Assembly (NCBI GenBank): GCA_024276825.1
Contig: JAJRWI010000033.1
Span: forward strand, 32,001 to 96,000
Reading direction: 5' to 3'
Origin: an archaeon
Lineage (GTDB): Archaea > Asgardarchaeota > Thorarchaeia > Thorarchaeales > Thorarchaeaceae
Length of the DNA stretch: 64,000 nucleotides
Positions within the stretch are counted from its first letter, which is position 1. Each line of letters opens with the position of its first letter. The position numbers were made by a program, and so were the translations under genes. Below, in pieces: positions 1 to 64,000 of this stretch. A model generated the notes under the pieces. That model searched no databases. It had not been told where the DNA came from and saw only the letters and a list, made by a program, of their open reading frames with translations.

Positions 1-1
1 A

Positions 2-853
2 ATGTTGTATGGCATATTTGTCGCATCCATCATAATCACACCCCTTCAGAATACCCCGGAACGACTTCCTGGGAGGACAGGGTCCATTTCCATATCTTTT
101 GCTCTCGCACTTGCCATGGACATCATGTTTCGAGCGATAGGTGGTACATGGGACATCACAATCGGCAGTTATTCCATTGCCATCGTGATCCCACTCACCA
201 TTATCACATTCATCATCATCTGGTTGATTGGCCCTGTCTGTGGGGCAGTTATTCAGAACAGTTCTAGCACGCCAAAGGCGAAGAAGAGCCGGCTTGTTCG
301 CATGTTTATGGGAGCGGGATTTGGTGGAGGACTGTTCATGATCTACACATTATTGGGATTTCCGAATGTCGTTGCTAGGTGGACCAACACAAGCTATGAG
401 TTTAATACAGTGTCTGTCGTAATTGCATTGCTGCTCTATGCAATACTGGTCCAGATACCAAAGGCCAATAATCTAGTGTTCAGGAGGGAGATCATCCTTG
501 TGTTGAATCTGCTATTAATCGTGGCAGTGATGGACATCATTTACATTCACAGTGTGATTGTGTCAGTGTTTACAGGAATTGCAGTGTTTGCCATGATGGC
601 TGACCTGAGTGTTTTGTGGGGTATTGTCGTCAGCAGGGGCGGTGATATTGTTGATAGCGGACTGTTCCATTTCTTCGGAATGTTCCTATTCATGTTTCTG
701 ATCCTGTTCTTCGCTCTGTCCTTTGTAGCGGGGATGATTCTGCCAGCACTGGAGGGAATGATACCGTATCTTTTGATGCTTGCAACTTTTCTGGTGTTCA
801 TTGTCAGTGTTGGAGTATCGGTTTCTGGATTCGTAAGGGAGGTGGAAGAGTAA
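2..853 (+). CDS. Polytopic membrane protein, 5'-truncated by the window edge; resembles the TM region of CWH43/PGAP2-interacting protein
   Basis: Many hydrophobic helices; stop overlaps the start of the downstream EEP gene (TAATG). Confidence 0.7.
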   Translation: MLYGIFVASIIITPLQNTPERLPGRTGSISISFALALAMDIMFRAIGGTWDITIGSYSIAIVIPLTIITFIIIWLIGPVCGAVIQNSSSTPKAKKSRLVRMFMGAGFGGGLFMIYTLLGFPNVVARWTNTSYEFNTVSVVIALLLYAILVQIPKANNLVFRREIILVLNLLLIVAVMDIIYIHSVIVSVFTGIAVFAMMADLSVLWGIVVSRGGDIVDSGLFHFFGMFLFMFLILFFALSFVAGMILPALEGMIPYLLMLATFLVFIVSVGVSVSGFVREVEE

Positions 854-1701
854 TGATGACAAGAAATCTCAAGTTTACAATAGTGATATCTGCAATACTG
901 TTCATCGGGACAATGGCAGGCCTGCTCATCACATTGACACCTGCGCCTGACACCGAACCAACAACAACACTCACTCTTATGACCTATAACATCTATCAGG
1001 GTTACACGCCAGATGGAGGAGTCAATCTCGAAGTGATTCGCGACACAATTAGAGATGCAAGCCCCGACATTGTAGGGCTTCAAGAGTCAGACATGAACAG
1101 AATAAGTTCAATGAATATAGACTCGATCCGATGGTTGGCCACTCAGTTGAACATGTATAGTTATTTTGGACCACCAACAAGTGAACAGATAATAGGTGTC
1201 GCACTACTCTCCAAATATCCAATCATCAGTAGTGCATATCATCTTCTGACCTCTGAGGAACTCCCAAGGGTCCTCATTGAGGCTACTATTCAAGTGGGCT
1301 CTGAGCAGGTGAGTGTCTTTGTGGTCCATTTGGGACTGTCATATGAAGACAGAACCACTCAAGCTGCAGAGGCCATGCAATATGTCGATGCTGCCATGGC
1401 GCCAAAGATTCTCATGGGCGACTTTAACACTTTGCCCACGGGTGAACCAGAACCAGGCTCGGATGATCCACGGGTGGACACAATTTATACTGACATATCT
1501 GCACATCTCAATGACACTTGGACTGCAGCAGGGCATCCGCAGAATTCTAATGATGGTTTCACTTGGCCAAGCTATGGCCCATACGAGAGGATAGACTATA
1601 TCTGGGTGAGCCCCGATTTCACTGTCAGCTCTTGTACTGTGATAAGCAGTGCAACAGGTAGTGATCATTTGCCTGTAGTGGCAACAGTTCAGATGCCATG
1701 A
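853..1701 (+). CDS. Membrane-anchored endonuclease/exonuclease/phosphatase (EEP) family protein, CWH43 C-terminal-like
   Basis: N-terminal TM helix; motifs MTYNI, DIVGLQE, LMGDFN, RIDYIW, SDHLPV. Confidence 0.9.
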   Translation: MMTRNLKFTIVISAILFIGTMAGLLITLTPAPDTEPTTTLTLMTYNIYQGYTPDGGVNLEVIRDTIRDASPDIVGLQESDMNRISSMNIDSIRWLATQLNMYSYFGPPTSEQIIGVALLSKYPIISSAYHLLTSEELPRVLIEATIQVGSEQVSVFVVHLGLSYEDRTTQAAEAMQYVDAAMAPKILMGDFNTLPTGEPEPGSDDPRVDTIYTDISAHLNDTWTAAGHPQNSNDGFTWPSYGPYERIDYIWVSPDFTVSSCTVISSATGSDHLPVVATVQMP

Positions 1702-1770
1702 TGGAAAATAGATAATAATGAGAGATCTACTGATAGGACCACATTGGTTAATCAGTATGATCTTCTTTTT

Positions 1771-2052
1771 CTATTCTATAATCTGACCATCGCGATCTAT
1801 TGTGAGTTCGTCCAATCGGAGCAGTAGCCGGTCTGGCACAAGTCGTAAAGCATTGATAAAATTGTGCCAGTTTTTCACAGTGCCCGCATCATCGCTAGTA
1901 ATTGCATCTAGAAGGTCTGAGATTCTCCCAGTTTCCGATCCAGTCAAAGGATGGACAAATTGGATTTCATAGTCCCCATCAGGATCATAGATTATGCAAT
2001 TCACAAAGAGTGAGGAGTCTTCAGAATACCGGATAACTACTCGTTTCATCAT
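1771..2052 (-). CDS. Hypothetical protein
   Basis: 93-aa ORF co-oriented downstream of rnz; no motif recognised. Confidence 0.55.
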   Translation of the reverse strand: MMKRVVIRYSEDSSLFVNCIIYDPDGDYEIQFVHPLTGSETGRISDLLDAITSDDAGTVKNWHNFINALRLVPDRLLLRLDELTIDRDGQIIE

Positions 2053-2075
2053 CGCTAGCCACTATTGAACATTAA

Positions 2076-3047
2076 TCAGGCAATATTATCACATGCAGAC
2101 ATATTACTTGTGTTACTTCTTTTGACCACACCTTCTTTGTCAATCTCAAGTCGCATGAGATCATGAGCCAAGATGGAGTTCTTGAATATGTGCTGAGCCT
2201 CTTTAAGTATCTCAAGACCATTGCCATAACGTGGACTGTAATGGGTCAGTGCCAGGTATTTCACACCTGCGTCCCTTGCAAGTTCAGCAGCTTGTGCTGC
2301 AGTCATGTGCCCACGTTCCTCTGCCAGTTCTGCATGGCTGGTGCAATACATTGCTTCGGAAATCAATAGGGTGGCATTTTGGGATACTTGCCTGAGAGTT
2401 TCACAGGGTCTAGTATCACCAGTGTACACTATCTTTATCGGAGGAGGAGGTGTGTCCGTGACCTCTTCAGGTCTGATTGTCCGCCCGTCATCTAGCTTTA
2501 CTGACTTCCCTAAGGCAAGGTCTTTCCACAGAGGGCCTTTGGGGACTCCAAGTTCACTTGCAAGCTGAGGGATAAAATGACCTCTAGGTCTTTGATAGAG
2601 AATCTCATAACCTAGGGCATACCCCCTGTGATTGACCTCGAAAGCGGAGACCTTTATATCGTCAATCTCGATGATTGGTCCCGCTTCAATGGCATAGACT
2701 GTGGTTTCGAAAGTGGTGCCAAGGTGAATTGTATCTTGATTGATTCTAACATATTCTATCAGTTCCTTCGGGCCAAAGATCTGGAGGGGTCTGATTCTGC
2801 CTAATAGAGAGAACCGCAATAAAAGACCAGGTAGTCCAAGAATATGGTCAGCATGCATGTGTGATATGAATATGACCATGTGTTTGTTGTTCCCCAATCG
2901 GGCACGTTCAAATTGACGTTGCACATCTTCCCCGGCATCAAACAGTAGATTCCATCCTTGATACCTGATTGCAACAGCGGGGTGATTACGGTTCTCAGTG
3001 GGAATACTCCCGCCACTTCCAAGGAACACAACCTCAAGACGTGCCAT
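2076..3047 (-). CDS. rnz: Ribonuclease Z
   Basis: FLGSGGSIP, SHMHADHILG, exosite GVPKGP, YTGDT, THYSPRY; start moved to MARLEV. Confidence 0.95.
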   Translation of the reverse strand: MARLEVVFLGSGGSIPTENRNHPAVAIRYQGWNLLFDAGEDVQRQFERARLGNNKHMVIFISHMHADHILGLPGLLLRFSLLGRIRPLQIFGPKELIEYVRINQDTIHLGTTFETTVYAIEAGPIIEIDDIKVSAFEVNHRGYALGYEILYQRPRGHFIPQLASELGVPKGPLWKDLALGKSVKLDDGRTIRPEEVTDTPPPPIKIVYTGDTRPCETLRQVSQNATLLISEAMYCTSHAELAEERGHMTAAQAAELARDAGVKYLALTHYSPRYGNGLEILKEAQHIFKNSILAHDLMRLEIDKEGVVKRSNTSNMSACDNIA

Positions 3048-3102
3048 TATGATGCCTCTTGTTTCACACTGCGTTTGCATCTCATAACGATTATGATTGA
3101 AC

Positions 3103-4557
3103 TCAGGCCAAGTCGATAGACAGACAATTGTTATGGATTACTTCTTTTCGTACCGTCGAGTATGTCCGAACATCAAAAAAGGAGGAGTCGCACTTCCAGT
3201 TCATTGATTGTAAATCAAATATCTTTATGACATCAAGAGGGCGCTTCTCGCCAGCTGTGATCACATGGGTTTCAAGATTGTCCACCATACTACGTTCTTC
3301 CTCCAAGATTGAAACTATCTGCTTTGCTTGACCCATGGGAGTGCTGGACAGTATTATCACCTTTTTAATGGATGGCCGGTCGATGTTCTCTAACAGGGAG
3401 AAGAATGAGAAGGGCAATTTGCTCATTGCAATATGTAGCATTGCAGCTGTGGAGGAGTCAGCCACTGAAACCACGCCCTCTGTAAGAGCAGGAATCTTGA
3501 CTATTATGCGAGGCAAGACAGCCCGTTCGTTGATTATCTCACTCCGCTTACGGAATACAATGCTCCTTGATAGCTTTGTTGCTATTGAGACGTCTTGAAC
3601 CTTTGAGTCATAGTCTTTTAGCAGATGCTTCATTACCAATAGCTTGGATTTTCCGAGTCTGCTTATTGGTGCATTGAGGGTGGTTCTTTTGGTTTCACCA
3701 ACCACTAATTCATCTACATGCTTTCTCAGCAAAAGTCGGAAGTGAAGAAGGTCTATTCGCCATTGGTTTGACTTTCGATCATAATAGGAGTCATTGAAAC
3801 TTGTCGTGCCTGGTGATAACCACCATGCGCTGACATTGTCGCTGCTATTTCGTAAATCAACAACCAGCTTTCTAAAACCTTTGGAGAATGCAGCAGGGAT
3901 CAACAAAGTCTGATAGACCATGGCGCGCTCTGCGTCAGCAAATATTGTAGAAGTGACATACGGTCCTGAGAGAATGAATAAGGGATTTGAGAGGATTAGC
4001 AAGATGCGCTCAAAGGCCAACTGATTGGCATTGATGATACCGACTCGACGTAGTATTCCAGATGATGCAAGCCGTATCCAGGCCCGTCTAGCCTTGGAAT
4101 ATTTAATTCCCGTCAATGCTTCAAGTTCAGACAGTCTTACTTCTGGATTGCCAAAGACGGCCTTCAAGATGACAATCTCGGATTCCTTGAGTTTTGAGAT
4201 GTTGGCATGATATAATTCATCAATGAGGGATAAGATGTCTCGAGATGTTATAACCTCCACATCACCTAGAGCATGTACAGACTCAAGGCGTTTTTTGAGG
4301 TCAGAACATAGACTTCCCCGATAACTGGAAACAATTGCATGGATACGTTTTAGGTCAGAAGTCATCTGAAACTGATCGTGATGCTCGTAGCTCTCTAGAT
4401 GGCATAACACCTTGAGAACAGTTCGTGCATCAGGGCTCAGTCTTTGTTTATAGGTGCCCTGTCCTTGCGTCATCAATACATCATTAGATTCGGACTGATC
4501 CAGCACAAAGACAACCCCTATCAACAATTCTGTTTGTACTACGAGCAAGGGCACCAA
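3103..4557 (-). CDS. Hypothetical protein with two winged-HTH (Lrp/AsnC-like) modules
   Basis: Two HTH-like segments (RLSELEALTGIKYSKARR; KVQDVSIATKLSRSIVFR); start uncertain. Confidence 0.6.
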   Translation of the reverse strand: MVPLLVVQTELLIGVVFVLDQSESNDVLMTQGQGTYKQRLSPDARTVLKVLCHLESYEHHDQFQMTSDLKRIHAIVSSYRGSLCSDLKKRLESVHALGDVEVITSRDILSLIDELYHANISKLKESEIVILKAVFGNPEVRLSELEALTGIKYSKARRAWIRLASSGILRRVGIINANQLAFERILLILSNPLFILSGPYVTSTIFADAERAMVYQTLLIPAAFSKGFRKLVVDLRNSSDNVSAWWLSPGTTSFNDSYYDRKSNQWRIDLLHFRLLLRKHVDELVVGETKRTTLNAPISRLGKSKLLVMKHLLKDYDSKVQDVSIATKLSRSIVFRKRSEIINERAVLPRIIVKIPALTEGVVSVADSSTAAMLHIAMSKLPFSFFSLLENIDRPSIKKVIILSSTPMGQAKQIVSILEEERSMVDNLETHVITAGEKRPLDVIKIFDLQSMNWKCDSSFFDVRTYSTVRKEVIHNNCLSIDLA

Positions 4558-4612
4558 TTAACCGTGCCTAGACCTCTAACCTTGAACATAATTGAAACGA
4601 TTTAAGCACATA

Positions 4613-5401
4613 TTATCGGATTGGGGTCGATTCCTTGAATAGCGACCAGAAGTATGATGATGCCATCTCAGCAAAGACCGAATGTGATGAGAATATCCCC
4701 AAGAAGTCTGAGCCCTCGGTTGTGCCTGCAAGCATGATTAGCGTATGCTTGCGATCTACAACAAGACCCGCACCAAACACGCGGTCTCGGGTTCTGACTT
4801 CAAATCCCCTAGGAATGATATTCTTGATTGGTTCCGGAATCTCAGATGTCAGAATATGTACCTTCGGCACTTTGAGTTCAAGAATTCTCTCAAGAAGCTC
4901 CGCAAGGCTGCCGACATCAAACTCCTTCGATAGGTGACTCATATCAAGACTGGGAATTGAGAGGATCACTTCATCCCTTGCCTCGTCCAACATTTCCAGG
5001 GCTTTTGCAAGAATGCCTGCTCTACCATGGATTAGCCAGACGTCGCGTGGCGATGCCTGAGCCTCGCGTTCAAATCGGGGTTGCAACTCGTCAATGACAA
5101 CCCTGCTATATTGCTGAATCTGCTCCTCCATATTTAGTCTGATTATCTTGACCACTTCTGAAGGTGCCTTAGCGGCATATTTTGTGGGTCGTCCCCGTTG
5201 GACTTGAATGAACCCTTTCTCTTCCAATCGTCCAAGCACATCATATATTCTTGAGTATGGCACCTTGGAGCTGGCACTGATCTCGGATGCGGATTGAATG
5301 CCCCCATCAACAAGAGCAACATAAGCCTGGACCTCATACTCTGTCAGCCCAAAACCCTTGAGGGCTTTGAGAGTCGCTTCACTAATTATCAAGTCATTCA
5401 C
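4613..5401 (-). CDS. TrmB-family transcriptional regulator
   Basis: GLTEYEVQAYVAL...SKVPYSRIYDVLGRLEEKG. Confidence 0.93.
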   Translation of the reverse strand: MNDLIISEATLKALKGFGLTEYEVQAYVALVDGGIQSASEISASSKVPYSRIYDVLGRLEEKGFIQVQRGRPTKYAAKAPSEVVKIIRLNMEEQIQQYSRVVIDELQPRFEREAQASPRDVWLIHGRAGILAKALEMLDEARDEVILSIPSLDMSHLSKEFDVGSLAELLERILELKVPKVHILTSEIPEPIKNIIPRGFEVRTRDRVFGAGLVVDRKHTLIMLAGTTEGSDFLGIFSSHSVFAEMASSYFWSLFKESTPIR

Positions 5402-5972
5402 CTTGCTTCTTGTATTGATTCACATACCACTCAAGAAATGCATGAAAGGCCTTTGTTCTGTGTGAAATGGACACCTTCTCAAGCATGCTCAGTTGGGCGT
5501 AGGTTTTGTTCATGCCATCAGGAATGAATATGGGATCGTAGCCAAACCCGCTATCTCCTGAGGGGGTCAGACTGATAGTACCGTGAGTCACCCCAGTGAA
5601 CACTTTAATCTGCTTGCCATCCGAAAATCCCACAGCTGTCACAAACCTTGCAGACCTGTCATCAATTCCATCCATCAGGCGTAATATCCCCTCTATTCCA
5701 ATCGTCCTCAGTACAAATGCTGCATATGCCTTTGGGAAACCATTAAGACTGTCAATGTATAGTCCTGTGTCATCAACGACCACAAGACCTTTCAGTTCAT
5801 TAAACGCATGTTTCGCTGCTACTTCAGCAACCTCAGCAACTTCATCAGAACGAATCTCAACTTTGCTATAGGGATTAGTTGTGAACTTCAGCCCATACTC
5901 TTCAAACACGGGTTTCAGTTCTGCTATCTTGTGTTGATTATTAGTAATCAGTATCAGCTCATTGCCTGACAT
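5394..5972 (-). CDS. rdgB: Non-canonical purine NTP pyrophosphatase (RdgB/HAM1, ITPase)
   Basis: TNNQHK, DDTGL, GFGYDPIF, SHR. Confidence 0.95.
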   Translation of the reverse strand: MSGNELILITNNQHKIAELKPVFEEYGLKFTTNPYSKVEIRSDEVAEVAEVAAKHAFNELKGLVVVDDTGLYIDSLNGFPKAYAAFVLRTIGIEGILRLMDGIDDRSARFVTAVGFSDGKQIKVFTGVTHGTISLTPSGDSGFGYDPIFIPDGMNKTYAQLSMLEKVSISHRTKAFHAFLEWYVNQYKKQGE

Positions 5973-7083
5973 ACTCTAAGACCTCCTTCATGACTTTGTA
6001 TGACTGTCTGGTCTTTTCAAGATCAAACATGCCTGTGGCATTCCATAGTATTATGTGTTTTAACCCGTTTCGGGTATATTCCTCAAGCTCTTTGATTATT
6101 GTTTCAGAGTCGCCAATCATATAGAATGCATGTAGAATATCCTCAGGAACAGAGTCAATTGCTGATAGGACTGTCTTACGGTCATAGTTCATGGGAATAT
6201 AGTCCCTGAGAGAGTAGAAGTCTTCACCAAAGGGATGCTCATGCCCAATCTTTTTCCATTCGGATGAGGGATATAGTAATGCAAAGGCGCGAGCCAGAGG
6301 TGTGTTAATCATGCGTTCACACTCAGACTCATCGTTATCAAGCACACACCAGTTCCAGAGCGCTGCAGTGAACTTGTTGGCCTTCCCCATCTTCTCCCTG
6401 TATTTTCTAATTGTCTTCAATCCTTCAGCATAGTCATGAGGACTCAATAGAGTTGGAATCCAACCATCTCCAAAATCTGCCGCGATTTTCAGCATCTTGG
6501 GGCCATGAGCTGCTATCCAAATGGGAGGGGGGCGGTCTTGAATTCTGGGACGCAGCGACATCACGGCGCGTTTCAGCACCCAGAATCTACCATCATAATC
6601 GAATGGTTCATGGGTTTCCCATATCTTCCGTATTATTTCAAGCGCCTCGCGGAGCTTCCCGACCTGACATGAATAGTCGAGTCCATAGGGCTTGATGTTC
6701 TCAATCTCTCCAGCACCAATTCCCAGAATCGCTCTTCCGTTAGAGATGTGATCGAGTGTGAGGAAGGTCTGAGCTATCAATACAGGATGTCTTCGAATTG
6801 GCTCGGTGACAGCAGATAGTAGCTTTGTGTTCTCAGTCACCATAGCACATGCAGCCATAATGGTAGACATCTCATAATAGGTATGTGGTGACTGTTGAAT
6901 GAGAGCTAATGGTGTTATATCAGGTGTCCAGAAGGATTCTGGTATAAAACCTGCAAAGTGATCGGGAAATGCCATTGATGCATAGCCAAGACTGTCTATT
7001 GTCTTTGCGTTCCTGATCAAACTCTCAAATGGAGGGAGAAAGGGCCCTGGGGCACCAATCTCCAGATCATGCAGACTTGTCAT
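5959..7083 (-). CDS. LLM-class flavin/F420-dependent oxidoreductase
   Basis: PDHF, RHPVLIAQ, TLDHISNGRAILGIGAG, PPIWIAAHGPKML. Confidence 0.9.
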   Translation of the reverse strand: MTSLHDLEIGAPGPFLPPFESLIRNAKTIDSLGYASMAFPDHFAGFIPESFWTPDITPLALIQQSPHTYYEMSTIMAACAMVTENTKLLSAVTEPIRRHPVLIAQTFLTLDHISNGRAILGIGAGEIENIKPYGLDYSCQVGKLREALEIIRKIWETHEPFDYDGRFWVLKRAVMSLRPRIQDRPPPIWIAAHGPKMLKIAADFGDGWIPTLLSPHDYAEGLKTIRKYREKMGKANKFTAALWNWCVLDNDESECERMINTPLARAFALLYPSSEWKKIGHEHPFGEDFYSLRDYIPMNYDRKTVLSAIDSVPEDILHAFYMIGDSETIIKELEEYTRNGLKHIILWNATGMFDLEKTRQSYKVMKEVLEYVRQ

Positions 7084-7086
7084 ATA

Positions 7087-8331
7087 TCAACACGACTCAG
7101 CAAATCGGATGATTACATCACGGACATTGTCAAAGTCCTTTACATCCAGCCACTCATCAATCCCATGGAAATTGGAGTCATCAGCAATAGTGCCATAACA
7201 AGCAGTTGGAATACCGACTGCTGTGAAAAAGTGCCCATCGTTTCCACCGAGATCTGCAGCAATCTGCAAGCTGGGATCGACAACCTCCTTTACAACGCCG
7301 TAGAAAGCCTTGATGAACTTGTTATCCCTGTCTGAGCCCCAGCCATGAACTTTGGTCTTTATCTCGAGGGTGGCATCAACGCCTGTGTCCTCCTTTACTT
7401 GATTTAGATAATTCTCTATGTCATTCACAACCTCATCGGGATTCTCCTCTGGGATTAAGCGGCAGTCAAAAGACACTTCAGCCTTTCCAGGGATTATATT
7501 GGTCTTACTGCCTGCTTTGAGGATTGTCATTGAAAAACGGCCCCAGAGGTTCTGAAATGGACATCCAGGAGGAGCAGGATATTCAGACATCACCTTCTTT
7601 CTGATGTCAATGTATCCCAACATGCCATCTAGAAGAGGAATGGCAAGATGAATGGCATTGGCAAACCTAAAGGGATATCCTGCATGGCCCTGCTGACCAT
7701 GAACGGTGATTGTTCCTCCTATAACTCCGCTCGCACCAACACTCACATAACCGGGACCACTGTCTGCGACAATTGCAAAATCACCCCTGATCTTCGGAGG
7801 ACCATTGATCAGATAGTCGATGCCCCATTCACCGCCTATCTCTTCATTGGGTGAGATCAGCAGCTTCATGTTGACTTTTGATTTTCCCTTCTCCGCAAGT
7901 GCTTTTGCTGCACTGACTGAAGCAACAAGATTGCCTTTGCAGTCTGTCACTCCACGACCATAGAGCTTGTCGCCTTCAATTGTCAGATCGAAGGGAGGTC
8001 GGGTCCAGGCATCAAAATCGCCAGCTGGTACAACATCATAATGTGTGCAGACTAGGACTGTTTCTGGTGCCCCAACATCAAGCGTTGCAACAATGTTCGG
8101 TTGAGGTTTGCCATCGTGCTTGGAGTCAAAGACCTCTACCTTTAGACCACCTTCTTTACAATACTTCTTAATCACTTCACTACATTCCATGTAGTTCTTC
8201 TTCTCTTCACTATTGGTGTCAAGCTGAATTATCTCGCGCAAGAACTGCTGTTCCCAATTGTCCATCAAATCTCGCCTCACTATTCCCTCTTGGTCGATGA
8301 CCATAATTAGTCTTTTCCAACGACAAAACAA
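7087..8331 (-). CDS. M20/ArgE-DapE family metallo-amidohydrolase
   Basis: HYDVVP, YGRGVTDCKG, NEEIGG, HGIDE. Confidence 0.92.
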   Translation of the reverse strand: MFCRWKRLIMVIDQEGIVRRDLMDNWEQQFLREIIQLDTNSEEKKNYMECSEVIKKYCKEGGLKVEVFDSKHDGKPQPNIVATLDVGAPETVLVCTHYDVVPAGDFDAWTRPPFDLTIEGDKLYGRGVTDCKGNLVASVSAAKALAEKGKSKVNMKLLISPNEEIGGEWGIDYLINGPPKIRGDFAIVADSGPGYVSVGASGVIGGTITVHGQQGHAGYPFRFANAIHLAIPLLDGMLGYIDIRKKVMSEYPAPPGCPFQNLWGRFSMTILKAGSKTNIIPGKAEVSFDCRLIPEENPDEVVNDIENYLNQVKEDTGVDATLEIKTKVHGWGSDRDNKFIKAFYGVVKEVVDPSLQIAADLGGNDGHFFTAVGIPTACYGTIADDSNFHGIDEWLDVKDFDNVRDVIIRFAESC

Positions 8332-8395
8332 GCAACTGAAGATTCCAATTCAATACAAGGATAACTTAAGTCAATAGAGGTTGTCATAATTACCC

Positions 8396-8989
8396 ATGGA
8401 ACCAGTAGTTTTTCACATTCAAAAGGGACGGCTGGTTAAAGTACCAGAGCCGGGTGCATTTGGAAAAGGCGATTGTTATCTGATTGATACAGGAGTCAAG
8501 ATCTATCTATGGATTGGGCCAGAGTCTTCTGTGGATGAGAAGTTTCTCACTGCAGCCTCCGCGGTATTTCTAGACACGAAGAGAAAAGGCCATGCAGATA
8601 TCGACAGGATTGATGGAGGAAACGAACCTGAAGAGTTCAAGGCATTGTTTCCCAATTTCCAACTGACTGATGAGGACACCGAAGGGATTCTTAAGAGTGT
8701 GCAGTTAGAAAAGAGAGAGTACAAGCTCTGGCGAGTACATCATGAAGGTGGCGACTCGTTCTTTGTCGAGGTTCCTCTCAAGCGTGATTCATTATTCAGT
8801 GCGGACGTCTTTATCCTTGACACATGGGATGACATCTTCGTCTGGCGCGGTAAAGAGGCATCAGCAAGAGAGAAGTTCGATGCTACAATAATTGCACGAC
8901 GCTATGATGCAGAGAGAGTGGGAGTTCAGGAGATAGAGTTGATTGAGGAAGGCAGTGAACCTGAAGAGTTCTGGAAGTCATTTGAATGA
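8396..8989 (+). CDS. Two-domain gelsolin (Asgard 2DGel), actin regulator
   Basis: Two gelsolin repeats: GDCYLIDT..IYLWIG and ADVFILDT..IFVWRG; C-terminal EEGSEPEEFW. Confidence 0.9.
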   Translation: MEPVVFHIQKGRLVKVPEPGAFGKGDCYLIDTGVKIYLWIGPESSVDEKFLTAASAVFLDTKRKGHADIDRIDGGNEPEEFKALFPNFQLTDEDTEGILKSVQLEKREYKLWRVHHEGGDSFFVEVPLKRDSLFSADVFILDTWDDIFVWRGKEASAREKFDATIIARRYDAERVGVQEIELIEEGSEPEEFWKSFE

Positions 8990-10426
8990 TCATACCAGCC
9001 TAAAGTGACCAGGTCGCGGTTCGTAGACAACGCCTGCATTCTTCATCAGTTCCAGATTTCGTGATGTAGTGGGGATATCAACCCCAGCCTCTTCGGCAAT
9101 CTCCCTCACAGTTGGTCCAAGGTCGCCAAGTGTGCCACTGTCCAGCTTCTTCAGCGCACGCCAGACTTTCGTGTTGAACTTGTGAGTCTTCGCGTCTTCC
9201 CCGTAATTGTGTCTTGCTTGTTCCTTGAATTGGGTGAGCTCTAGATACTCCTTCAATGCAGGCTCCAACACTCTGTCCCAAGCGGTCTTGATGTCTTTGG
9301 CTGTGATTTTAGACTTCCAAGAGGCTCGGGCTGTGGATCGTGCAATCCGCACTGTGCTGAGAGGTCGACCGAGCATATCACTATCAAGAATCATGCCCCT
9401 ACTGAGAACACTGTCATCAAGATCGAAACTGTCCTTTAGATCCTGCATTTTTACTATGATGTATTTGGTGCCAGCAGTGATTGTCCTCTCGCCCACCATG
9501 GGGATCAACATTTGGGCGGTAATTACAGTCTTCAGAATTGGAAGTCTAAGGTCTAGGGAATTTCTGGTTTCGATCCAGAAGTCTTCGCTTGTAAGAGCCA
9601 AGGGCACATCGGGAAGGGCCCCTGTGGCTTGAGTGGTCATTGCACTGAGAGACACTTCTTTGAATCCTGAGGGGTCTTTGCGTTCTATACAGAGAGTCTG
9701 TAGCGTGTCCCGTGCAAGTTCTCCAACGTCAAGCCTCCATGTTCTTCTTGTTAGTATGGAGTGGCCTCCAACATTACGGTATTTTGGGACCTTGCCTCTC
9801 AACACTGGAGGCAGAATCCTCCGAATAAATGTGAGAAATCTACGTACTTGGGCCTTCGCAGCTATTGCCTGTATCCCGGTTGTCAGTCCTCCAACACCAG
9901 ACTCAAACGGGGGGCTTGATATGAAGAGTCGGGCAAACACCCTCTTGCTGGTTTCCGCCATGCCCACATGTTCGAAGAGCATCCGAGATAGCTCAGCAAG
10001 ACTCAATGGGGGGTCTACTTCTTGTAGGACATCAAACCTGACTGAACTCCAGTCCTCCAGAGCAAAGGCCTGCACATTAGTGCTTGAACGCTCAAGAACC
10101 CGCGGATTCGCTATCCTTCGACCTATCAGCTCAATTCTAGCACCATCAGGGGGGACTTCTTTCTCATCGGGTACAAATATAACAACGCCATTGTGCGTCC
10201 AGGGACTTGGAGTGAGAATGAAAAAATCGCGGTTTCGTGTATAATGGACAAATCCGACAAACCTGTATATTCTTGATGAAATCCGCTCCATAAACTCGCA
10301 ATGGAGTTTCAGCTCCCATTGTGTGAGCTGTGCACCATACTCTCGATCGAACAGATCACTTGGCGCTACAACATCACCTAGCCTATCAAAGGATGTGCTA
10401 CCATCGTAAATGTCTTCATTCGCCAT
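8990..10426 (-). CDS. MCM-like protein with degenerate AAA+ module and C-terminal wHTH
   Basis: RPLSTVRIARSTARASWKSKITAKDI resembles the MCM sensor-2/lid region; C-terminus GVVYEPRPGHFRLV is typical of the archaeal MCM wHTH; no Walker A found. Confidence 0.55.
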   Translation of the reverse strand: MANEDIYDGSTSFDRLGDVVAPSDLFDREYGAQLTQWELKLHCEFMERISSRIYRFVGFVHYTRNRDFFILTPSPWTHNGVVIFVPDEKEVPPDGARIELIGRRIANPRVLERSSTNVQAFALEDWSSVRFDVLQEVDPPLSLAELSRMLFEHVGMAETSKRVFARLFISSPPFESGVGGLTTGIQAIAAKAQVRRFLTFIRRILPPVLRGKVPKYRNVGGHSILTRRTWRLDVGELARDTLQTLCIERKDPSGFKEVSLSAMTTQATGALPDVPLALTSEDFWIETRNSLDLRLPILKTVITAQMLIPMVGERTITAGTKYIIVKMQDLKDSFDLDDSVLSRGMILDSDMLGRPLSTVRIARSTARASWKSKITAKDIKTAWDRVLEPALKEYLELTQFKEQARHNYGEDAKTHKFNTKVWRALKKLDSGTLGDLGPTVREIAEEAGVDIPTTSRNLELMKNAGVVYEPRPGHFRLV

Positions 10427-10548
10427 AAGCGAGTCTCACCATTTCAATTGTAGATTGTCCCACAAATTCCAAGCCTGAACACTGAAGATATAGTTCTCTT
10501 CAATACTCAAATGCATATACAACTCAGATGTACTTCAACCTATTGCAT

Positions 10549-11622
10549 CTACAATAGCTCTGACGGGTCTTTTCCGCGGGCCATTGCCTTTTCGGTCATC
10601 CATGCAATTATGCTCTCTGGAGGCTCTATCTTCTCATCACGATCATGGAGTCTTATTGCATCTTCAGGGCACTTAACACCGCAGACCCCACAACCAACAC
10701 ACCTGTCCTGATTCACAGCACTGATTCCATCTTCAATTGTCAGAGCACTGAATTGACAACGATCAACGCATATTCCGCAGCCTGAGCATAGTTCTTCATC
10801 TACTACTGCAATATAGTTAGATCTCACTACAACATGCGGTTTATCAGTCATCACTACAGCTCTCAGTACATTGCAGCAGCATGTACAACAATTGCAGATG
10901 TAGAAATGACCGGACTGGATGTTCATTGTGCAATGGACTAGACCCGCATCTTCTGCTTCATTTAGCAGTCTGAGGGACTCTTCTTTTGTGATAGGCTTGG
11001 TCAGCTCACTATCATCGAAGGCATTTGGTTTCCTTGCAAAGACTAGGCAGACACTGATCGGATACTTGCAACGATTATCAAGAAGCTCCTGATGCTTTCG
11101 ACAGATGCACTCACGGACGCCCCATGAGCTGGCATTCTCAATGATCTGTTCAGCTTGTTCATAGTGATGCACAACAAGTTCCGAATTGATCATTTGATTG
11201 ATTGGAATGACCATATGTATGGCAGGAGGAGTGCTGAAGAGCTCACCGCCTTGACCTTTTACAAAGAATGTCTCTGCAAGCTCTGCAAACTCGCGATTCA
11301 TTCGACACAATTGTTCCTCATAGATCCCCACTACAAACGGCATTAGTGCATAACGGCGACCAGTACTGGAGTTCCAAGCACGAATCTGGCCCTTCTTGGC
11401 CATTGTTTCAAGGAGAGGCTCCAATCTTTCAATGCCCATTCCAAGTCGTTCACCAAGCTCTTCAATGGTTTCACCGCGGAGCTTCATCTTGCTGGCCAGA
11501 TCAGCCTCTTGTGGAGTGAATATCCATTGCAAGATTTTAAGGTGAGTTCCATCACTCATTGGTGTGAAACTGTTGGGAATTGTGTCCAAGATCTCCGCGA
11601 GTCGCCCATAGGGATCGCTCAT
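10549..11622 (-). CDS. 4Fe-4S dicluster-binding protein
   Basis: CICR, ICNCCTCCC, CSGCGICVDRC, CVGCGVCGVKCP. Confidence 0.88.
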   Translation of the reverse strand: MSDPYGRLAEILDTIPNSFTPMSDGTHLKILQWIFTPQEADLASKMKLRGETIEELGERLGMGIERLEPLLETMAKKGQIRAWNSSTGRRYALMPFVVGIYEEQLCRMNREFAELAETFFVKGQGGELFSTPPAIHMVIPINQMINSELVVHHYEQAEQIIENASSWGVRECICRKHQELLDNRCKYPISVCLVFARKPNAFDDSELTKPITKEESLRLLNEAEDAGLVHCTMNIQSGHFYICNCCTCCCNVLRAVVMTDKPHVVVRSNYIAVVDEELCSGCGICVDRCQFSALTIEDGISAVNQDRCVGCGVCGVKCPEDAIRLHDRDEKIEPPESIIAWMTEKAMARGKDPSELL

Positions 11623-11698
11623 AGGATTCGCCAGACATGTTACTTCATCCAACAAGATAAATGCATGCATGAATTAACCTTCATGTGGTGTTGAATGA

Positions 11699-12748
11699 AT
11701 GTCTGAGATGGAGTCAGGGAAAGTATGCATTCTCACGACAGGTGGGACAATATCCAGCGTGTATGACGCCAAGATTGGAGCATATCGACCGGGATTCTCT
11801 ATCGAGAAATTGCTCAAGACTCTGCCACCCGGAATGGAACGTATTGAGGTGATTACACAAGAGCTGTTCCAGCTGGACTCTGCCAATGCACAACCTCACC
11901 ACTGGCAGGAGATTGCGAATGCAATTAAGCAGACATATGAGAATAACCGTGATCTTGATGGTATTGTCATTCTTCATGGCACTGACACTATGGTTTATTC
12001 GTCAGCAGCAATCAGCCTTATGGTCCAAGACTTTGGCAAGCCCATCGTGTTCACTGGTTCTCAGATACCCTCGTCAGAACCCTGGAGTGATGGCCCACGC
12101 AATGTGAGAGATGCAATCAGAGTCGCTGCTTGGGCAGATCTTGGTGAAACATGTATCGTGTTCAACGGTGAAATTCATCGTGGGACCAGAGCCAGAAAGA
12201 TCAGAGAACGTGCTCAAGATGCCTTCGACTCAGTCGATCCCACACCTCTTGGGTTATTGGGTCGTGAAATTGTGCTCTATGAGAAACGCATTAGACGACA
12301 CAATCGAGTCCCGAGGTTTAAGGTCAATCTCGACAATCGAGTCTGTCTGCTGAAAGTGTTTCCAGGGATGCTCCCTGAAATAATCAACAGGGTTGTGGAC
12401 TTGGGATATAGAGGAATTGTGATTGAGGGATTCGGTTCTGGAAACATTCCTGCCAAAGAAAACTCACTGGCAGATGCAATCAAAGACGCTCTGAGTCGTG
12501 ACTGCATTGTAGTGATGACCACTCAGTGTGCCTTTGGCCAGGTAGACCTCTCACTCTATGAGGTGGGTAAGGCCGCCCTTCAAGTCGGTGCTTTAAGTGC
12601 TTATGACATGATTTCGGAGATCGCCGTCGTCAAACTCATGTGGTGCTTGGGTCAGACGGATAATCTTGAAGAGATCAGAAAGATGATGTTGACCAATTAT
12701 GTTGGCGAGATCACTATGTCCAGTTCTGTGGGAATGAATGGCAAATGA
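11699..12748 (+). CDS. ansA: Type I L-asparaginase
   Basis: TTGGTIS, HGTDTM, TGSQIP, EGFGSGN; lacks the GatD N-terminal domain. Confidence 0.88.
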   Translation: MSEMESGKVCILTTGGTISSVYDAKIGAYRPGFSIEKLLKTLPPGMERIEVITQELFQLDSANAQPHHWQEIANAIKQTYENNRDLDGIVILHGTDTMVYSSAAISLMVQDFGKPIVFTGSQIPSSEPWSDGPRNVRDAIRVAAWADLGETCIVFNGEIHRGTRARKIRERAQDAFDSVDPTPLGLLGREIVLYEKRIRRHNRVPRFKVNLDNRVCLLKVFPGMLPEIINRVVDLGYRGIVIEGFGSGNIPAKENSLADAIKDALSRDCIVVMTTQCAFGQVDLSLYEVGKAALQVGALSAYDMISEIAVVKLMWCLGQTDNLEEIRKMMLTNYVGEITMSSSVGMNGK

Positions 12749-12878
12749 GCGAGTTGGAACACGTGTTCTTATAATTCTCATTTTTTTGGAGATTAGATTG
12801 AAAAACTTGTATGAGGATGCAGAGTCCAAGGATGCAACTGACGAATAGTTTTAAAATGCATCAGCATTCTCAGTTCTT

Positions 12879-12994
12879 GCCCGGATAGCCAAGCGGTTAC
12901 GGCGGCAGCCTGGAGACGCACACACATGGTGTGTCAGAACAGGCAGCTGCTCTCCCTTTGGGAGGCGCGAGTTCGATCCTCGCTCCGGGCGCCA
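12879..12994 (+). tRNA. tRNA-Ser(GGA) with a ~29-nt intron at 37/38 (12916-12944) and encoded CCA
   Basis: Acceptor GCCCGGA/TCCGGGC, anticodon stem GCAGC/GCTGC with CT-GGA-G, long variable arm CTCCC-TTT-GGGAG, T arm GCGAG-TTCGATC-CTCGC, discriminator G. Confidence 0.93.
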
Positions 12995-15082
12995 CGCCTC
13001 TTGCACCATATAATTAACTCATAAATTATTCGATATTTTGGGGGTACCAGTTTTATGTTTTAGAGTTTATAAGGGGGATGGTTTTAAAAATATAAATAAA
13101 ATTTGGGCAAAATTGGAACTCTGTAGATTTAATATTAAGCGTTATTATTACTTATTTTTCAAAATACAGGAGTTATAGAGTTTTTGCTTAATAAGTTTAA
13201 ATATTATCGCTAGTATAAAAATACGAGGTTAATAACGAAATGCGAAGAAACAAGGATGGTGAACTTAACAGCTAGAACAGGTCAGAAGTTTAAATATTCA
13301 GGTGAATAAAATGGCCAATACGATGGGCGTAGTCATAGCAGTGAAAGTACCAATAAAAACTGATAGAATGACTAAAAGAGCAAGACAACGATTACGACAA
13401 ATCGTTGGCCGAGACACCAGAACAATAAAAGCTCACTTGGGAGTAATTGAGCAGCATGAAAAGCAGCTAATTATTGGAAGGAGAAAAACAAGGATAAACG
13501 AGTCATTATTGCACGAGTTGACTTTGACAGCAATTTATGTGAAGAAAGGAGCATCCCAAAGGCTTTCAGTACTTCATGATTTGAAACAGAGATTCCAGAG
13601 AATTTCGCAAAATGAACTAGCAGAGTGTCGACGCACCGCGATAGCAATATGGGAATCATATCTTGCTTTAAGAGAGAAGAGAGCAAGTGTATCTAGACCT
13701 ACAAGCAAAAACAGATCAGGAAGAATTCCCAGATGGATTTTCACTCAAAGGTTCAATTTGATTGAGGACAATAACTCAGCAGCACGATGGTGGTTGGATA
13801 TTCGTGATTCTTTAGACTCACGAAGATTGAATCGGAGAACACATAGACGATTGAGGATACCACTATCAATCTCACCAATCCATCTTGAACAATTGTCAAA
13901 AGGAAAAATCAAGGCAATTCAGATATTCACAAAGGATGGAAAATGGTGGGTCACATTTTCAGTACAAATCGAATTTGAAAAACTTCCTGAAGAACTCAAG
14001 CCTCTAGCAGTATTGGGCATAGATCTAGGAATAAAGAAAACCATATGCAGTACACTCTTAACTGAGTCAAAAGTTTCTGAAACAAGATATTTCAAGCAAG
14101 ATGAAAAAATAGCCTTGATGGAAAAGTATGACCGACTGGTTTCTTCATTGCAAATTCAGAGAGATAATCATTCTAGTGAAGGTGTAATTCAACGATTGAA
14201 GGCAATTCGTCGAAAGAGACAGCGAGTTTCAATTGAGTATGACAGACTAATCGTTCATCAGCTTCTTGAGTATATTGCTGAGCTTGAAAAAAAATATACA
14301 TTGTACATAGCCATTGGGAAGGTATTTGGGATTCGTAATACTGCAAAACGTGGAAATAGGAGAGGTAAAAGATTCCGAGGAATGATTCATAGATGGACAT
14401 TTCGAAGAGTCACAAATATGATAAAGCATAGTTTAGCACAAAGAGGATGGGTTACAGAAGGCAAGGATTCCAGAATTATCCTTGTTCACGAGGCATGGAC
14501 AAGTATTATTTGTTGGAAATGTGGTCACAAGGGTCGTCGTCCAAAGCAGTCACTCTTTATATGCCCCCATTGTGGATTTAAAACAAATGCGGATCGAAAT
14601 GGCTCGTTAAATATTGCTCGGCGCTCCATTAGGCTCATTCGTCACTTGAATGAGAGTGGACTAGGGCGTTGGTCGTCTCCAGAGAGAGGGACAGCCCCGA
14701 AAGCCCAAGGGAAAATTTCTCGAGGGAAGTCTACACTCCCCAAGAGACCACCAATCTTGATGAAAGGGGAGTCCGCGGTTGTTCGCAGTGTCCAAATGGA
14801 CCTTTTCAGTTTTTGTGAGAAAACTGATTTGAGCGATCATGACCCTGCCGTGGAAAAAGCCGTGGAAAATCTTACTGCTGTTGAAAGTGATGTTTCAACA
14901 TCAAAGCAGAAGAAGGAAGCCAGGTCTATGGGAGGAATGCCATTCCAATGATAATAGACAAAGTCCTTGCTAACTCTATATTTGCAGTATGGAGAGTGGT
15001 GACACTTGGCAGGGAAAGGGTGGAACACGGAAGTCTGAAGTTGAGTTCACTCATCTAATTGACAGGTCAGCTCGCTCCGGGC
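12979..15082 (+). mobile_element. AT-rich, tRNA-adjacent segment carrying only tnpB, bounded by the 12-bp direct repeat CTCGCTCCGGGC
   Basis: Repeat at 12979-12990 (tRNA 3' end) and 15071-15082; 13000-13300 is visibly more AT-rich than flanking genes. Confidence 0.5.
13302..14951 (+). CDS. tnpB: TnpB-family RNA-guided endonuclease (large, rearranged RuvC-II); no adjacent transposase
   Basis: RuvC-I LGIDLG; RuvC-II position AIGKV with alternative Glu in VHEAWTS; Zn ribbon CWKC..CPHC; RuvC-III NADRNGSLNI; ~110-aa C-terminal tail. Confidence 0.9.
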   Translation: MNKMANTMGVVIAVKVPIKTDRMTKRARQRLRQIVGRDTRTIKAHLGVIEQHEKQLIIGRRKTRINESLLHELTLTAIYVKKGASQRLSVLHDLKQRFQRISQNELAECRRTAIAIWESYLALREKRASVSRPTSKNRSGRIPRWIFTQRFNLIEDNNSAARWWLDIRDSLDSRRLNRRTHRRLRIPLSISPIHLEQLSKGKIKAIQIFTKDGKWWVTFSVQIEFEKLPEELKPLAVLGIDLGIKKTICSTLLTESKVSETRYFKQDEKIALMEKYDRLVSSLQIQRDNHSSEGVIQRLKAIRRKRQRVSIEYDRLIVHQLLEYIAELEKKYTLYIAIGKVFGIRNTAKRGNRRGKRFRGMIHRWTFRRVTNMIKHSLAQRGWVTEGKDSRIILVHEAWTSIICWKCGHKGRRPKQSLFICPHCGFKTNADRNGSLNIARRSIRLIRHLNESGLGRWSSPERGTAPKAQGKISRGKSTLPKRPPILMKGESAVVRSVQMDLFSFCEKTDLSDHDPAVEKAVENLTAVESDVSTSKQKKEARSMGGMPFQ

Positions 15083-15096
15083 ACATTTAGTGGTCG
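14789..15096 (+). ncRNA. Putative TnpB guide (omega/re) RNA overlapping the tnpB 3' end; 5' boundary uncertain
   Basis: Position typical of omegaRNA; collinear conserved blocks and compensatory stems shared with 27028-27309; T-rich tract follows at ~15100. Confidence 0.65.
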
Positions 15097-15308
15097 GAGT
15101 CTTTCTTTTTCTCAAGTCATCAAGCAAGGAGTTTAGTCATTAGTTCTGACATTCCATCCAAATTCGGTTTATATGTCATAGTGACTGAATGAATATACCA
15201 TAACATAGCAGATATATTATGTAACCAGAAGTACGAACTAATTGGTCTTTGATTTTTATGCAAGGACTAAGACATTGTGCATGATGATCCGTATGAGGAA
15301 TAAGACAG

Positions 15309-16238
15309 ATGATCCATACCACAATCCTGATGAGACGAAAGAGCAAGAGAACTGTTGCCACATCTAGGTACTGGACTGTAAAGATTCCACGGAAGGATGT
15401 GCTCGAGTACATAAAGGCTAGAGAGAAGCTTCAGGAGGTTTCAGATGGGCGAGAAGACATCTCACTCACCATTAATGGAAACAAGTATTTCAGTCGTATA
15501 TGTAATGAGAAATTATTGCTGATATTTATCACAGACATAGATGAGAAGGACCGTCTGATCAACCAGAAGATAGAAGCTGCTGCAAAGGGACTAGACGGCA
15601 CTCTGAAAGAGCGTAATATCGCCTATGTGAAGGAAAATTATGAGAAGATAGTCGCACCATTTGTGCATTCGAAATTGAAGATCGCACTTGTTGGAGAGGG
15701 AGGAGTGGGAAAGACAACAACATTGCACCTACTCATGGGTAAGAAACCACCAAGACAATATGTTCCTACTATCGCACTGAATCTGGAGGTCATGGAAACC
15801 ATATATTTTGCAAACTACTCATTGGTGATTTGGGATTTTGCAGGACAAGAGAGATTCCGTAAGCTGTGGAAGTTCTATTTCAAGGGAGCAGATATTGTAT
15901 TCCTGCTGACAGACTCTACACTACGAAATGTGCTACTGTCAAAGGATATGTTCACCATTATCAGGCGTGATGCGCCTAATGTCCCAATAATTGTGATTGC
16001 CAACAAACAGGATCTACCTAATGCACTTGATCCCTCGATAATCCGTAGAATCATAGGGGCTGAAACCTACCCGCTTGTCGCAATTGATCTTGCATATCGC
16101 GAGAAGATACTAAAGATACTTCTTGATGCCGCAGCAGAGCATGTGAAGATCACAGTGCCCGATGTACCTCCAGAGGAGTTACTGCGTTTTGTAGATGATG
16201 AGTATTTGTCGGAGGAATCGGAGGCTGCAGAGGCATGA
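15309..16238 (+). CDS. Longin-like domain fused to an Arf/Rab-like small GTPase
   Basis: GEGGVGKT, WDFAGQERFRKLW, IANKQDL; N-terminal ~115 aa has a longin-like beta/alpha pattern. Confidence 0.85.
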   Translation: MIHTTILMRRKSKRTVATSRYWTVKIPRKDVLEYIKAREKLQEVSDGREDISLTINGNKYFSRICNEKLLLIFITDIDEKDRLINQKIEAAAKGLDGTLKERNIAYVKENYEKIVAPFVHSKLKIALVGEGGVGKTTTLHLLMGKKPPRQYVPTIALNLEVMETIYFANYSLVIWDFAGQERFRKLWKFYFKGADIVFLLTDSTLRNVLLSKDMFTIIRRDAPNVPIIVIANKQDLPNALDPSIIRRIIGAETYPLVAIDLAYREKILKILLDAAAEHVKITVPDVPPEELLRFVDDEYLSEESEAAEA

Positions 16239-16423
16239 ATAGGTATCTTGTGAAATATTCATAAGAGATTGTAGTTAAATAATCCTGTTCAACTCAGTTG
16301 TTTGCCGAGGAATACGATCAGTGTGCCATCCCACGAGGGGTGAAGAGATTCCTATGGCAAGTATTATAAGGTAAATTCTTGAGGCGAACAAAGCCTCGTT
16401 CATTCAGACTGAGGTTATTTACC

Positions 16424-16873
16424 ATGTCCGAGCAAGAATACAAACACATAGTGAGAATAGCTGGCCATGACATTAACGGCCAGGAGAACCTCCTTCAGGG
16501 GCTCACAAAGATCAAGGGAGTTGGCATTAGGCTCTCAAAGGCCATACTGCATCAGCTTCAACTGGACCCGTATCAAAGGTTAGGCTTCATTTCAGAGGAT
16601 GTCATTTCAAAGATAGAAGACCTGCTTAAAGATCCTGTCACCCATAAGTTTCCTGAGTGGTATGTAAACAGGCCTCGCGACAGACACACAGGTAGGATGA
16701 TTCATCTCATTGGCTCGGACCTGGAGTTTGTACATCGTAATGACATTGATAGACTCAAACGCATAAGATCATGGCGTGGAATCAGACACTCCTTGGGATT
16801 GAAGGTGAGAGGACAACATACTAGGACCACAGGACGCGCAGGTATGGCTGTGGGAGTGTCTAGGAAGAAATAA
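16424..16873 (+). CDS. rps13: 30S ribosomal protein S13 (uS13)
   Basis: IVRIAG, IKGVG, RGIRHSLGLKVRGQHTRTTGR. Confidence 0.97.
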   Translation: MSEQEYKHIVRIAGHDINGQENLLQGLTKIKGVGIRLSKAILHQLQLDPYQRLGFISEDVISKIEDLLKDPVTHKFPEWYVNRPRDRHTGRMIHLIGSDLEFVHRNDIDRLKRIRSWRGIRHSLGLKVRGQHTRTTGRAGMAVGVSRKK

Positions 16874-16889
16874 TGTTGAGGAATGAGTT

Positions 16890-17525
16890 ATGGGAGATCC
16901 AAAACGTCCAAAGAAAAAATACGTGACTCCGAAGCGTCCATTCGATAGCGATCGCTTTGTACAGGAACTTCAATTTGTTGGTACCTACGGACTGAGAAAC
17001 AAGCGTGAGCTGTGGCGACACAGAACAGAACTCTCACGTTTCAGAAGACAGGCTCGACACCTACTTGCTCTGCCCCCAGCGGAACGTGAGAAACAGGAGA
17101 AGGAGCTCGTCAATAAGCTTGTGAGAATGGGAATTCTGACATCGGAGCCAACATTGGACAGTGTACTGGATCTCACACTGGAAGACATCCTCGAACGACG
17201 CCTGCAGACTGTTGTCTTCAGAAAGGGACTTGCATGTTCTATGTATCACGCTAGACAATTAGTTGTCCACGGTCATATTGCATTAGACGGCGCAAGGGTA
17301 ACTACTCCCAGCAGAATCATTACTATTGCTGAAGAGGAGAGGATAGGATACACCTCAAAATCACCCTTGAATGATGAGTCACACCCTGCTAGGATAGCAG
17401 CATCCACTGTTGCACAACGTGTCATTGAGGCGGCAGAAATAGCAGCAGCAAAAGCAGCATCAAAGACTGCAGAGGGCGGCGAAAATATCGAGCTCTTGGA
17501 GCCACCAGAGGACATTGATGCGTGA
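16890..17525 (+). CDS. rps4: 30S ribosomal protein S4 (uS4)
   Basis: MGDPKRPKK, YGLRNKRELW, LERRLQT, ARQLVVHGHI. Confidence 0.97.
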   Translation: MGDPKRPKKKYVTPKRPFDSDRFVQELQFVGTYGLRNKRELWRHRTELSRFRRQARHLLALPPAEREKQEKELVNKLVRMGILTSEPTLDSVLDLTLEDILERRLQTVVFRKGLACSMYHARQLVVHGHIALDGARVTTPSRIITIAEEERIGYTSKSPLNDESHPARIAASTVAQRVIEAAEIAAAKAASKTAEGGENIELLEPPEDIDA

Positions 17526-17541
17526 TAATGAGGTGAAATAG

Positions 17542-17946
17542 ATGAGTAAGAAAGACACCAAGAGAGACAAATGGGGAATCGCTCACATTTATGCATCATA
17601 CAACGATTCAATCATTCATATTACGGACATCACGGGTGCTGAAACAATCGCACGCTATTCAGGTGGTATGATGGTCAAGGCTGACCGTAATGAGTCATCC
17701 CCACATGCTGCAATGCAGGCGGCATTCCAAGCTGCTCGCGAGGCAAAAGACAAAGGGATCTATGGAATCCATATTAGGGTCAGAGCACCTGGCGGTCATG
17801 GACCAAAGACACCTGGACCGGGAGCACAGGCTGCAATTCGTGCTCTGAGCCGTGCAGGACTTAGAATTGGCATCATTGATGAGGTCACACCCATGCCCCA
17901 TGATGGCACACGTAAGCCGGGTGGAAGAAGAGGTCGTAGAGTATAA
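17542..17946 (+). CDS. rps11: 30S ribosomal protein S11 (uS11)
   Basis: [29 protein letters not shown]. Confidence 0.97.
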
Positions 17947-19296
17947 TCACACCACCGGCCGACCGCGGCCGGACCAGACTACCTCCATTTTGTATTGTAT
18001 TCCTTTATTGGTCTTGTTTTGGCGCTCAACAGGACGTGTTAGATGTCTCTGAGCTGAAAGGACAGGCAAGTATCGCCCGGGCCTTATATCACGCTCTCTC
18101 AATACACGAGTCTTTTTGGCATTGGGATCTTTATGTCCGCAGCGCACGCACTTGAAACCTTTCCCAAGACCAGCACTCTTCATTCGTTTGCCACATTTTG
18201 AACAAACTGGGTTCATATCATCATAGACCTCCGCAATTTTAATTATCTCAAGGCCTTCAACATTCAGTGTCAGCCCATGAGTGCGTGATGCAGGTCTCAC
18301 GCCAGCATCGATAATCACAATGTCGTCCTTGCAAAGTTTTTGGACAACATGACGGAATGAGCCAGTGGGCTCGTATGCCGCACAGTCGATGGTCCCAGTC
18401 GTATCACTGATGGAGAAGAACACATGCCCCCCTTCAGTCATTCTTGGGGCTGAATGAACCGCACCCTTCACGCGGGCCGACATATATGGTCTGAGGTCTT
18501 TGACCATAATGTGATGTGTCAAGTGCTGATCTGTGCCTTGATTTGTCCTGAATACTGTCCAACGGTCAATCTTCTGATGGGCCCTCACAAGTGATGCTGC
18601 TTTTATCACATCCTCTGCATTCTCACCGCGGATACCAAACAGTACAGGATCTGGACCGTGAGGCTCAATCAGTATATGTCCGTTTTCGGGGTCGATATTA
18701 GAGAACAGTAGTTCGGAGAACTTTCTGTCCATCTCAATGACAGATGTCGGATCAACACCGCGTTCCTCGTCGCATTCATCGGGATGACGGTAGGCCAGAA
18801 ACTCGAATGTGTAGTCGCCCTTCAGCATGTTGCCCACAGAGGAGAGTGCGCCGATGAGCCCACGTTCATTGCCAGAAGCCATGGACCAGATCCCAAATCT
18901 CTTGATCAACCGCCTTGCAATAGAGATTGTCATTGCACGCCATAATGTGTGCATAGAGAAATCGACAATCGCTGGTGGCAAACTATCAGTCAGAACAACA
19001 ATTCCCGGGTTGGTGTTTGGATAGTCATGCTGGACATATAGATGCAGCTGATGTTCCAAGAGTTCATCGATATGTTCAATGTTCTCACATCTTGTCTTGA
19101 AGCGTAGTGCGACAGCACCATTCCCACGAGTCCTGTAGGGTATATTCGGATTCAGACGTATTAGATTCGGAAAGTCCAGCCATTCAACATCAAGGTGAGA
19201 TAGCTCTTCAATAAGAATAGATGCAAAGTGTGTTGTGCAGCTCCCACGCGGACTGTCTATGTCATCCATTCCAATATGAACAATCGTATCGCTCAT
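17947..19296 (-). CDS. tiaS: tRNA(Ile2) agmatinylcytidine synthetase
   Basis: IGMDDIDS..SCTT, RLNPNIPYRTRGNGAV, RTNQGTD, AYEPTG, Zn ribbon, RHLTRP. Confidence 0.95.
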   Translation of the reverse strand: MSDTIVHIGMDDIDSPRGSCTTHFASILIEELSHLDVEWLDFPNLIRLNPNIPYRTRGNGAVALRFKTRCENIEHIDELLEHQLHLYVQHDYPNTNPGIVVLTDSLPPAIVDFSMHTLWRAMTISIARRLIKRFGIWSMASGNERGLIGALSSVGNMLKGDYTFEFLAYRHPDECDEERGVDPTSVIEMDRKFSELLFSNIDPENGHILIEPHGPDPVLFGIRGENAEDVIKAASLVRAHQKIDRWTVFRTNQGTDQHLTHHIMVKDLRPYMSARVKGAVHSAPRMTEGGHVFFSISDTTGTIDCAAYEPTGSFRHVVQKLCKDDIVIIDAGVRPASRTHGLTLNVEGLEIIKIAEVYDDMNPVCSKCGKRMKSAGLGKGFKCVRCGHKDPNAKKTRVLRERDIRPGRYLPVLSAQRHLTRPVERQNKTNKGIQYKMEVVWSGRGRPVV

Positions 19297-19562
19297 AATA
19301 ATCCAGTCCTGCATTCATCGCATAGGGTTGCTGCATTAACTCGTGTGCCATGGTCTTCACAGACCAGACGCCCGCAGCGATCACAGGCGCGTGAGGACAA
19401 GAACTCGCCACATATCTGGCATTTTGCCTCCACGCATGACAAACAGAGACCATCTTCATTGAAACAGTCATCACAAATATGCGAGCCGCACATTCTACAC
19501 GCATGCAGCTGTCCTTGTGATGCACCGCATAGTTCACATTTGTCATGATCTCTGTCATTCAT
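19293..19562 (-). CDS. Small Cys-rich multi-zinc-finger protein
   Basis: Repeated CxxC pairs in two similar halves; overlaps the tiaS start. Confidence 0.7.
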   Translation of the reverse strand: MNDRDHDKCELCGASQGQLHACRMCGSHICDDCFNEDGLCLSCVEAKCQICGEFLSSRACDRCGRLVCEDHGTRVNAATLCDECRTGLL

Positions 19563-19623
19563 GATTGTATCAATCCAGAGAGCATGACAAAGCTGAAATC
19601 TGTCTTTTGGTTGCTCTTAATCA

Positions 19624-20163
19624 ATGCCAGTCATAAAAACAGACAGACCTCGCATCATAATCTTTCATGCCTCTCAGTGTGATCCAAAGAAATGTACAGG
19701 CATAAGGCTTCAGAGAATGCATAGAGCCACCATCATTAAGGATTTCAGACGAGTCCCAAGGAGGGCGGTGGTGCTTAACCCAATATCGCGTCATGCCCTG
19801 TCGCCGCTAGACCGAGAGCATGCCCTGCGTTCAGGTCTCGTCGCACTTGACTGCTCGTGGAAGCTTGCAGAGGGCCTCTTTAGATCGACAAGGTCTGGCG
19901 AACAACGTGCACTCCCCTATTTGCTGGCAGCCAATCCCATCAACACCTACAAGCCAATCAAACTCTCAACCGCAGAAGCAATTGCCGCGGCACTGTATAT
20001 CATGGGGTTTCCAGACGATGCAGAAGACATCATGTCAGTCTTCAAATGGGGCCCCTCTTTTATCACCCTGAACAGGGAGTGGCTGAATTCATATGCCGCC
20101 TGCTCTTCAAGCACCGAGGTCGTTCAAGTTCAGGATGAGATTATGAAGGAGCATCAGAGCTGA
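19624..20163 (+). CDS. tsr3: rRNA aminocarboxypropyltransferase Tsr3
   Basis: QCDPKKCTG, LDCSW, RALPYLLAANPIN, KLSTAEA, FKWG. Confidence 0.95.
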   Translation: MPVIKTDRPRIIIFHASQCDPKKCTGIRLQRMHRATIIKDFRRVPRRAVVLNPISRHALSPLDREHALRSGLVALDCSWKLAEGLFRSTRSGEQRALPYLLAANPINTYKPIKLSTAEAIAAALYIMGFPDDAEDIMSVFKWGPSFITLNREWLNSYAACSSSTEVVQVQDEIMKEHQS

Positions 20164-20180
20164 TTGCATAACAAGAAGTA

Positions 20181-20526
20181 GCCCTGGTGCAGGGAGTAGC
20201 CCCAATTTTGTTCGGTCATCCCCCGTCACCAGGAGATGACTTTACGACATCAGACTATGCCCCCTACCCTCCACCTCGGGCCGACACTTCATTGGTGGAT
20301 TCTTGGGGTTGCTACCCGGTGATGGACCGTTTCAACCCGGCCAGACCACTACTCAGCAGCTTGAGTGCTGCATCATCGCTTGGCATGATCTGGAGGTGTC
20401 GTTTCTGTTTCCAGAGCAAGGCTCTCACCTTCCTGCTCTCGCAGGACCGGCGTCGGCATGTAGTTGGGAGCTTCCTCAGCTCCAGTCGAGTGACCGGTAC
20501 CGTCAGTCGTGCTCCTGCTCCAGGGC
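20181..20526 (-). ncRNA. rnpB: RNase P RNA
   Basis: Minus strand: P1 GCCCTGGAGCAGG/CCTGCACCAGGGC, CR-I GAGGAAGCTCC, CR-II ACAGAAA, CR-III TGAAAC, CR-V AACAAAATTGGGGCTA. Confidence 0.92.
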
Positions 20527-20579
20527 CATTAAAGAGTAAGCAAGAACCATTAAGAACTTCTCGATGTGGCGTGGCAGAG

Positions 20580-21611
20580 TTATTTTTCCTTTTTCTTCCA
20601 CATCGGTGGATAACGCCCTCGTTCCATGAAGACTCGTTCTGTCTTTGCAATGATTCCACTAGATATCTTTGCAATACGTTCACTTGTTTCCAAGGCCTTA
20701 GCGACCGCTATGGCCTCACCCTTTAGTGTCTTTATCACGACCAAGTCGTTCTTCTTTATCCCACTGCTTAAACTCACAACGCCATTAGCAGCCAAGTCAG
20801 CACCATGGCATATCGCATCGACCGCACTGTCACGAACATTGAGTTCCGGCAGGTGTTGGAGGGCAAATTCGATGGGTAGGAGATACTTCCGGAGCTCGGA
20901 CTCATCACCATCTTCTTTCCAGAAGTGATAGGCATCCTTCAGATCATAGAGAGAACATAGATAGTTGTTATCCTCCTTGAAGGGACCAACTCTGGTCCTC
21001 CTGAGTTCCCTCATGTTACCCCCAACACCAACTGCCTCACCAACATCGAAGCAGAGTTTCCGGATGTATGTCCCTGCTTGGCACCCCACACGAAACAGAA
21101 CAAGACGACCCTTAATCTCGAGTATGTCAATGTAGTAGATGGTCCTGACCCTGAGAACTCGTTTCACTGAGGACCTCAATGGGGGTCGCTGGTATATCTT
21201 GCCCACAAACTCAAACATCACCTCTCTTATCGTGTCCTCATTGACCCGTTCATGCAGCTCGAGAACGCAGACATATTCTTTTCCTGCAGGGAGTAATGCC
21301 TGCATCACCTTTGTGGCATTCTCAATCCCCATGGGTAGTACTCCAGTGACCCCAGGATCTAGTGTGCCCCCATGCCCCACACGTTTTGTGCCAAGAATTC
21401 TCCTGACCCAGGTAGCTACCTCATGGCTTGTCGGACCAGCAGGCTTGTCAAGGCAGAGGACAGAGTTCTTCATCAGATATTCTATGGGAAGATTGCTCAA
21501 ATCGCTGAAGCCAAATTCGGGATTAGTAGTATCATGTGTTCTTATGATTAGTTCTCTGGGTCTGTCCGAGGGGAGAATGGAAGGCACTGTGATCCCCCAT
21601 CTGTGATTCAC
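20580..21611 (-). CDS. cbf5: H/ACA pseudouridine synthase Cbf5
   Basis: DKPAGPTSHEV, GHGGTLDP, QRPPLRSSVKR, PUA domain. Confidence 0.96.
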   Translation of the reverse strand: MNHRWGITVPSILPSDRPRELIIRTHDTTNPEFGFSDLSNLPIEYLMKNSVLCLDKPAGPTSHEVATWVRRILGTKRVGHGGTLDPGVTGVLPMGIENATKVMQALLPAGKEYVCVLELHERVNEDTIREVMFEFVGKIYQRPPLRSSVKRVLRVRTIYYIDILEIKGRLVLFRVGCQAGTYIRKLCFDVGEAVGVGGNMRELRRTRVGPFKEDNNYLCSLYDLKDAYHFWKEDGDESELRKYLLPIEFALQHLPELNVRDSAVDAICHGADLAANGVVSLSSGIKKNDLVVIKTLKGEAIAVAKALETSERIAKISSGIIAKTERVFMERGRYPPMWKKKEK

Positions 21612-21627
21612 AAGAGGAGACTGTTGC

Positions 21628-21909
21628 TCACTCGCTCAATCGAATCTTCGTCCTGAAGGTCTCTTCGAGGCCAGCCTCTTTGAGTGCCTTCTCCACAGAG
21701 TTGTCATCAGCGCCCTCTTTTATCGGGAGTGTTTTGTCAATGGGTTCAATATGACGAGTATTGACACGTCTTCGTCTGACACCACTGATATGCTTTGGGC
21801 CAGTGACGACAACGTACTTGCCATTCATCTTCTCTACAATAACACAGTAACTTCCAGCCTCTCGGCCCATGGTCTTAACACAGACTCTTCCAACTTCGAA
21901 TAATCTCAT
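21628..21909 (-). CDS. rpl14e: 50S ribosomal protein L14e
   Basis: EVGRVCVKTMGREAG, VRRRRVNTRHIEP. Confidence 0.95.
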   Translation of the reverse strand: MRLFEVGRVCVKTMGREAGSYCVIVEKMNGKYVVVTGPKHISGVRRRRVNTRHIEPIDKTLPIKEGADDNSVEKALKEAGLEETFRTKIRLSE

Positions 21910-22046
21910 ATTTTTACACCTCAACTCAACCGCAGTCAAACTGAACCAGCAAGTCACCTCAATGGCTCATCCTTTGGTAGTGAGAATGAGGTGTTCTCAG
22001 GCACTTTCAATATAGATATTCCGATTGGACGAGAACTCTGCAAGTA

Positions 22047-22607
22047 TTATGAGTCTGGCACCTTCTGCTCAAAGAATGTTTCAAGGGCAATGATCACAAT
22101 CCGCACTACACCCTCAAGGTCAAAAAGTTCTGTATTAATGATGAGGTCATAGATTGTCAGATCAGTGATGTCAATGTCATAAAACCGCTTGTATCGCTCG
22201 CGTTCACTTGCTTCACGCACAGTGGTTTCACGAAGAGCGTCTTCATATTGCACATCATCGCGACCTGCTATTCTCATTACCCGGACCTCCATCGGCGCGA
22301 CCAGCAGTATCTTAAAGTCAGCATGCTCTCCCGCCATCCATGCTGAGAGTTGCCCGTCAATTACAACATTGCCCTTGCTAGCTTCAGTCCTGAGTCGCTC
22401 ATCCAGTTCTCTGTCAATCTCATCATTCTCCTGTGCAATCTTACTGAACTCCTCAAGGCTGTATCCGCGTTCTCTAGCAATAGCCCTAAAAATCATCCCT
22501 GCAGAAACCCTTCTTAGACCAAAGTGCTGGGCAATCCTGTCAGCTACGGAACTCTTGCCTGTGCCATGTAGTCCGCTGATTGTGACTGTGCGTGGCATAA
22601 TATTCAC
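22047..22607 (-). CDS. cmk: Cytidylate kinase
   Basis: ISGLHGTGKS, SAGMIFR, YDLIINT; conserved gene order. Confidence 0.93.
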   Translation of the reverse strand: MNIMPRTVTISGLHGTGKSSVADRIAQHFGLRRVSAGMIFRAIARERGYSLEEFSKIAQENDEIDRELDERLRTEASKGNVVIDGQLSAWMAGEHADFKILLVAPMEVRVMRIAGRDDVQYEDALRETTVREASERERYKRFYDIDITDLTIYDLIINTELFDLEGVVRIVIIALETFFEQKVPDS

Positions 22608-22691
22608 TCGTCAATAATTCCAACTTAAGAATTTAGTCATCAACCAATACTACTCAATCTACAGGTGAGCTGGGAAATGGCAGACTACAGT

Positions 22692-22961
22692 TTACAGTGC
22701 TCGGACCTTTCTGATGATACCACGCCTAACTGCTCTGGGACTAAGTTTTCCGCCATAGGGGCGATTAGGTCTCTTTGACGAACGGCTTGCCTTTCGATTC
22801 AGGCCATGCTTTGCCCTCTTGGGCAGGGATATCCTCGAGCCGGTTTCTGGACAGACACCTTCGGCCCGGTAATACTTCTGACGGTGCATAACAAGGCGTC
22901 CACCTGGGGTCTTCACTAGTCTGTTTGCTCTTCCTCTTGTCAGTTGTCCCGGTCGAGGCAT
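22692..22961 (-). CDS. rpl34e: 50S ribosomal protein L34e
   Basis: VKTPGG, KRPNRPYGG. Confidence 0.93.
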   Translation of the reverse strand: MPRPGQLTRGRANRLVKTPGGRLVMHRQKYYRAEGVCPETGSRISLPKRAKHGLNRKASRSSKRPNRPYGGKLSPRAVRRGIIRKVRAL

Positions 22962-23030
22962 TTACATCAACTCATCTCTATTGTTCTTACTGGACTCGGA
23001 ATGATTCTCTTTTAAGGAAAGCGGTAAGTG

Positions 23031-23603
23031 TCATGTCATTATCTGGACACCTTGTATCCTCTGAAGTATCTGACCAAGGCCAAGACCTACCAGAAAATAG
23101 AATGGCCAGAACCAGAGACCAAACCCACCAGACACAGGTACTCCTATGAAGCCCTCAAGGAAGGGGAGCAATTTGTGCACATTGAATGGGATTATGGCAA
23201 CAATAGTATCGCTGAGTCCCGTTGGAGACGATGGATTGACATATGTATAGAAGGTCCGCAACCATGAGAACACCAGCACAAATGGTATGAAGAAGAACAT
23301 CATTGGCTTGCAACGAGCGGTGAGCATCTCTCGCTGAATACGATCAATGTAGGGCTTTCGTCTCTTAACCTTTCTGAGGAGTTTCTCATTGCCTGTTTCG
23401 TTTGCCTTTTTCTGTAGTGCCTGAAACTGCTTGATTTCAACCTGATAACGGCGTAGTCTTCGTATGTCCGAGAATCGCTTCATAGCAAGATTGCTGATGC
23501 TAGATATCGTCAACGACACCAATACGACAAATACTGTTGCGCCAGGAGGCTGCTTGATTGCATCCATCAACCAGATAAAGAACAGTGTGACGATATCCTG
23601 CAT
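23031..23603 (-). CDS. DUF106 / EMC3-TMCO1 (Oxa1 superfamily) membrane insertase
   Basis: TM, coiled coil, KPM motif, further TMs; conserved position between adk and L34e. Confidence 0.85.
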   Translation of the reverse strand: MQDIVTLFFIWLMDAIKQPPGATVFVVLVSLTISSISNLAMKRFSDIRRLRRYQVEIKQFQALQKKANETGNEKLLRKVKRRKPYIDRIQREMLTARCKPMMFFFIPFVLVFSWLRTFYTYVNPSSPTGLSDTIVAIIPFNVHKLLPFLEGFIGVPVSGGFGLWFWPFYFLVGLGLGQILQRIQGVQIMT

Positions 23604-23609
23604 GTTTTT

Positions 23610-24215
23610 TCACTCCATGATTGATTCAGCAAGTTGTGCTGCTGCCTCTTCTACTTTGCCCTCCCTGTTTAATATCCTTCGGACAGTGGCTCCTGTGAGG
23701 GTGCCAGCCGCAGCCGCAGCGGCCCGACACATCTCCTGATGAATTCTAATCTCGTCAGTCATTTGTTCGTCTCGTGCGCGGGTTTCATCGGATGCTCTTC
23801 TGCTCGCAATGTTCTCGGGATTTGCCTCAACAAGTATGATTGTCTTTGGCTGAATTGCCTTTACAACCCATTCAGGAAGACCTATCAGATAACCATTCTT
23901 TGTGAGGATGAGTGTATGAGTGTCAACAATTACACGAGTGCTCTTGCTCTTCTCAGCAATTGATTCTCCAGCAATCCTCTGGATCTCCCTCTGCTGTGCA
24001 GTAGGCATCTTTCGCATCTCATCACGGTCCTTCACAAGACCTCTTTTTGATGCCACCTCAAACATCTCGGTACCAAAGTTTAGGACCAGCACATCCTCGC
24101 CATGCCTCTCCTTGACTATCTCAACGGCGGTGTTGATCACAGTGGTCTTTCCAACTCCAGGGATTCCTGTGACAATGACTACATTTCTTGGCTCACTCAT
24201 TATGCCTGTCTCCAT
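23610..24215 (-). CDS. adkA: Archaeal adenylate kinase
   Basis: TGIPGVGKTT, NFG, RDEMRK, VDTH, GLP. Confidence 0.95.
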   Translation of the reverse strand: METGIMSEPRNVVIVTGIPGVGKTTVINTAVEIVKERHGEDVLVLNFGTEMFEVASKRGLVKDRDEMRKMPTAQQREIQRIAGESIAEKSKSTRVIVDTHTLILTKNGYLIGLPEWVVKAIQPKTIILVEANPENIASRRASDETRARDEQMTDEIRIHQEMCRAAAAAAGTLTGATVRRILNREGKVEEAAAQLAESIME

Positions 24216-24431
24216 GAAACTAACGAGATTTGTTCAATTCCATCCTGAGCGCTTTATATGTCATTCTGTTGAACCGACTTGCCATTGTGTGTAATCGTTC
24301 TCTCCAAATAGTGCCCCTGCATCGCTTTCTGTAAGATTGGCCAATAAACTCCTTCTGAATTACCTGGTCTAAACTCTAGACTAATGTAAAAATGTGGGAT
24401 ATGTTATTTTGATTGAGATGACCAAATACTA

Positions 24432-26245
24432 ATGACCCAGAAGACCAATCCCTCTGGCATGTCATATATAGGCAGATCGTGGTTGGAGTGCTCATCGCAT
24501 TGTTCATCGGATCTGCAATTATTCTTATCACTCCACAGAACTTCGTGTTTGGCTCCGTTTCAGAGGGTGACGAGGTATCGAGAACAACTGGCCATTCTCT
24601 CCATGACCTTGGACTTGCAGGAGATGATATTTTCACGCTCCTCGATACCTCGAACCTCACCTCCAGAGCTGGCTGGCTAACAAAAGTCACACTGGACAAT
24701 GATTATGGAGTAAATGCCATGCAAGAGATCAATGGGCTGAACATAGACGGTGCTGGAGCATGGATTAATCTCTATTATTACTTAAACATCAATGTTGAAG
24801 ACTATGACACACTCAACTTCACTCTGTCAGTAGAGTCTGTTCAGGACGAGTTCATTCTTGAAATGAACGCCTACTTTAGACTATTATGGTTGGGCTCCTT
24901 AAAGGCGGAGAACAGGACGAATATTGAACATGCTGGCCAACAAACACTCACCTTGAATGTATCTATGGACTGGCTTCGAAACAGCACCAGTAGTTGGATT
25001 ACTCAAGTGCGTTTTGAGATCTGGCTTCATCTAGAAACCTATTCTTCTCCGGTCATAAGACATGCTACTGCAACTGCATCATCTTCAAGACTCCTTTTCC
25101 CCCTCCTGATCGACTTTCAAGACCTCTCTGAGAACAGCATCTACGACCAACCCGAAACACGCTATCTCATAAGGGATCCCCTCATCAACATCACTAGTAT
25201 CTCTGGCAATGAAACAGGACTTCTCATACAGTGGACTAATAATGAACTGATATTCCTGCCTTCTGGAAACTATTCAATCAGCTATGGCTGGCTCAAGTTG
25301 CACATTTACAACTCCAAGACTCATATGAACTATACACATGTCGACTCTTTCGCATTGACTCTGGATGCAGCTGGGAGATTTATGGAAATACGCCCTCCAA
25401 TAACACGAATTGACCTCGATATCAATGAGGGCATTCTGTTCAGCATTTTCTTCGAAGATCCCTATTCTTCATCAATTGATTTCATCTATTACATCAACAA
25501 CTATGTGGCACATTCTAAATCAGCGTTCTATATCCCTGACATGTATGCCACAATACGGGTTGAGATCACACTCAAAATACCTCAATATCCCTCTCTCGCA
25601 AGGACTATTGATATTGATGAGTCCCATGACTTGATACTTCATTCTCGATTCCCTTATCACCCTGTCCTTGATCTTTTAGTTTCATTCCATGTGAGTCTTC
25701 GAAAGGCAATGAAACCATTCGCTCCAACAGGTTGGACTTGCAGAGAACGCCTTCTGCCAACATTATTGATGTTCATAAGCTACATACTTCCCTGGGCAGC
25801 CTCTGAACAGGTGGTTTCCAGCAACATTGGTGTGATCAATTTCTCGAGAATCTACTTCCTTCCCGCTGGTATTGAGATTCTGAAAAACGAACAAGGATCC
25901 GCTATTGCTTCTATTCTAGGTATCAGCAATCCATAGTCAGACTCGCCTCTCAACATCTGGGACATGTTCGGTCTGATTTCCGTTGTGGCAATGCTTTTTT
26001 GAATACCTATACTGATAATGCTTGTCAACCTGCTTAACGGCTCGTCAATTGACTCTGGACTGACAACGCTTCTCTCATTTGGAACTCCTGGAACAGCTGC
26101 TATTCTGACTGCAGTTTCCTTTGCAAGTTTCATTGTTCTCTATGGTGTGATACCTACAATCCTCTCATTTGCCATTGTCATCTGGAGGTCCTTGGCCCAG
26201 ACAAAGAAATTGAAGACTCTCCACAAGAAACTGAGCCGCAACTGA
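24432..26245 (+). pseudogene. Disrupted gene for a membrane-anchored extracellular protein
   Basis: Probable frameshift between ATG 24432 and the 24479 frame; in-frame TAG 25934-25936 and TGA 26000-26002 interrupt a hydrophobic C-terminus that continues in frame to 26245. Confidence 0.6.
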
Positions 26246-26282
26246 GGTGCAATCATTTATGTCATTACACGCTATCAAGTAG

Positions 26283-26894
26283 TTGATGATGATGAACAAG
26301 ATTGACTTCAAGAAAACCCTCAAGGAACTCTATCTGCCTCCAAGGAGGCCCGTGCTCGTGGATGTTCCCGAGATGCAGTTCCTCATGATCGACGGTGCAG
26401 GACCGCCCGAGAATGAAGAGTACCAGTCCGCCATTCAGATTCTCTATGGGGTCTCATTTCCTATGAAGTTCAAGCTCAAAAAAGCTGGTGTTGTGGACTA
26501 TACGGTCCCCCCTCTTGAAGGCCTTTGGTGGGTTGAGGCCTCTGACACCTTTGACATCTCTCAGCGTGATGATTGGCGATGGACTGCAATGATAATGCAG
26601 CCAGAACAGGTCACACAAGACCTCGTCATTGAAACAATCGAGGAGGTCGAAGAGAAAAAGGGAATTGAGATTCAAAACCGCCTGCGACTGGAAACATTTC
26701 ATGAGGGGCGCTCAGCACAGATCATGCACATTGGCCCTTACAGTGCTGAAGGACCGACTATCCAGAAACTCCACGACTTCATTGAGGCTGAAGGTCTCTC
26801 ACCTAGGGGAAAACATCATGAGATATACCTCAGTGATCCTCGCCGTGCCGCTCCTGATAGACTTAAGACTGTGATTAGACAGCCAGTTTCATAG
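26283..26894 (+). CDS. GyrI-like small-molecule-binding domain protein (likely start ATG 26292)
   Basis: KIDFKK..LY, PLEGLWW, HIGPY..E, HHEIYLSDPRR, KTVIRQP. Confidence 0.9.
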   Translation: MMMMNKIDFKKTLKELYLPPRRPVLVDVPEMQFLMIDGAGPPENEEYQSAIQILYGVSFPMKFKLKKAGVVDYTVPPLEGLWWVEASDTFDISQRDDWRWTAMIMQPEQVTQDLVIETIEEVEEKKGIEIQNRLRLETFHEGRSAQIMHIGPYSAEGPTIQKLHDFIEAEGLSPRGKHHEIYLSDPRRAAPDRLKTVIRQPVS

Positions 26895-26939
26895 TTGGAT
26901 AGCAATCAAAAGAACATCTAATGATATACAGTAAAATTG

Positions 26940-26954
26940 AGGGGGGGTTAAATA
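26940..26954 (+). promoter_or_regulatory. Putative BRE/TATA promoter for the stand-alone RNA
   Basis: Purine run followed by TTAAATA (26948-26954), with no + strand gene downstream. Confidence 0.5.
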
Positions 26955-26955
26955 G

Positions 26956-27309
26956 TCTCATCAGAGATCAAAGTCTGAAATGTGCCCAGTGCCATTCCTG
27001 GGTGGACGGGACTGAGATGTCCAAGAATGTCCAATTTACAATGAACGGCACAGACAATATGAAACCACCCTGTGTGAGCACGACGACCCCGCCGTGGTAG
27101 GAAATGCAGAAACCCCCATTGTGTCTGAATATAATGCGACCGGGACAACATAGGGAGAAGGAGGCCAGGTCCCTGTTCATGAGTACAAAGCCCCTGCGAA
27201 CACCGATGTTTCGGTGGGTGGTGACATCTGCAGGGGAAGGGCTGAACGCATGAGTCCTGTTCAGACGAGTTCATCAAGTGACAAGTCTGAACAAGATTAG
27301 GTTGTCGGA
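26956..27309 (+). ncRNA. Stand-alone homologue of the tnpB 3' (omega-like) RNA
   Basis: Blocks GACCCCGCCGTGG (27085), AGAAGGAGGCCAGGTC (27156), ACAAAGCCCCTGC (27185), GTGGTGACA (27218), GAGTTCA (27267), TGACAAGTC (27279) and GTCGGA are collinear with 14841-15096. Confidence 0.75.
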
Positions 27310-27320
27310 AAAATAAGAAT

Positions 27321-27346
27321 GAAGGAAGGCTCACAGCCTTTCCTTC
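27321..27346. terminator. Hairpin between the convergent ncRNA and actin
   Basis: GAAGGAAGGCT-CAC-AGCCTTTCCTTC, with T-rich sequence downstream on both strands. Confidence 0.55.
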
Positions 27347-27359
27347 TTGTTCTACTAGA

Positions 27360-28499
27360 CTAGATACACCTGTGTATGACTTCAGGGCCCGCTTCCTCGA
27401 ACTCCTTGCGAGTCACCCACATCTTCTGGAATGTCTTAAGTGACGCGATGATGGAGCCGCCAATCCAGACGCTGTACTGGCGTTCTGGTGGAGCGATGAT
27501 GCGGACCTCGATGTTTTCGGGTACGAGTTCGGTGATCTCCTTGTGGAGTCTCTCCTTGAGGCCTGGGAACATAGTGGAGCCTCCTGAGAGGACGATGTTT
27601 GCGTAGAGATCACGTCGCAGGTCGACATCACAGTCCTTGATTGCCTGAACGATGTGTTCGTCGAGTGGGACGGTGTCGAGTCCAATGGCACTGGGGTTGA
27701 AGAACAATTCAGGTGCCTGGAACCTCTCTGCGCCTACAGTGATGACCTCACCATCGGGCATCATATAGGGTCTGTCGACGCCTGCCTTGTCAGCGACGGT
27801 CTGCTCTCTCTCGGGGTCAAGAGCCACGTAGCAGAGTTTCTCCTTGATGTCTCTGACGATCTCTTTCTCAGCACCGCTGACGAAGCTCTTACCTCTCTGA
27901 CGCAGGAGTCTTCGGAGGTACTCGGTAATATCGCGTCCTGCGAGATCGATTCTCTTGATAGCGTGGGAGATAGCGAACCCCTCATAGATGGGTACGATGT
28001 GAGTAACACCATCACCAGAGTCAATGACCAGGCCAGTGGTTCTTCCTGACGCATATAGCGACATGACTGCCTGGGTAGCAACATACACTGCAGGCACATT
28101 GAACTGATCAAACATCACAGAGGCCATACGTTCTCTATTTTCTCTTGGGTTGTACGGTGCCTCAGTCAATAGGACTGGGTTCTCGCTGGGGTCAACCTTG
28201 AGGTCGTTATAAAAAGTGTAAGACCAAATCTTCTCAATTGCGTCCCAGTCGTCAATCTTTCCATGTGTGATTGGATAGACGAGCTTCAAAACACCTCTGA
28301 GATTGATGGCCTCCTCACCGATATAGTAATCACGTGTGTAGTGATCAACATCAGTCATAATGCTCTCATAACGTGGATAACCAATCAGTGTGGGCCATAC
28401 GGACCGGGGCTGGTCTTCACCTGCATAGCCATTTTTGCTAAGCCCTGTACCATTGTCAATGACTACAGGCTTCGCAGCTAGAAATTCATCTTCAGCCAT
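27360..28499 (-). CDS. Actin (Lokiactin-type)
   Basis: [64 protein letters not shown]. Confidence 0.97.
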
Positions 28500-29077
28500 T
28501 TTTATCAGTCTCCTGTTGTTTATGGGAAAGTATTATGGAGTCCTTGTGCTAATACATTCTTACATATCGTATTTAAGCATTGTCTGTTTTTCTCGATTAT
28601 TTAAACGCATATAATATAAATATTTTAATTTAAAGTCATGACTATTCACACGTGCCAAAAACAGCGTCAATTTGTCATTTCTCGCATGAATTTTGATAGC
28701 TAATACGGTGATACATTCTAGATATTACATCGCAATCATTCATAGATTATTATTGTATATGTCTAATTTATTTTGTTTTTCTGGGTCCACCAAAAACTGC
28801 CGAATTTATGCGTATTTCGGCGATTTACGTGGGTCTTAATCCATAATCATAATTAGTCATAATCGTATTGGCCCAGAGCGGAGAGTTTTGGATCAATATC
28901 ACAGTATATCCGTTCACGCAATCTATTCATAATGTTCCAAAGTGATATACCTCCGAATCTTCAAAATTCGTGGGCTAGACACGAAATCTGCAGAATGCTT
29001 GAAACAAGAATTATTAAAAAGAGAAGAGTTAGAATCCTATTAATAAATATAATTCAAGTATATTTTGCATCAAATAA

Positions 29078-29875
29078 GTGAGGACAATGTTCTGGCAGAC
29101 CCCTGATGAGATAATACGACAAGAGGTTGAGAGTGTTCCTGTCCGAAAGATAATACTTGACCAGCTGGAGGGCGGACCCAAAACGGGCAGTGAACTGCGA
29201 GAGAGTATCAGAAAGGACCTTGCAGCCCGGTCTGTTAGAGATGCGAGAGGCCGGGTGCGTGCTGACATGATCCGTGTGACGGACCCTAAACTGTATTTCA
29301 ACACGAAGCATCTTGAAAGCATCGGAATAATAGCAAGCAAGAAGGTATCACAGCAAAGGATTTACAGGCTCAAACCAAAAGCGATACATCCAGTAAGAAG
29401 GGTGATTGGTGCCACGAGACCGAAGATACTGCTGACATCAATTGAGAAACCTGAGGAACAGCGTCAGTTTGCGAACTGGTTGAACAGAGAACGAGTTCTC
29501 AGACCAAAGTTTGTTCGAGTGTTTGTTGAGGAGCATTTCAGTCGCGGTTCAAGACGTCTTGAAACTTTCATGGCTCTCGAGCCCAGAAGGCGTTGGGAGA
29601 TGACCTGGCATGACCTGCCATTAGAAGTGGCAGGCGACAGTGAGGGAAATGTCCGTGGCGATCTGAAGGCCACATATGAAGAGATTGAGAAGGTGATTCT
29701 AGACGACATCGACGAGTTCGACCTGATTGTCGACCTCTCACGAGGACCACCTCTGATTCTTCTAGCATTGACTCTATTAGCATATGAATACTCGCTGGCA
29801 GCAATTCATGCGAGGAAATATGAGGGTGAAGACACTGAGGTCATCCACATCTTTCCTTGGGAGCGATGGCAATGA
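29078..29875 (+). CDS. wHTH plus CARF-like domain protein
   Basis: N-terminal ArsR-like wHTH; C-terminal Rossmann-like region with IVDLSRGP followed by a hydrophobic helix. Confidence 0.6.
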   Translation: MRTMFWQTPDEIIRQEVESVPVRKIILDQLEGGPKTGSELRESIRKDLAARSVRDARGRVRADMIRVTDPKLYFNTKHLESIGIIASKKVSQQRIYRLKPKAIHPVRRVIGATRPKILLTSIEKPEEQRQFANWLNRERVLRPKFVRVFVEEHFSRGSRRLETFMALEPRRRWEMTWHDLPLEVAGDSEGNVRGDLKATYEEIEKVILDDIDEFDLIVDLSRGPPLILLALTLLAYEYSLAAIHARKYEGEDTEVIHIFPWERWQ

Positions 29876-30561
29876 GCCAAAGGTCTCTTAAACTGAAAGT
29901 AATAGGTCTTGTCGAACGAATAAATGAGCTGCTTGACTTTGTCAACATGACATTGCCTACATTGTCTCATGAAACCCGTGTCTGGTCAAAGTTTAGTAAA
30001 TGGTCCTCGCAATTGCAAAGCATTCACTCAGCTATTTCAGAGGCTCTAAACACCCTTCTGCCCCAGCTTGAAAATGCATTATCATTGTCTCTTGAAAACA
30101 AGGAAGCCTTTCTCACGGTGCTGTTTCAGCCTAGCACTAGGAACCTGTTTTTAGAGATTGACACACATTTCAAAGAACAGGGGCATTATGTCCTCTCTCC
30201 CGAGGTGATGAAACACCTCTCATCATTGAGTGACATTGCAAAGATAATCGCTCTTGTTGGCGATGCAGTGATTGACATGGCAGTCCTCCATTATCTCTGG
30301 TCTCCCTTGATCGATGATGTTGGTGTTATCACACAGCAGAGAGCTGAGGTGGTCAGTAACGAGAACATGGCACGACTGTGTGACGAGTGGCGGCTCTTTG
30401 AACACCGCATCCATTTTGATCCTCCAACTGCAACCAAGTCCGAAACTGATCATATAAAGGGAACATTGGTGGAGGGAGTCTACGGACTGATATACATCGA
30501 GCATGATCTTGAGTCTGTAATGAACTCACTTATTCATCTCTACAAGGGAGTGAATATCTAG
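29857..30561 (+). CDS. Ribonuclease III domain protein (Mini-III-like, no dsRBD)
   Basis: ALVGDAVI, QRAEVVSNENMA, GTLVEGVYGLIY. Confidence 0.8.
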   Translation: MGAMAMSQRSLKLKVIGLVERINELLDFVNMTLPTLSHETRVWSKFSKWSSQLQSIHSAISEALNTLLPQLENALSLSLENKEAFLTVLFQPSTRNLFLEIDTHFKEQGHYVLSPEVMKHLSSLSDIAKIIALVGDAVIDMAVLHYLWSPLIDDVGVITQQRAEVVSNENMARLCDEWRLFEHRIHFDPPTATKSETDHIKGTLVEGVYGLIYIEHDLESVMNSLIHLYKGVNI

Positions 30562-32063
30562 AACTCTTCAAAGTCGAACTCATCATCTCTGTGGCTGGGA
30601 CTCTTCTCCAATGGGAACATCTCACTGAACTTCTTCTTGACATCACTGACAAGGTCTTTGTCACAATACACTCTCACAGATGGAATGGTCCGTTTTTGCT
30701 GTGTCAGTATTCTTGTGAGTGGTTTCCCCTCTTCGGTGTCTGAGAGGCGCACAAGGTCCATGCCTCTCTTACCGCCAACAAGGATTGGGATCTCACGAAG
30801 GTATCTCTCTCCAAGGTTGGGAATGACCACATCAATGATGCACCTTCCTGGCTCTTCAACAATCTCTAATTCTGCTTTAATGAGCGCTTCAATGTCAGTA
30901 TTGAACCTCTGCAGCTGTCTCTTTGTTTCCTTAGTGAAAGAGTTTAATGGCGAATAGAAGGCTACTTTGAAGAGTCTGCGATACCGGATTCTTGATGCAT
31001 ACTCTTGTATGAACGAGGTTTCTGACTCGCAAAGCCATTTATACAAGTCCGAGTCTGTCATCCTTGTGAAAAACCCTATGCACTCGTTCTTGGTGAATTT
31101 CTCCTCTTTCAGCCTGCAATATGTCGCCTTGGAGATCAGTGCCTCTGCAAGTTTTACAGCATGATGAATGTATAGGTCACTGAACATCCAGTTTCGGCTC
31201 AAGATCAGTGCCTCAAGTGAATGCAAGGCCTTCAGCATGAACGCACGAACAAACCTTCCGGTTTCATCCCTCACGACTCTGTTCGTCAGCAAAACTCTCT
31301 CTGCTGGGAATATCCCCAACTGAACCCCGCTATAGTATGCATCACGAATCAGATAGTCAGTCTTATCAATGTCTAGTGGACTGTCGAGAAAATCAGAAAT
31401 TAATGAGAGAATCTCATCATTACTCTGCCTCTTTAAGACATCAGCAACGGTCTTGGGATCCACATCAACTCTATCAAGGATGTCAGTCAGTCCGCTATTC
31501 CTAATTAGGTACACTCCTAGGTCCAGATGGTCCATACCCACATAATTTTTCAGGGCAAACTCGATTGTATGCGAGGTTGGCGGATGACCAATGTCGTGAA
31601 GTAAAGCGGCTGCCCTGAATATCTTCTGATGATAGTCGCTGAGTAGATTAGTGAGGGGAGTAAAGCAGACATTGTCTAGGTCGTCGCAATAGTTCACAAC
31701 ATGAATACACTTCTGAGCTAGGAAGTTAGTGCCGAGACAGTGTTGAAACCGGGTATGTGTGGCTCCAGGATATACAATGTGTGCTGGGCCAAGCTGCAGA
31801 ACAAAACGTAGTCTCTGCATCTCCCAACTCGAGATCACATCTAGCTCCCATGGCTCGAAGAGAATTGCACCGTGGATGGGATCTTGGACTGCTTTTTGAC
31901 GTGTGTGCTGCTCTCCAAGAGCAATCAGTTTCTCATGCCTGACAATTGCCTCCTCTATCTTATTCCATCTCTCATTCCTTGCCCCTCGTGCAGTAATAAT
32001 ATCCGACTCACGAACTCCTGTAATGCGAATGAGATTGATCAACTCAACGTCAGGGCTGTTCAA
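30558..32063 (-). CDS. HD-domain dNTP triphosphohydrolase (SAMHD1/YwfO-like)
   Basis: DPIHG, QRLRFVLQLG, YPGATHTRFQH, LLHDIGH, DIDKTDYLIRD. Confidence 0.92.
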   Translation of the reverse strand: MNSPDVELINLIRITGVRESDIITARGARNERWNKIEEAIVRHEKLIALGEQHTRQKAVQDPIHGAILFEPWELDVISSWEMQRLRFVLQLGPAHIVYPGATHTRFQHCLGTNFLAQKCIHVVNYCDDLDNVCFTPLTNLLSDYHQKIFRAAALLHDIGHPPTSHTIEFALKNYVGMDHLDLGVYLIRNSGLTDILDRVDVDPKTVADVLKRQSNDEILSLISDFLDSPLDIDKTDYLIRDAYYSGVQLGIFPAERVLLTNRVVRDETGRFVRAFMLKALHSLEALILSRNWMFSDLYIHHAVKLAEALISKATYCRLKEEKFTKNECIGFFTRMTDSDLYKWLCESETSFIQEYASRIRYRRLFKVAFYSPLNSFTKETKRQLQRFNTDIEALIKAELEIVEEPGRCIIDVVIPNLGERYLREIPILVGGKRGMDLVRLSDTEEGKPLTRILTQQKRTIPSVRVYCDKDLVSDVKKKFSEMFPLEKSPSHRDDEFDFEEF

Positions 32064-32110
32064 GATTCAGGCCTCCCAAATCAATTAGAAACAACCTCAA
32101 TCACTTAAGT

Positions 32111-32656
32111 TTAAGGTCTTGGTGGTGAGCCAGTTCTTCGCATTTTCTCTCTGACCTTTGCATACTCCAATGTATTGCCAGTTATCATTCGCTTACAATA
32201 GATGTCCTCCTCACAATAGTTCCAGTTTCGCATGGCCTTGCATGATGGTGATGGACGCTTCCTGTAGAATGGAGGATTGATCAGGTGTGCAGCTGTGAGA
32301 TAATCAACCACTGTCCTTATGCTATGCCTTCGAAATGCCCTCTTGATACATGGAGGAGCCCTCTTCAGTAGTTCCAAGTCCACAAGTCTGAACAGACGGG
32401 ACCATAGTGGGCACTCCTTTGCTTTGTACAGGAGCTTGCAGTTCGGGCACAATCTATTCTCAAAGGCCACCTCGCAAAACTCGAAGAATGCCTGCTGATC
32501 TAGAAAGGAGAGTTTTAGCAGATGGAACTTTATCTGAATGAAGTGATATGGTGTAAACGAACCCATCTCCTGAACAAAAGCTGCTATCTCTTCTGCCAGT
32601 TCATCTGCTGTGCAGTTCCAGTACTCTTCGTTCAGAAAGGGCTTATCATTACTCAT
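32111..32656 (-). CDS. Protein resembling the C-terminal Fe-S domain of primase large subunit
   Basis: PPCI...H...PSCKAM...YCEEDIYC Cys spacing. Confidence 0.5.
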   Translation of the reverse strand: MSNDKPFLNEEYWNCTADELAEEIAAFVQEMGSFTPYHFIQIKFHLLKLSFLDQQAFFEFCEVAFENRLCPNCKLLYKAKECPLWSRLFRLVDLELLKRAPPCIKRAFRRHSIRTVVDYLTAAHLINPPFYRKRPSPSCKAMRNWNYCEEDIYCKRMITGNTLEYAKVREKMRRTGSPPRP

Positions 32657-32806
32657 TATCTTCCAACACTCAACACTTGCTCGGATAACTTAAACTCATT
32701 AAAAGAAGTAGCTGTAAATAAATGAACCAAGTTATCCCCACAAAACCTTAAATTATGGATTAAATGACCCCTAACATACACCGTTAGCCAGTGAGGTCTT
32801 TGACTC

Positions 32807-33817
32807 ATGCCAAAACTTGATGTGTCCAGTGAGATGTCCTTCAAAGAAGTGATAAGCTCAATAGAGCTTGCCGACATCACTGGTGACGGGAAGGACAACC
32901 TTGTTCTATCAACAATAAATGGGGACATTCGAATCTACGAGTTTCAGCGCAGCAAAAAGGAGCCTCTTATCGAAATCTGTACTGCCTCTAATCTACCCCC
33001 AGTGGCCACCCTCGGAGTGGGCGATGTGACTGGTGATGGCGTACCGGACATAATCGCGGGAGGTATGGACAACTCGCTTAAGACGGTGTCATATGAGGAT
33101 GGCAAACTTGTAATAAAGGACACAACCCCACTTGGAAATCTGCCCACTGCAATCTGTGTTCTTAATGTTGAGGGTGATGAGGCAATGGAAGTTATCGTTG
33201 CTACAAGCGATAATGCCTTGCGTTGCTATAGCTGGTTTGAAGTCGCTCTTGACAAGCTGGCCCACAAAGTGGTTGAGCATCCGATTTTTTCCATGGTGCC
33301 GCTTCACACCAAGGGTGTTCCATATTCAAGATTCGTGTTTGGTGATGAATCGGGCCATATCTATGTCTATCAGTATCAAGATGATCGCCTTCATGAGAGG
33401 TCGCGTGTTAAAGTAAAGGGTCAGGTCACTCTTGTTGCAACTGGCAGTGTTACAAATAGTCGGACTGATGAGATTATTGCGGTGTCTGACGGTTCAGTCC
33501 TCAATTTTCTGCATGTAGTCCAGAATGACATCAAAATGATGGACAGAATACGTGCTCCTGGCGCAGTGACCTCAGTCAAGATAGGACCCATTGGAACGCA
33601 AGACACTGATGAATACATAATGTCTTCACAAGGAAATTCAAAGCTCACTCTTCTATCGTTTTACAACAACCGAATGAATGAGTATCTCTCAATAAAGACT
33701 GCCAAGAAGTCTGTCGAATCGTTTATTGCCATTGGAAACATATATGGCAATGGCGAGTCTCACATCATTCAGGCAGTACGCAACAAGATCAATGTGATAT
33801 CGCTTGTTGATGATTGA
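32807..33817 (+). CDS. FG-GAP/VCBS-repeat beta-propeller protein
   Basis: DITGDGKDNLV, GDVTGDGVPDII, NVEGDEAMEVI, GNIYGNGESHII; no signal peptide. Confidence 0.8.
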   Translation: MPKLDVSSEMSFKEVISSIELADITGDGKDNLVLSTINGDIRIYEFQRSKKEPLIEICTASNLPPVATLGVGDVTGDGVPDIIAGGMDNSLKTVSYEDGKLVIKDTTPLGNLPTAICVLNVEGDEAMEVIVATSDNALRCYSWFEVALDKLAHKVVEHPIFSMVPLHTKGVPYSRFVFGDESGHIYVYQYQDDRLHERSRVKVKGQVTLVATGSVTNSRTDEIIAVSDGSVLNFLHVVQNDIKMMDRIRAPGAVTSVKIGPIGTQDTDEYIMSSQGNSKLTLLSFYNNRMNEYLSIKTAKKSVESFIAIGNIYGNGESHIIQAVRNKINVISLVDD

Positions 33818-33821
33818 GCGT

Positions 33822-34253
33822 TCAATCGAGTTTTGGCATGAAAACCTCTTCAGGTTTTAGAACTCTGACTGTCTTAATCTGGACATGCTCCTTGATCTTG
33901 GGAATAATCTCGCCCTCAATCCATTGCTTGACTGTGGCTCGTGCGTCATCAATTGTGTCCCCTTCTGCATTCATATCAAAACGAATGAATAGGTTGTAAG
34001 GCTCGCGCTCATTTGCTTCTTTCTTGATCATTGCCCAGAAAGCCTTTGACCCTGCAGGAACATCGATTCTACCAAGGATTTCGACCCACGATTTGTTCTC
34101 CACTTTTTTGGTGACTCTTGCGAGGTCCTTCAACTCTGGTATTTTTTTCAGTGCCTCAAGTACAGCATTGCTATCTCTATCTATGTCAATGTCTTCGAAT
34201 TCTGCCAGAAGATAATGATCAGCCCTGAATTTTGCCATGGATTGAGTCTCCAT
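33822..34253 (-). CDS. Hypothetical protein
   Basis: 143-aa ORF co-oriented with upstream lipid genes. Confidence 0.65.
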   Translation of the reverse strand: METQSMAKFRADHYLLAEFEDIDIDRDSNAVLEALKKIPELKDLARVTKKVENKSWVEILGRIDVPAGSKAFWAMIKKEANEREPYNLFIRFDMNAEGDTIDDARATVKQWIEGEIIPKIKEHVQIKTVRVLKPEEVFMPKLD

Positions 34254-34285
34254 TGTTCGTTGTGTGCGCCCAGCATTTCTTTCTC

Positions 34286-34897
34286 TTAAATATGATGGTC
34301 TGTTATTTCGTTCAACTCTGCCATATAATGGTGTGCACGATATGCTGCTGTGAGGATTCCAATCAGAGTGACAACTACAATACCCAGCAGTGTCTGTTGA
34401 AACAATGACATTAGAACCAGAATGAACAACCTCTCGGATCTTGCACCAAGACCGACATCAAGGTCTTGGACACCGAGTGTTTCCGCCCTTGCCCTGGTAT
34501 AACTGGTCATAATCCATCCGATAATGCAGATGACTATCCACAACTGCACAGAAACACCAAAGACATCACTACTTGGATACGCAATCCAGATGGAGAGAAG
34601 AATCACCATCTCGCTAACCTTGTCAATGACTGAATCGGTAAAGGCTCCCGCGGGACGTGCTCGACCGGTTTCTCTTGCAACAGCGCCATCCACACCATCA
34701 AAGAAACCCACGAGGAACACGAACATCCCATAGATGATCTGCGACTTGAAGATGGTGATTATGAGAAAGGCACAGAGGGCAAACAATAGTGTGAGATAGG
34801 TTATCGCGTCTGGGGACACATTCGCACTAATGAAGGGCTTTGCCACTGCGCACACTGGTCTTCTAAACACCTTTCGAAGTCTAAATCTGCTCGGCAC
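34286..34897 (-). CDS. CDP-alcohol phosphatidyltransferase (archaetidylinositol phosphate synthase-like)
   Basis: DGVDGAVAR...GAFTDSVIDK, SYTRARAE, RSERL. Confidence 0.92.
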   Translation of the reverse strand: MPSRFRLRKVFRRPVCAVAKPFISANVSPDAITYLTLLFALCAFLIITIFKSQIIYGMFVFLVGFFDGVDGAVARETGRARPAGAFTDSVIDKVSEMVILLSIWIAYPSSDVFGVSVQLWIVICIIGWIMTSYTRARAETLGVQDLDVGLGARSERLFILVLMSLFQQTLLGIVVVTLIGILTAAYRAHHYMAELNEITDHHI

Positions 34898-34900
34898 TTG

Positions 34901-35902
34901 TTAGCCCCCTTGGGTGATTATGTGCTTTCTATAGATGACACAATGGTCATAATGACCTTTTGGAACGCTTGCATTCTGCGTAATGCAATGAGCCAGTGCA
35001 CTATTAGGTGCAACAGTCGTGTTAGAACCCAGACTCGCATATGGACCAATTACGCAATGATCTCCCAGCTTACAATCTTTAGCAATGAATGTCGGTCCCA
35101 CCATACGAACTCCACTGCCAATGATACCCTCCGAAGAGAATTCCACAGAATCTCCGGTTTCAAAGACATCTCCTGCATGAACAACTATGGAGCCTTGGGA
35201 CTCGGTCATGGTTTCGAGAAGATGCCTGTTTGCAGCCAATAATGACCGCAGATCATCAACATCGTGCCATATACGCCACTTAACATCAACAGCAGACACA
35301 CTCACTCCCTCACTTATTGTAGATTGGATGACCTCGCTCACTTTAGATTGTCCCTCTCGCACAGCCTTACTGCACATACTCGCAAAGTCCCTTCCCGCAA
35401 TGATCACTTGTGCTGATGATGCTCTCTTATAATGGCCGCCCTGAACACCACCCATTGCAATCACATTGTTCCTATCATCCAAATAAACGGGAGTGCCCCT
35501 GCGAACTGAAGTATCAACTGCCATCGTGACTATAGCTCTGTTCTTCCTATGAGTATTCAATACACATCTCAATAATTCAGGTCTTATAACACAGTCCGAT
35601 GGACATAGCAGAAAATCGTCAACATCAACATTCCTAATCACTCCAACAAGGGTATGTAATGGACCTCTCTGCCATTCGGGAACATATTGTGTAGTCACTC
35701 CATCAAAATACTTGATATGTTGTTCAAGCATCTCATGTTTCCATCCGGTCCCAACAAATACTGTGTCTATCTCGCCCTTGATGATGTGAATCAGATGTTC
35801 GATGAGTGTGGCTCCCGCAACCTCTATGAGTTGCTTTGGAACTGAATCCGTCAGGGGCCTGAGTCTTTCCCCTCGGCCTGCGCTCAGAATTATTGCGATT
35901 AT
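34901..35902 (-). CDS. Sugar-phosphate nucleotidyltransferase with hexapeptide C-terminus
   Basis: Frame extends upstream of the listed ORF to IIAIILSAGRGERLRPLTDSVPKQL; probable ATA start 7 nt after GGAGG. Confidence 0.85.
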   Translation of the reverse strand: MIAIILSAGRGERLRPLTDSVPKQLIEVAGATLIEHLIHIIKGEIDTVFVGTGWKHEMLEQHIKYFDGVTTQYVPEWQRGPLHTLVGVIRNVDVDDFLLCPSDCVIRPELLRCVLNTHRKNRAIVTMAVDTSVRRGTPVYLDDRNNVIAMGGVQGGHYKRASSAQVIIAGRDFASMCSKAVREGQSKVSEVIQSTISEGVSVSAVDVKWRIWHDVDDLRSLLAANRHLLETMTESQGSIVVHAGDVFETGDSVEFSSEGIIGSGVRMVGPTFIAKDCKLGDHCVIGPYASLGSNTTVAPNSALAHCITQNASVPKGHYDHCVIYRKHIITQGG

Positions 35903-36047
35903 TTGAACTCCTCCATTTCTGAAGTTTACTCTCTAATAATGATCAAAGGCGATGAGTTTCTAAGGATCAACTAAACTTAACATCTCTCATTGGGTCTCCA
36001 AATAATCATCGTGGTCAATGACTCATCACTAGAATCAGCATAGGTGT

Positions 36048-36971
36048 CTAATGCATGTTTTCATTCAAGTCTTCCCAGAAGCCTCGATTAGCATAGGCAG
36101 CAGGATTCTCTTCAAATCGTTCCTTACATTTCCTAGTACAAAAATGGAAGGTTTTTCCCTCATATGTTGTGACAATCTCGGATGATCTATTCACAAGCAT
36201 AAGACAGACAGGATCAATAATGAACCCGTCTGACCATCTCACACTGATCTTGCCATCTTCAAGCCAGAGCACTCTATCCGCAAGGTCTCTTATTCTAAGG
36301 TCGTGTGTCGCAATTATAATGGTCTTTCCCTGCTCCTTTGCTATGTTTCGCAACAGTCGTATGACCTCATGTCCAGTCTTTGAGTCAAGGTTTGCAGTTG
36401 GCTCATCCGCGAGGATTATCTGAGGATTATTGGCAAGAGCTCTGGCAATCGCCACACGTTGTTGCTCCCCGCCACTGAGCTGACTTGGTCGATGATTAAC
36501 CCTCTCTCCGAGACCCATTTGTTTCAATAGCTGCTCAGCACGATATCTCGCATTGGCCCCCTTGACGCCTGCAAGGTTCAACACAACTTCAACATTCTGA
36601 ATGGCTGTGAGCGCCGAGAGTAGATTTGGGCTCTGGAAGACAAAGCCAATCTCCTCACGACGTATTCGGGAGAGCTCTTTCTTTGACAGGCCGTTTAGGT
36701 TTCTCCCATTGATGATGACATCACCCGAAGTGGGTGTCAACAAAGCACCAATTAGCTGAATGAGTGTTGTCTTTCCAGACCCAGATGGTCCCATTATCAC
36801 AATGATCTCGCCAAGTTCCACATGAAGCGAAACATCATTAACTGCGACCACTGAGGTGTGCTTTGACCCATAGACCTTGGTCGCATGATATAATTCGACG
36901 GCTCTGTCAATATCATCATGCTGTTCAAAATCCACAACATCACGCCTCCTTAAAAACAAGGGCCGGGTCAA
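36048..36971 (-). CDS. MacB/LolD-type ABC ATPase with C-terminal YHS domain
   Basis: GPSGSGKT, LSGGEQQ, ADEPTANLD; IDPVC...YEGKTFHFC. Confidence 0.92.
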   Translation of the reverse strand: MTRPLFLRRRDVVDFEQHDDIDRAVELYHATKVYGSKHTSVVAVNDVSLHVELGEIIVIMGPSGSGKTTLIQLIGALLTPTSGDVIINGRNLNGLSKKELSRIRREEIGFVFQSPNLLSALTAIQNVEVVLNLAGVKGANARYRAEQLLKQMGLGERVNHRPSQLSGGEQQRVAIARALANNPQIILADEPTANLDSKTGHEVIRLLRNIAKEQGKTIIIATHDLRIRDLADRVLWLEDGKISVRWSDGFIIDPVCLMLVNRSSEIVTTYEGKTFHFCTRKCKERFEENPAAYANRGFWEDLNENMH

Positions 36972-38049
36972 TCCCTGCTATCTTCTTCACTGGAATGACT
37001 GAAGCCACAATTCCCGTAAGTATACCAAGCAATGAAACTCCCAACATCATGTTAGGTGTGATTGTCACAAGAAACTCTGGAACATAAATCTGCATTATTG
37101 AGATCAACGGTGGGACAACAATAGAACCAATAACAAATCCAAGTATTGACACAATCAGTGCTTGTTCAAGCACGATTCGATATATCTGCGGATTAGTAGC
37201 GCCAACGGCCTTAAGAATTCCATATTCTTTGGCTTTATCCATTGTCAGGCTATAGAGCAACACACCAATGACCTGAATACCTACAAGCAGTCCAATTGTG
37301 CTAAGGAGGTAAAAAATTGGAATGAATCCTCCCAGAATCTCATCCTTGTACGCTTGGGCAGTGTCTGTTGACGTGTTTGCAGACACATCTGTTAATGACG
37401 ACTCGATGTTGTTAATCACTTCAGCTAAAGTGTAGCCCGAATCAACCTTTACAAGAAAATAATTAGTCACCCCTTCTAAGAGGAATGTCTTTGCATCATC
37501 AAAGGTCATGAAGACCATATAGGCTATCATTAGATTTGTTCTATCCGACAGGCCAACAATACGAAAGTCCTTCTCAGCAATAGTCAGATTTCCGCCAACT
37601 TCTAGACCCTGTTTCTGCGCCAAGGTTCTATCAATGATGATCTCACCATTCTCGACCTCCGACTTTCCCTCAATCACACTCCACGGGCCACCAAGACCTG
37701 TTTCGATATCATAGCCATTCAAGTAAAGCAATACTTTCTCGTCATTGATTTTCACGGACAAAGGCGTTCGAATAAGGGGTGAGACCTCACTAACACCTTC
37801 AATCTGAGTCAGATTGTCCTGGATTGAAATTGGAAGCAGGGATGGGCTATGAAATGAGCCACTAGCCCCCTCCGATGTGATCCAAAGATCAGCATCAGCT
37901 CCAGTAATCATGTCATCCATCATTGTTGAAAACGCCTCATTCAACCCAACCATGGTTAGAATGAGGAAAACGCTGAGCACTATTCCGCCAATGCTCACTG
38001 CTACTTTTGACTTCTCATGAGCCAGATTTCGTCTTGCTACACTTACCAT
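36940..38049 (-). CDS. MacB/FtsX-type ABC permease
   Basis: ARRNL, TM1, large extracellular loop, EYGILKAVGA, DPALVF. Confidence 0.9.
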   Translation of the reverse strand: MVSVARRNLAHEKSKVAVSIGGIVLSVFLILTMVGLNEAFSTMMDDMITGADADLWITSEGASGSFHSPSLLPISIQDNLTQIEGVSEVSPLIRTPLSVKINDEKVLLYLNGYDIETGLGGPWSVIEGKSEVENGEIIIDRTLAQKQGLEVGGNLTIAEKDFRIVGLSDRTNLMIAYMVFMTFDDAKTFLLEGVTNYFLVKVDSGYTLAEVINNIESSLTDVSANTSTDTAQAYKDEILGGFIPIFYLLSTIGLLVGIQVIGVLLYSLTMDKAKEYGILKAVGATNPQIYRIVLEQALIVSILGFVIGSIVVPPLISIMQIYVPEFLVTITPNMMLGVSLLGILTGIVASVIPVKKIAGIDPALVFKEA

Positions 38050-38111
38050 GAAAATCACATCCATGACTACTTCAACATTATAACTAATAGCCCCGAATGA
38101 TAAAACTGACA

Positions 38112-38150
38112 TCGGATGGAAATCAAAGATTGACTTCGAAATCCATCCGA
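38112..38150. terminator. Inverted repeat between the YHS gene and the permease gene
   Basis: TCGGATGGA...TCCATCCGA. Confidence 0.45.
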
Positions 38151-38167
38151 CTCATAAAACTAGATGT

Positions 38168-38314
38168 CTAGTGTTTCATGTAGTTCATTGGGGCTTCGTC
38201 GAACTTCTTTTTACACATTTCACAACAGAAATAAAACTTCTTTCCCATGTGCTCTGATGTAAATTTCGCCGAACTCTCATTAACTTCCATTCCACAGACA
38301 GGATCTTTTGCCAT
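38168..38314 (-). CDS. YHS-domain copper chaperone
   Basis: MAKDPVCGMEV...GKKFYFCCEMCKKKF; upstream AAGGAG. Confidence 0.9.
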   Translation of the reverse strand: MAKDPVCGMEVNESSAKFTSEHMGKKFYFCCEMCKKKFDEAPMNYMKH

Positions 38315-38369
38315 AATACCATTCTCCTTTCTTGTTACCATTTTCGCACTGCCTGCTAACCATAAAGAA

Positions 38370-38515
38370 CCACTCATTTCTAGTTGGACAATCTCGGACA
38401 TCTGAGTTCCGTCTGCCTAGAAAATGGCACCGGGAACATTTCGAAAGTGAGTTTCATAAGACTCCCAATAAACTTGCATAATTTCAGACCTTTAATTAGT
38501 TCTTTATTTGATGAG
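38370..38515 (-). repeat. Partial copy of the 5' region of the stand-alone RNA locus
   Basis: Minus strand GAAATGTTCCCGGTGCCATTTTCTAGGCAGACGGAACTCAGATGTCCGAGATTGTCCAACTAGAAATGA aligns with 26977-27044 GAAATGTGCCCAGTGCCATTCCTGGGTGGACGGGACTGAGATGTCCAAGAATGTCCAATTTACAATGA. Confidence 0.75.
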
Positions 38516-38603
38516 TATCCAGGTTTGTCCAACTCTCAATGTATGGTTACCTCATGGTTCGCATAGACAATGTATTTTGACTGTCAGCAAACATATCACA
38601 TTT

Positions 38604-38670
38604 GATATATCGATGCAGTCATATCATTACTTACCCGAAACTATATAAATATATCGTCATAGATATATCG
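38604..38670. promoter_or_regulatory. Candidate metal-regulator operator in the divergent copA/YHS promoter
   Basis: ATATATCG occurs three times (palindromic GATATATC at 38604 and 38662) around a TATATAAA box. Confidence 0.4.
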
Positions 38671-38735
38671 CAGGCAACTAATGAGGAGTATGTGTTGCTA
38701 CGGTCATGCATACTCTGAGTTGGATGGTGTGACAA

Positions 38736-41402
38736 TTGAACGAAACAACAGTTTCACCGGACAAGAGTTCGGATAAAAAATCGAGAATCTCATTAAACCT
38801 TGAAGGCATGCATTGTGCCTCCTGTGTTAGCACAATTGAGAAGGCCATCTTAAAACAAGATGGAGTAATCAAGGTATCAGTGAGCCTACTAGACCAGAAG
38901 GCTGTAGTTGAATATGAGCCAGACAAAGTGGACAGGACGGCTCTTGAGAAAGCAGTGGAGTCTACAGGCTATAGAACGGTACGACCCAAAATGATGATAA
39001 CTCTAGATCCCCTGCCCAGTGCAAGTCAATGGGGCAAAATCGTAGAACATGTGAAGAATGTTAATGGTGTTATAACTGCGACTCCGTTTGAGAGCAAAAG
39101 CAGACTTCTCATTGAATATGACGAGAGTCTTGTCACCTTTAAAATCATAAAGCGAGCTTTGCAGGAGATTGGTTTCAATGCGGAGGAATATGGTGCAGGA
39201 AGGGCAGACCGAGAGAAATCAGCACGAGAACAGGAGATCAGATACTATACTCGTCTCTTGGCATTCTCATTAATACTCAGCATTCCAGTGTTGATACTGA
39301 CGCTCGCACCTGAAATATTACTTCCTATTCTTCCATCTGGAATGTCTCCAGAACTCATGAATTTCATTCTGACAACCCCAATTCAATTCATTGCAGGTTA
39401 TCCTTTTTACAAGTCAAGTCTTAGAGCTGCAAGACATGGCAAAGCGAACATGGACACATTAATAATCTTGGGTACCAGTGCGGCTTACTTCTACTCAGTA
39501 GCAGCAACATTCTTCTTAGAGGGCTATGTTGCATTCTATGACACAGCAGCACTTCTGATTACATTCATCATACTGGGAAGGACTCTGGAGGCAGTGGCTA
39601 AGGGACGCACATCCAAGGCCATAAGAAAGCTCCTTGACCTTCAGGCTAAGGTGGCAGTGGTCATTAGAGATGGTGAAGAGATCACAATTCCAATTGAGGA
39701 TGTTGAGGTCGATGACATTCTACTTGTCAAGCCTGGAGAGAAAATACCAGTTGATGGAGTTGTCATTGATGGACAATCATCAGTTGACGAATCCATGGTC
39801 ACAGGCGAATCAATACCAGTCAGTAAGAAAGTTGGAGACTCGGTAATTGGGTCGACCATAAATAAGAATGGCGTACTCAAGGTAAGAGCGACCAAGGTGG
39901 GCCAAGACACAGTACTGTCCCAGATTGTACGAATGGTCGAGGAGGCACAAACACAGAAGCCCCCCATTCAACGCAAAGCTGATGCTATCGCAGGTGTCTT
40001 TGTACCAATAGTGATGGTTCTAGCAGCATCGACTTTTCTGGTCTGGTTCTTTTTGGTTGGTGAGGAATGGGTCAGATCACTGAGCTTCATGATTGCTGTC
40101 CTTGTTGCAGCTTGTCCATGTGCTCTTGGTCTTGCAACACCTACCTCCCTTATGGTGGGGATTGGAAAAGGCGCTGAACATGGCATACTGATTAAGACGG
40201 GTGCAGGTCTTGAGATAATTCCAAAAGTCGACACGATCGTGTTTGACAAGACTGGAACACTCACAATTGGACGCCCCACTCTGACCGACATTGTTCCTGC
40301 AAGTGATATTGAACCCACTGAGGTATTGCGACTTGTTGCTGCAATAGAAAAGAACAGTGAGCATCCATTGGCTGAAGCAATCGTACAATATGCTGAGGCA
40401 TCAGAAATTGAAATTCCTGAGGCGACCGATTTCATATCAGTCACAGGCAAGGGAGTGAGCGGGAATGTTGAGGGATCAACAATTCTTGTAGGAAACGACT
40501 CCTTCATGCTTGACAATGGCATCGATATCAGTTCACTTCAAGAGCAAGTGGTACGGCTTCAAGAAGAAGGCAAGACCACCGTATATGCTGCAAGAGATGG
40601 ACAAGCACTTGCACTACTGGCAATTGCTGACACCCTGAAGGAGAACTCAGCTGAAGCTGTTTCCAGACTACAAGAGATGGGCATTGATGTGTTGATGATC
40701 ACCGGCGATAAGGAGAGGACTGCCTATGCCATAGCCAAGTCTGTGGGAATCAAGAGAGTTCTTGCAGAGGTCATGCCTGGCGACAAGGCGCAGGAGGTCA
40801 AGAAACTTCAGGCTGAAGGTCGTGTGGTTGCAATGACTGGAGACGGCGTAAATGATGCACCAGCACTCGCACAGGCAGATGTTGGAATCGCGCTTGGTTC
40901 TGGAACCGATGTGTCAGTCGAAACAGGTGATATCGTGCTGGTCAAAGATGATCTCATGGATGTTGTTGCAGCGATTGATCTTGGAACAAAGACCATGAAC
41001 AAGATAAGGCAGAACTTTTTCTGGGCACTTGTCTACAATCTGGCACTTCTGCCAATTGCAGCGGGTCTTCTATATCCACTAACAGGACTTGTTCTCAAGC
41101 CGGAATTTGCAGCTCTTGCCATGGCATTCTCCAGTGTCAGTGTGGTCAGCAACTCATTATTACTTGGAAGATACACTCCGCGTAAGCATGCCGAAACTAG
41201 ATTGGAGATTACTAAAGACAAGCCGCCTGAGTTCGCGATTGATCCAATTTGCAAGATGGAGGTGCATACAGCCTCTGCAGAACTCTATAGTGATTACGAA
41301 GGCAAGAGATACTATTTCTGTGCAGAGCACTGCAAAAAGACATTCGATGCAGACCCCGCCCAATACAAGGACGAGGATGTCATAAGACCTCCCCCTCAAT
41401 AG
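38736..41402 (+). CDS. copA: Cu(I)-translocating P1B-ATPase with C-terminal YHS domain
   Basis: [39 protein letters not shown]..., MAFSS; IDPICKM. Confidence 0.96.
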
Positions 41403-41562
41403 TCGCTGATAGTTGCTCAATACAATTAATGATATTCGCTCTCAAACAGGGCGGATATCCCTTATTTTCTCTCACAATTTGAATCTTCAAACAATAAGCT
41501 TTACTGCATGACCAAGAATCTAATATGCAAGTTTGTCAAGATACTGGTGAGAGTGAACTGGA

Positions 41563-42258
41563 TTGCAACCTGTTATAGTTCGTGTTGGTAAGAGCGCCTT
41601 TGATGAGATAATTGACAGGGCCGTTGACATATTGAAAAAAGGTGGACTTGTAGTCTACCCCACAGATACAAGCTATGGCATAGGTTGCGACCCACTGAAT
41701 CCAGAAGCGTTAAAATCCCTCCTGAGGGTGAAGCAGAGAGATCCCAAATATGGAGTTCCCCTTCTCTTCTCAAGTATTGATCAATGCAGTGAATATCACA
41801 CGTTTCACGAGTTTGAGAGGATTCTTGCACGCCTGTTCTGGCCAGGTGCACTCACCCTAGTTGTCACCCCCCGAAAGGAGATTCCAGAACATGTCAGGGG
41901 TGAACGGGAGTCCATCGCAGTACGGGTGCCTGATCATGATGTTCCTCGTGCAATCGCGCGCAAGATGGATGTTCCAATAGTTGGTACCAGTGCCAATATC
42001 TCTGGGGGTCCCTCCCCATTTAGTATGGATGTGGCATTAGAACAACTTGGCGACTCGGTTGACCTCTACATTGATGGTGGGGAGTCGAAGGTCATCAAGA
42101 ACTCGACAATAATCAGTATTGTCAGTAGTGGTGATAAGAGCCACATCAAGGTCCACCGTGAGGGTGTGATCACAATAGAGCGTCTCATTGAGAGTCTGAG
42201 AGTGGACTCATCCGCCCTCGATTTTTGGACAACGCAAGTGATACCAGCAGACATGTGA
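41563..42258 (+). CDS. tsaC: L-threonylcarbamoyladenylate synthase (TsaC/YrdC-type, no Sua5 C-terminal domain)
   Basis: YPTDTSYG, KQR, FWPGALT, AVRVP, TSANISG. Confidence 0.93.
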   Translation: MQPVIVRVGKSAFDEIIDRAVDILKKGGLVVYPTDTSYGIGCDPLNPEALKSLLRVKQRDPKYGVPLLFSSIDQCSEYHTFHEFERILARLFWPGALTLVVTPRKEIPEHVRGERESIAVRVPDHDVPRAIARKMDVPIVGTSANISGGPSPFSMDVALEQLGDSVDLYIDGGESKVIKNSTIISIVSSGDKSHIKVHREGVITIERLIESLRVDSSALDFWTTQVIPADM

Positions 42259-42267
42259 GGGATTCAT

Positions 42268-42801
42268 CTGAAACAATTCAACCTGTTAATAGGATGCCCC
42301 CGAAATCGTGAACGCGCAGCAGCATCAGAGGTCCGCTACTTCATTGGCGATCTCCTTGATGACCCGTCAATCAAGGTGTATCCGACAAAGATCTCTGGTC
42401 TGTTGACCTGCTGGACCTCCCTGAATCCTTTCAATGTCATTCAAGAGCTCAAGAAATTTGCTGAGGACAACCCCTACCAGTTCAGGTTTGCAATACGCTT
42501 CACGCCTATTGAAGTCTGTGTGTCTACAGACCTTGAGAGAATTGTTAAGGCCTCCCAAGAGCTTCTTCCAAGAATCTCTGAAGACGAGTCTTATCGTGTG
42601 ACCGTGAGAAGTCGTCATACTGCTCTCAAGAACATGCAGGTCATTGAGGCAGTAGCGGATGTGATTCCACGAAAAGTTAACCTTGACAGTCCTGATAAGA
42701 CACTATGGATTGAGATAGTTGGTGATACAACTGGAATATCGGTACTTCAAGAGAGCAAGGACATTCTATCAATCATGACACTTAGGGATGACACCTACTG
42801 A
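42268..42801 (+). CDS. THUMP-domain RNA-binding protein
   Basis: Frame extends to CTG 42268 (KQFNLLI); YRVTVRSR, KVNLDSPD..LWIEIVG. Confidence 0.85.
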   Translation: MKQFNLLIGCPRNRERAAASEVRYFIGDLLDDPSIKVYPTKISGLLTCWTSLNPFNVIQELKKFAEDNPYQFRFAIRFTPIEVCVSTDLERIVKASQELLPRISEDESYRVTVRSRHTALKNMQVIEAVADVIPRKVNLDSPDKTLWIEIVGDTTGISVLQESKDILSIMTLRDDTY

Positions 42802-43395
42802 TTATGTTTCAAAGGCCACAAGTGAAACCTTGTTGACCAGACAACGTGTGAGGGCATCAAATCTTGCTGAAAGCGACTCAGACTCGGCAATAGCCTGTAT
42901 CTCAATATCAGTTATTCCAAAGTGTTTCTTTATTTGCTCGAAGCGCTCTTTGGACTGTTCAAACAGTGGATGCCTCTCATGACCGACCCAATTGATTATC
43001 GCACTGACATGTTCTACTGTGTTTGATTCGTTCTCACCAATTGCAACCAGTGCAACCGATTCGGGCATGTTCTCCACACCCAATTCTTGGAGTGCATTAC
43101 TAATCTGTCGTTGTGCAGATGCATATACCACAATCTCTACACTCAGGCTTCTTGAATGTGCATAATTGCCTCTCCATGCATTGAGAGCATTCTGTGCAAC
43201 AGCCATCAGATAGATTGGCCCTGCAACAAGGTCGGCCCTCAGAAACTGAGTGGCCAGAACACCATTTGGCAGATTTGAGGCAATCTCAATAAGCTGACTG
43301 CTTGTTAGAGCGTTCTTGTTGACTAGTTCTGTTGCAATCACAACGAATTCGCTGTCACTGTGGTATAGTTTCTCAATTATCATGGTCTTCGCCAC
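42802..43395 (-). CDS. cgi121: KEOPS subunit Cgi121
   Basis: EIVVYASAQRQISNALQELG. Confidence 0.9.
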   Translation of the reverse strand: MAKTMIIEKLYHSDSEFVVIATELVNKNALTSSQLIEIASNLPNGVLATQFLRADLVAGPIYLMAVAQNALNAWRGNYAHSRSLSVEIVVYASAQRQISNALQELGVENMPESVALVAIGENESNTVEHVSAIINWVGHERHPLFEQSKERFEQIKKHFGITDIEIQAIAESESLSARFDALTRCLVNKVSLVAFET

Positions 43396-43405
43396 TCACC
43401 AAATC

Positions 43406-43987
43406 TCACAGTCTCTTGATGAAATAGTCGGCAACAGTTGGCTCGAAGCCCACCTCAAACACCAGTTTATCTCTGATCTGGGCCATATCAAGCGTCGGGT
43501 CCTCTGTCTTGAAATGTTTGACGAGAGCGATTATTGACTCACGATGTTCCCATGGATAGACTGTCCACTTGTCAATTCTTTTCATGTAATAATCGGGAAT
43601 GATCTTTGAATGTGGTTTCAAATGGAGTACTGCCGTTCTGACCTCCTTCACTCCCAAGTCCTCAATATGCGATTTTGCATGCATCAGGCTCTCTCCCGAG
43701 TCTGCGACCTCATCGACCAGCAGAATCCTCTTCTCCTTAATAGAAACCGAGAGTGGCTGAGTGATCTTTGGCTCAGGTCCGCGGATGCCTATGTCACTGT
43801 AATACTCGATACGCACATTGAACATTGCATTTGTATAAAGGACATCGGAGAGAATTCGTGCAGGAATCCATCCACCACGGGCGATGCCTACGATGATATG
43901 CGGCTTATATCCGCTCATTACAATTCTCTCAGAGAGCTGCAGGGTCAGGTTATACACCTCATCCCATGATATTATCTCATACTCCAT
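43406..43987 (-). CDS. Purine phosphoribosyltransferase family protein
   Basis: GIARGGWIPAR, LLVDEVADSGES, YPWE. Confidence 0.92.
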   Translation of the reverse strand: MEYEIISWDEVYNLTLQLSERIVMSGYKPHIIVGIARGGWIPARILSDVLYTNAMFNVRIEYYSDIGIRGPEPKITQPLSVSIKEKRILLVDEVADSGESLMHAKSHIEDLGVKEVRTAVLHLKPHSKIIPDYYMKRIDKWTVYPWEHRESIIALVKHFKTEDPTLDMAQIRDKLVFEVGFEPTVADYFIKRL

Positions 43988-44098
43988 TGTTTACCCACAC
44001 TTGCTATGATGAGCTTCCCTCGAACCAGTTCTTAATTAATCCAGTGATTGAGCCTGCAGCCATAAGGTAAATCAGTGAATTAGACTGCTGTTGATTCA

Positions 44099-45370
44099 GT
44101 GATGACTATGCGACCCGACCTGCTGCTGATAAATATTGGACAGTTGGCCACTCTAAAGAACAAATCAGAGTGTCCTCGAACGGGTGAGGATATGAAGGAC
44201 CTATCAATCATTGAAGATGGGGCAGTAGCGATTAAGGATGGTAGAATCATCGCGGTTGGTAATACGGATGAGGTCATGTCTGCATTCTCTAGCGATGACA
44301 GTATTCCCACAATGCAGTTTCCGAAACGACTGGTCATTCCTGGATTGATTGACAGTCACACACACTTGGTGTTTGGCGGTTCGCGTGAACACGACTTTGC
44401 AATGAAACTTGCTGGAAAGACATACATGGAGATTCTTGAGGCGGGTGGCGGCATTTTGAACACATTAAGACACACTCGCAGTTCTTCCATAGATGAACTT
44501 GAAGCGCAGGCCTGGGGATTTCTCGAGAATATGACTCAGAATGGGGATACAGTCATCGAAGCAAAGAGCGGCTACGGGTTGAATGTTGAGAATGAGTTGA
44601 AGATGCTCAGAGTGATAAGATCGCTCAATGAGAGAACGAATGTTGAGATTATACCCACTTTTCTCGGTGCACATGCAGTCCCGCCAGAGTATGAGGGCCG
44701 AACTGGTGACTATGTTGACCTTGTGATCAATGAGATGATTCCTACAATCGCTGACAATGACTTAGCTGAGTTCTGTGATGTGTTTTGTGAGAAGGGTGTA
44801 TTTGAGGTTGAACAGTCAAGACGCATATTACTTACCGCAAGAGATGCTGGCATGGCCCTGAAGGTGCACGCTGATGAGATAGTCCAGCTGGGCGGTGCAG
44901 AGCTTGCAGCAGAAGTGGGAGCGGTATCTGCTGATCACTTGCTCATGGCCTCCGATGACGGGCTTGAGGCAATGCGGAGAGCTGGTACAATCGCCACGCT
45001 TTTACCAGCGACTGCATTCAGTCTTGACACTGATTATGCCGATGCCAGAAAGATGATCGACATGGATCTCCCAGTCGCGCTGGCTACTGACTTTAACCCC
45101 AATTGTGCCAACGAGTCAATGTTCTTCACAATGGCCCTTGCCTGCTATAAGATGAAGATGGACCCACGCGAAGTGATCACTGCCTCCACAATCAATGCGG
45201 CTTATGCTGTCAACCGTGGTGATGAAACAGGGAGTATCGAGGTCGGCAAACGTGCTGACATACTCGTACTCGACTGTCCCAACCCTGAATACATCTCATG
45301 GCGCTTTGGCGCGAATCTCACACATACTGTGATTGCCAATGGTCAGGTCGTCTACACCAAATACCGATGA
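44099..45370 (+). CDS. hutI: Imidazolonepropionase
   Basis: DSHTHLVFGG, EAKSGYGL, FLGAH, HADE, ATDFNP. Confidence 0.96.
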   Translation: MMTMRPDLLLINIGQLATLKNKSECPRTGEDMKDLSIIEDGAVAIKDGRIIAVGNTDEVMSAFSSDDSIPTMQFPKRLVIPGLIDSHTHLVFGGSREHDFAMKLAGKTYMEILEAGGGILNTLRHTRSSSIDELEAQAWGFLENMTQNGDTVIEAKSGYGLNVENELKMLRVIRSLNERTNVEIIPTFLGAHAVPPEYEGRTGDYVDLVINEMIPTIADNDLAEFCDVFCEKGVFEVEQSRRILLTARDAGMALKVHADEIVQLGGAELAAEVGAVSADHLLMASDDGLEAMRRAGTIATLLPATAFSLDTDYADARKMIDMDLPVALATDFNPNCANESMFFTMALACYKMKMDPREVITASTINAAYAVNRGDETGSIEVGKRADILVLDCPNPEYISWRFGANLTHTVIANGQVVYTKYR

Positions 45371-45377
45371 ATAGAGG

Positions 45378-46925
45378 TCATTCCTCAAAAATGGAACCAG
45401 TGACCCCCTCAACAGCGGAAACCATACTCCTTGCCCTCATCAGTGTCCTGATTTTCTGTATGTCAGCATATAATGGTCTATCACTCTCTAATTTCGGGAT
45501 CTCTTTGCGAATGGTCTTGAAGGCCTGTTCTAATGCATCTGATGGCTTGAGTGGTGCAAGAAGATCAAGGCCCTGTGCTGCGCATAGATACTCGATTGCA
45601 ATCACATTTGACACATTCTCCAGAATCTGTCTTGCCTTTCGAGCAGCTATTGTACCCATGCTCACATGGTCTTCCTGATCCGCACTTGTCGGTATTGAGT
45701 CAACACTCGCTGGATGTGCCAAGACCTTGTTCTCGGAAACCAATGAGGCAGCGGTATATTGCGCTATCATCAGTCCAGACTCAAGACCCCCCTGTGTCGT
45801 CAAGAATGGGGGTAGTTCACTGAGATGTGGGTTCACGAGTCTATTGATTCTACGTTCTGCAATATTTGCAATCTCAGCAACAGCTATTCCAAGAAAGTCC
45901 ATGACAAGGGCAATGGGTTGTCCATGGAAGTTCCCTCCTGATATTACTGAGCCATCATCCGCGAATACCAAGGGATTGTCTGTAGCAGAATTAATCTCAG
46001 TTTCAATCACACTACGGACATATCGTATTGTGTCAAGAGAGGCTCCCAGCACCTGCGGTATGCATCTGAGTGAGTATGCATCTTGGACCTTTCCACATTT
46101 GGCATGGGACTGGTTGATCTCACTGTCATCTAGGATCTTCAACATGGTACTTGCAACATCAATCTGTCCCTCATGTGGTCGAACAGCATGTATCTTCTCG
46201 TTGAATGCGGCTCTAGTACCTCTCAAGGCCTCAAGACTCATGGCCGAGGCCACACAGGCATCACGAATCAGGTTCATTGCATCATGGACTGCTAGGGCAC
46301 CAATAGCAGTCATTGGTTGAGTACCATTAATTAATGCCACTCCTTCTTTGGCTGTGAGCTGGATTGGCTTGATTCCCGCTCTGTCCAGTGCATCAGCACC
46401 GGTCATTCTCTCATTCTCATAGTAAGCCTCACCCTCGCCTATCATGACAAGTACCATATGAGCAAGAGGCGCCAGGTCGCCGCTGGAACCAACAGAGCCC
46501 TGTTGAGGCACTATCGGGGTCACCCGTTTGTTTAACATGTCTATTAAGGTCTCAATCACTTCTACTCGTACACCAGAGAATCCCTTTGCGAGTGCATTTG
46601 CTCTCAGTAGCATCATTCCACGTACAATCTCATCATCAAATGGTTCACCCACTCCCACACTGTGACTACGAATGAGATTGATCTGGAGCATTGCAAGGTC
46701 GTCTTTCTCTATTGATACACGGGAGAGTTCGCCAAACCCAGTATTGACTCCATAGACTGTACGTCCCTCCTTGATCGTGACTTCAACCACTTGTCTACTC
46801 TTTATCACTCTCTCTCGGGCCCCATCATCAAGAGCCACATCTCTGAACTGTCGGGCCACTAACACAACATCCTCAATTGTCAGACTCTCACCGTCTATCA
46901 GAACGACCATTATAACACACTCCAA
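45378..46925 (-). CDS. hutH: Histidine ammonia-lyase
   Basis: YGVNTGFG, GSVGSSGDLAPL (MIO-forming tripeptide reads SSG), QDAYSLRC, QEDHVSMG. Confidence 0.96.
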   Translation of the reverse strand: MECVIMVVLIDGESLTIEDVVLVARQFRDVALDDGARERVIKSRQVVEVTIKEGRTVYGVNTGFGELSRVSIEKDDLAMLQINLIRSHSVGVGEPFDDEIVRGMMLLRANALAKGFSGVRVEVIETLIDMLNKRVTPIVPQQGSVGSSGDLAPLAHMVLVMIGEGEAYYENERMTGADALDRAGIKPIQLTAKEGVALINGTQPMTAIGALAVHDAMNLIRDACVASAMSLEALRGTRAAFNEKIHAVRPHEGQIDVASTMLKILDDSEINQSHAKCGKVQDAYSLRCIPQVLGASLDTIRYVRSVIETEINSATDNPLVFADDGSVISGGNFHGQPIALVMDFLGIAVAEIANIAERRINRLVNPHLSELPPFLTTQGGLESGLMIAQYTAASLVSENKVLAHPASVDSIPTSADQEDHVSMGTIAARKARQILENVSNVIAIEYLCAAQGLDLLAPLKPSDALEQAFKTIRKEIPKLESDRPLYADIQKIRTLMRARSMVSAVEGVTGSIFEE

Positions 46926-46997
46926 CTACTCTGCTGAAATCACTTACATTAAACTTAATCGCTGAATGCCATACTCACATAAATGAGTTGACTCCGA

Positions 46998-47657
46998 GTG
47001 ATTGATAACCCCAAACTTGAAAGAATACTTGCCGACGCCAAGCGCAACCAGATGCGACTTGCCAAACAGGTGATAGTTGAAGATGACCCTCCCATCTCAA
47101 ACGCACTCGTCACTGGAGTTGATGTGGCATACTCAGATGATATTGCAGTAGGATGTGCAGTGACTATAGACTCTGGCACCATGAAGACTATTGAATCAAT
47201 CAATATTGTTGCTGATGTGTCGTTCCCCTACATCTCTGGATTTTTCCACCTTCGTGAGGGTCCTATTATACTCGGACTATTGAAGAAAGTCCAACATAAG
47301 GGCCCAATCTTGATTGATGGACATGGAGTGTTCCACCCCAGAAGATGTGGTCTCGCATCGTATATCGGTGTCATAGCTGATGTCCAGACCATTGGAGTGG
47401 CAAAACGTCCAATTCTTCCAACCCAACAGTGTGAGACCGATTATGGCAAAGCATTGACCATAGACGGGGAAGTAGTCGGTGCACTTCTTCACATCGAAGG
47501 CAGAAGACATCCTTTTTATGTGTCCATTGGTCATAGAATCTCCCTTGAAACTGCTGTGAGAGTTGTCAAAGGGGCCATTCTCAATGGACAAGTGGAGCCT
47601 CTTCGTCTGGCACATGTTGAAGCCAATCGAGTCCTACACGAGTCCTTGAGTTGCTAA
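46998..47657 (+). CDS. nfi: Endonuclease V
   Basis: GVDVAY, FPYISG...REGP, IDGHG..HPRRCGLA, IGVAK, EPLRLAH. Confidence 0.94.
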   Translation: MIDNPKLERILADAKRNQMRLAKQVIVEDDPPISNALVTGVDVAYSDDIAVGCAVTIDSGTMKTIESINIVADVSFPYISGFFHLREGPIILGLLKKVQHKGPILIDGHGVFHPRRCGLASYIGVIADVQTIGVAKRPILPTQQCETDYGKALTIDGEVVGALLHIEGRRHPFYVSIGHRISLETAVRVVKGAILNGQVEPLRLAHVEANRVLHESLSC

Positions 47658-47709
47658 AGAGTTAATATTGAGGTTGTTTTTCATTCAATCAGTTTGAACA
47701 CAAGAGGAG

Positions 47710-48888
47710 GTGCACTCAATCACAAGAGTCGTGATAATCGGTGCTGGTCTTGGTGGTCTTCTTGCTGGCGCTTTACTGAGCAAGGATGGGTTCGAGGTCA
47801 CAATTCTTGAGAGGATGAACTTCATCGGTGGAAGGTTTACCAGCTTTGAGAAATATGGCGTTCCCATACCCACTGGGGCTGTCCACATGATACCTCACAG
47901 ATTTGGCCCAATGAAGACCCTACTCATTGATAGACTCCACCTCCCCGTTGAACTGATCGATGCTGGGAGGCCCGCCATACTTGATCAGAGCGGCGAATAT
48001 ATCGAGCTGGGCGGCGGCGGAGCTGCGAAGTTATTCTTGAAGTCAATCATTGGAAATAAACGAGCCAATCGTATCATGGACTCGATATACGAGTTCTCAA
48101 TCGGACTTAGGGGGAATGAGATTCCTCTCTCTGAGAGAATTGCATTCATGAATCTCATTAGAAAATACAGTCATCATGTCACGCCAAAAGGCGGAGTCAA
48201 ATCAGTGATTGATGCACTTGTTGAAACAATACAGTCACATGGAGGCAGAATCAGGCTGAACCATGAGGTCAATGCGATTGATATGGTGTCTGATCAATTT
48301 CTGGTCCACGCTAAGGGTGAAAGACTCCCCGCTGATGTCGTGGTGGCGAATTGCAGCCCTGACATCATTCCAGACCTTCTCGGCGAAACACACAGACTAC
48401 TGGGAATGAAGTTTATGAAACGCGTTGAGGACAATCATCCAGTTAATGGAATAAAGATTGCAGTGGTCTGCTCACATCAGGTGTTTCCTCGATCAATTGT
48501 CTTCACCCCCTATCTTAAAATAATATCAGGATTTTCTGAGCCCACTGTAGCAGACCCAGAGATGGCATCTGGCAAACATCTTATTCTGAGTCATCAGAAG
48601 CTCAGACCGGGCTCAATTGAATCACAGATTAAAAGGGCCATGGAGGACTTTAAGTCAATCATCACTGATTTTGACACAAGCTGTAAGACTGTGGCGATTC
48701 AAATATTTCGAGGAGAATACCCTGTCAATCGTGCATCTCAGGGTGCTGACTTTGAGCCAATAACCAAGATTCCAGGTCTCTATCTTGTGGGAGATGGAGT
48801 CAAGCCGCGAGGCCATATCATGACAGAAGGCGTTGCAAAATCTGTTGAGATCGCAGTTGATCACATCACAGGAGGCCTGGCAAAATGA
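47710..48888 (+). CDS. FAD-dependent oxidoreductase (phytoene desaturase-like family)
   Basis: IIGAGLGGL, GGRFTS, TGAVHMIP, GLYLVGD. Confidence 0.88.
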   Translation: MHSITRVVIIGAGLGGLLAGALLSKDGFEVTILERMNFIGGRFTSFEKYGVPIPTGAVHMIPHRFGPMKTLLIDRLHLPVELIDAGRPAILDQSGEYIELGGGGAAKLFLKSIIGNKRANRIMDSIYEFSIGLRGNEIPLSERIAFMNLIRKYSHHVTPKGGVKSVIDALVETIQSHGGRIRLNHEVNAIDMVSDQFLVHAKGERLPADVVVANCSPDIIPDLLGETHRLLGMKFMKRVEDNHPVNGIKIAVVCSHQVFPRSIVFTPYLKIISGFSEPTVADPEMASGKHLILSHQKLRPGSIESQIKRAMEDFKSIITDFDTSCKTVAIQIFRGEYPVNRASQGADFEPITKIPGLYLVGDGVKPRGHIMTEGVAKSVEIAVDHITGGLAK

Positions 48889-49079
48889 AGCGACCGAAAG
48901 TCGACGAGTCATTATGCGTTGGTTGTGCACAATGCTTCCTGATATGTCCTGATGATGCAATGGATGTGTTCATCACTGCAAGGCCCGATGACAAATGTAC
49001 TGGCTGTGCTCGTTGTGTTGGTGCATGCCCCTGTGGGGCAATTGAGATGGTTGATGACGAAAGTGCAGAAGAGCAATGA
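48885..49079 (+). CDS. 2[4Fe-4S] ferredoxin
   Basis: CVGCAQCFLICP and CTGCARCVGACP. Confidence 0.92.
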   Translation: MKRPKVDESLCVGCAQCFLICPDDAMDVFITARPDDKCTGCARCVGACPCGAIEMVDDESAEEQ

Positions 49080-51110
49080 TTAATTTCTCTTCTTCTCAAA
49101 GGCCTCCTCCACCAATGATTCCACAAGTCCGTCTTCTGGAATGAATGGTAGTGTAATGTGGCCCTTTCCATCCATGGCCTTGTTCCAGTCAATCACAGTC
49201 TCAATTGCATGTTCGTTTCTTGCCCATGCTCTTCTAGCGACGCCGCCCATAACATCCCAGTCAAGAGCCGACCTTATGATACGGTCAACTCGTTCGCTGC
49301 CATCAAGGACCAGTCCAAACCCCCCGTTGATTGCCTTACCTGTTCCCACACCTCCTCCATTGGAAAGGACTGCCATAGTCATTCCCCTAGCAATATTTCC
49401 TGCCCAACACTGGTGAGCCATGTCACTTGTTATATTACTCCCATCATAGATGTTGGAGGTCTCTCTGAATGGTGAATCAGTTCCTCCAGTATCATGGTGG
49501 TCTCTTCCAAGCATCACGGGTCCTATCTTGCCTTCTCGCACCAGCTTGTTGAATGCCAAGGCTATCTTCATACGACCCTGTGCATCAGCATACAGGATTC
49601 TTGCCTGTGACCCCACAACTAGGTTGTTCTTCTCCGCATCACGAATCCAGATGTAGTTGTCACGATCTTGTCCTCTCCTAGTGGGATCAATGCATTCCAT
49701 GGCTGCCTTGTCAGTCGTTATTAGGTCTTCGTGCTTTCCGCTGAGACACACCCATCTGAAGGGTCCATAGCCGTAGTCGAAACAGATTGGTCCCATTATA
49801 TCCTCCACATAGCTTGGGAAGATGAAACCATCCGATGTGTCCTTGCCATTCTTTGCTATCTCTCTCACACCGGCATCAAATACAGCCTTCATGAAGGAGT
49901 TTCCATAGTCCCAGAAGAATGTTCCACGCTCTGTCATTGCTCGTATCAGTTCGAACTGCTTACGTAACGACTTGTCAATGAGTTTCTTGAACTCTTCGTG
50001 GTCCCTCCTCAGGAGTTCTCTACCCTCTTCAAATGTGACTCCCTGTGGTGTGTATCCACCATCATAGACATCATGACAAGATGTCTGGTCCGATGCCAAC
50101 TCTATCTTGATGTCATTGTCATAGACATATTGCCATAGATCTACAATGTTTCCATAATAGCCAATGGACACAGGCTGCCCGTTCGTACGATACTCATCTA
50201 CCCACTCAAATATCTCATCAAGGTCGTCAGACCACTTGCTGAGCCAGCCCTGCTCAATCCTAGTGTCAATTCTGCTCTTGTCCACTTCAGCAATGACTCC
50301 GATTCCTCCCGCAATCTCAACTGCTTTGGCCTGTGCACCACTCATACCCCCAAGACCAGATGTCAGATAGACCTTTCCAGACAAATCCTTGTCCTCTGGT
50401 ATTCCCAAATAGAGTCTGCCTGCATTAAGGAGCGTTATATATGTTCCATGAACGATTCCCTGAGGCCCTATGTACATCCAACCTCCAGCTGTCATCTGGC
50501 CATAGTTGGCTACTCCCATTGCTGTGGCTCTGTGAAAGTCCTCTGGCGTATCAAACATTCCCACCATCAGACCGTTAGTTGAGATGACTCTTGGAGCATT
50601 CCTGTGCGATGGAAACAGTCCAACAGGATGACCAGAACTCACAACAAGTGTCTGCTCCTCATTCATAACCTCAAGATACATTTTTATCAAACGATATTCT
50701 AACCAATTGTTACAAACCTGGCCACTCTCGCCGTACGTCACGAGCTCATAAGGGTAGAGAGCAACATCAAAGTCCAGATTATTGTCGATCATGACCTGAA
50801 TGGCCCGCGCCTCAAGGATTCCTCTATACTCATCCACAGGCTTAGCTTTGATGGCCCCAGGAGGTCGATAGCGGTAGGCATAGATTCTGCCTCGAGTCAT
50901 TAACTCCTCAAGGAACTCAGGGGCTAGCTTCTCATGCAGCTCATTGGGGACATATCTGAGTGCATTCTTCAGTGCAGTCACTGTGTCATGATAATTCAGT
51001 GTGAATCCTCTGTTTGGGGCACGTCTGTACTTGGGATCAAATTCAGGATACGGAGGTAATTCTTTAGGGAGCTTGATAGTCATGGCTCTGGAAACATCTA
51101 GTTTCATCAT
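49080..51110 (-). CDS. hutU: Urocanate hydratase (long form)
   Basis: YGQMTAGGWMYIGPQGIVHGT, GLGGMSGAQ, SDQTSCH, GPFRW, GRDHHD. Confidence 0.96.
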   Translation of the reverse strand: MMKLDVSRAMTIKLPKELPPYPEFDPKYRRAPNRGFTLNYHDTVTALKNALRYVPNELHEKLAPEFLEELMTRGRIYAYRYRPPGAIKAKPVDEYRGILEARAIQVMIDNNLDFDVALYPYELVTYGESGQVCNNWLEYRLIKMYLEVMNEEQTLVVSSGHPVGLFPSHRNAPRVISTNGLMVGMFDTPEDFHRATAMGVANYGQMTAGGWMYIGPQGIVHGTYITLLNAGRLYLGIPEDKDLSGKVYLTSGLGGMSGAQAKAVEIAGGIGVIAEVDKSRIDTRIEQGWLSKWSDDLDEIFEWVDEYRTNGQPVSIGYYGNIVDLWQYVYDNDIKIELASDQTSCHDVYDGGYTPQGVTFEEGRELLRRDHEEFKKLIDKSLRKQFELIRAMTERGTFFWDYGNSFMKAVFDAGVREIAKNGKDTSDGFIFPSYVEDIMGPICFDYGYGPFRWVCLSGKHEDLITTDKAAMECIDPTRRGQDRDNYIWIRDAEKNNLVVGSQARILYADAQGRMKIALAFNKLVREGKIGPVMLGRDHHDTGGTDSPFRETSNIYDGSNITSDMAHQCWAGNIARGMTMAVLSNGGGVGTGKAINGGFGLVLDGSERVDRIIRSALDWDVMGGVARRAWARNEHAIETVIDWNKAMDGKGHITLPFIPEDGLVESLVEEAFEKKRN

Positions 51111-51168
51111 ACCACTTCCAATCACTTTTGACTCAGTAATTGGATTTATGCATTCCGAAATAATATGA

Positions 51169-51747
51169 CTAGATTGCCACAACTGGAGTACGTTCGGGCT
51201 TCCAACCCAGTCGTTTCGCCTTTTGAAAGGCCTCACTTGCCTCTTTGTACTTTCCAATGATCCACAGGACAAGTCGTAGCTTGTACCATGCATCTGGATC
51301 TTCGGGATTGGCCTTTACCTCTGCCTTCGCTGCCTTCTCATACTTCTTGTATTCCTTGATCTCTTTCTTACGCTCTTTCAATGTGGTCCGCAAGACACTA
51401 AATACATAATCTGGCTGACGATTGAAGACAAAATTCATGAACTCATTGGGTCTTCCCTTCGCAAACCGTGTGAATATTGTCCTTGGAGTGTCGGAAGTCT
51501 TGCTTATCTCCCCCTGCAAAAGTTGACGTTCATAATCATGCTGCAAGAAGTCCAAGAACTCCTTCATATGGAAAGTTATAGGATCATCCAGTCCACGTCC
51601 GCGCTCACAGCAGTTATACTCAAAGTAGACAAGGTTCGTTCCAACATCATAAGTGACACTTGGGGTCGCACCAATTTTTTTCAGATCCTCAATTACATCC
51701 CGCACCCTGTAACTTTTTCTCTGTTTCAGCCTGACCTCCATATCCAA
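51169..51747 (-). CDS. Hypothetical protein with a C-terminal TPR-like repeat
   Basis: NPEDPDAWYKL..VL...GKYKEASEAFQKA. Confidence 0.7.
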   Translation of the reverse strand: MDMEVRLKQRKSYRVRDVIEDLKKIGATPSVTYDVGTNLVYFEYNCCERGRGLDDPITFHMKEFLDFLQHDYERQLLQGEISKTSDTPRTIFTRFAKGRPNEFMNFVFNRQPDYVFSVLRTTLKERKKEIKEYKKYEKAAKAEVKANPEDPDAWYKLRLVLWIIGKYKEASEAFQKAKRLGWKPERTPVVAI

Positions 51748-51812
51748 ACAACTCTCCTCATTTTGACGAGACCTCTATTAATAATATAACAACTTGCTGA
51801 TAAATGAATTTG

Positions 51813-52583
51813 CTAGAAGGGAAGATCCCATAGCATCCATTGGGGCATTGCCAAAAACAAGTGCGCATATATCATAATCAGAAGAATGCCTATTGATAGA
51901 ATGGTCAGTGCCCAGTCTTGCTTTCTAAATACAAGTTCTTCCAAGTATGTACGGTCATCAGTGGCACCGAACCCTCTCGACTCCATACTCTCAGCAATGG
52001 ACAGAGCCCTTCTGATTGATACTATGATCAATGGAACGATTATCGGGACTATATTCCTAATCCTCTTTAACAGATTGCCCTTGTCAAGTTCAACGCCCCG
52101 TGCTCTCTGGGCATCCATAATGGCATACGCCTCATATCCTAATGTTGGAACATATCGCATGGCCATGCTCATTGCGAATGCGAACTCAAACCTGATGCCC
52201 ATCTGAATCATTGCCTGTGAGAGCTCATCTGGGTGCACGGTGAGGAAGAACACAGAGAACGAGGTCATTATGCAGATCAGTCTGAGAGCGAGAGCAAGAG
52301 AGTGTGAGAACGGGTTCTCTGTGGTGGAGATCAGTGTGTTTATGATGAGAATAAAAACGATGAGGACCGAGAGGCCTCTCATTGACCTTAGCCATCTTCT
52401 GAACGATTTGGCTGCAATGATAATGGGTATTAATGATGCCAAGATGATCAGGAGGGGGATTATGCTTAGAAACATTATTGATACGGTGGCAAACATGATG
52501 GACATGACAAGCTTTGACCTAGGGTCCAATCGATGAATCATAGAATCCTGCTTGATGTATTGAAATATCTCAAGAAACGAAAT
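51813..52583 (-). CDS. ecfT: ECF transporter T component
   Basis: HRLDPRSK, AQRARG, MESRGF; frame extends to ATT 52583. Confidence 0.93.
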   Translation of the reverse strand: MSFLEIFQYIKQDSMIHRLDPRSKLVMSIMFATVSIMFLSIIPLLIILASLIPIIIAAKSFRRWLRSMRGLSVLIVFILIINTLISTTENPFSHSLALALRLICIMTSFSVFFLTVHPDELSQAMIQMGIRFEFAFAMSMAMRYVPTLGYEAYAIMDAQRARGVELDKGNLLKRIRNIVPIIVPLIIVSIRRALSIAESMESRGFGATDDRTYLEELVFRKQDWALTILSIGILLIMIYAHLFLAMPQWMLWDLPF

Positions 52584-52585
52584 CT

Positions 52586-53410
52586 CTATCGCCCCCCTAC
52601 TATCTTGATTATGGTTTCGACAATATCGTTGACCGATGTCTGCCTTACGGAAACTCCATCAAACATCTCCGATAACGCTCTTACTGCTTGAGTCATCTGC
52701 GGGTATGTCAGCGAGCACTTCTGTATCACATCATCATTGCTGAGGACTGATGTTGTTGGACCGTCTGCAATTATCCTCCCGTCCGACATTGCAATAGTCC
52801 TTGGGAAATAATTGATTACAAACTCGATGTCATGGGTGACAACAATTACCGTTCTACCCTCTCGGTTCATCTCAAATAACATCTCAGCAAGACGTTCCTT
52901 TTGTCTTGCATCCTGCCCAATCGTAGGCTCGTCCAAGGCCAGTACTTGAGGTCCAGTTGCAAGAACAGAAGCGAGAGCGACACGCTTCCTCTCTCCTCCT
53001 GACAATGTGAATGGAGACCTCTCTGCCAAGTCTGCCAGCCCCAATCTCTCAAGGGTGGTATTACATCTCTCAGTGATCTCATTGGAAGGATACCCAAGAC
53101 TCTTCAGGCTGAACTCTACCTCTTTTCTACAACTCTCTAGAAAGAGCTGATGGTCGGGGTTCTGGAAGACAAGACCTACTATTCGTGATATCTCTGCTAC
53201 CGACATTTTCGCTGTATCTTGCCCTTTGATAAACACATGCCCCTTTTGAGGACGTAGCAGACCGTTGAAGTGCTTGATCAATGTAGTCTTTCCAGCACCA
53301 TTATTTCCCATTATTGCTACTAACTCCCCTGCATCAATCTGTAATGAAACCCCCCTCAATGCAGTATATATTCCATCATATGAATAATGGACATTGTCAA
53401 GAATTATCAT
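52586..53410 (-). CDS. ecfA2: ECF transporter ATPase
   Basis: GNNGAGKT, FQNPDHQ, LSGGE, LDEPT. Confidence 0.92.
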   Translation of the reverse strand: MIILDNVHYSYDGIYTALRGVSLQIDAGELVAIMGNNGAGKTTLIKHFNGLLRPQKGHVFIKGQDTAKMSVAEISRIVGLVFQNPDHQLFLESCRKEVEFSLKSLGYPSNEITERCNTTLERLGLADLAERSPFTLSGGERKRVALASVLATGPQVLALDEPTIGQDARQKERLAEMLFEMNREGRTVIVVTHDIEFVINYFPRTIAMSDGRIIADGPTTSVLSNDDVIQKCSLTYPQMTQAVRALSEMFDGVSVRQTSVNDIVETIIKIVGGR

Positions 53411-54255
53411 TCTGCCACCTCCTGCACCAACGTGGCAAGCTCTTGACCAGTAAGTGGTACACCGGGAAGTCTGATCCCTCTCTCTATGAGTTCCCTGTAG
53501 ACTTCAACCGCCTTGGGTACTCCCACTCCTATCTCATGACAGATGTCTTTAACAAGCACCTCCCGCGGTGGACCATCCACTACAATTTGTCCTTTGTCCA
53601 TCAGAATGACTCGTGTTGCGTCCTTTGCAACGAGATCCAAGCGATGTTCAACAAGGACGACCGTCATCCCCTTCTCCTTATTCAAATATGCGATTATTTC
53701 AAGTATTTTCTCGGCACTCTGTGGGTCAAGGTTTGAAGTAGGTTCATCAGCCACAAGTATCTCGGGCTTCAAGGACAATGCTGCAGCCATTGCCACACGC
53801 TGTTGTTCCCCGCCACTCATCTCATGTGGGTGTTTCTCTCTCAGGCTCTTGAGGTCAAGAAGGTCAATTATCTCCTCTATTCTTCTTCGTATTTCAACGG
53901 GTTCAACACCCAAATTCTCAGGGCCAAATGCTAGTTCCTTCTCCACATTGAGTGTGACAAGCTGATTCTCAGGATTCTGGAACACCATTCCCACAAGAGA
54001 TGCAAAGTCCGAAACCCCATGTTCCCTTGTGTCCATCCCATTGACATACACATGCCCACCGATATACCCTCTATGAAACTGCGGTATCAATGCATTGATT
54101 GCCCTACACAATGTTGTCTTTCCACATCCAGATGGGCCTGTGATCACTACATACTCCCCTCGGTCAATAGTGAGTGAGACCTTGTTCAATGCTAGTTTTT
54201 CAGTCCCATAATATTTGAAACTGAAATTGTCGAATCTTATGAGTCCCATAATCAA
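53407..54255 (-). CDS. ecfA1: ECF transporter ATPase
   Basis: GPSGCGKT, FQNPENQ, MSGGE, DEPTSNLD. Confidence 0.92.
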   Translation of the reverse strand: MIMGLIRFDNFSFKYYGTEKLALNKVSLTIDRGEYVVITGPSGCGKTTLCRAINALIPQFHRGYIGGHVYVNGMDTREHGVSDFASLVGMVFQNPENQLVTLNVEKELAFGPENLGVEPVEIRRRIEEIIDLLDLKSLREKHPHEMSGGEQQRVAMAAALSLKPEILVADEPTSNLDPQSAEKILEIIAYLNKEKGMTVVLVEHRLDLVAKDATRVILMDKGQIVVDGPPREVLVKDICHEIGVGVPKAVEVYRELIERGIRLPGVPLTGQELATLVQEVAE

Positions 54256-55248
54256 TCACTCACTAGATGTCTTTCTAGCCAATGCCTTTCTTATCAGGTC
54301 TACTGCTTTTTCCAATGCCTTATCCCGGTTTTTCTTACCATTGGCTCCTGCTGCGTTTGAGTGCCCCCCACCAACACCCCCAATGAAGTTTCCTATGGGC
54401 TCCATGATATCTCTGCCCAGATTGATACCCGTTTCATTCGAGAACTGCATAGTGCTTCTTGCACTCAATCTGACTACACCTTTTGACGGCCTTCCACCGA
54501 CAATAGCAACATCTGCTCCAAGGTCTATAAATGCACGACATGCACTGGCTTCGAAAGCATTGATTTTTGAGGTGACTATTATCCAGTCATCTATGAGGTG
54601 TAGTTCAAGACGCGATGCGGCCTTGAGTCGGGCTATTTTCTCTGACCTGTCTGGTTTTATCATTAGTGCTTCGATGCATCGCGAATAGTCTGCACCTGCC
54701 TTCATGAGGTTCAATACTGTTTTGACAGTATTCATGGTACAATAGATGAATCTGCGTGTGTCAAACAGCATTCCCACGAGAAGTAGGTTTGCAATCTGTT
54801 CGGTCATGGGGATGTTATACTTGTCAAAGAGCTCGACCATGATCTCACAAGTTGATGACTTACTCGAGTCGGTGACTCCATACTTTGCCAGTGAAGAGAG
54901 CTCCGTGTTGTCCTCATGGTGGTCAATCACTAGAGTCTGTTCTGGGTCTATAGCAACCTCCATGAAATTCAACCCTAGTTGCGACTTGCTGTTCGTGTCT
55001 ACTATCACAAGGAATGTGTAATCACTAACTATCTCCGATGCAATCTCCACTTCAGGTGCAAGATCATTCATTACCTTATTTGACAATCTACTAACATCAT
55101 CACAGACTAGGAGGACCTCACCATTTGGATTGAATCCTTTATACATGGCCCTGAATGCTAACATGGCACAGACTGCATCGGGGTCCGCATTGTGGTGACC
55201 CATGATGAGTATTTTGTCATGTTTCGAAAGCAGGGCACGCAAGTTCAA
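54256..55248 (-). CDS. DHH-family phosphoesterase
   Basis: HHNADPDA, VDT, IDHH, GGGHSNAAG. Confidence 0.93.
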   Translation of the reverse strand: MNLRALLSKHDKILIMGHHNADPDAVCAMLAFRAMYKGFNPNGEVLLVCDDVSRLSNKVMNDLAPEVEIASEIVSDYTFLVIVDTNSKSQLGLNFMEVAIDPEQTLVIDHHEDNTELSSLAKYGVTDSSKSSTCEIMVELFDKYNIPMTEQIANLLLVGMLFDTRRFIYCTMNTVKTVLNLMKAGADYSRCIEALMIKPDRSEKIARLKAASRLELHLIDDWIIVTSKINAFEASACRAFIDLGADVAIVGGRPSKGVVRLSARSTMQFSNETGINLGRDIMEPIGNFIGGVGGGHSNAAGANGKKNRDKALEKAVDLIRKALARKTSSE

Positions 55249-55553
55249 CTATTCTTCATCTCCAAAAGTCGCATCTCAAGCCAGTTAACACCATGAGCAA
55301 TGGCATCTTCTATCAGTTGATTAAGATCATCAATAGTGGCATACTTTTGAGAAACCATGACATCCAGCTCAACATCGAGCTGTTCTGACAATTGCAATGT
55401 GCAAATCACACTCAAGTCCTCTATACTCTTTTCTGTCAGCCTTTCAAGAAGGTATTCAGTAACCTCCCGCTCACAGGCCTCGGTGAGTTCTTCAATACGG
55501 TCCTCCGATATCTCAGGAAGACCAATCTCAAGAACAGGTGTCATTATGCTCAC
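55245..55553 (-). CDS. DUF3194-like small protein
   Basis: IGLPE motif; position after prefoldin beta. Confidence 0.65.
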   Translation of the reverse strand: MSIMTPVLEIGLPEISEDRIEELTEACEREVTEYLLERLTEKSIEDLSVICTLQLSEQLDVELDVMVSQKYATIDDLNQLIEDAIAHGVNWLEMRLLEMKNS

Positions 55554-55912
55554 TGAACCCTTAGGTTATGCTTGCTCAACTCAACCTGTATCTTGGTCTG
55601 TTGCTCCTTCAACTTCTCTGTCAAGGACTCCAACTGCTTCTTTTTTGAGGCAAGAGCAATCTCAAGAGTCTTCTCGCGATCAGTGAGTTCTTCTACAATC
55701 GTTCCTTTCTCAATCTTGAACATCACTTGTCCAACGGACTTGTAGGTCACAACATCATCGGGTTGCTTTCCAAGCTCCTCAAGCGTTGCTTTTACCTCAT
55801 TCAGCTCCTGTTGCATAGTCTGAATCATCATCTGTAAGGTCTCATGATTGCGACGTAGGTTCTCAAACTTCTGGAGTTCTTGCTCTAAACTGGGTGGTAT
55901 TGTCTGGGCCAT
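55550..55912 (-). CDS. pfdB: Prefoldin beta subunit
   Basis: Coiled coils flanking YKSVGQVM. Confidence 0.93.
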   Translation of the reverse strand: MAQTIPPSLEQELQKFENLRRNHETLQMMIQTMQQELNEVKATLEELGKQPDDVVTYKSVGQVMFKIEKGTIVEELTDREKTLEIALASKKKQLESLTEKLKEQQTKIQVELSKHNLRVQ

Positions 55913-55969
55913 TTAACAAACCTCCAAAGATATGGAATGTCGGTCTGCTGTTGCCTTTTTAGTCTTGGC

Positions 55970-56239
55970 TTAAGGATTTTGGCCTGTGACAAAGTCTGTT
56001 GTCTGCTTGCAACTCCATGCCCATGAGAGATACGAGTTCATTGCCGCCCTGAGCGCTGTCAGATCTCCTGCATGTATCGTGATAAATAATGTGGCCCCCT
56101 CCACCCGTATCTCCACTCTCGCCCTGTCTGTGGGGGAGGAAGTGGTTTCAGGTATGAGAGCATTTTTAATTATCTCTGCGGTTTCTTTAGTGTCAACACA
56201 AATTGTGATGGTTGCACTAATTTCAATAATCTTGTTCAC
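55970..56239 (-). CDS. pcc1: KEOPS subunit Pcc1
   Basis: ALIPE, DLTALRAAMNSYLSW. Confidence 0.9.
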   Translation of the reverse strand: MNKIIEISATITICVDTKETAEIIKNALIPETTSSPTDRARVEIRVEGATLFITIHAGDLTALRAAMNSYLSWAWSCKQTTDFVTGQNP

Positions 56240-56249
56240 AACAATACCT

Positions 56250-56705
56250 CTAAATCTCTCTTCTTGTTGCGCGATGGACCGACCCACAATTAGGACACTT
56301 GAATTGCATTGGCCCGACCCACTCCACGTCTTCCATAGCTAGAGGTGCACCGCAAGTACTGCACTCTGTGGAAATATCAATCACAGATGTCGAATCTCCT
56401 GCTTCATGTATGACCTCTGAATACTCTATTCTTGAAGGAGGTACTGACAATTGACCGAGTTTTCCAGTTGCTAATCCTATGAACAGAAGCGCGACAAACC
56501 CCGCGAATGCAAATGGGGCTATGATGCTAAGATATTCAGATGGTTCAGCTGGAAATGGTGAGTTGATGATGTATTGTATGCTAATTATTCCCACAATAAC
56601 AGGAAATCCAACAAATATCAATGTCAGACAACAACATATTAGATATTCAAAAGTAGTCTTTGGTCTATTGTTTCTCTGCAAGACTCTTTTCACACTCCTT
56701 CTCAC
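56250..56705 (-). CDS. Two-TM membrane protein with C-terminal zinc ribbon
   Basis: Two hydrophobic helices; CSTCG...CPNCG. Confidence 0.75.
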   Translation of the reverse strand: MRRSVKRVLQRNNRPKTTFEYLICCCLTLIFVGFPVIVGIISIQYIINSPFPAEPSEYLSIIAPFAFAGFVALLFIGLATGKLGQLSVPPSRIEYSEVIHEAGDSTSVIDISTECSTCGAPLAMEDVEWVGPMQFKCPNCGSVHRATRREI

Positions 56706-56856
56706 ATGGCCTGCGTGAGAAATGATTATTTAAAACCTTCCTTGAAATTAATGATGGATTTAATAAAATTCTGTCAGTAGATATTAGCGGCTTCTATTTC
56801 TTTTTACGAACTGAGCGTCTGAAACATCATATTTCCCTTCCTGTTATGCGATTGTG

Positions 56857-57423
56857 CTATTCCATTATGATTGATCTAATTCGTACTCTTGGCCCTATTT
56901 CCGCCCCATCTTTTGTCTGATAGCATGTCCACAATGTCTTGTTTTTTTCTGTGTCTCGAAACCAGAATATTACCTTGTTTTGTTCCAACTCAAGTTGTGG
57001 AATTTTTTCAACTTCTTTCAACCTCATATCGACCAGTGCTGCAATGAAACCTGCCACAAGTCTGGTATTATTTGAAACACTTGATTGAAGATACACTCCC
57101 TCTAGACCATGAACCCTTGTTTTTGGTCCACGATATATCTCCCGTTTCAGTGCGGCACTCTCAATAAACAGGACCATCTGCTCTTTTCCATCTGGAGTAA
57201 CAAAACGAATGCGACCAGGATTTCCCTTATGAATGGTTACAACAAGTACTGCTTTGGCATTGACACTTCGAGCTCTGGCAAGCACCTCATCAAGGCTAAG
57301 ACCTCCCCTAGTCAGTCTGATTACATTTGGAAAAACAATGCAGAGCTCGCGAACAAATGATCTTACCCTGTTTGATGTCCTGCGTGATGTTGTTATCACC
57401 AGCCGTGGGATTGAGCTGTTCAA
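56857..57423 (-). CDS. Brix/Imp4-domain ribosome biogenesis protein
   Basis: ITTSRRTSNRVRSF, RGGLSL, GNPG, EIGPR. Confidence 0.9.
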   Translation of the reverse strand: MNSSIPRLVITTSRRTSNRVRSFVRELCIVFPNVIRLTRGGLSLDEVLARARSVNAKAVLVVTIHKGNPGRIRFVTPDGKEQMVLFIESAALKREIYRGPKTRVHGLEGVYLQSSVSNNTRLVAGFIAALVDMRLKEVEKIPQLELEQNKVIFWFRDTEKNKTLWTCYQTKDGAEIGPRVRIRSIIME

Positions 57424-57442
57424 CAGAGCTCCACTCTATTGA

Positions 57443-57826
57443 TTATTCCTCACCATCTGACTCATCACTGTCGACTGCAATAATGACTGGTTCTTCAGAG
57501 CCAGATGACTCAGGGGTGGTTTCCTCGATCTCTTCCTCTTCATCACGAAGTGCCAAAAAGTCACCCGCGATGCGTTGTGCAATAGTTCTTCTTGCAGCTC
57601 TTCCAGCATCAGTATATGGGACATATGCCCCTCCAGCAAACAGGAGACCACACTTTCGACATCTCCAGAGTCCAGCAGCCTCTCTCTGAAGTGCACGAGT
57701 AGCACAAGATGGACATCTATGTTTCTCATGACGCCGCCTTTCGATATCAAGGACTCTGCGTCTTAATTTGGCACCATATCTTGCGCCAAAGCGTCCAGTG
57801 CTTCCAACTTTTTTGGTTCTTGCCAT
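57443..57826 (-). CDS. rpl37ae: 50S ribosomal protein L37ae (eL43) with acidic tail
   Basis: GRFGARYG, CPSC, GLWRCRKC, FAGGAY. Confidence 0.96.
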   Translation of the reverse strand: MARTKKVGSTGRFGARYGAKLRRRVLDIERRRHEKHRCPSCATRALQREAAGLWRCRKCGLLFAGGAYVPYTDAGRAARRTIAQRIAGDFLALRDEEEEIEETTPESSGSEEPVIIAVDSDESDGEE

Positions 57827-57958
57827 CTCAATGGTCTCCTTATATGAATACGACTTCACCTGTTGAGAATAGTCTTCTAGTGAACTCTTAGTGTCGCCTG
57901 ATTATTTCACTTATTAGCCTATCTGTCTGGAAAAAAAATGATGATGAGAGATAGATGC

Positions 57959-58792
57959 TTACGCATTCTCTCTCTCTTTGGCGGTGCTTCTGATGAGTTC
58001 GCGAATGTCCTTTGCACTTGCAATAGCCATATCCATTGATCGCTCGATTTGCTCAAGGGTCATTGGTCCTGAACCGCCTCCCTTTTGCATAGCAGTCAAG
58101 TTGTCATTCTCATCAATAGCTATTGTCAGACGGCAGTCTTGAACGAACTCTTCCTTTAGTAATGGGTCCACAATAAGATAGTCGTCAATCTTTGCTATGG
58201 TACACTCAATTGACAGGTTCTTCAATGGCACTGGTATCCTATTTCCTGTTGGGACTGCTTCATCATTCTCCCATTTATACTCATCGAACTTTGCTGTTAT
58301 CAGTGCCGCATTAGCGGCAATTGATGCTGCATCAATGAGGTTTCCATCAAACTCCAATGCATAGATGTCTACAAACACCATGTAGACCATCTTGCCTGGT
58401 TCAACCACAAGCTGTTTCACATCAACTGTTTCTGACTCTCGAACACCACGGTCAACAACACGAGCAAGCTCGATTGCGTCCTCCTTGGGGGGCCCCAATT
58501 CAAATAGGGGTGATGCGATTGGTGGCATCTCAGCAGTGATCATGGTGACGCCTTCATCAGGTGTGTCAGGATATGGCTCTCCCAAGACGACCTTCACTCC
58601 GGCAATGACACTGGTGGCTCCCATTCGAACAAGGGCAGAGCCCTCAGCCTTTGCAGCCACAATGTCATATTCTATCTCAATCGGTCTGTACTCATCAAAC
58701 CTGCGGCCATCGATTCGTTCACCGCGAGAGAGCAACTCCTTGATATGATTCCTATCAATATGACTGATAATTTCAGCACTATAGTCACCCAT
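57959..58792 (-). CDS. rrp42: Exosome subunit Rrp42
   Basis: RIDGR, AEGSALV, ELARVVDRGVRES, DGNLIDA. Confidence 0.96.
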   Translation of the reverse strand: MGDYSAEIISHIDRNHIKELLSRGERIDGRRFDEYRPIEIEYDIVAAKAEGSALVRMGATSVIAGVKVVLGEPYPDTPDEGVTMITAEMPPIASPLFELGPPKEDAIELARVVDRGVRESETVDVKQLVVEPGKMVYMVFVDIYALEFDGNLIDAASIAANAALITAKFDEYKWENDEAVPTGNRIPVPLKNLSIECTIAKIDDYLIVDPLLKEEFVQDCRLTIAIDENDNLTAMQKGGGSGPMTLEQIERSMDMAIASAKDIRELIRSTAKERENA

Positions 58793-58795
58793 AGT

Positions 58796-59599
58796 TCAAT
58801 CCTCCTCTCCTATGATTTCAGCCTCGCCGAGGTCTGTTTCCATATCGTCGTCAAAGTCATCATCTTCAGATGGTGCCTTGGTTGCATATGCTTTCATGAG
58901 TGCATCTTTCTGAAGCTCATGAATGTACTTGCATGCTTGGATTCCCATTTGCATTGCCTCAAGAAGTTCCTCACGTGTGAATGAACCGTCTTGTTGCAAC
59001 AGAGTTATTTCATCAGTGAGAGGCATGATTGCCATGGGCACATCTCCCTCACCATACTTGTCTTCCTGATCACCCAAGTCGACAATCAATGTACCATCTG
59101 CCTTTCCTACTGCCACAGCTGGCACTAGACATTTCATGGGCACCCCTGCATCAGCAAGGGCAAGTGATGCCGCATTTATTGCTGCACAACGAGTGCCGCC
59201 ATCTGCCTGTATCACCTGAATGAATATGTCAACTACTGCTTTTGGAAAGTCCTCAAGGAACAATGCAGGTTTCAGTGCATTGGCTATCACCATTGATATC
59301 TCCCTCTCTCTACGGGAGGGTGCTGGTTTCTTTCTGTCAGGCACTGAAAAGGTTGCCATTCTATAAACAACACGTAGATATGCCCTATCACTCAAAGTCA
59401 GATGTCTTGGGTGAAGCTCACGTGGTCCATAGACCGCTGCTATAATGAAGGTCTTTCCCTGTTTAATATATGCTGACCCATCTGCTTGTTTCAATACTCC
59501 AACTTTGAACTCTATTGGCCGTAACTCATCTGGTCTACGACCATCAATTCTAAGTCCTTCCGCATTAATTAGGAAGTCTGGTTTGACTTCTGGACTCAT
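58796..59599 (-). CDS. rrp41: Exosome subunit Rrp41
   Basis: DGRRPDELRP, ADGSA, GPRE, SRRERE, ADGGTR. Confidence 0.96.
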   Translation of the reverse strand: MSPEVKPDFLINAEGLRIDGRRPDELRPIEFKVGVLKQADGSAYIKQGKTFIIAAVYGPRELHPRHLTLSDRAYLRVVYRMATFSVPDRKKPAPSRREREISMVIANALKPALFLEDFPKAVVDIFIQVIQADGGTRCAAINAASLALADAGVPMKCLVPAVAVGKADGTLIVDLGDQEDKYGEGDVPMAIMPLTDEITLLQQDGSFTREELLEAMQMGIQACKYIHELQKDALMKAYATKAPSEDDDFDDDMETDLGEAEIIGEED

Positions 59600-60517
59600 T
59601 TACTCTTTCACTTCCTCTTTTTCTTCTTCTGTCTGTTCTTTATCTTCTTCTACAGGAGCTTCTATCTTTGCTTCTGGAGCCTCATCACTCTTGCTCTCCG
59701 GCTCCTCCACTTTTGCAGGAGTCTCCTCTTCAACTATAGAACCCTCGGGCTCGGGAGCTTTCTCCTCAGCTTCAGTTGGGGGTTCTTCTGGTTTTTCCTC
59801 TGGAACTGCACCACTGACTTCTGTCTGCTCACCTCGAATCTTAGTGAGCTCTTCATCAATCATAGCTGCCACTCTATCAGTCAGCTTTGATGTATGTGCT
59901 TCTCGCTCAATCATTTTGAAAGCTTTAATTGCAATACGCAATATCTTGGTGTTAGGGGCCTTGATCCAAATTCTGCCATTTTGTCCAACTATTGTATATA
60001 TGCGAAGTTTGTCTTTGATCATATTGATCATCGAACCCCTTCTACCAATGATGCGTGGAATCTTGGATGGGCTGACATTTAGTATCATTCCATCTCGGAG
60101 CTTTTGTAGTCCCCTGCCCCTCATGGTGAGGAACGGACCGCTGACACGGTCGAATGCTATCACCTCTGCTGCGATCACATCGCCGACATCAAAGTACTTT
60201 GAGATGTCCTCATCATAGGGCCGCCGCAATGCGTTATTCGCATGCAGTGAAGCACCATATGGACCTCCTATGTCAACCTTCCAATTATTTCCAGCAACAA
60301 GGGTTATTATTCCAATTACTAGATCTCCCTCTCTGGGGATATACACTCCCTCTAAGGGTACAACTTTTATTGTGTTCCCACGAAGCTCTGCAAGGCCTAT
60401 CAATGATGCATAGATCTTTCCATCCTTGCTGTACGTTCCTATTGATGAACGATATCGGCCTTCTGCAAGAAGCTGTCCTGGGACTACTATTTCTCGCTTC
60501 TGAAAGTATATTGCCAA
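59600..60517 (-). CDS. rrp4: Exosome RNA-binding subunit Rrp4
   Basis: VVPGQ, YIPREGD, IPRIIG..GSM, GQNGRIW, EAHTS. Confidence 0.96.
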   Translation of the reverse strand: MAIYFQKREIVVPGQLLAEGRYRSSIGTYSKDGKIYASLIGLAELRGNTIKVVPLEGVYIPREGDLVIGIITLVAGNNWKVDIGGPYGASLHANNALRRPYDEDISKYFDVGDVIAAEVIAFDRVSGPFLTMRGRGLQKLRDGMILNVSPSKIPRIIGRRGSMINMIKDKLRIYTIVGQNGRIWIKAPNTKILRIAIKAFKMIEREAHTSKLTDRVAAMIDEELTKIRGEQTEVSGAVPEEKPEEPPTEAEEKAPEPEGSIVEEETPAKVEEPESKSDEAPEAKIEAPVEEDKEQTEEEKEEVKE

Positions 60518-60569
60518 TTTATTCCCTCGTTTAATTCTATTATCATGAAATTCTCATTCTTCTCATATG

Positions 60570-61304
60570 TTATCGTACAAGTTCTATTCTTACTTGACCC
60601 TTTGTCAGTTTGGAGAGTTCGTCGAAAAGATCCTGTCTCTGGGAGGCTGGTATCTCAACAACCCCTGTCCATGAACCATCAGGCTCCCATGTTTCTGACT
60701 TGATTAGTCCTGCAGATGCTACCATATTGTAGCCCTTACCGGTGTATGTGGCAGGCAGGGTTATTCTGAGTTTGATGCTCTCAAATGATATCGGTATTAT
60801 AGCACGCAACGCCTTTACGATATTAGGAATCTGCTCCTCAACACTGATAAACGGGTCAACTCGGACCTTTGCCTCCTCCATTGCCTGACGAATTCTGTCC
60901 GGCGGGTGGGGGTGTCCAGTCTGGGGGTTCATGGCCCTCTTGGAGATTGACTCTACGATTGCATCGGTTTTCTCCTTCAAAAGCTGGGCCCTCTGTTCAT
61001 GGGTGAGCTTGAACTCTCCTCTCCTGATTACTTCAGGGGCAATGTCAAAAATATCATCAGAGCCAAAAGCATCAGCAACTAGGTCCAATACTGCTCTCTC
61101 ACCCCGTTTGGCATCCTCAAAGATATCATATGACTTGAGTATGTCTTCGATTGGAATGTCTGCTCCTCTACGATACTCGAATGCAAGATCTGGGTCAACA
61201 AATATCTCAACATGCACATGATTCTTGTCCATGCCGATTATCACTGCATCAAGGTCAAGCCACTTTTCACCAGCCTTTCTTCCTGAACCGCCCATCATTG
61301 CCAT
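60570..61304 (-). CDS. Ribosome maturation factor SBDS/Sdo1
   Basis: IFEDAKRG, NPQTGHPHPPDRI, IPISFE. Confidence 0.95.
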   Translation of the reverse strand: MAMMGGSGRKAGEKWLDLDAVIIGMDKNHVHVEIFVDPDLAFEYRRGADIPIEDILKSYDIFEDAKRGERAVLDLVADAFGSDDIFDIAPEVIRRGEFKLTHEQRAQLLKEKTDAIVESISKRAMNPQTGHPHPPDRIRQAMEEAKVRVDPFISVEEQIPNIVKALRAIIPISFESIKLRITLPATYTGKGYNMVASAGLIKSETWEPDGSWTGVVEIPASQRQDLFDELSKLTKGQVRIELVR

Positions 61305-61312
61305 TGCATCTC

Positions 61313-62065
61313 CTATCTCTTAGGTGTAGTTGGTGAGAGAAGATCCTCTCGTTCCTCACGAGTGAGCATCTTGAACTTGGAGGTCTTTACAGGAATCACT
61401 GCAATCTCAAGATTGTCAGCAGTGAACTCTGTGTCGGTGGCCTGTCGAAGCGCGTCAAGGGCCAACATTATGACCTTTTTCAGTTTCATTGTTCTCTTAT
61501 AGCTCTTCTCTAGGAACTCCCCAGCCGCTTTGCTGCCTCGTCCTATGACTGCTGCCATGAAGCCGTAGTAAGTTCCCACAGGATCAGTCATGAAGAGTTT
61601 TGGAGTCTTGTCATAATCTACAGATCCGATTAACAGAGCAACTCCATATGGGCGGGCTCCTCCGCCTTGTGTGAACTGCGCCTTGACATCACAGATGTAC
61701 TTTGCCAGTGTTTCTGCAGGTATTGGCTCATCGTATGTCAACCAGTAGGCTTGCGCCTTCACTCTGGCATCAGCAACAAGCTGTCTGGCATCAGCCATGA
61801 ATCCCGATGCAGCTATTCCGATGTGTTCCTCGACTTGTGAGATCTTTTCAACACTCTCTGGTTCTTGTAGAGGAAGGACCTTTTTCTTAGCAAGTAATAC
61901 TACTCCTTCATCCACCATGATGCCTATTGCGGGCTCACCCTGTTCTACCGCCTTCTTGGCATATTCTGCTGCAAAGATGCGGCCATCTGGGCTGAATATG
62001 CTTGTACTCATATCATAGCCTGCGCCACTAATCCCGTAGATTGTAGACTCCTCCAAGTAATTCAT
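61313..62065 (-). CDS. psmA: Proteasome alpha subunit
   Basis: GYD...IFSPDGR, EYA, SG..ADAR, TQ.GG.RPYG. Confidence 0.96.
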   Translation of the reverse strand: MNYLEESTIYGISGAGYDMSTSIFSPDGRIFAAEYAKKAVEQGEPAIGIMVDEGVVLLAKKKVLPLQEPESVEKISQVEEHIGIAASGFMADARQLVADARVKAQAYWLTYDEPIPAETLAKYICDVKAQFTQGGGARPYGVALLIGSVDYDKTPKLFMTDPVGTYYGFMAAVIGRGSKAAGEFLEKSYKRTMKLKKVIMLALDALRQATDTEFTADNLEIAVIPVKTSKFKMLTREEREDLLSPTTPKR

Positions 62066-62238
62066 TTCATTGTATATCAGAAGACAGAACCATTAATGGG
62101 CAAAGTCTGTCAATTCTGATATACTGCTGATAGATTTACACCAACCTTAGCTTGTCTGCCTATAGGTTCAATTCTCTATCGCTGACCAAACCACATAAAC
62201 CTTCTGGTGAGTCGTATTCTGAACCGCGCCTCCAACTG

Positions 62239-62673
62239 TCAGTCTTGTAGCAGGTAAAGATATCCAATGAATCCAATAGACAGAGCAATTGATGCGCCTC
62301 CAACCCATGACCCAAACATGAGCCATGACATGGCACCAACAATGATGAGCATCAGGATTAACTCAAGCCATCCGGCCCTTACTTTTGTGAGATATAGTCG
62401 CAGATTGATTATCGTCACCGTGGCGAACACATAGAATCCAAGCATTATGAAGATTTCCAACAATATTGTGATATATGGATTAATGTCGTTAAGAGCACTT
62501 ATCGGGCTAGTGACCCCTGGTGCCGACCATATCCAGAAAGCCATGGCTATGACCAAGAAGATAGCAGCTAGCAGTATTGTGATAATTGATGAACGAATTA
62601 TCTCGCTCCTTTCAGGAATCTCGTCGCTCACGGTATCTACACCAACCTTTACAACGTGGCAAATTATGGTCAC
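62239..62673 (-). CDS. Four-TM membrane protein
   Basis: Hydrophobic helices; co-oriented with the metal ABC genes. Confidence 0.7.
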   Translation of the reverse strand: MTIICHVVKVGVDTVSDEIPERSEIIRSSIITILLAAIFLVIAMAFWIWSAPGVTSPISALNDINPYITILLEIFIMLGFYVFATVTIINLRLYLTKVRAGWLELILMLIIVGAMSWLMFGSWVGGASIALSIGFIGYLYLLQD

Positions 62674-62704
62674 TCTTAAAGTTACCGAAGGTCACACAGA
62701 TGAC

Positions 62705-63622
62705 TCACTCAATATTCGTAGTTTCCTGATGAATGACTTCTGGAATACCTTCATTGACCTTCTCTCTGATTTTCCGTATTTGAAGTGCGATGATATACGA
62801 CAACGCTGCAAGTATCCCTGTTATGGCACTGGGTGATACTGGCACTATGAATGATGTCATAATGCCTATTACTTGTGCTACTAGGGCTATGATGAACACG
62901 CCTATCATGACTTTATTGACAGACTTCAATGTTTCATTGGATGCCGCAGCAGGTGCTACAAGAATGGCATATACTAGGATTGCACCAACCGCCTTTGTGG
63001 CAAGTGCTATTGCAATTGATGAGATCACAAGAATCAGGTAATGATACCCTCTGGCGTTCAGACCGTGCGCCAGTGATCCTTCATAGTCCACACTTACATA
63101 GACAAACTCCTTCTTGAACAACAGGATTATGAATGCAACAAGGATTGTGGTGATGGTCAACATCACGATGTCTTGGTTAGTCATGAGTAGAATGTCGCCG
63201 ACAAGATAACCCCACAGAACCAGCACCTTATCAGGAGGGATGTAGTACATCAGGAATACGGCGATGCTCATAGAAAGTGCGAACGAAACCCCTACTGCAA
63301 CCTCCATCTTCTGAGCCACCCCTGACTCTCCAGCATAACCTGTTATCACTGCAACAAGAACTGCAAACACTATTGCTCCCAAAGTGGGGTCAAACCATGG
63401 GAACAGACCAATAGCCTGCAGGAAAAAGCCCAGTGCTGCGCCTCCCAGAGCAGCGTGTGCAACGCCCGAGGTCATGAATGAGAGCCCCCGAAACACAAGG
63501 AAAGTACCACTGGTGGCTGCTATTATGGCAATGAGCAATGCAGCAATCAATGCTCTTTGAAGGAATGGGGTATTGAGGATCAGATCAATGATATCAATCA
63601 TGTCTGTCAACTCCCGAGTCAT
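62705..63622 (-). CDS. Zn/Mn ABC transporter permease (ZnuB family)
   Basis: FLQRAL, GVAHAALGG, YLVGDIL, VGAILV. Confidence 0.92.
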   Translation of the reverse strand: MTRELTDMIDIIDLILNTPFLQRALIAALLIAIIAATSGTFLVFRGLSFMTSGVAHAALGGAALGFFLQAIGLFPWFDPTLGAIVFAVLVAVITGYAGESGVAQKMEVAVGVSFALSMSIAVFLMYYIPPDKVLVLWGYLVGDILLMTNQDIVMLTITTILVAFIILLFKKEFVYVSVDYEGSLAHGLNARGYHYLILVISSIAIALATKAVGAILVYAILVAPAAASNETLKSVNKVMIGVFIIALVAQVIGIMTSFIVPVSPSAITGILAALSYIIALQIRKIREKVNEGIPEVIHQETTNIE

Positions 63623-63998
63623 GTGTGATGCAATACTTGTGTCCTGAATGTTCTACTATTTGTGCAGTCGGCCCATAGACCTGCTTGATAAGTTCTGTGT
63701 CCATCACATCACATGGGGTCCCAACGCCCAACAGAGTGTTTCTTAATAAGAGCACATTCTGCACCAAAACATGAATAGGATTGAGATCATGAGTGACCAT
63801 GATCACGCTCACATTGTTGTTCTTCTGATAATCGCTTAATGCATTTACAATCAGTTTTTGACTCTCTGCATCAGTCCCTGCTAATGGCTCGTCAAGAATA
63901 AGCAGTGGTCCCGAACTTGCAAGAGCACGTGCAACAAGGACCCTTTGTCGCTGTCCCCCTGATAGTTCAGGAAACGGCCTGTCCCAGAGTTCCAGCAT
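63594..63998 (-). CDS. Zn/Mn ABC transporter ATPase (ZnuC family), 5'-truncated by the window edge
   Basis: LSGGQRQR, LDEP, VTHD. Confidence 0.9.
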   Translation of the reverse strand: MLELWDRPFPELSGGQRQRVLVARALASSGPLLILDEPLAGTDAESQKLIVNALSDYQKNNNVSVIMVTHDLNPIHVLVQNVLLLRNTLLGVGTPCDVMDTELIKQVYGPTAQIVEHSGHKYCITHDSGVDRHD

Positions 63999-64000
63999 GT

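Follow-up and report, generated by a model that had tools for sequence, protein, structure and literature searches.

The window, a 64,000-nucleotide stretch of a Thorarchaeaceae contig, holds two omegaRNA-type elements, each with a segment identical to a nearby host locus. Are these segments guides, and how would an element have come by them? A sequence-only reading had given the two matches as CTCGCTCCGGGC at 12979-12990 and 15071-15082 and TGAACAAGATT at 26293-26303 and 27288-27298 (window coordinates; all features below lie on the plus strand unless marked), and these letters and positions were correct. Its proposal that each RNA carries a segment matching a local target held in modified form for copy 1, at a tRNA-Ser 3' end, and failed for copy 2, where the match is due to chance.

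Copy 2 (27061-27308, delimited by comparison of paralogues) is an omegaRNA-type element lacking TnpB whose family has at least 11 copies in the genome; on our reading it is a nuclease-less omegaRNA element. Its terminal hairpin lies at 27280-27306, and TGAACAAGATT (27288-27298) forms the conserved loop of that hairpin. The loop is the same in five paralogous copies, so the segment is conserved and not, as had been claimed, variable; paralogues remain similar up to 27308, and the truly variable flank begins with 27309. Of the 11 genomic occurrences of the 11-mer, five are loops of the paralogous elements, and the local match (26293-26303) falls at the start of a GyrI-like gene (26292-26894; Pfam GyrI-like). 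No local match longer than 9 nt was found for the other four copies with the identical loop. Since copy 2 alone among them has one, we attribute the GyrI match to chance. There was no evidence for regulation of the GyrI-like gene by either element.

The match of copy 1 is of another kind. Its left member lies inside an intron-containing tRNA-Ser(GGA) gene with an encoded GCCA end (12879-12994; Rfam tRNA, 43 bits; placed by aragorn -i at contig coordinates 44879-44994), directly 3' of the T-loop TTCGATC (12972-12978), and spans the 3' strands of the T-stem and the acceptor stem. The 12-mer has exactly two occurrences in the 2.94-Mb genome, 2.1 kb apart. In an anchored test the copy-1 locus was the sole locus above the null, its 12 nt exceeding the null maximum (10 nt in 758 pairs). 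Taken by itself, a 12-nt identity picked out by eye could also be a coincidence, but the two occurrences, the anchored test and the family-wide recurrence described below make that chance close to negligible; the match is far beyond what chance yields.

To which part of the RNA does the right member belong? The omegaRNA scaffold (14836-15070, 5' limit approximate) overlaps the 3' end of tnpB and was aligned over 28 loci, the window's and 27 homologous ones from related genomes. Its GTTCACTCA motif (15045-15053) is present in nearly all homologues. Conservation in the 27 homologues follows GGAACAC..GTTCACTCA..A.AGGTCA[G/T] and then stops completely at window position 15070, where the scaffold ends in GACAGGTCAG (15061-15070), the right end of the element. 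Because the scaffold ends there, the 12-mer at 15071-15082 starts a normal 3' guide (15071-15090) and is not an internal segment; these putative RNA termini, a scaffold and then a locus-specific guide, are assigned from the alignment. The conserved TTAG..GTCGGA that was thought to resume after the segment proved to be an artefact of aligning GACAGGTC of copy 1 with GACAAGTC of copy 2. Correctly aligned, GACAGGTC pairs with the terminal TTAGGTTGTCGG of copy 2, and no hairpin apex is involved in copy 1.

The tnpB gene (13311-14951, 546 aa; assigned by Pfam PF07282, PDB TnpB/Cas12f alignments and motif counts) is single-copy in the genome. The protein matches PF07282, a RuvC-fold nuclease with a TNB/zinc-ribbon domain (E 4.9e-12), and PDB TnpB 9nzp (E 2.9e-11), with GIDLG and NADRN aligned. 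GIDLG provides RuvC-I (Asp at residue 238), NADRN RuvC-III, and CxxC..CxxC the ribbon; the canonical Glu of RuvC-II is missing (IAIGK), and VHEAWTS offers a candidate alternative Glu. The RuvC-I Asp is present in 78 of 84 intact homologues and the RuvC-III Asp in 80 of 84. The window's TnpB retains both and the zinc ribbon, and is thus not a TldR-like dead nuclease; it is probably active.

These results bear on the model of the sequence-only reading, in which both RNAs carry an internal variable guide for TldR-like binding near a GAT motif. Both matches exist, and short-seed gene regulation by TnpB relatives is reportedly known from TldR. However, the copy-2 segment is an invariant hairpin loop, nothing is conserved after the copy-1 segment, the catalytic Asp residues are kept, and no GAT or YGAT motif is common to the 5' flanks of the tRNA targets. 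We consider this model highly improbable. Binding without cutting at 12-nt matches may occur.

The tRNA-Ser locus itself is consistent with an insertion. The tRNA-Ser(GGA) orthologue lies upstream of an Arf GTPase gene in relatives: in G011, G031 and G007 it is followed by ~120-240 nt and then the Arf gene, and in G014 and G018 it is likewise upstream of an Arf-gene match. tnpB is absent from these five loci, which are empty sites. The AT-rich spacer between the tRNA gene and the conserved region upstream of tnpB (12995-13186, unstranded, defined by comparison with relatives) has no detectable similarity to the relatives' intergenic DNA; it may represent what remains of the element on its left side. 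A simple duplication does not fit the right copy, which continues with ACAT and not with GCCA, the end of the tRNA-Ser genes of five of five relatives. Either a 16-bp duplication was made and its right copy later changed, or GCCA was supplied by the element.

Does the guide of related Asgard elements also derive from tRNA? We compared the first 12 guide nucleotides, allowing one mismatch, with the 40 tRNA genes of this genome as a proxy set, and 26 of 61 related guides were tRNA fragments, compared with 5 of 305 control 12-mers. The fragments come from many tRNA positions and both strands, and of 30 loci, each 4.6 kb long, 13 contain a tRNA gene. Local targets are tRNA-Val (L018/L026), tRNA-Tyr (L140), a Glu-type tRNA (L046) and tRNA-Gly (L049/L138). 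The L018/L026 guide agrees at 12 positions with the final 16 nt of tRNA-Val, which run from directly behind the T-loop to CCA, in the same register as the window's guide at tRNA-Ser. The segment thus tracks the nearby tRNA across homologous loci, which is the co-variation that the sequence-only reading had proposed as a test.

Several of these elements are also flanked by repeats. The left end was resolved in 18 elements, the window's and 17 complete relatives, and seven of these have an exact far-end repeat of at least 8 nt anchored in the first five guide nucleotides (8, 8, 9, 12, 14, 22 and 33 nt), against 19 of 306 mismatched guide-locus pairs. L138, L130 and L050 have imperfect flanking repeats, and across elements the repeat length is not fixed (8-47 nt). 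In many independent loci the repeat directly adjoins the omegaRNA end, with no base between them. At L140 the intact tRNA runs 16 nt past the left repeat and the DNA after the right repeat is unrelated. At L046 the functional tRNA has an intron exactly where guide identity ends, and the guides of L141 and L039/L127 copy the neighbouring tRNA in inverted orientation. Element junctions showed no terminal inverted repeats, and no common TAM was seen beside the tRNA protospacers; orientation and distance relative to the tRNA vary.

Most relatives carry a divergent giant ORF of 1400-1800 aa that has no sequence match in Pfam, NCBIfam or PDB. We modelled an N-terminal segment starting ~20 residues into the annotated ORF (pLDDT 72), and its first ~215 modelled residues align to the Cas1 catalytic domain. 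Structure comparison returned 31 Cas1/casposase entries with Z from 12.3 to 7.5, the next unrelated entry having 4.5; examples are Z 12.3 for 4n06_A (rmsd 3.8, 183 aligned) and Z 10.7 for casposase 6opm_B. Glu, His and Asp positions are invariant or nearly so. The Pfam Cas1 model (PF01867) had no match in four related multi-copy genomes, and since Cas1 was undetected by sequence, the Cas1 link rests on the predicted fold. By that model, the relatives' partner protein is Cas1-like in fold. No Cas1 gene was found near the window's element.

Duplication of a tRNA 3' end is also the textbook att signature. A tyrosine or serine integrase of a classical genomic island could have used the tRNA-Ser 3' end as attB, which would make the 12-mer an attR core with tnpB at the island's edge; repeat lengths of 8-47 nt vary as att identity blocks do. 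However, tnpB is the sole gene between 12991 and 15070, and no integrase gene lies inside the 2.1-kb repeat-bounded interval. Moreover, the conserved partner in relatives is Cas1-like and has no tyrosine or serine recombinase fold, and the repeat meets the omegaRNA end precisely at many loci. A classical island is therefore an improbable source of the repeat.

We favour, with somewhat more belief than doubt, a different origin: copy 1 is the remnant of a Cas1-type, casposon-like element at the tRNA-Ser end, and the duplication is read as a guide. An Asgard element of the "Cas1-homologue plus TnpB" type would have degenerated here, presumably losing its integrase gene, and copy 1 would be its TnpB/omegaRNA part. 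Integration at the tRNA-Ser(GGA) 3' end by a Cas1-like integrase would have duplicated the last 12-16 bp, from the first base after the T-loop. Because the scaffold is flush with the right terminus (15070), the duplicated tRNA segment would be transcribed as guide nucleotides 1-12. A tRNA-Ser site that is unoccupied or has been vacated would match the whole guide (repeat and right flank), and the resident tRNA-Ser matches only 12 nt of it. If it acts like IS200/IS605 TnpB, the nuclease would help the element to be retained or to home and would spare the host tRNA. Against this origin speak the ACAT of the right copy, the varying repeat length, the L140 junctions, the inverted guides, the junctions without terminal inverted repeats, the sequence searches that found no Cas1, and the guide conservation between genera described next.

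The guide could instead be fixed and selected, a vertically inherited TnpB family keeping ~12-15 nt guides copied from tRNA. Such guides would serve homing to tRNA loci, exclusion of competitors with tRNA-fragment attachment sites, or non-cutting binding of tRNA genes. In orthologous loci of different genera (L032/L034, L078/L081, L039/L074, L041/L043) the first 10-14 guide nucleotides are kept while the flank diverges, a hint that the guide is under selection and is not a passively inherited duplication. The many tRNA positions and both strands used as sources point the same way, the inverted copies at L141 and L039/L127 cannot be simple duplications, and CASTs are known to home to tRNA genes with short guides (PMC11656645). 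In each genome the sampled paralogues fall below an 88% identity threshold, so transposition is rare. On the other hand, guides of paralogues in one genome differ from position 1, the direct repeats that 7 of 18 elements carry exactly at their far end fit an integration product, the tRNA protospacers lack a common TAM, and orientation to the tRNA varies. We regard selected guides as a serious but rather unlikely alternative to a guide duplicated by integration.

A second short guide was found upstream of tnpB. A leader module (13206-13285, from alignment; palindrome GGTGAACTT..) resembles the 3' part of the omegaRNA and ends in ACAGGTCAG (13277-13285), and an identical ACAGGTCAG stands at the element's right end. 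Right after its GGTCAG follows a 13-nt mini-guide (13286-13298) that repeats the BRE/TATA-like box AAGTTTAAATATT (13193-13205) exactly, 93 nt downstream of it. Together with the preceding CTTAAT (13187-13192), the box makes up the upstream, target copy of the leader repeat (13187-13205). A mini-guide matching the element's own promoter was present in 64 of ~78 loci; it is 9-15 nt long, always starts at position 1 and co-varies between loci. The target is flanked by the consensus C-T-T-[A/C]-A-T in these 64 loci. If CTT[A/C]AT is a TAM, the tRNA-Ser site (TTCGATC) has none, a further point against the favoured origin.

A bolder reading, which we put forward tentatively and with more doubt than belief, joins both guides: Cas1-type integrase and TnpB would be one system, in which the tRNA duplication programmes TnpB against the unoccupied site and the leader guide silences the promoter of its own element. 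Cas12 descends from TnpB, and CRISPR spacers are integrated by Cas1. If true, a Cas1-like integrase that makes a TnpB guide by target duplication would naturally connect integration with the choice of a guide outside CRISPR, and would be a living analogue of the step that coupled a Cas1 integrase to the TnpB/Cas12 ancestor. It would explain the clustering of Asgard TnpB elements at tRNA genes and could be among the selective forces that left Asgard tRNA genes heavily interrupted (compare the L046 intron). Concrete, testable targets follow: the 3' ends of tRNAs and the promoter of the element itself. The window itself is annotated with one degenerate element at tRNA-Ser and one orphan guide-RNA element.

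The element resembles several known systems. IS200/IS605 elements insert 3' of a TAM, without target-site duplication or direct repeats. Their TnpB (ISDra2-type OMEGA) shares with the window's the RNA-guided RuvC nuclease, the zinc ribbon, the scaffold overlapping the 3' end of the gene and a guide that is taken from the DNA directly beyond the right end and therefore matches the empty site. In contrast, Y1 TnpA (PF01797) had no match in five genomes (G000, G011, G030, G042 and G082), although tnpB had at least 16 matches in three of the four relatives, and direct repeats flank the elements (8-33 nt in 7 of 18, 12 nt in the window). The window's TnpB also lacks the canonical RuvC-II Glu and is larger (546 aa), with a long C-terminal tail.

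Comparable too are the Asgard aCas1-associated TnpB loci (Cas1H-Asgard-1/2), which have a GTTCACTCA motif and are "often flanked with repeats" (Altae-Tran et al. 2023, PNAS, PMC10691335). Host, TnpB with rearranged RuvC-II, GTTCACTCA downstream of tnpB, flanking repeats and, in the relatives and by predicted fold, the Cas1-like partner agree. However, the window's element has no Cas1-like gene, and the relatives' partner goes unrecognised as Cas1 in Pfam, NCBIfam and PDB sequence searches. That study placed a possible guide upstream of GTTCACTCA, whereas here the variable segment lies downstream, after A.AGGTCA[G/T], which relocates the guide for this group; a tRNA origin of guides and a leader mini-guide are not mentioned there.

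CASTs of types V-K and I-F home to tRNA genes through short guides of delocalized crRNAs (PMC11656645). They share a TnpB/Cas12 relative, a short guide whose match lies close to a tRNA, and residence beside a tRNA gene; here, however, Tn7 genes are absent, the nuclease is probably active, the guide is at the normal omegaRNA position, and neither orientation nor distance to the tRNA is constant. The leader mini-guide alone recalls the nuclease-dead repressor TldR and the crRNA-like autoregulatory RNAs tracr-L and CreR in its short (9-15 nt) guide-target identity at a promoter. Unlike TldR, the window's TnpB keeps its catalytic Asp residues, regulation is putative, and the 3' guide matches a tRNA 3' end, not the promoter of a regulated host gene.

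Casposons are marked by a Cas1-family integrase, terminal inverted repeats, a fixed 13-15 bp duplication and PolB, and those of family 2 insert at tRNA gene 3' ends. The likeness lies in the predicted Cas1-fold integrase of the relatives and in a putative duplication of similar size, casposases making target-site duplications of 13-14 bp (PMC8464041). In contrast to casposons, the elements described here showed no terminal inverted repeats, have repeats of variable length, and carry an RNA-guided nuclease whose guide would be the duplication itself.

The window (C24:32001–96000, on contig C24) belongs to a 2.94-Mb genome of an Asgard-type archaeon, as marked by its genes for actin (27360–28499) and an Arf-family GTPase (15309–16238); an archaeal RNase P is also among the genome markers. 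The features studied here are an intron-containing tRNA-Ser(GGA) gene (12879–12994), detected by ARAGORN in intron mode only, and tnpB (13311–14951; 546 aa; PF07282), the sole gene of its kind in this genome. The RNA region linked to tnpB (copy 1) has a gene-less second copy (copy 2; ~27061–27308) 12 kb away. The sequence-only reading held that both RNAs contain an internal variable segment matching a nearby host locus beside a GAT motif. Both underlying identities are real: the genome contains the 12-mer CTCGCTCCGGGC at 12979–12990 and 15071–15082 and nowhere else, and the 11-mer TGAACAAGATT 11 times. The observation was confirmed in part, for these identities, and its interpretation was supported in part, for co-variation with a local target. 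What stands is a canonical guide of tRNA origin within a family of Cas1-type TnpB elements.

TnpB has ~340 homologues (45–58% identity); of the 87 genomes of its order that were searched, 57 contain at least one, the own genome included. An alignment of 28 3′ regions, one from the window and 27 from homologous loci, showed the common sequence ...GGAACACAGAAGT..GTTCACTCA..(8–25 nt)..A.AGGTCA[G/T], beyond which nothing was shared. The corresponding scaffold end of the window, GACAGGTCAG, finishes at 15070, so that the 12-mer occupies guide positions 1–12 of an ordinary omegaRNA. An initial alignment of the two copies had pointed to an internal loop, a reading that was dropped after true orthologues had been aligned. 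The conserved TTAG..GTCGGA that appeared to resume past the copy 1 segment is an artefact of aligning copy 1 to the divergent copy 2 family, whose extra terminal hairpin shifts the register. A strong foldable hairpin in copy 1 (GCTCCGGGCAC with GTGGTCGGAGT) was given no weight because it lies in flanking sequence that is not conserved.

A genome search with the scaffold core found at least 11 elements of the copy 2 type, none of them adjoining a tnpB (C4:71965, C7:44717, C12:168, C12:14290, C24:28117, C24:59218, C28:74926, C28:82420, C28:84924, C35:56104 and C67:16255). The segment of copy 2 that had been described as variable is identical letter for letter in five copies, and elements with another loop carry paired changes there, preserving the hairpin (GACAAG-TCTGA-ACAAGA-TTAGG-TTGTC in copy 2). 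Similarity between copies stops directly past AGGTYGTCAG, and the true flank or guide of copy 2 starts at 27309. The 11-nt local match is present only at copy 2, the other copies with the identical loop reaching at most 9 nt. Six occurrences of the 11-mer lie outside the elements, and chance readily accounts for one of them falling less than 1 kb from any of five copies. No flanking repeats of at least 9 nt were found around the copy 2 family. The eleven TnpB-less, omegaRNA-type elements split into two subfamilies. The one tnpB of this genome is divergent, and its scaffold is just ~75% like theirs. The terminal hairpin loop of the TnpB-less elements (GAACAAGA) also occurs in tnpB elements, within the leader module.

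In three relatives (genomes G011, G031 and G007) tRNA-Ser(GGA) is followed by ~120–240 nt and then the Arf GTPase gene, and in two others (G014 and G018) it also lies upstream of the Arf-gene match. All five of these loci lack tnpB, which identifies the window's element as an insertion at tRNA-Ser. A second, independent case is provided by the homologous loci L018/L026, where a tRNA-Val lies upstream and the guide matches 12 of that tRNA's last 16 nt in the same register as in the window, from just after the T-loop through CCA. The guide here tracks its upstream tRNA, as expected if the segment co-varies with a local target among homologues.

We then compared the first 12 nt of guides (at most one mismatch) with the 40 tRNA genes of the own genome as a proxy set. 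tRNA fragments were detected in 26 of 61 guides, compared with 5 of 305 control 12-mers drawn 150–350 nt further downstream. The matches involved either strand and many tRNA positions, and a tRNA gene was present in 13/30 loci of 4.6 kb. The GAT-like motif proposed to be shared beside the targets did not hold up: the flanks of the tRNA protospacers have no common motif, and they yielded no TAM. The relatives' spacers between tRNA-Ser and the Arf gene, checked for relics of the element, gave no alignment above shuffled controls, and none of the fetched loci matched the window's spacer 12995–13186 significantly. When genome and metagenome collections were scanned with exact patterns for close strains carrying the tRNA-Ser allele, only unrelated tRNAs sharing the T-arm and acceptor came up. 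At locus L046 (L046:1–180 against L046:7813–7838), the functional left-end tRNA is interrupted at position 22/23 by a 30-nt intron, the very point at which the guide identity stops, and the guide corresponds to the tRNA without its intron. This case may bear on the idea that introns shield tRNA genes from elements that target them.

The window's TnpB contains RuvC-I (GIDLG), RuvC-III (NADRN) and the zinc ribbon, all of which 78–80 of the 84 intact homologues retain. At RuvC-II another residue takes the place of the canonical Glu (IAIGK), and a candidate alternative Glu lies in VHEAWTS. The protein is of the rearranged type known from the literature and not a dead nuclease of the TldR type (TnpB-derived repressors).

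A module with the same ACAGGTCAG ending as the element's right end lies ~25 nt before the tnpB start codon. At 64 of ~78 loci, the 9–15 nt following this module exactly copy a sequence 90–99 nt upstream (two outliers: 105 and 118 nt), which is a BRE/TATA-like box directly after CTT[A/C]AT. In every case the two stretches agree from position 1 onward, over no more than 15 nt, and the pair co-varies among loci (50 distinct 12-mers). In the window the pair spans 13187–13298, with the box at 13193–13205 after CTTAAT and the 13-nt copy at 13286–13298 after a module ending GGTCAG at 13285. This arrangement looks like a leader mini-guide directed at the element's own promoter, which makes RNA-guided autorepression of tnpB a candidate function. 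CTT[A/C]AT may act as a TAM or belong to the promoter; TTCGATC, the flank at tRNA-Ser, departs from it.

Most relatives carry a divergent ORF of 1400–1800 aa upstream of tnpB (L046:346–5751, L047:456–5753, L049:1150–5733 and L051:823–5733, all on the minus strand, and ~16 more loci), which is absent from the own genome. It had no match in Pfam, NCBIfam, PDB sequences or ESM Atlas (by features). We modelled its first 470 residues with AlphaFold (20-sequence alignment; pLDDT 72). All top Foldseek matches were Cas1, with weak E-values (0.025), and structural re-alignment over model residues 1–215 yielded 31 Cas1/casposase entries with Z-scores from 12.3 to 7.5. Casposase 6opm_B scored Z 10.7, 4n06_A aligned over 183 residues (rmsd 3.8), and the best unrelated entry reached Z 4.5. 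The Glu, His and Asp columns vary little or not at all. The model suggests that the N-terminal ~215 residues adopt the fold of the Cas1 catalytic domain. A PD-(D/E)xK-like motif (..GRADLVL..IDLKTK.., residues ~400–445) follows the Cas1-like part, and Cys/His clusters lie near the C-terminus. The Pfam Cas1 model had no match in four related genomes, and Y1 TnpA was absent from all five genomes tested.

Among the 18 elements whose left end was found, 7 had an exact repeat (≥8 nt) of the guide's first bases just past the far end, compared with 19 of 306 mismatched guide-locus pairs. The repeat measured 12 nt in the window, 14 nt in L140 (in tRNA-Tyr), 22 nt plus a second 13-nt block in L046 and 33 nt in L049 (in tRNA-Gly); it was imperfect in L138, L130 and L050. 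Casposase target duplications are 13–14 bp (PMC8464041). The simplest reading is that an integrase target duplication is the source of the guide: a Cas1-like integrase would generate two copies of its target site, and the one on the right, lying against the scaffold, would serve as the guide. We regard the window's element, which has no integrase gene, as most probably a deletion derivative. A complete element in L049 has at its left border a right-end/omegaRNA remnant followed by a 47-nt partial tRNA-Gly (L049:1000–1135), and its right end abuts an intact tRNA-Gly. The remnant suggests that one tRNA site was used repeatedly. Degenerate pieces of the right end (..AACAGGTCAG) form short arrays at L141:10294–10345 and in the right flank of L028. 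At intervals of ~30 nt, each piece leads into a different tRNA-like fragment, a layout that could reflect nested or tandem insertion or could be a rudimentary array of repeats and spacers.

Some features do not fit the duplication model. In the window, ACAT follows the right copy, whereas the native tRNA ends in GCCA in every relative; repeat lengths vary; and in L140 the tRNA extends past the left repeat but not past the right one. Guides that copy the neighbouring tRNA in inverted orientation occur in L141 and L039/L127; the one in L039/L127 is the antisense anticodon arm of tRNA-Leu(TAG), with 11 of 14 positions matching the local gene. Because of these misfits we keep open the alternative that the guide is a selected, fixed feature serving homing, exclusion or binding. 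The same alternative is favoured by orthologous loci across genera, in which the first 10–14 guide bases are kept while the flank has diverged, and by the sampled paralogues, which within any one genome all fell below the 88% identity threshold, as expected if transposition is rare. A guide fixed in this way would be used comparably to the homing guides of CAST systems (PMC11656645). The elements with the Cas1-like partner correspond to the published 'aCas1-associated' Asgard TnpB groups, whose loci are 'often flanked with repeats' and which share the GTTCACTCA motif with the elements described here (PMC10691335).

Follow-up and report, generated by a model that had tools for sequence, protein, structure and literature searches.

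Can a stand-alone copy of a tnpB 3′-end RNA serve as a guide RNA for a nuclease encoded elsewhere, or is such a copy debris of the insertion sequence from which it came? The question is raised by positions 26940–27310 of the window, by which we mean the whole stretch of 64,000 nucleotides analysed here (contig C24:32001-96000 of a 2.9-Mb archaeal assembly that is 98% complete). A first-pass annotation had described these positions as one structured RNA, kept under structural selection and expressed in trans. Our analysis points to a composite instead. We consider it likely that two decayed fragments of mobile elements meet in this stretch, namely a miniature of IS607 type (repeat A) and the right end of a tnpB element (element B), and, as part of the same judgement, that the window copy of B is an immobile, probably functionless remnant. 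The features on which this reading is built are collected in Table 1.

Table 1. Coordinates of the features at the composite locus, of the resident tnpB and of the dispersed B elements (window positions unless a contig is named).
Feature	Position	Strand	Basis
GyrI-like gene, left neighbour of the composite stretch	26283-26894	+	Pfam PF06445, E 4e-20
Repeat A, probable IS607-type miniature element	~26894-27049	+	~45 BLAST matches in genome; consensus and boundaries from aligned copies
Element B, 5′-truncated right end (omegaRNA-type scaffold) of a proposed tnpB-only insertion sequence	~27050-27306	+	Family alignment and comparison with G001 and G002
Scaffold core, three-way junction of helices 2-6	27154-27251	+	Covariance model R1, 96 bits, E 1.9e-21
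Terminal 9-bp stem beside the element end	27258-27293 (27258-27266 with 27285-27293)	+	97.4% of cells paired, 18 genome copies
Guide position, ancestral actin-downstream flank	27307-27326	+	GGAAAAA..GAAGG at the same place in G001 and G002; no second exact genome match
Hairpin and T-rich run, actin 3′ terminator region, outside the element	27322-27346	.	Conserved after the actin stop codon in both G001 and G002
Actin homologue, right neighbour of the composite stretch	27360-28499	-	Pfam Actin, 437 bits
tnpB, only full-length copy of its family in the genome, 549 aa	13302-14951	+	PF07282; NCBIfam guided_TnpB 102 bits; PDB TnpB/Cas12f matches
tnpB-linked scaffold, homologous to 27064-27306	14821-15070	+	Core 14909-15030; R1 120.8 bits; 0/32 pairs broken
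B elements of ~150-240 nt	many on C28, C35, C56		
B elements of 270-310 nt	C24:27939-28208; C7		
B elements of 636-667 nt	C28:81876-82511; C4:71389-72056		

Two repeats between a GyrI-like gene and an actin homologue

Searched against the whole genome, 26940–27310 returned separate sets of places for query bases 1–109 and 125–367: bases 26940–27048 match ~45 places, and 27064–27306 match a different set of ~12. The stretch is thus two things. Rfam has no family at the locus; in the window only RNase P RNA and one tRNA were matched, the former being an archaeal RNase P RNA at 20185–20522 on the minus strand (RF00373, 169 bits).

Alignment of all copies of repeat A with their flanks yielded a consensus of ~170 nt, whose end ...TGTCCAATTTACAATGAACGG falls at 27048/27049 and reads ...ACAATGAACGG in the window. 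The repeat starts upstream of 26940, near 26894, with a left end that is either eroded or overlaps the stop codon of the GyrI-like gene. Features formerly credited to the structured RNA belong here. The TTAAATA box at 26948–26954 lies inside repeat A and is no part of the B copy, and the TGTCCAA at 27028, formerly listed as a block shared with the tnpB end, is part of the terminal inverted repeat of A, an arm of which is found at 27018–27034 as TGTCCAA-nnn-TGTCCAA. This inverted repeat is doubled (TTGGACAnnnTTGGACA ... TGTCCAAnnnTGTCCAA), a TTTAAATA box is present in most copies, and the window contains another match to the repeat at 38384–38442 on the minus strand.

At C81:166257-166808, repeat-A ends bracket a 550-bp remnant with a 143-aa ORF, in which a TnpB zinc-finger domain scores 29.3 bits, above the curated cut-off, and the N-terminus gives a weak match to serine recombinases (resolvases; 18.4 bits, E 0.0035). 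The remnant has the appearance of a deletion derivative in whose ORF the weakly matching recombinase N-terminus has become fused to part of a TnpB zinc finger. The ends that A has in common with this remnant support its assignment to IS607, with the weak recombinase match (E 0.0035) as the link on which the assignment depends; neither an intact IS607 element nor an intact serine recombinase was found in this assembly. Repeat A resembles IS607-derived miniatures in ends common to a remnant with serine-recombinase and TnpB zinc-finger traces, and also in terminating in GG, the IS607 recombination dinucleotide. On C81 the 3′ half of A follows the TnpB zinc-finger remnant, which raises the possibility that A, too, is a right end of IS607 type or a scaffold for a guide RNA; were it a scaffold, its 'guide' at the present locus would be the first bases of element B.

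Element B has firm homology from 27064 onward, preceded by weak homology that begins at ~27050, right where A ends. Other copies in the genome match 27064–27306 with E-values of 1e-50 to 1e-71 which, with a covariance-model value of 2e-21, rule out chance similarity to the family. These copies are 78–90% identical to the window copy, and the resident tnpB 3′ end is ~73% identical, with indels. The ordered blocks reported at first pass hold in place from GACCCCGCCGTGG (27085) onward, within the homologous interval 27064–27306, and do not extend to the whole stretch. Alignment with tnpB-linked copies sets 27064–27160 against the last ~43 codons of tnpB, so that the earlier statement that no tnpB coding remnant is present proves half true.

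The 3′ boundary of B is sharp, after GGTTGTC (27306), and was compared with two genomes of the same genus, G001 and G002, in which the actin gene has 80% DNA identity. Downstream of the actin stop, both share with the window the hairpin GAAGGnnGGC...GCC...CCTTC and (G/A)GAAAAA.., and this homology starts at 27307; element B therefore ends at 27306. The last of the ordered blocks, TTAG..GTCGGA, divides accordingly into element, up to ...GGTTGTC, and ancestral flank, represented by GGAAAAA. The downstream hairpin that had been attributed to the B copy is the actin 3′ hairpin, kept in both congeners and, on this comparison of sequences, older than the insertion of B. B is absent from the actin site in G001 and G002 alike, and no B copy was found anywhere in G001, a single contig. 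The corresponding sequence in G001 is empty-site-like, with ...AATGATA followed directly by GGAAAAA. For annotation, this means that an intergenic 'structured RNA' of these archaea can consist of the right ends of two different transposons joined together, and that promoter-like boxes or hairpins beside such RNAs may belong to neighbouring features.

A guide-RNA-type scaffold shared with the resident tnpB

The resident tnpB gave a single tblastn match in the genome, with no second copy, and is, by its profile and structure matches, a gene for a genuine RNA-guided TnpB. The core domain of the protein ends near residue 445, and its tail of ~100 aa overlaps the scaffold. Alignment to a solved TnpB places a glycine (IAIGKV) at the usual RuvC-II glutamate position, a replacement described in PMC10691335.

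Several observations concern the surroundings of this gene. An intron-bearing tRNA at 12879–12991, found by Rfam and missed by ARAGORN, ends in ...TTCGATCCTCGCTCCGGGCGCCA, and its 12-nt 3′ end, CTCGCTCCGGGC, recurs at 15071–15082, right after the last scaffold base (15070), where a guide would start; the tnpB element, 2.1 kb long, is thus bracketed by a tRNA 3′-end repeat. The motif GTTCACTCA lies at 15045–15053, inside the terminal loop of the tnpB-linked scaffold, and has equivalents in relatives, GT(G/T)TCACTCA, and in the stand-alone family, GTTCA(C/T)CA. In Asgard aCas1-linked tnpB loci this motif is found downstream of a hypervariable region (PMC10691335); the sequence upstream of it is conserved here, not hypervariable.

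The alignment used for the fold comprised seven long copies, that of the window included, together with the scaffold linked to the resident tnpB and nine sequences from relatives, of which three lie beside a full tnpB. RNAalifold yielded a consensus of six helices and 32 pairs, in which 97.3% of cells are paired as against 40–53% with the partners slid, and 16 pairs have changes on both sides as against 3–6 when slid; none of 500 shuffles reached the observed pairing values, which are to be read with the structure derived from the same alignment and the sequences being related. The stems proposed at first pass, CCTTGC:GCAGGG versus CCCCTGC:GCAGGGG and CTCTATA:TATGGAG versus CACCGA:TCGGTG, reappear as helices 4 and 5 of this fold. 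The terminal stem varies only through G-C/G-U or A-U/G-U wobble pairs, which indicates that its constraint is specific to the plus strand.

A covariance-model search had been suggested at first pass, and it detected eight full cores in this genome, one linked to tnpB and seven stand-alone (93–106 bits), that of the window among the latter. Across 81 genomes of the same archaeal family, the search found scaffold cores in 53, often with tens of copies per genome and with more than 400 hits altogether. Homology to the tnpB 3′ end, a structure with compensatory changes and a sharp boundary between scaffold and guide are what is expected of an omegaRNA scaffold, and by these traits element B is a scaffold of the omegaRNA type. 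In this respect the first-pass annotation is borne out: a scaffold of the TnpB omegaRNA type, backed by homology and covariation, does recur in a dispersed family.

Among this genome's copies, the one in the window has the most broken pairs (3 of 32), two of them in helix 3 and the third in helix 1, upstream of the core. Four of its eight private changes fall in stems and two of these break pairs, numbers that, though small, fit neutral decay. Over the seven long stand-alone copies, variable columns make up 26% in stems and 51% in loops, and eight private substitutions in stems were observed where ~16 are expected. Such a stem-sparing pattern could reflect selection acting in the lineages that replicate or directly on the copies, and the deficit hints at post-dispersal constraint on at least some copies. 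The stand-alone lineage is also set apart from the tnpB-linked copies by the absence of an 18-nt hairpin segment, which in the latter spans the tnpB stop codon, and by guide-proximal ~60 nt so divergent that the right-end nhmmer profile misses the resident copy.

Right ends and probable deletion derivatives across the genome

An nhmmer profile of the last 100 nt identified 19 B right ends on nine contigs, each with unique flanks. All 18 aligned copies terminate at ...AGGTYGTC and then diverge. At least 13 copies keep a shared left end, which makes them elements of 150–670 nt. The 5′ module shared by many copies, GTAAATTTCAGAAGTGGAAAA..., contains an ATG and MAKKLGVST-like codons; since these resemble the N-terminus of the resident TnpB (MANTMGVV), the module is taken to be the left end of a tnpB element, that is, its leader and first codons. 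The right ends attached to this left end vary greatly in length (Table 1): the longest copies retain sequence homologous to the last ~100 tnpB codons, and many members keep only the last 65–95 nt, too little for a scaffold. Remnants consisting of 'tail plus right end' are found in relatives too, with tblastn matches to residues 453–547 only. The ends of B elements are asymmetric and have neither inverted repeats nor target duplications, which is the style of the IS200/IS605 superfamily.

The first-pass annotation had set its proposal against the possibility that the copies are ordinary insertion-sequence remnants, and it is the latter that we find, with left and right ends and nested deletions down to 150 nt. 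From this architecture, we infer that the B family arose from a tnpB insertion sequence by ordinary nested internal deletions. A point against this origin is that neither this genome nor the 80 relatives sampled yielded the autonomous parent: in the relatives, a 668-nt copy with both left and right ends matched nothing closer than 66–78% over short pieces. The expected parental type is similar to IS1341-type (tnpB-only) elements in having a single tnpB, a long structured 3′ region and a sharp boundary between scaffold and flank, whereas the resident tnpB element is a diverged relative, with a left end unrelated to that of B by BLAST.

The 20 nt that follow each of the 19 copies are all different, and no copy's guide has a second exact site in the genome. 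The guide position thus holds local flank, unlike the acquired guide set of a CRISPR-like system. The family compares more closely with PATE/MITE-like IS200/IS605 elements, in which two asymmetric ends, many copies, a lack of any intact gene and a right end carrying a guide-RNA scaffold are likewise combined. Its copies are dispersed among unrelated flanks, and at least 13 members have both ends without an intact gene, whereas the window copy is a right end only. A further difference concerns the enzyme: a cognate Y1 TnpA (PF01797), which would act on such elements in trans, was not found in this 98%-complete assembly.

In the 81 related genomes, TnpB of this protein family was found in 56, a distribution that the scaffold, with 53, mirrors. 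With Y1 TnpA in only four of the genomes sampled, the mobiliser of these elements is not evident. Cas1 was considered as a transposase, following the aCas1-TnpB idea for Asgard archaea (PMC10691335), and rejected: a single Cas1 was found, at the edge of a contig and with small ORFs after it, and it adjoins neither tnpB nor B. Genomes G086 and G065 contain 10 and 4 scaffold cores, respectively, with tail-sized tnpB matches only (best E 2.6e-19 and 1.1e-15); scaffolds thus persist where no full-length tnpB of the family was found. As these two assemblies are 87–90% complete and fragmented, we take them to indicate that scaffold-only genomes may exist. In the closest single-contig congener, neither tnpB nor scaffold was found.

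Individual copies offer further detail. Contig C12, 14.5 kb long, starts and stops inside inverted B copies (1–259 and 14230–14487) and could be an invertible or composite segment; the assembly breaks at B repeats, so the copy numbers given here are lower bounds. At C28:14083-14125 a second partial right end (AGTTCATCGTCTGATAGTAAGTTTGAATAAATTCAGGTTGTAA) immediately follows that of a 166-nt mini-element, which suggests that the terminal loop of one element served as the insertion site of another. In 12 copies bearing the left end, the four bases preceding the last flank base are purine-rich and mostly end in C, e.g. GAAC, GAGC, AGAC and GGAC, and represent a weak candidate for a transposon-adjacent motif.

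Origin of the window copy and competing readings

We propose that B represents the last ~250 nt, and hence the right end, of an IS1341-like, tnpB-only element in the IS200/IS605 superfamily. In an intact element this segment would overlap the tnpB 3′ end and encode the omegaRNA scaffold; in family members, right ends of variable length would be attached to a left end made of the 5′ leader and the first ~11 tnpB codons. The shared fold would then be inherited from autonomous ancestors, where it was probably selected as the guide-RNA scaffold of TnpB and perhaps also as a single-strand right-end hairpin.

In the window copy the left-end module is missing and repeat A adjoins instead, the first ~175 nt kept in longer copies being absent. 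On C67, another B fragment also adjoins an A copy. The position of the A/B junction, exactly at the end of A, suggests an A-associated rearrangement, by which the window copy would have lost its left end. As a test of recombination between A copies, homologues of the actin-flanking genes of G001 were sought in the present genome, and none was found. Having lost its left end, the window copy cannot move; most likely it is a fossil, fixed in place and beginning to decay. The structural selection previously claimed for it finds no support in a copy that is truncated, slightly decayed and missing at this site in congeners. Three points run counter to the fossil reading, namely that the core is nearly intact at 96 bits, that a TATA-like box is located ~100 nt upstream in the right orientation, with a T-rich stretch after the guide position, and that private substitutions avoid stems over the seven long stand-alone copies. 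If the copy were transcribed, for instance from the TATA-like box of A, the product would be a scaffold fused to actin-downstream flank, which the one TnpB of this genome might in principle accept in trans, by analogy with published stand-alone omegaRNAs.

Extended to the whole set, this possibility becomes the rival that survives best: the stand-alone scaffolds, including the window copy, would be working trans-acting omegaRNAs that are loaded by a single TnpB and provide it with several guides without a CRISPR array. Consistent with it, seven stand-alone copies keep a complete covarying core whose stems vary less than its loops, the resident tnpB is intact with no broken pairs in its own scaffold, repeat A supplies a TATA-like box upstream, and stand-alone omegaRNAs do act in trans in another organism, according to PMC10691335, which cites Altae-Tran 2021. 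Yet the stand-alone scaffold shares only ~73% identity with that of the resident tnpB, lacks the 18-nt hairpin segment and differs so much in its guide-proximal ~60 nt that the family right-end model does not find the resident copy, and the window copy is additionally short of its first ~175 nt and has three broken pairs. The distribution of the family also speaks against it, as every guide is local flank with no other target, many members are reduced to the last 65–95 nt, some relatives have scaffolds and no full-length tnpB that could be found, and the closest single-contig congener has neither. We regard this reading as unlikely. Slightly less probable still is its most specific form, in which the seven full-core scaffolds would be a working trans guide set for the single RuvC-II-glycine TnpB of an actin-bearing (Asgard-like) archaeon, with the window copy expressed from the promoter of an IS607 miniature and the stem deficit reflecting selection on the dispersed copies.

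Neither form would introduce a new idea. Stand-alone omegaRNAs acting in trans have already been published (Altae-Tran 2021, as summarised in PMC10691335), and PATE elements 'often encode omegaRNAs' that need TnpB in trans (PMC10055086, Meers et al.); several guides for one TnpB is thus an existing concept. Like the stand-alone omegaRNAs of OMEGA systems (TnpB/IscB), B shares homology with the 3′ end of a tnpB resident in its genome and is dispersed without a nuclease or transposase gene, each copy having a different flank. It differs from them in that their trans activity is published, whereas B is known here from sequence; in its identity of ~73% to the one resident scaffold and, for the window copy, the missing left end; and in its host, an actin-bearing archaeon whose TnpB has a RuvC-II glycine. 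For the biology of TnpB, the locus is an archaeal example of a known pattern in which scaffold derivatives outnumber the nuclease, here with seven full cores and 19 right ends to one tnpB. It is a real but ordinary case that opens no new mechanism, stand-alone scaffolds being already known.

Another reading would give B a role independent of TnpB, as a structured RNA recruited by the host or a regulatory element of the actin 3′ end, e.g. an antisense RNA or terminator module. B indeed adjoins the actin terminator hairpin, would read antisense into the actin 3′ end and is largely intact in structure. This reading is nonetheless very improbable, as B is missing at the site in two congeners that keep both actin and the hairpin, identical modules occur in unrelated contexts, and the hairpin is older than the insertion. 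A gene for a small protein, encoded on the minus strand (ORF 26948–27334, 128 aa), open here and, in its B part, also in four of the seven long copies, is hardly credible, given that it has no Pfam match, spans two unrelated repeats across a junction unique to this locus and has a frame that is interrupted in the tnpB-linked copy as well as in others.

A minor observation concerns the 11-mer TGAACAAGATT, which occurs three times in the window where 0.11 occurrences are expected (26293–26303, 27288–27298 and, on the minus strand, 56228–56238). As a candidate variable guide it was rejected: the occurrence in B (27288–27298) is conserved scaffold in at least eight copies, and the other two matches are coding N-K-I contexts without extended homology. 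We read its recurrence, including that at the start of the GyrI-like gene, as chance.
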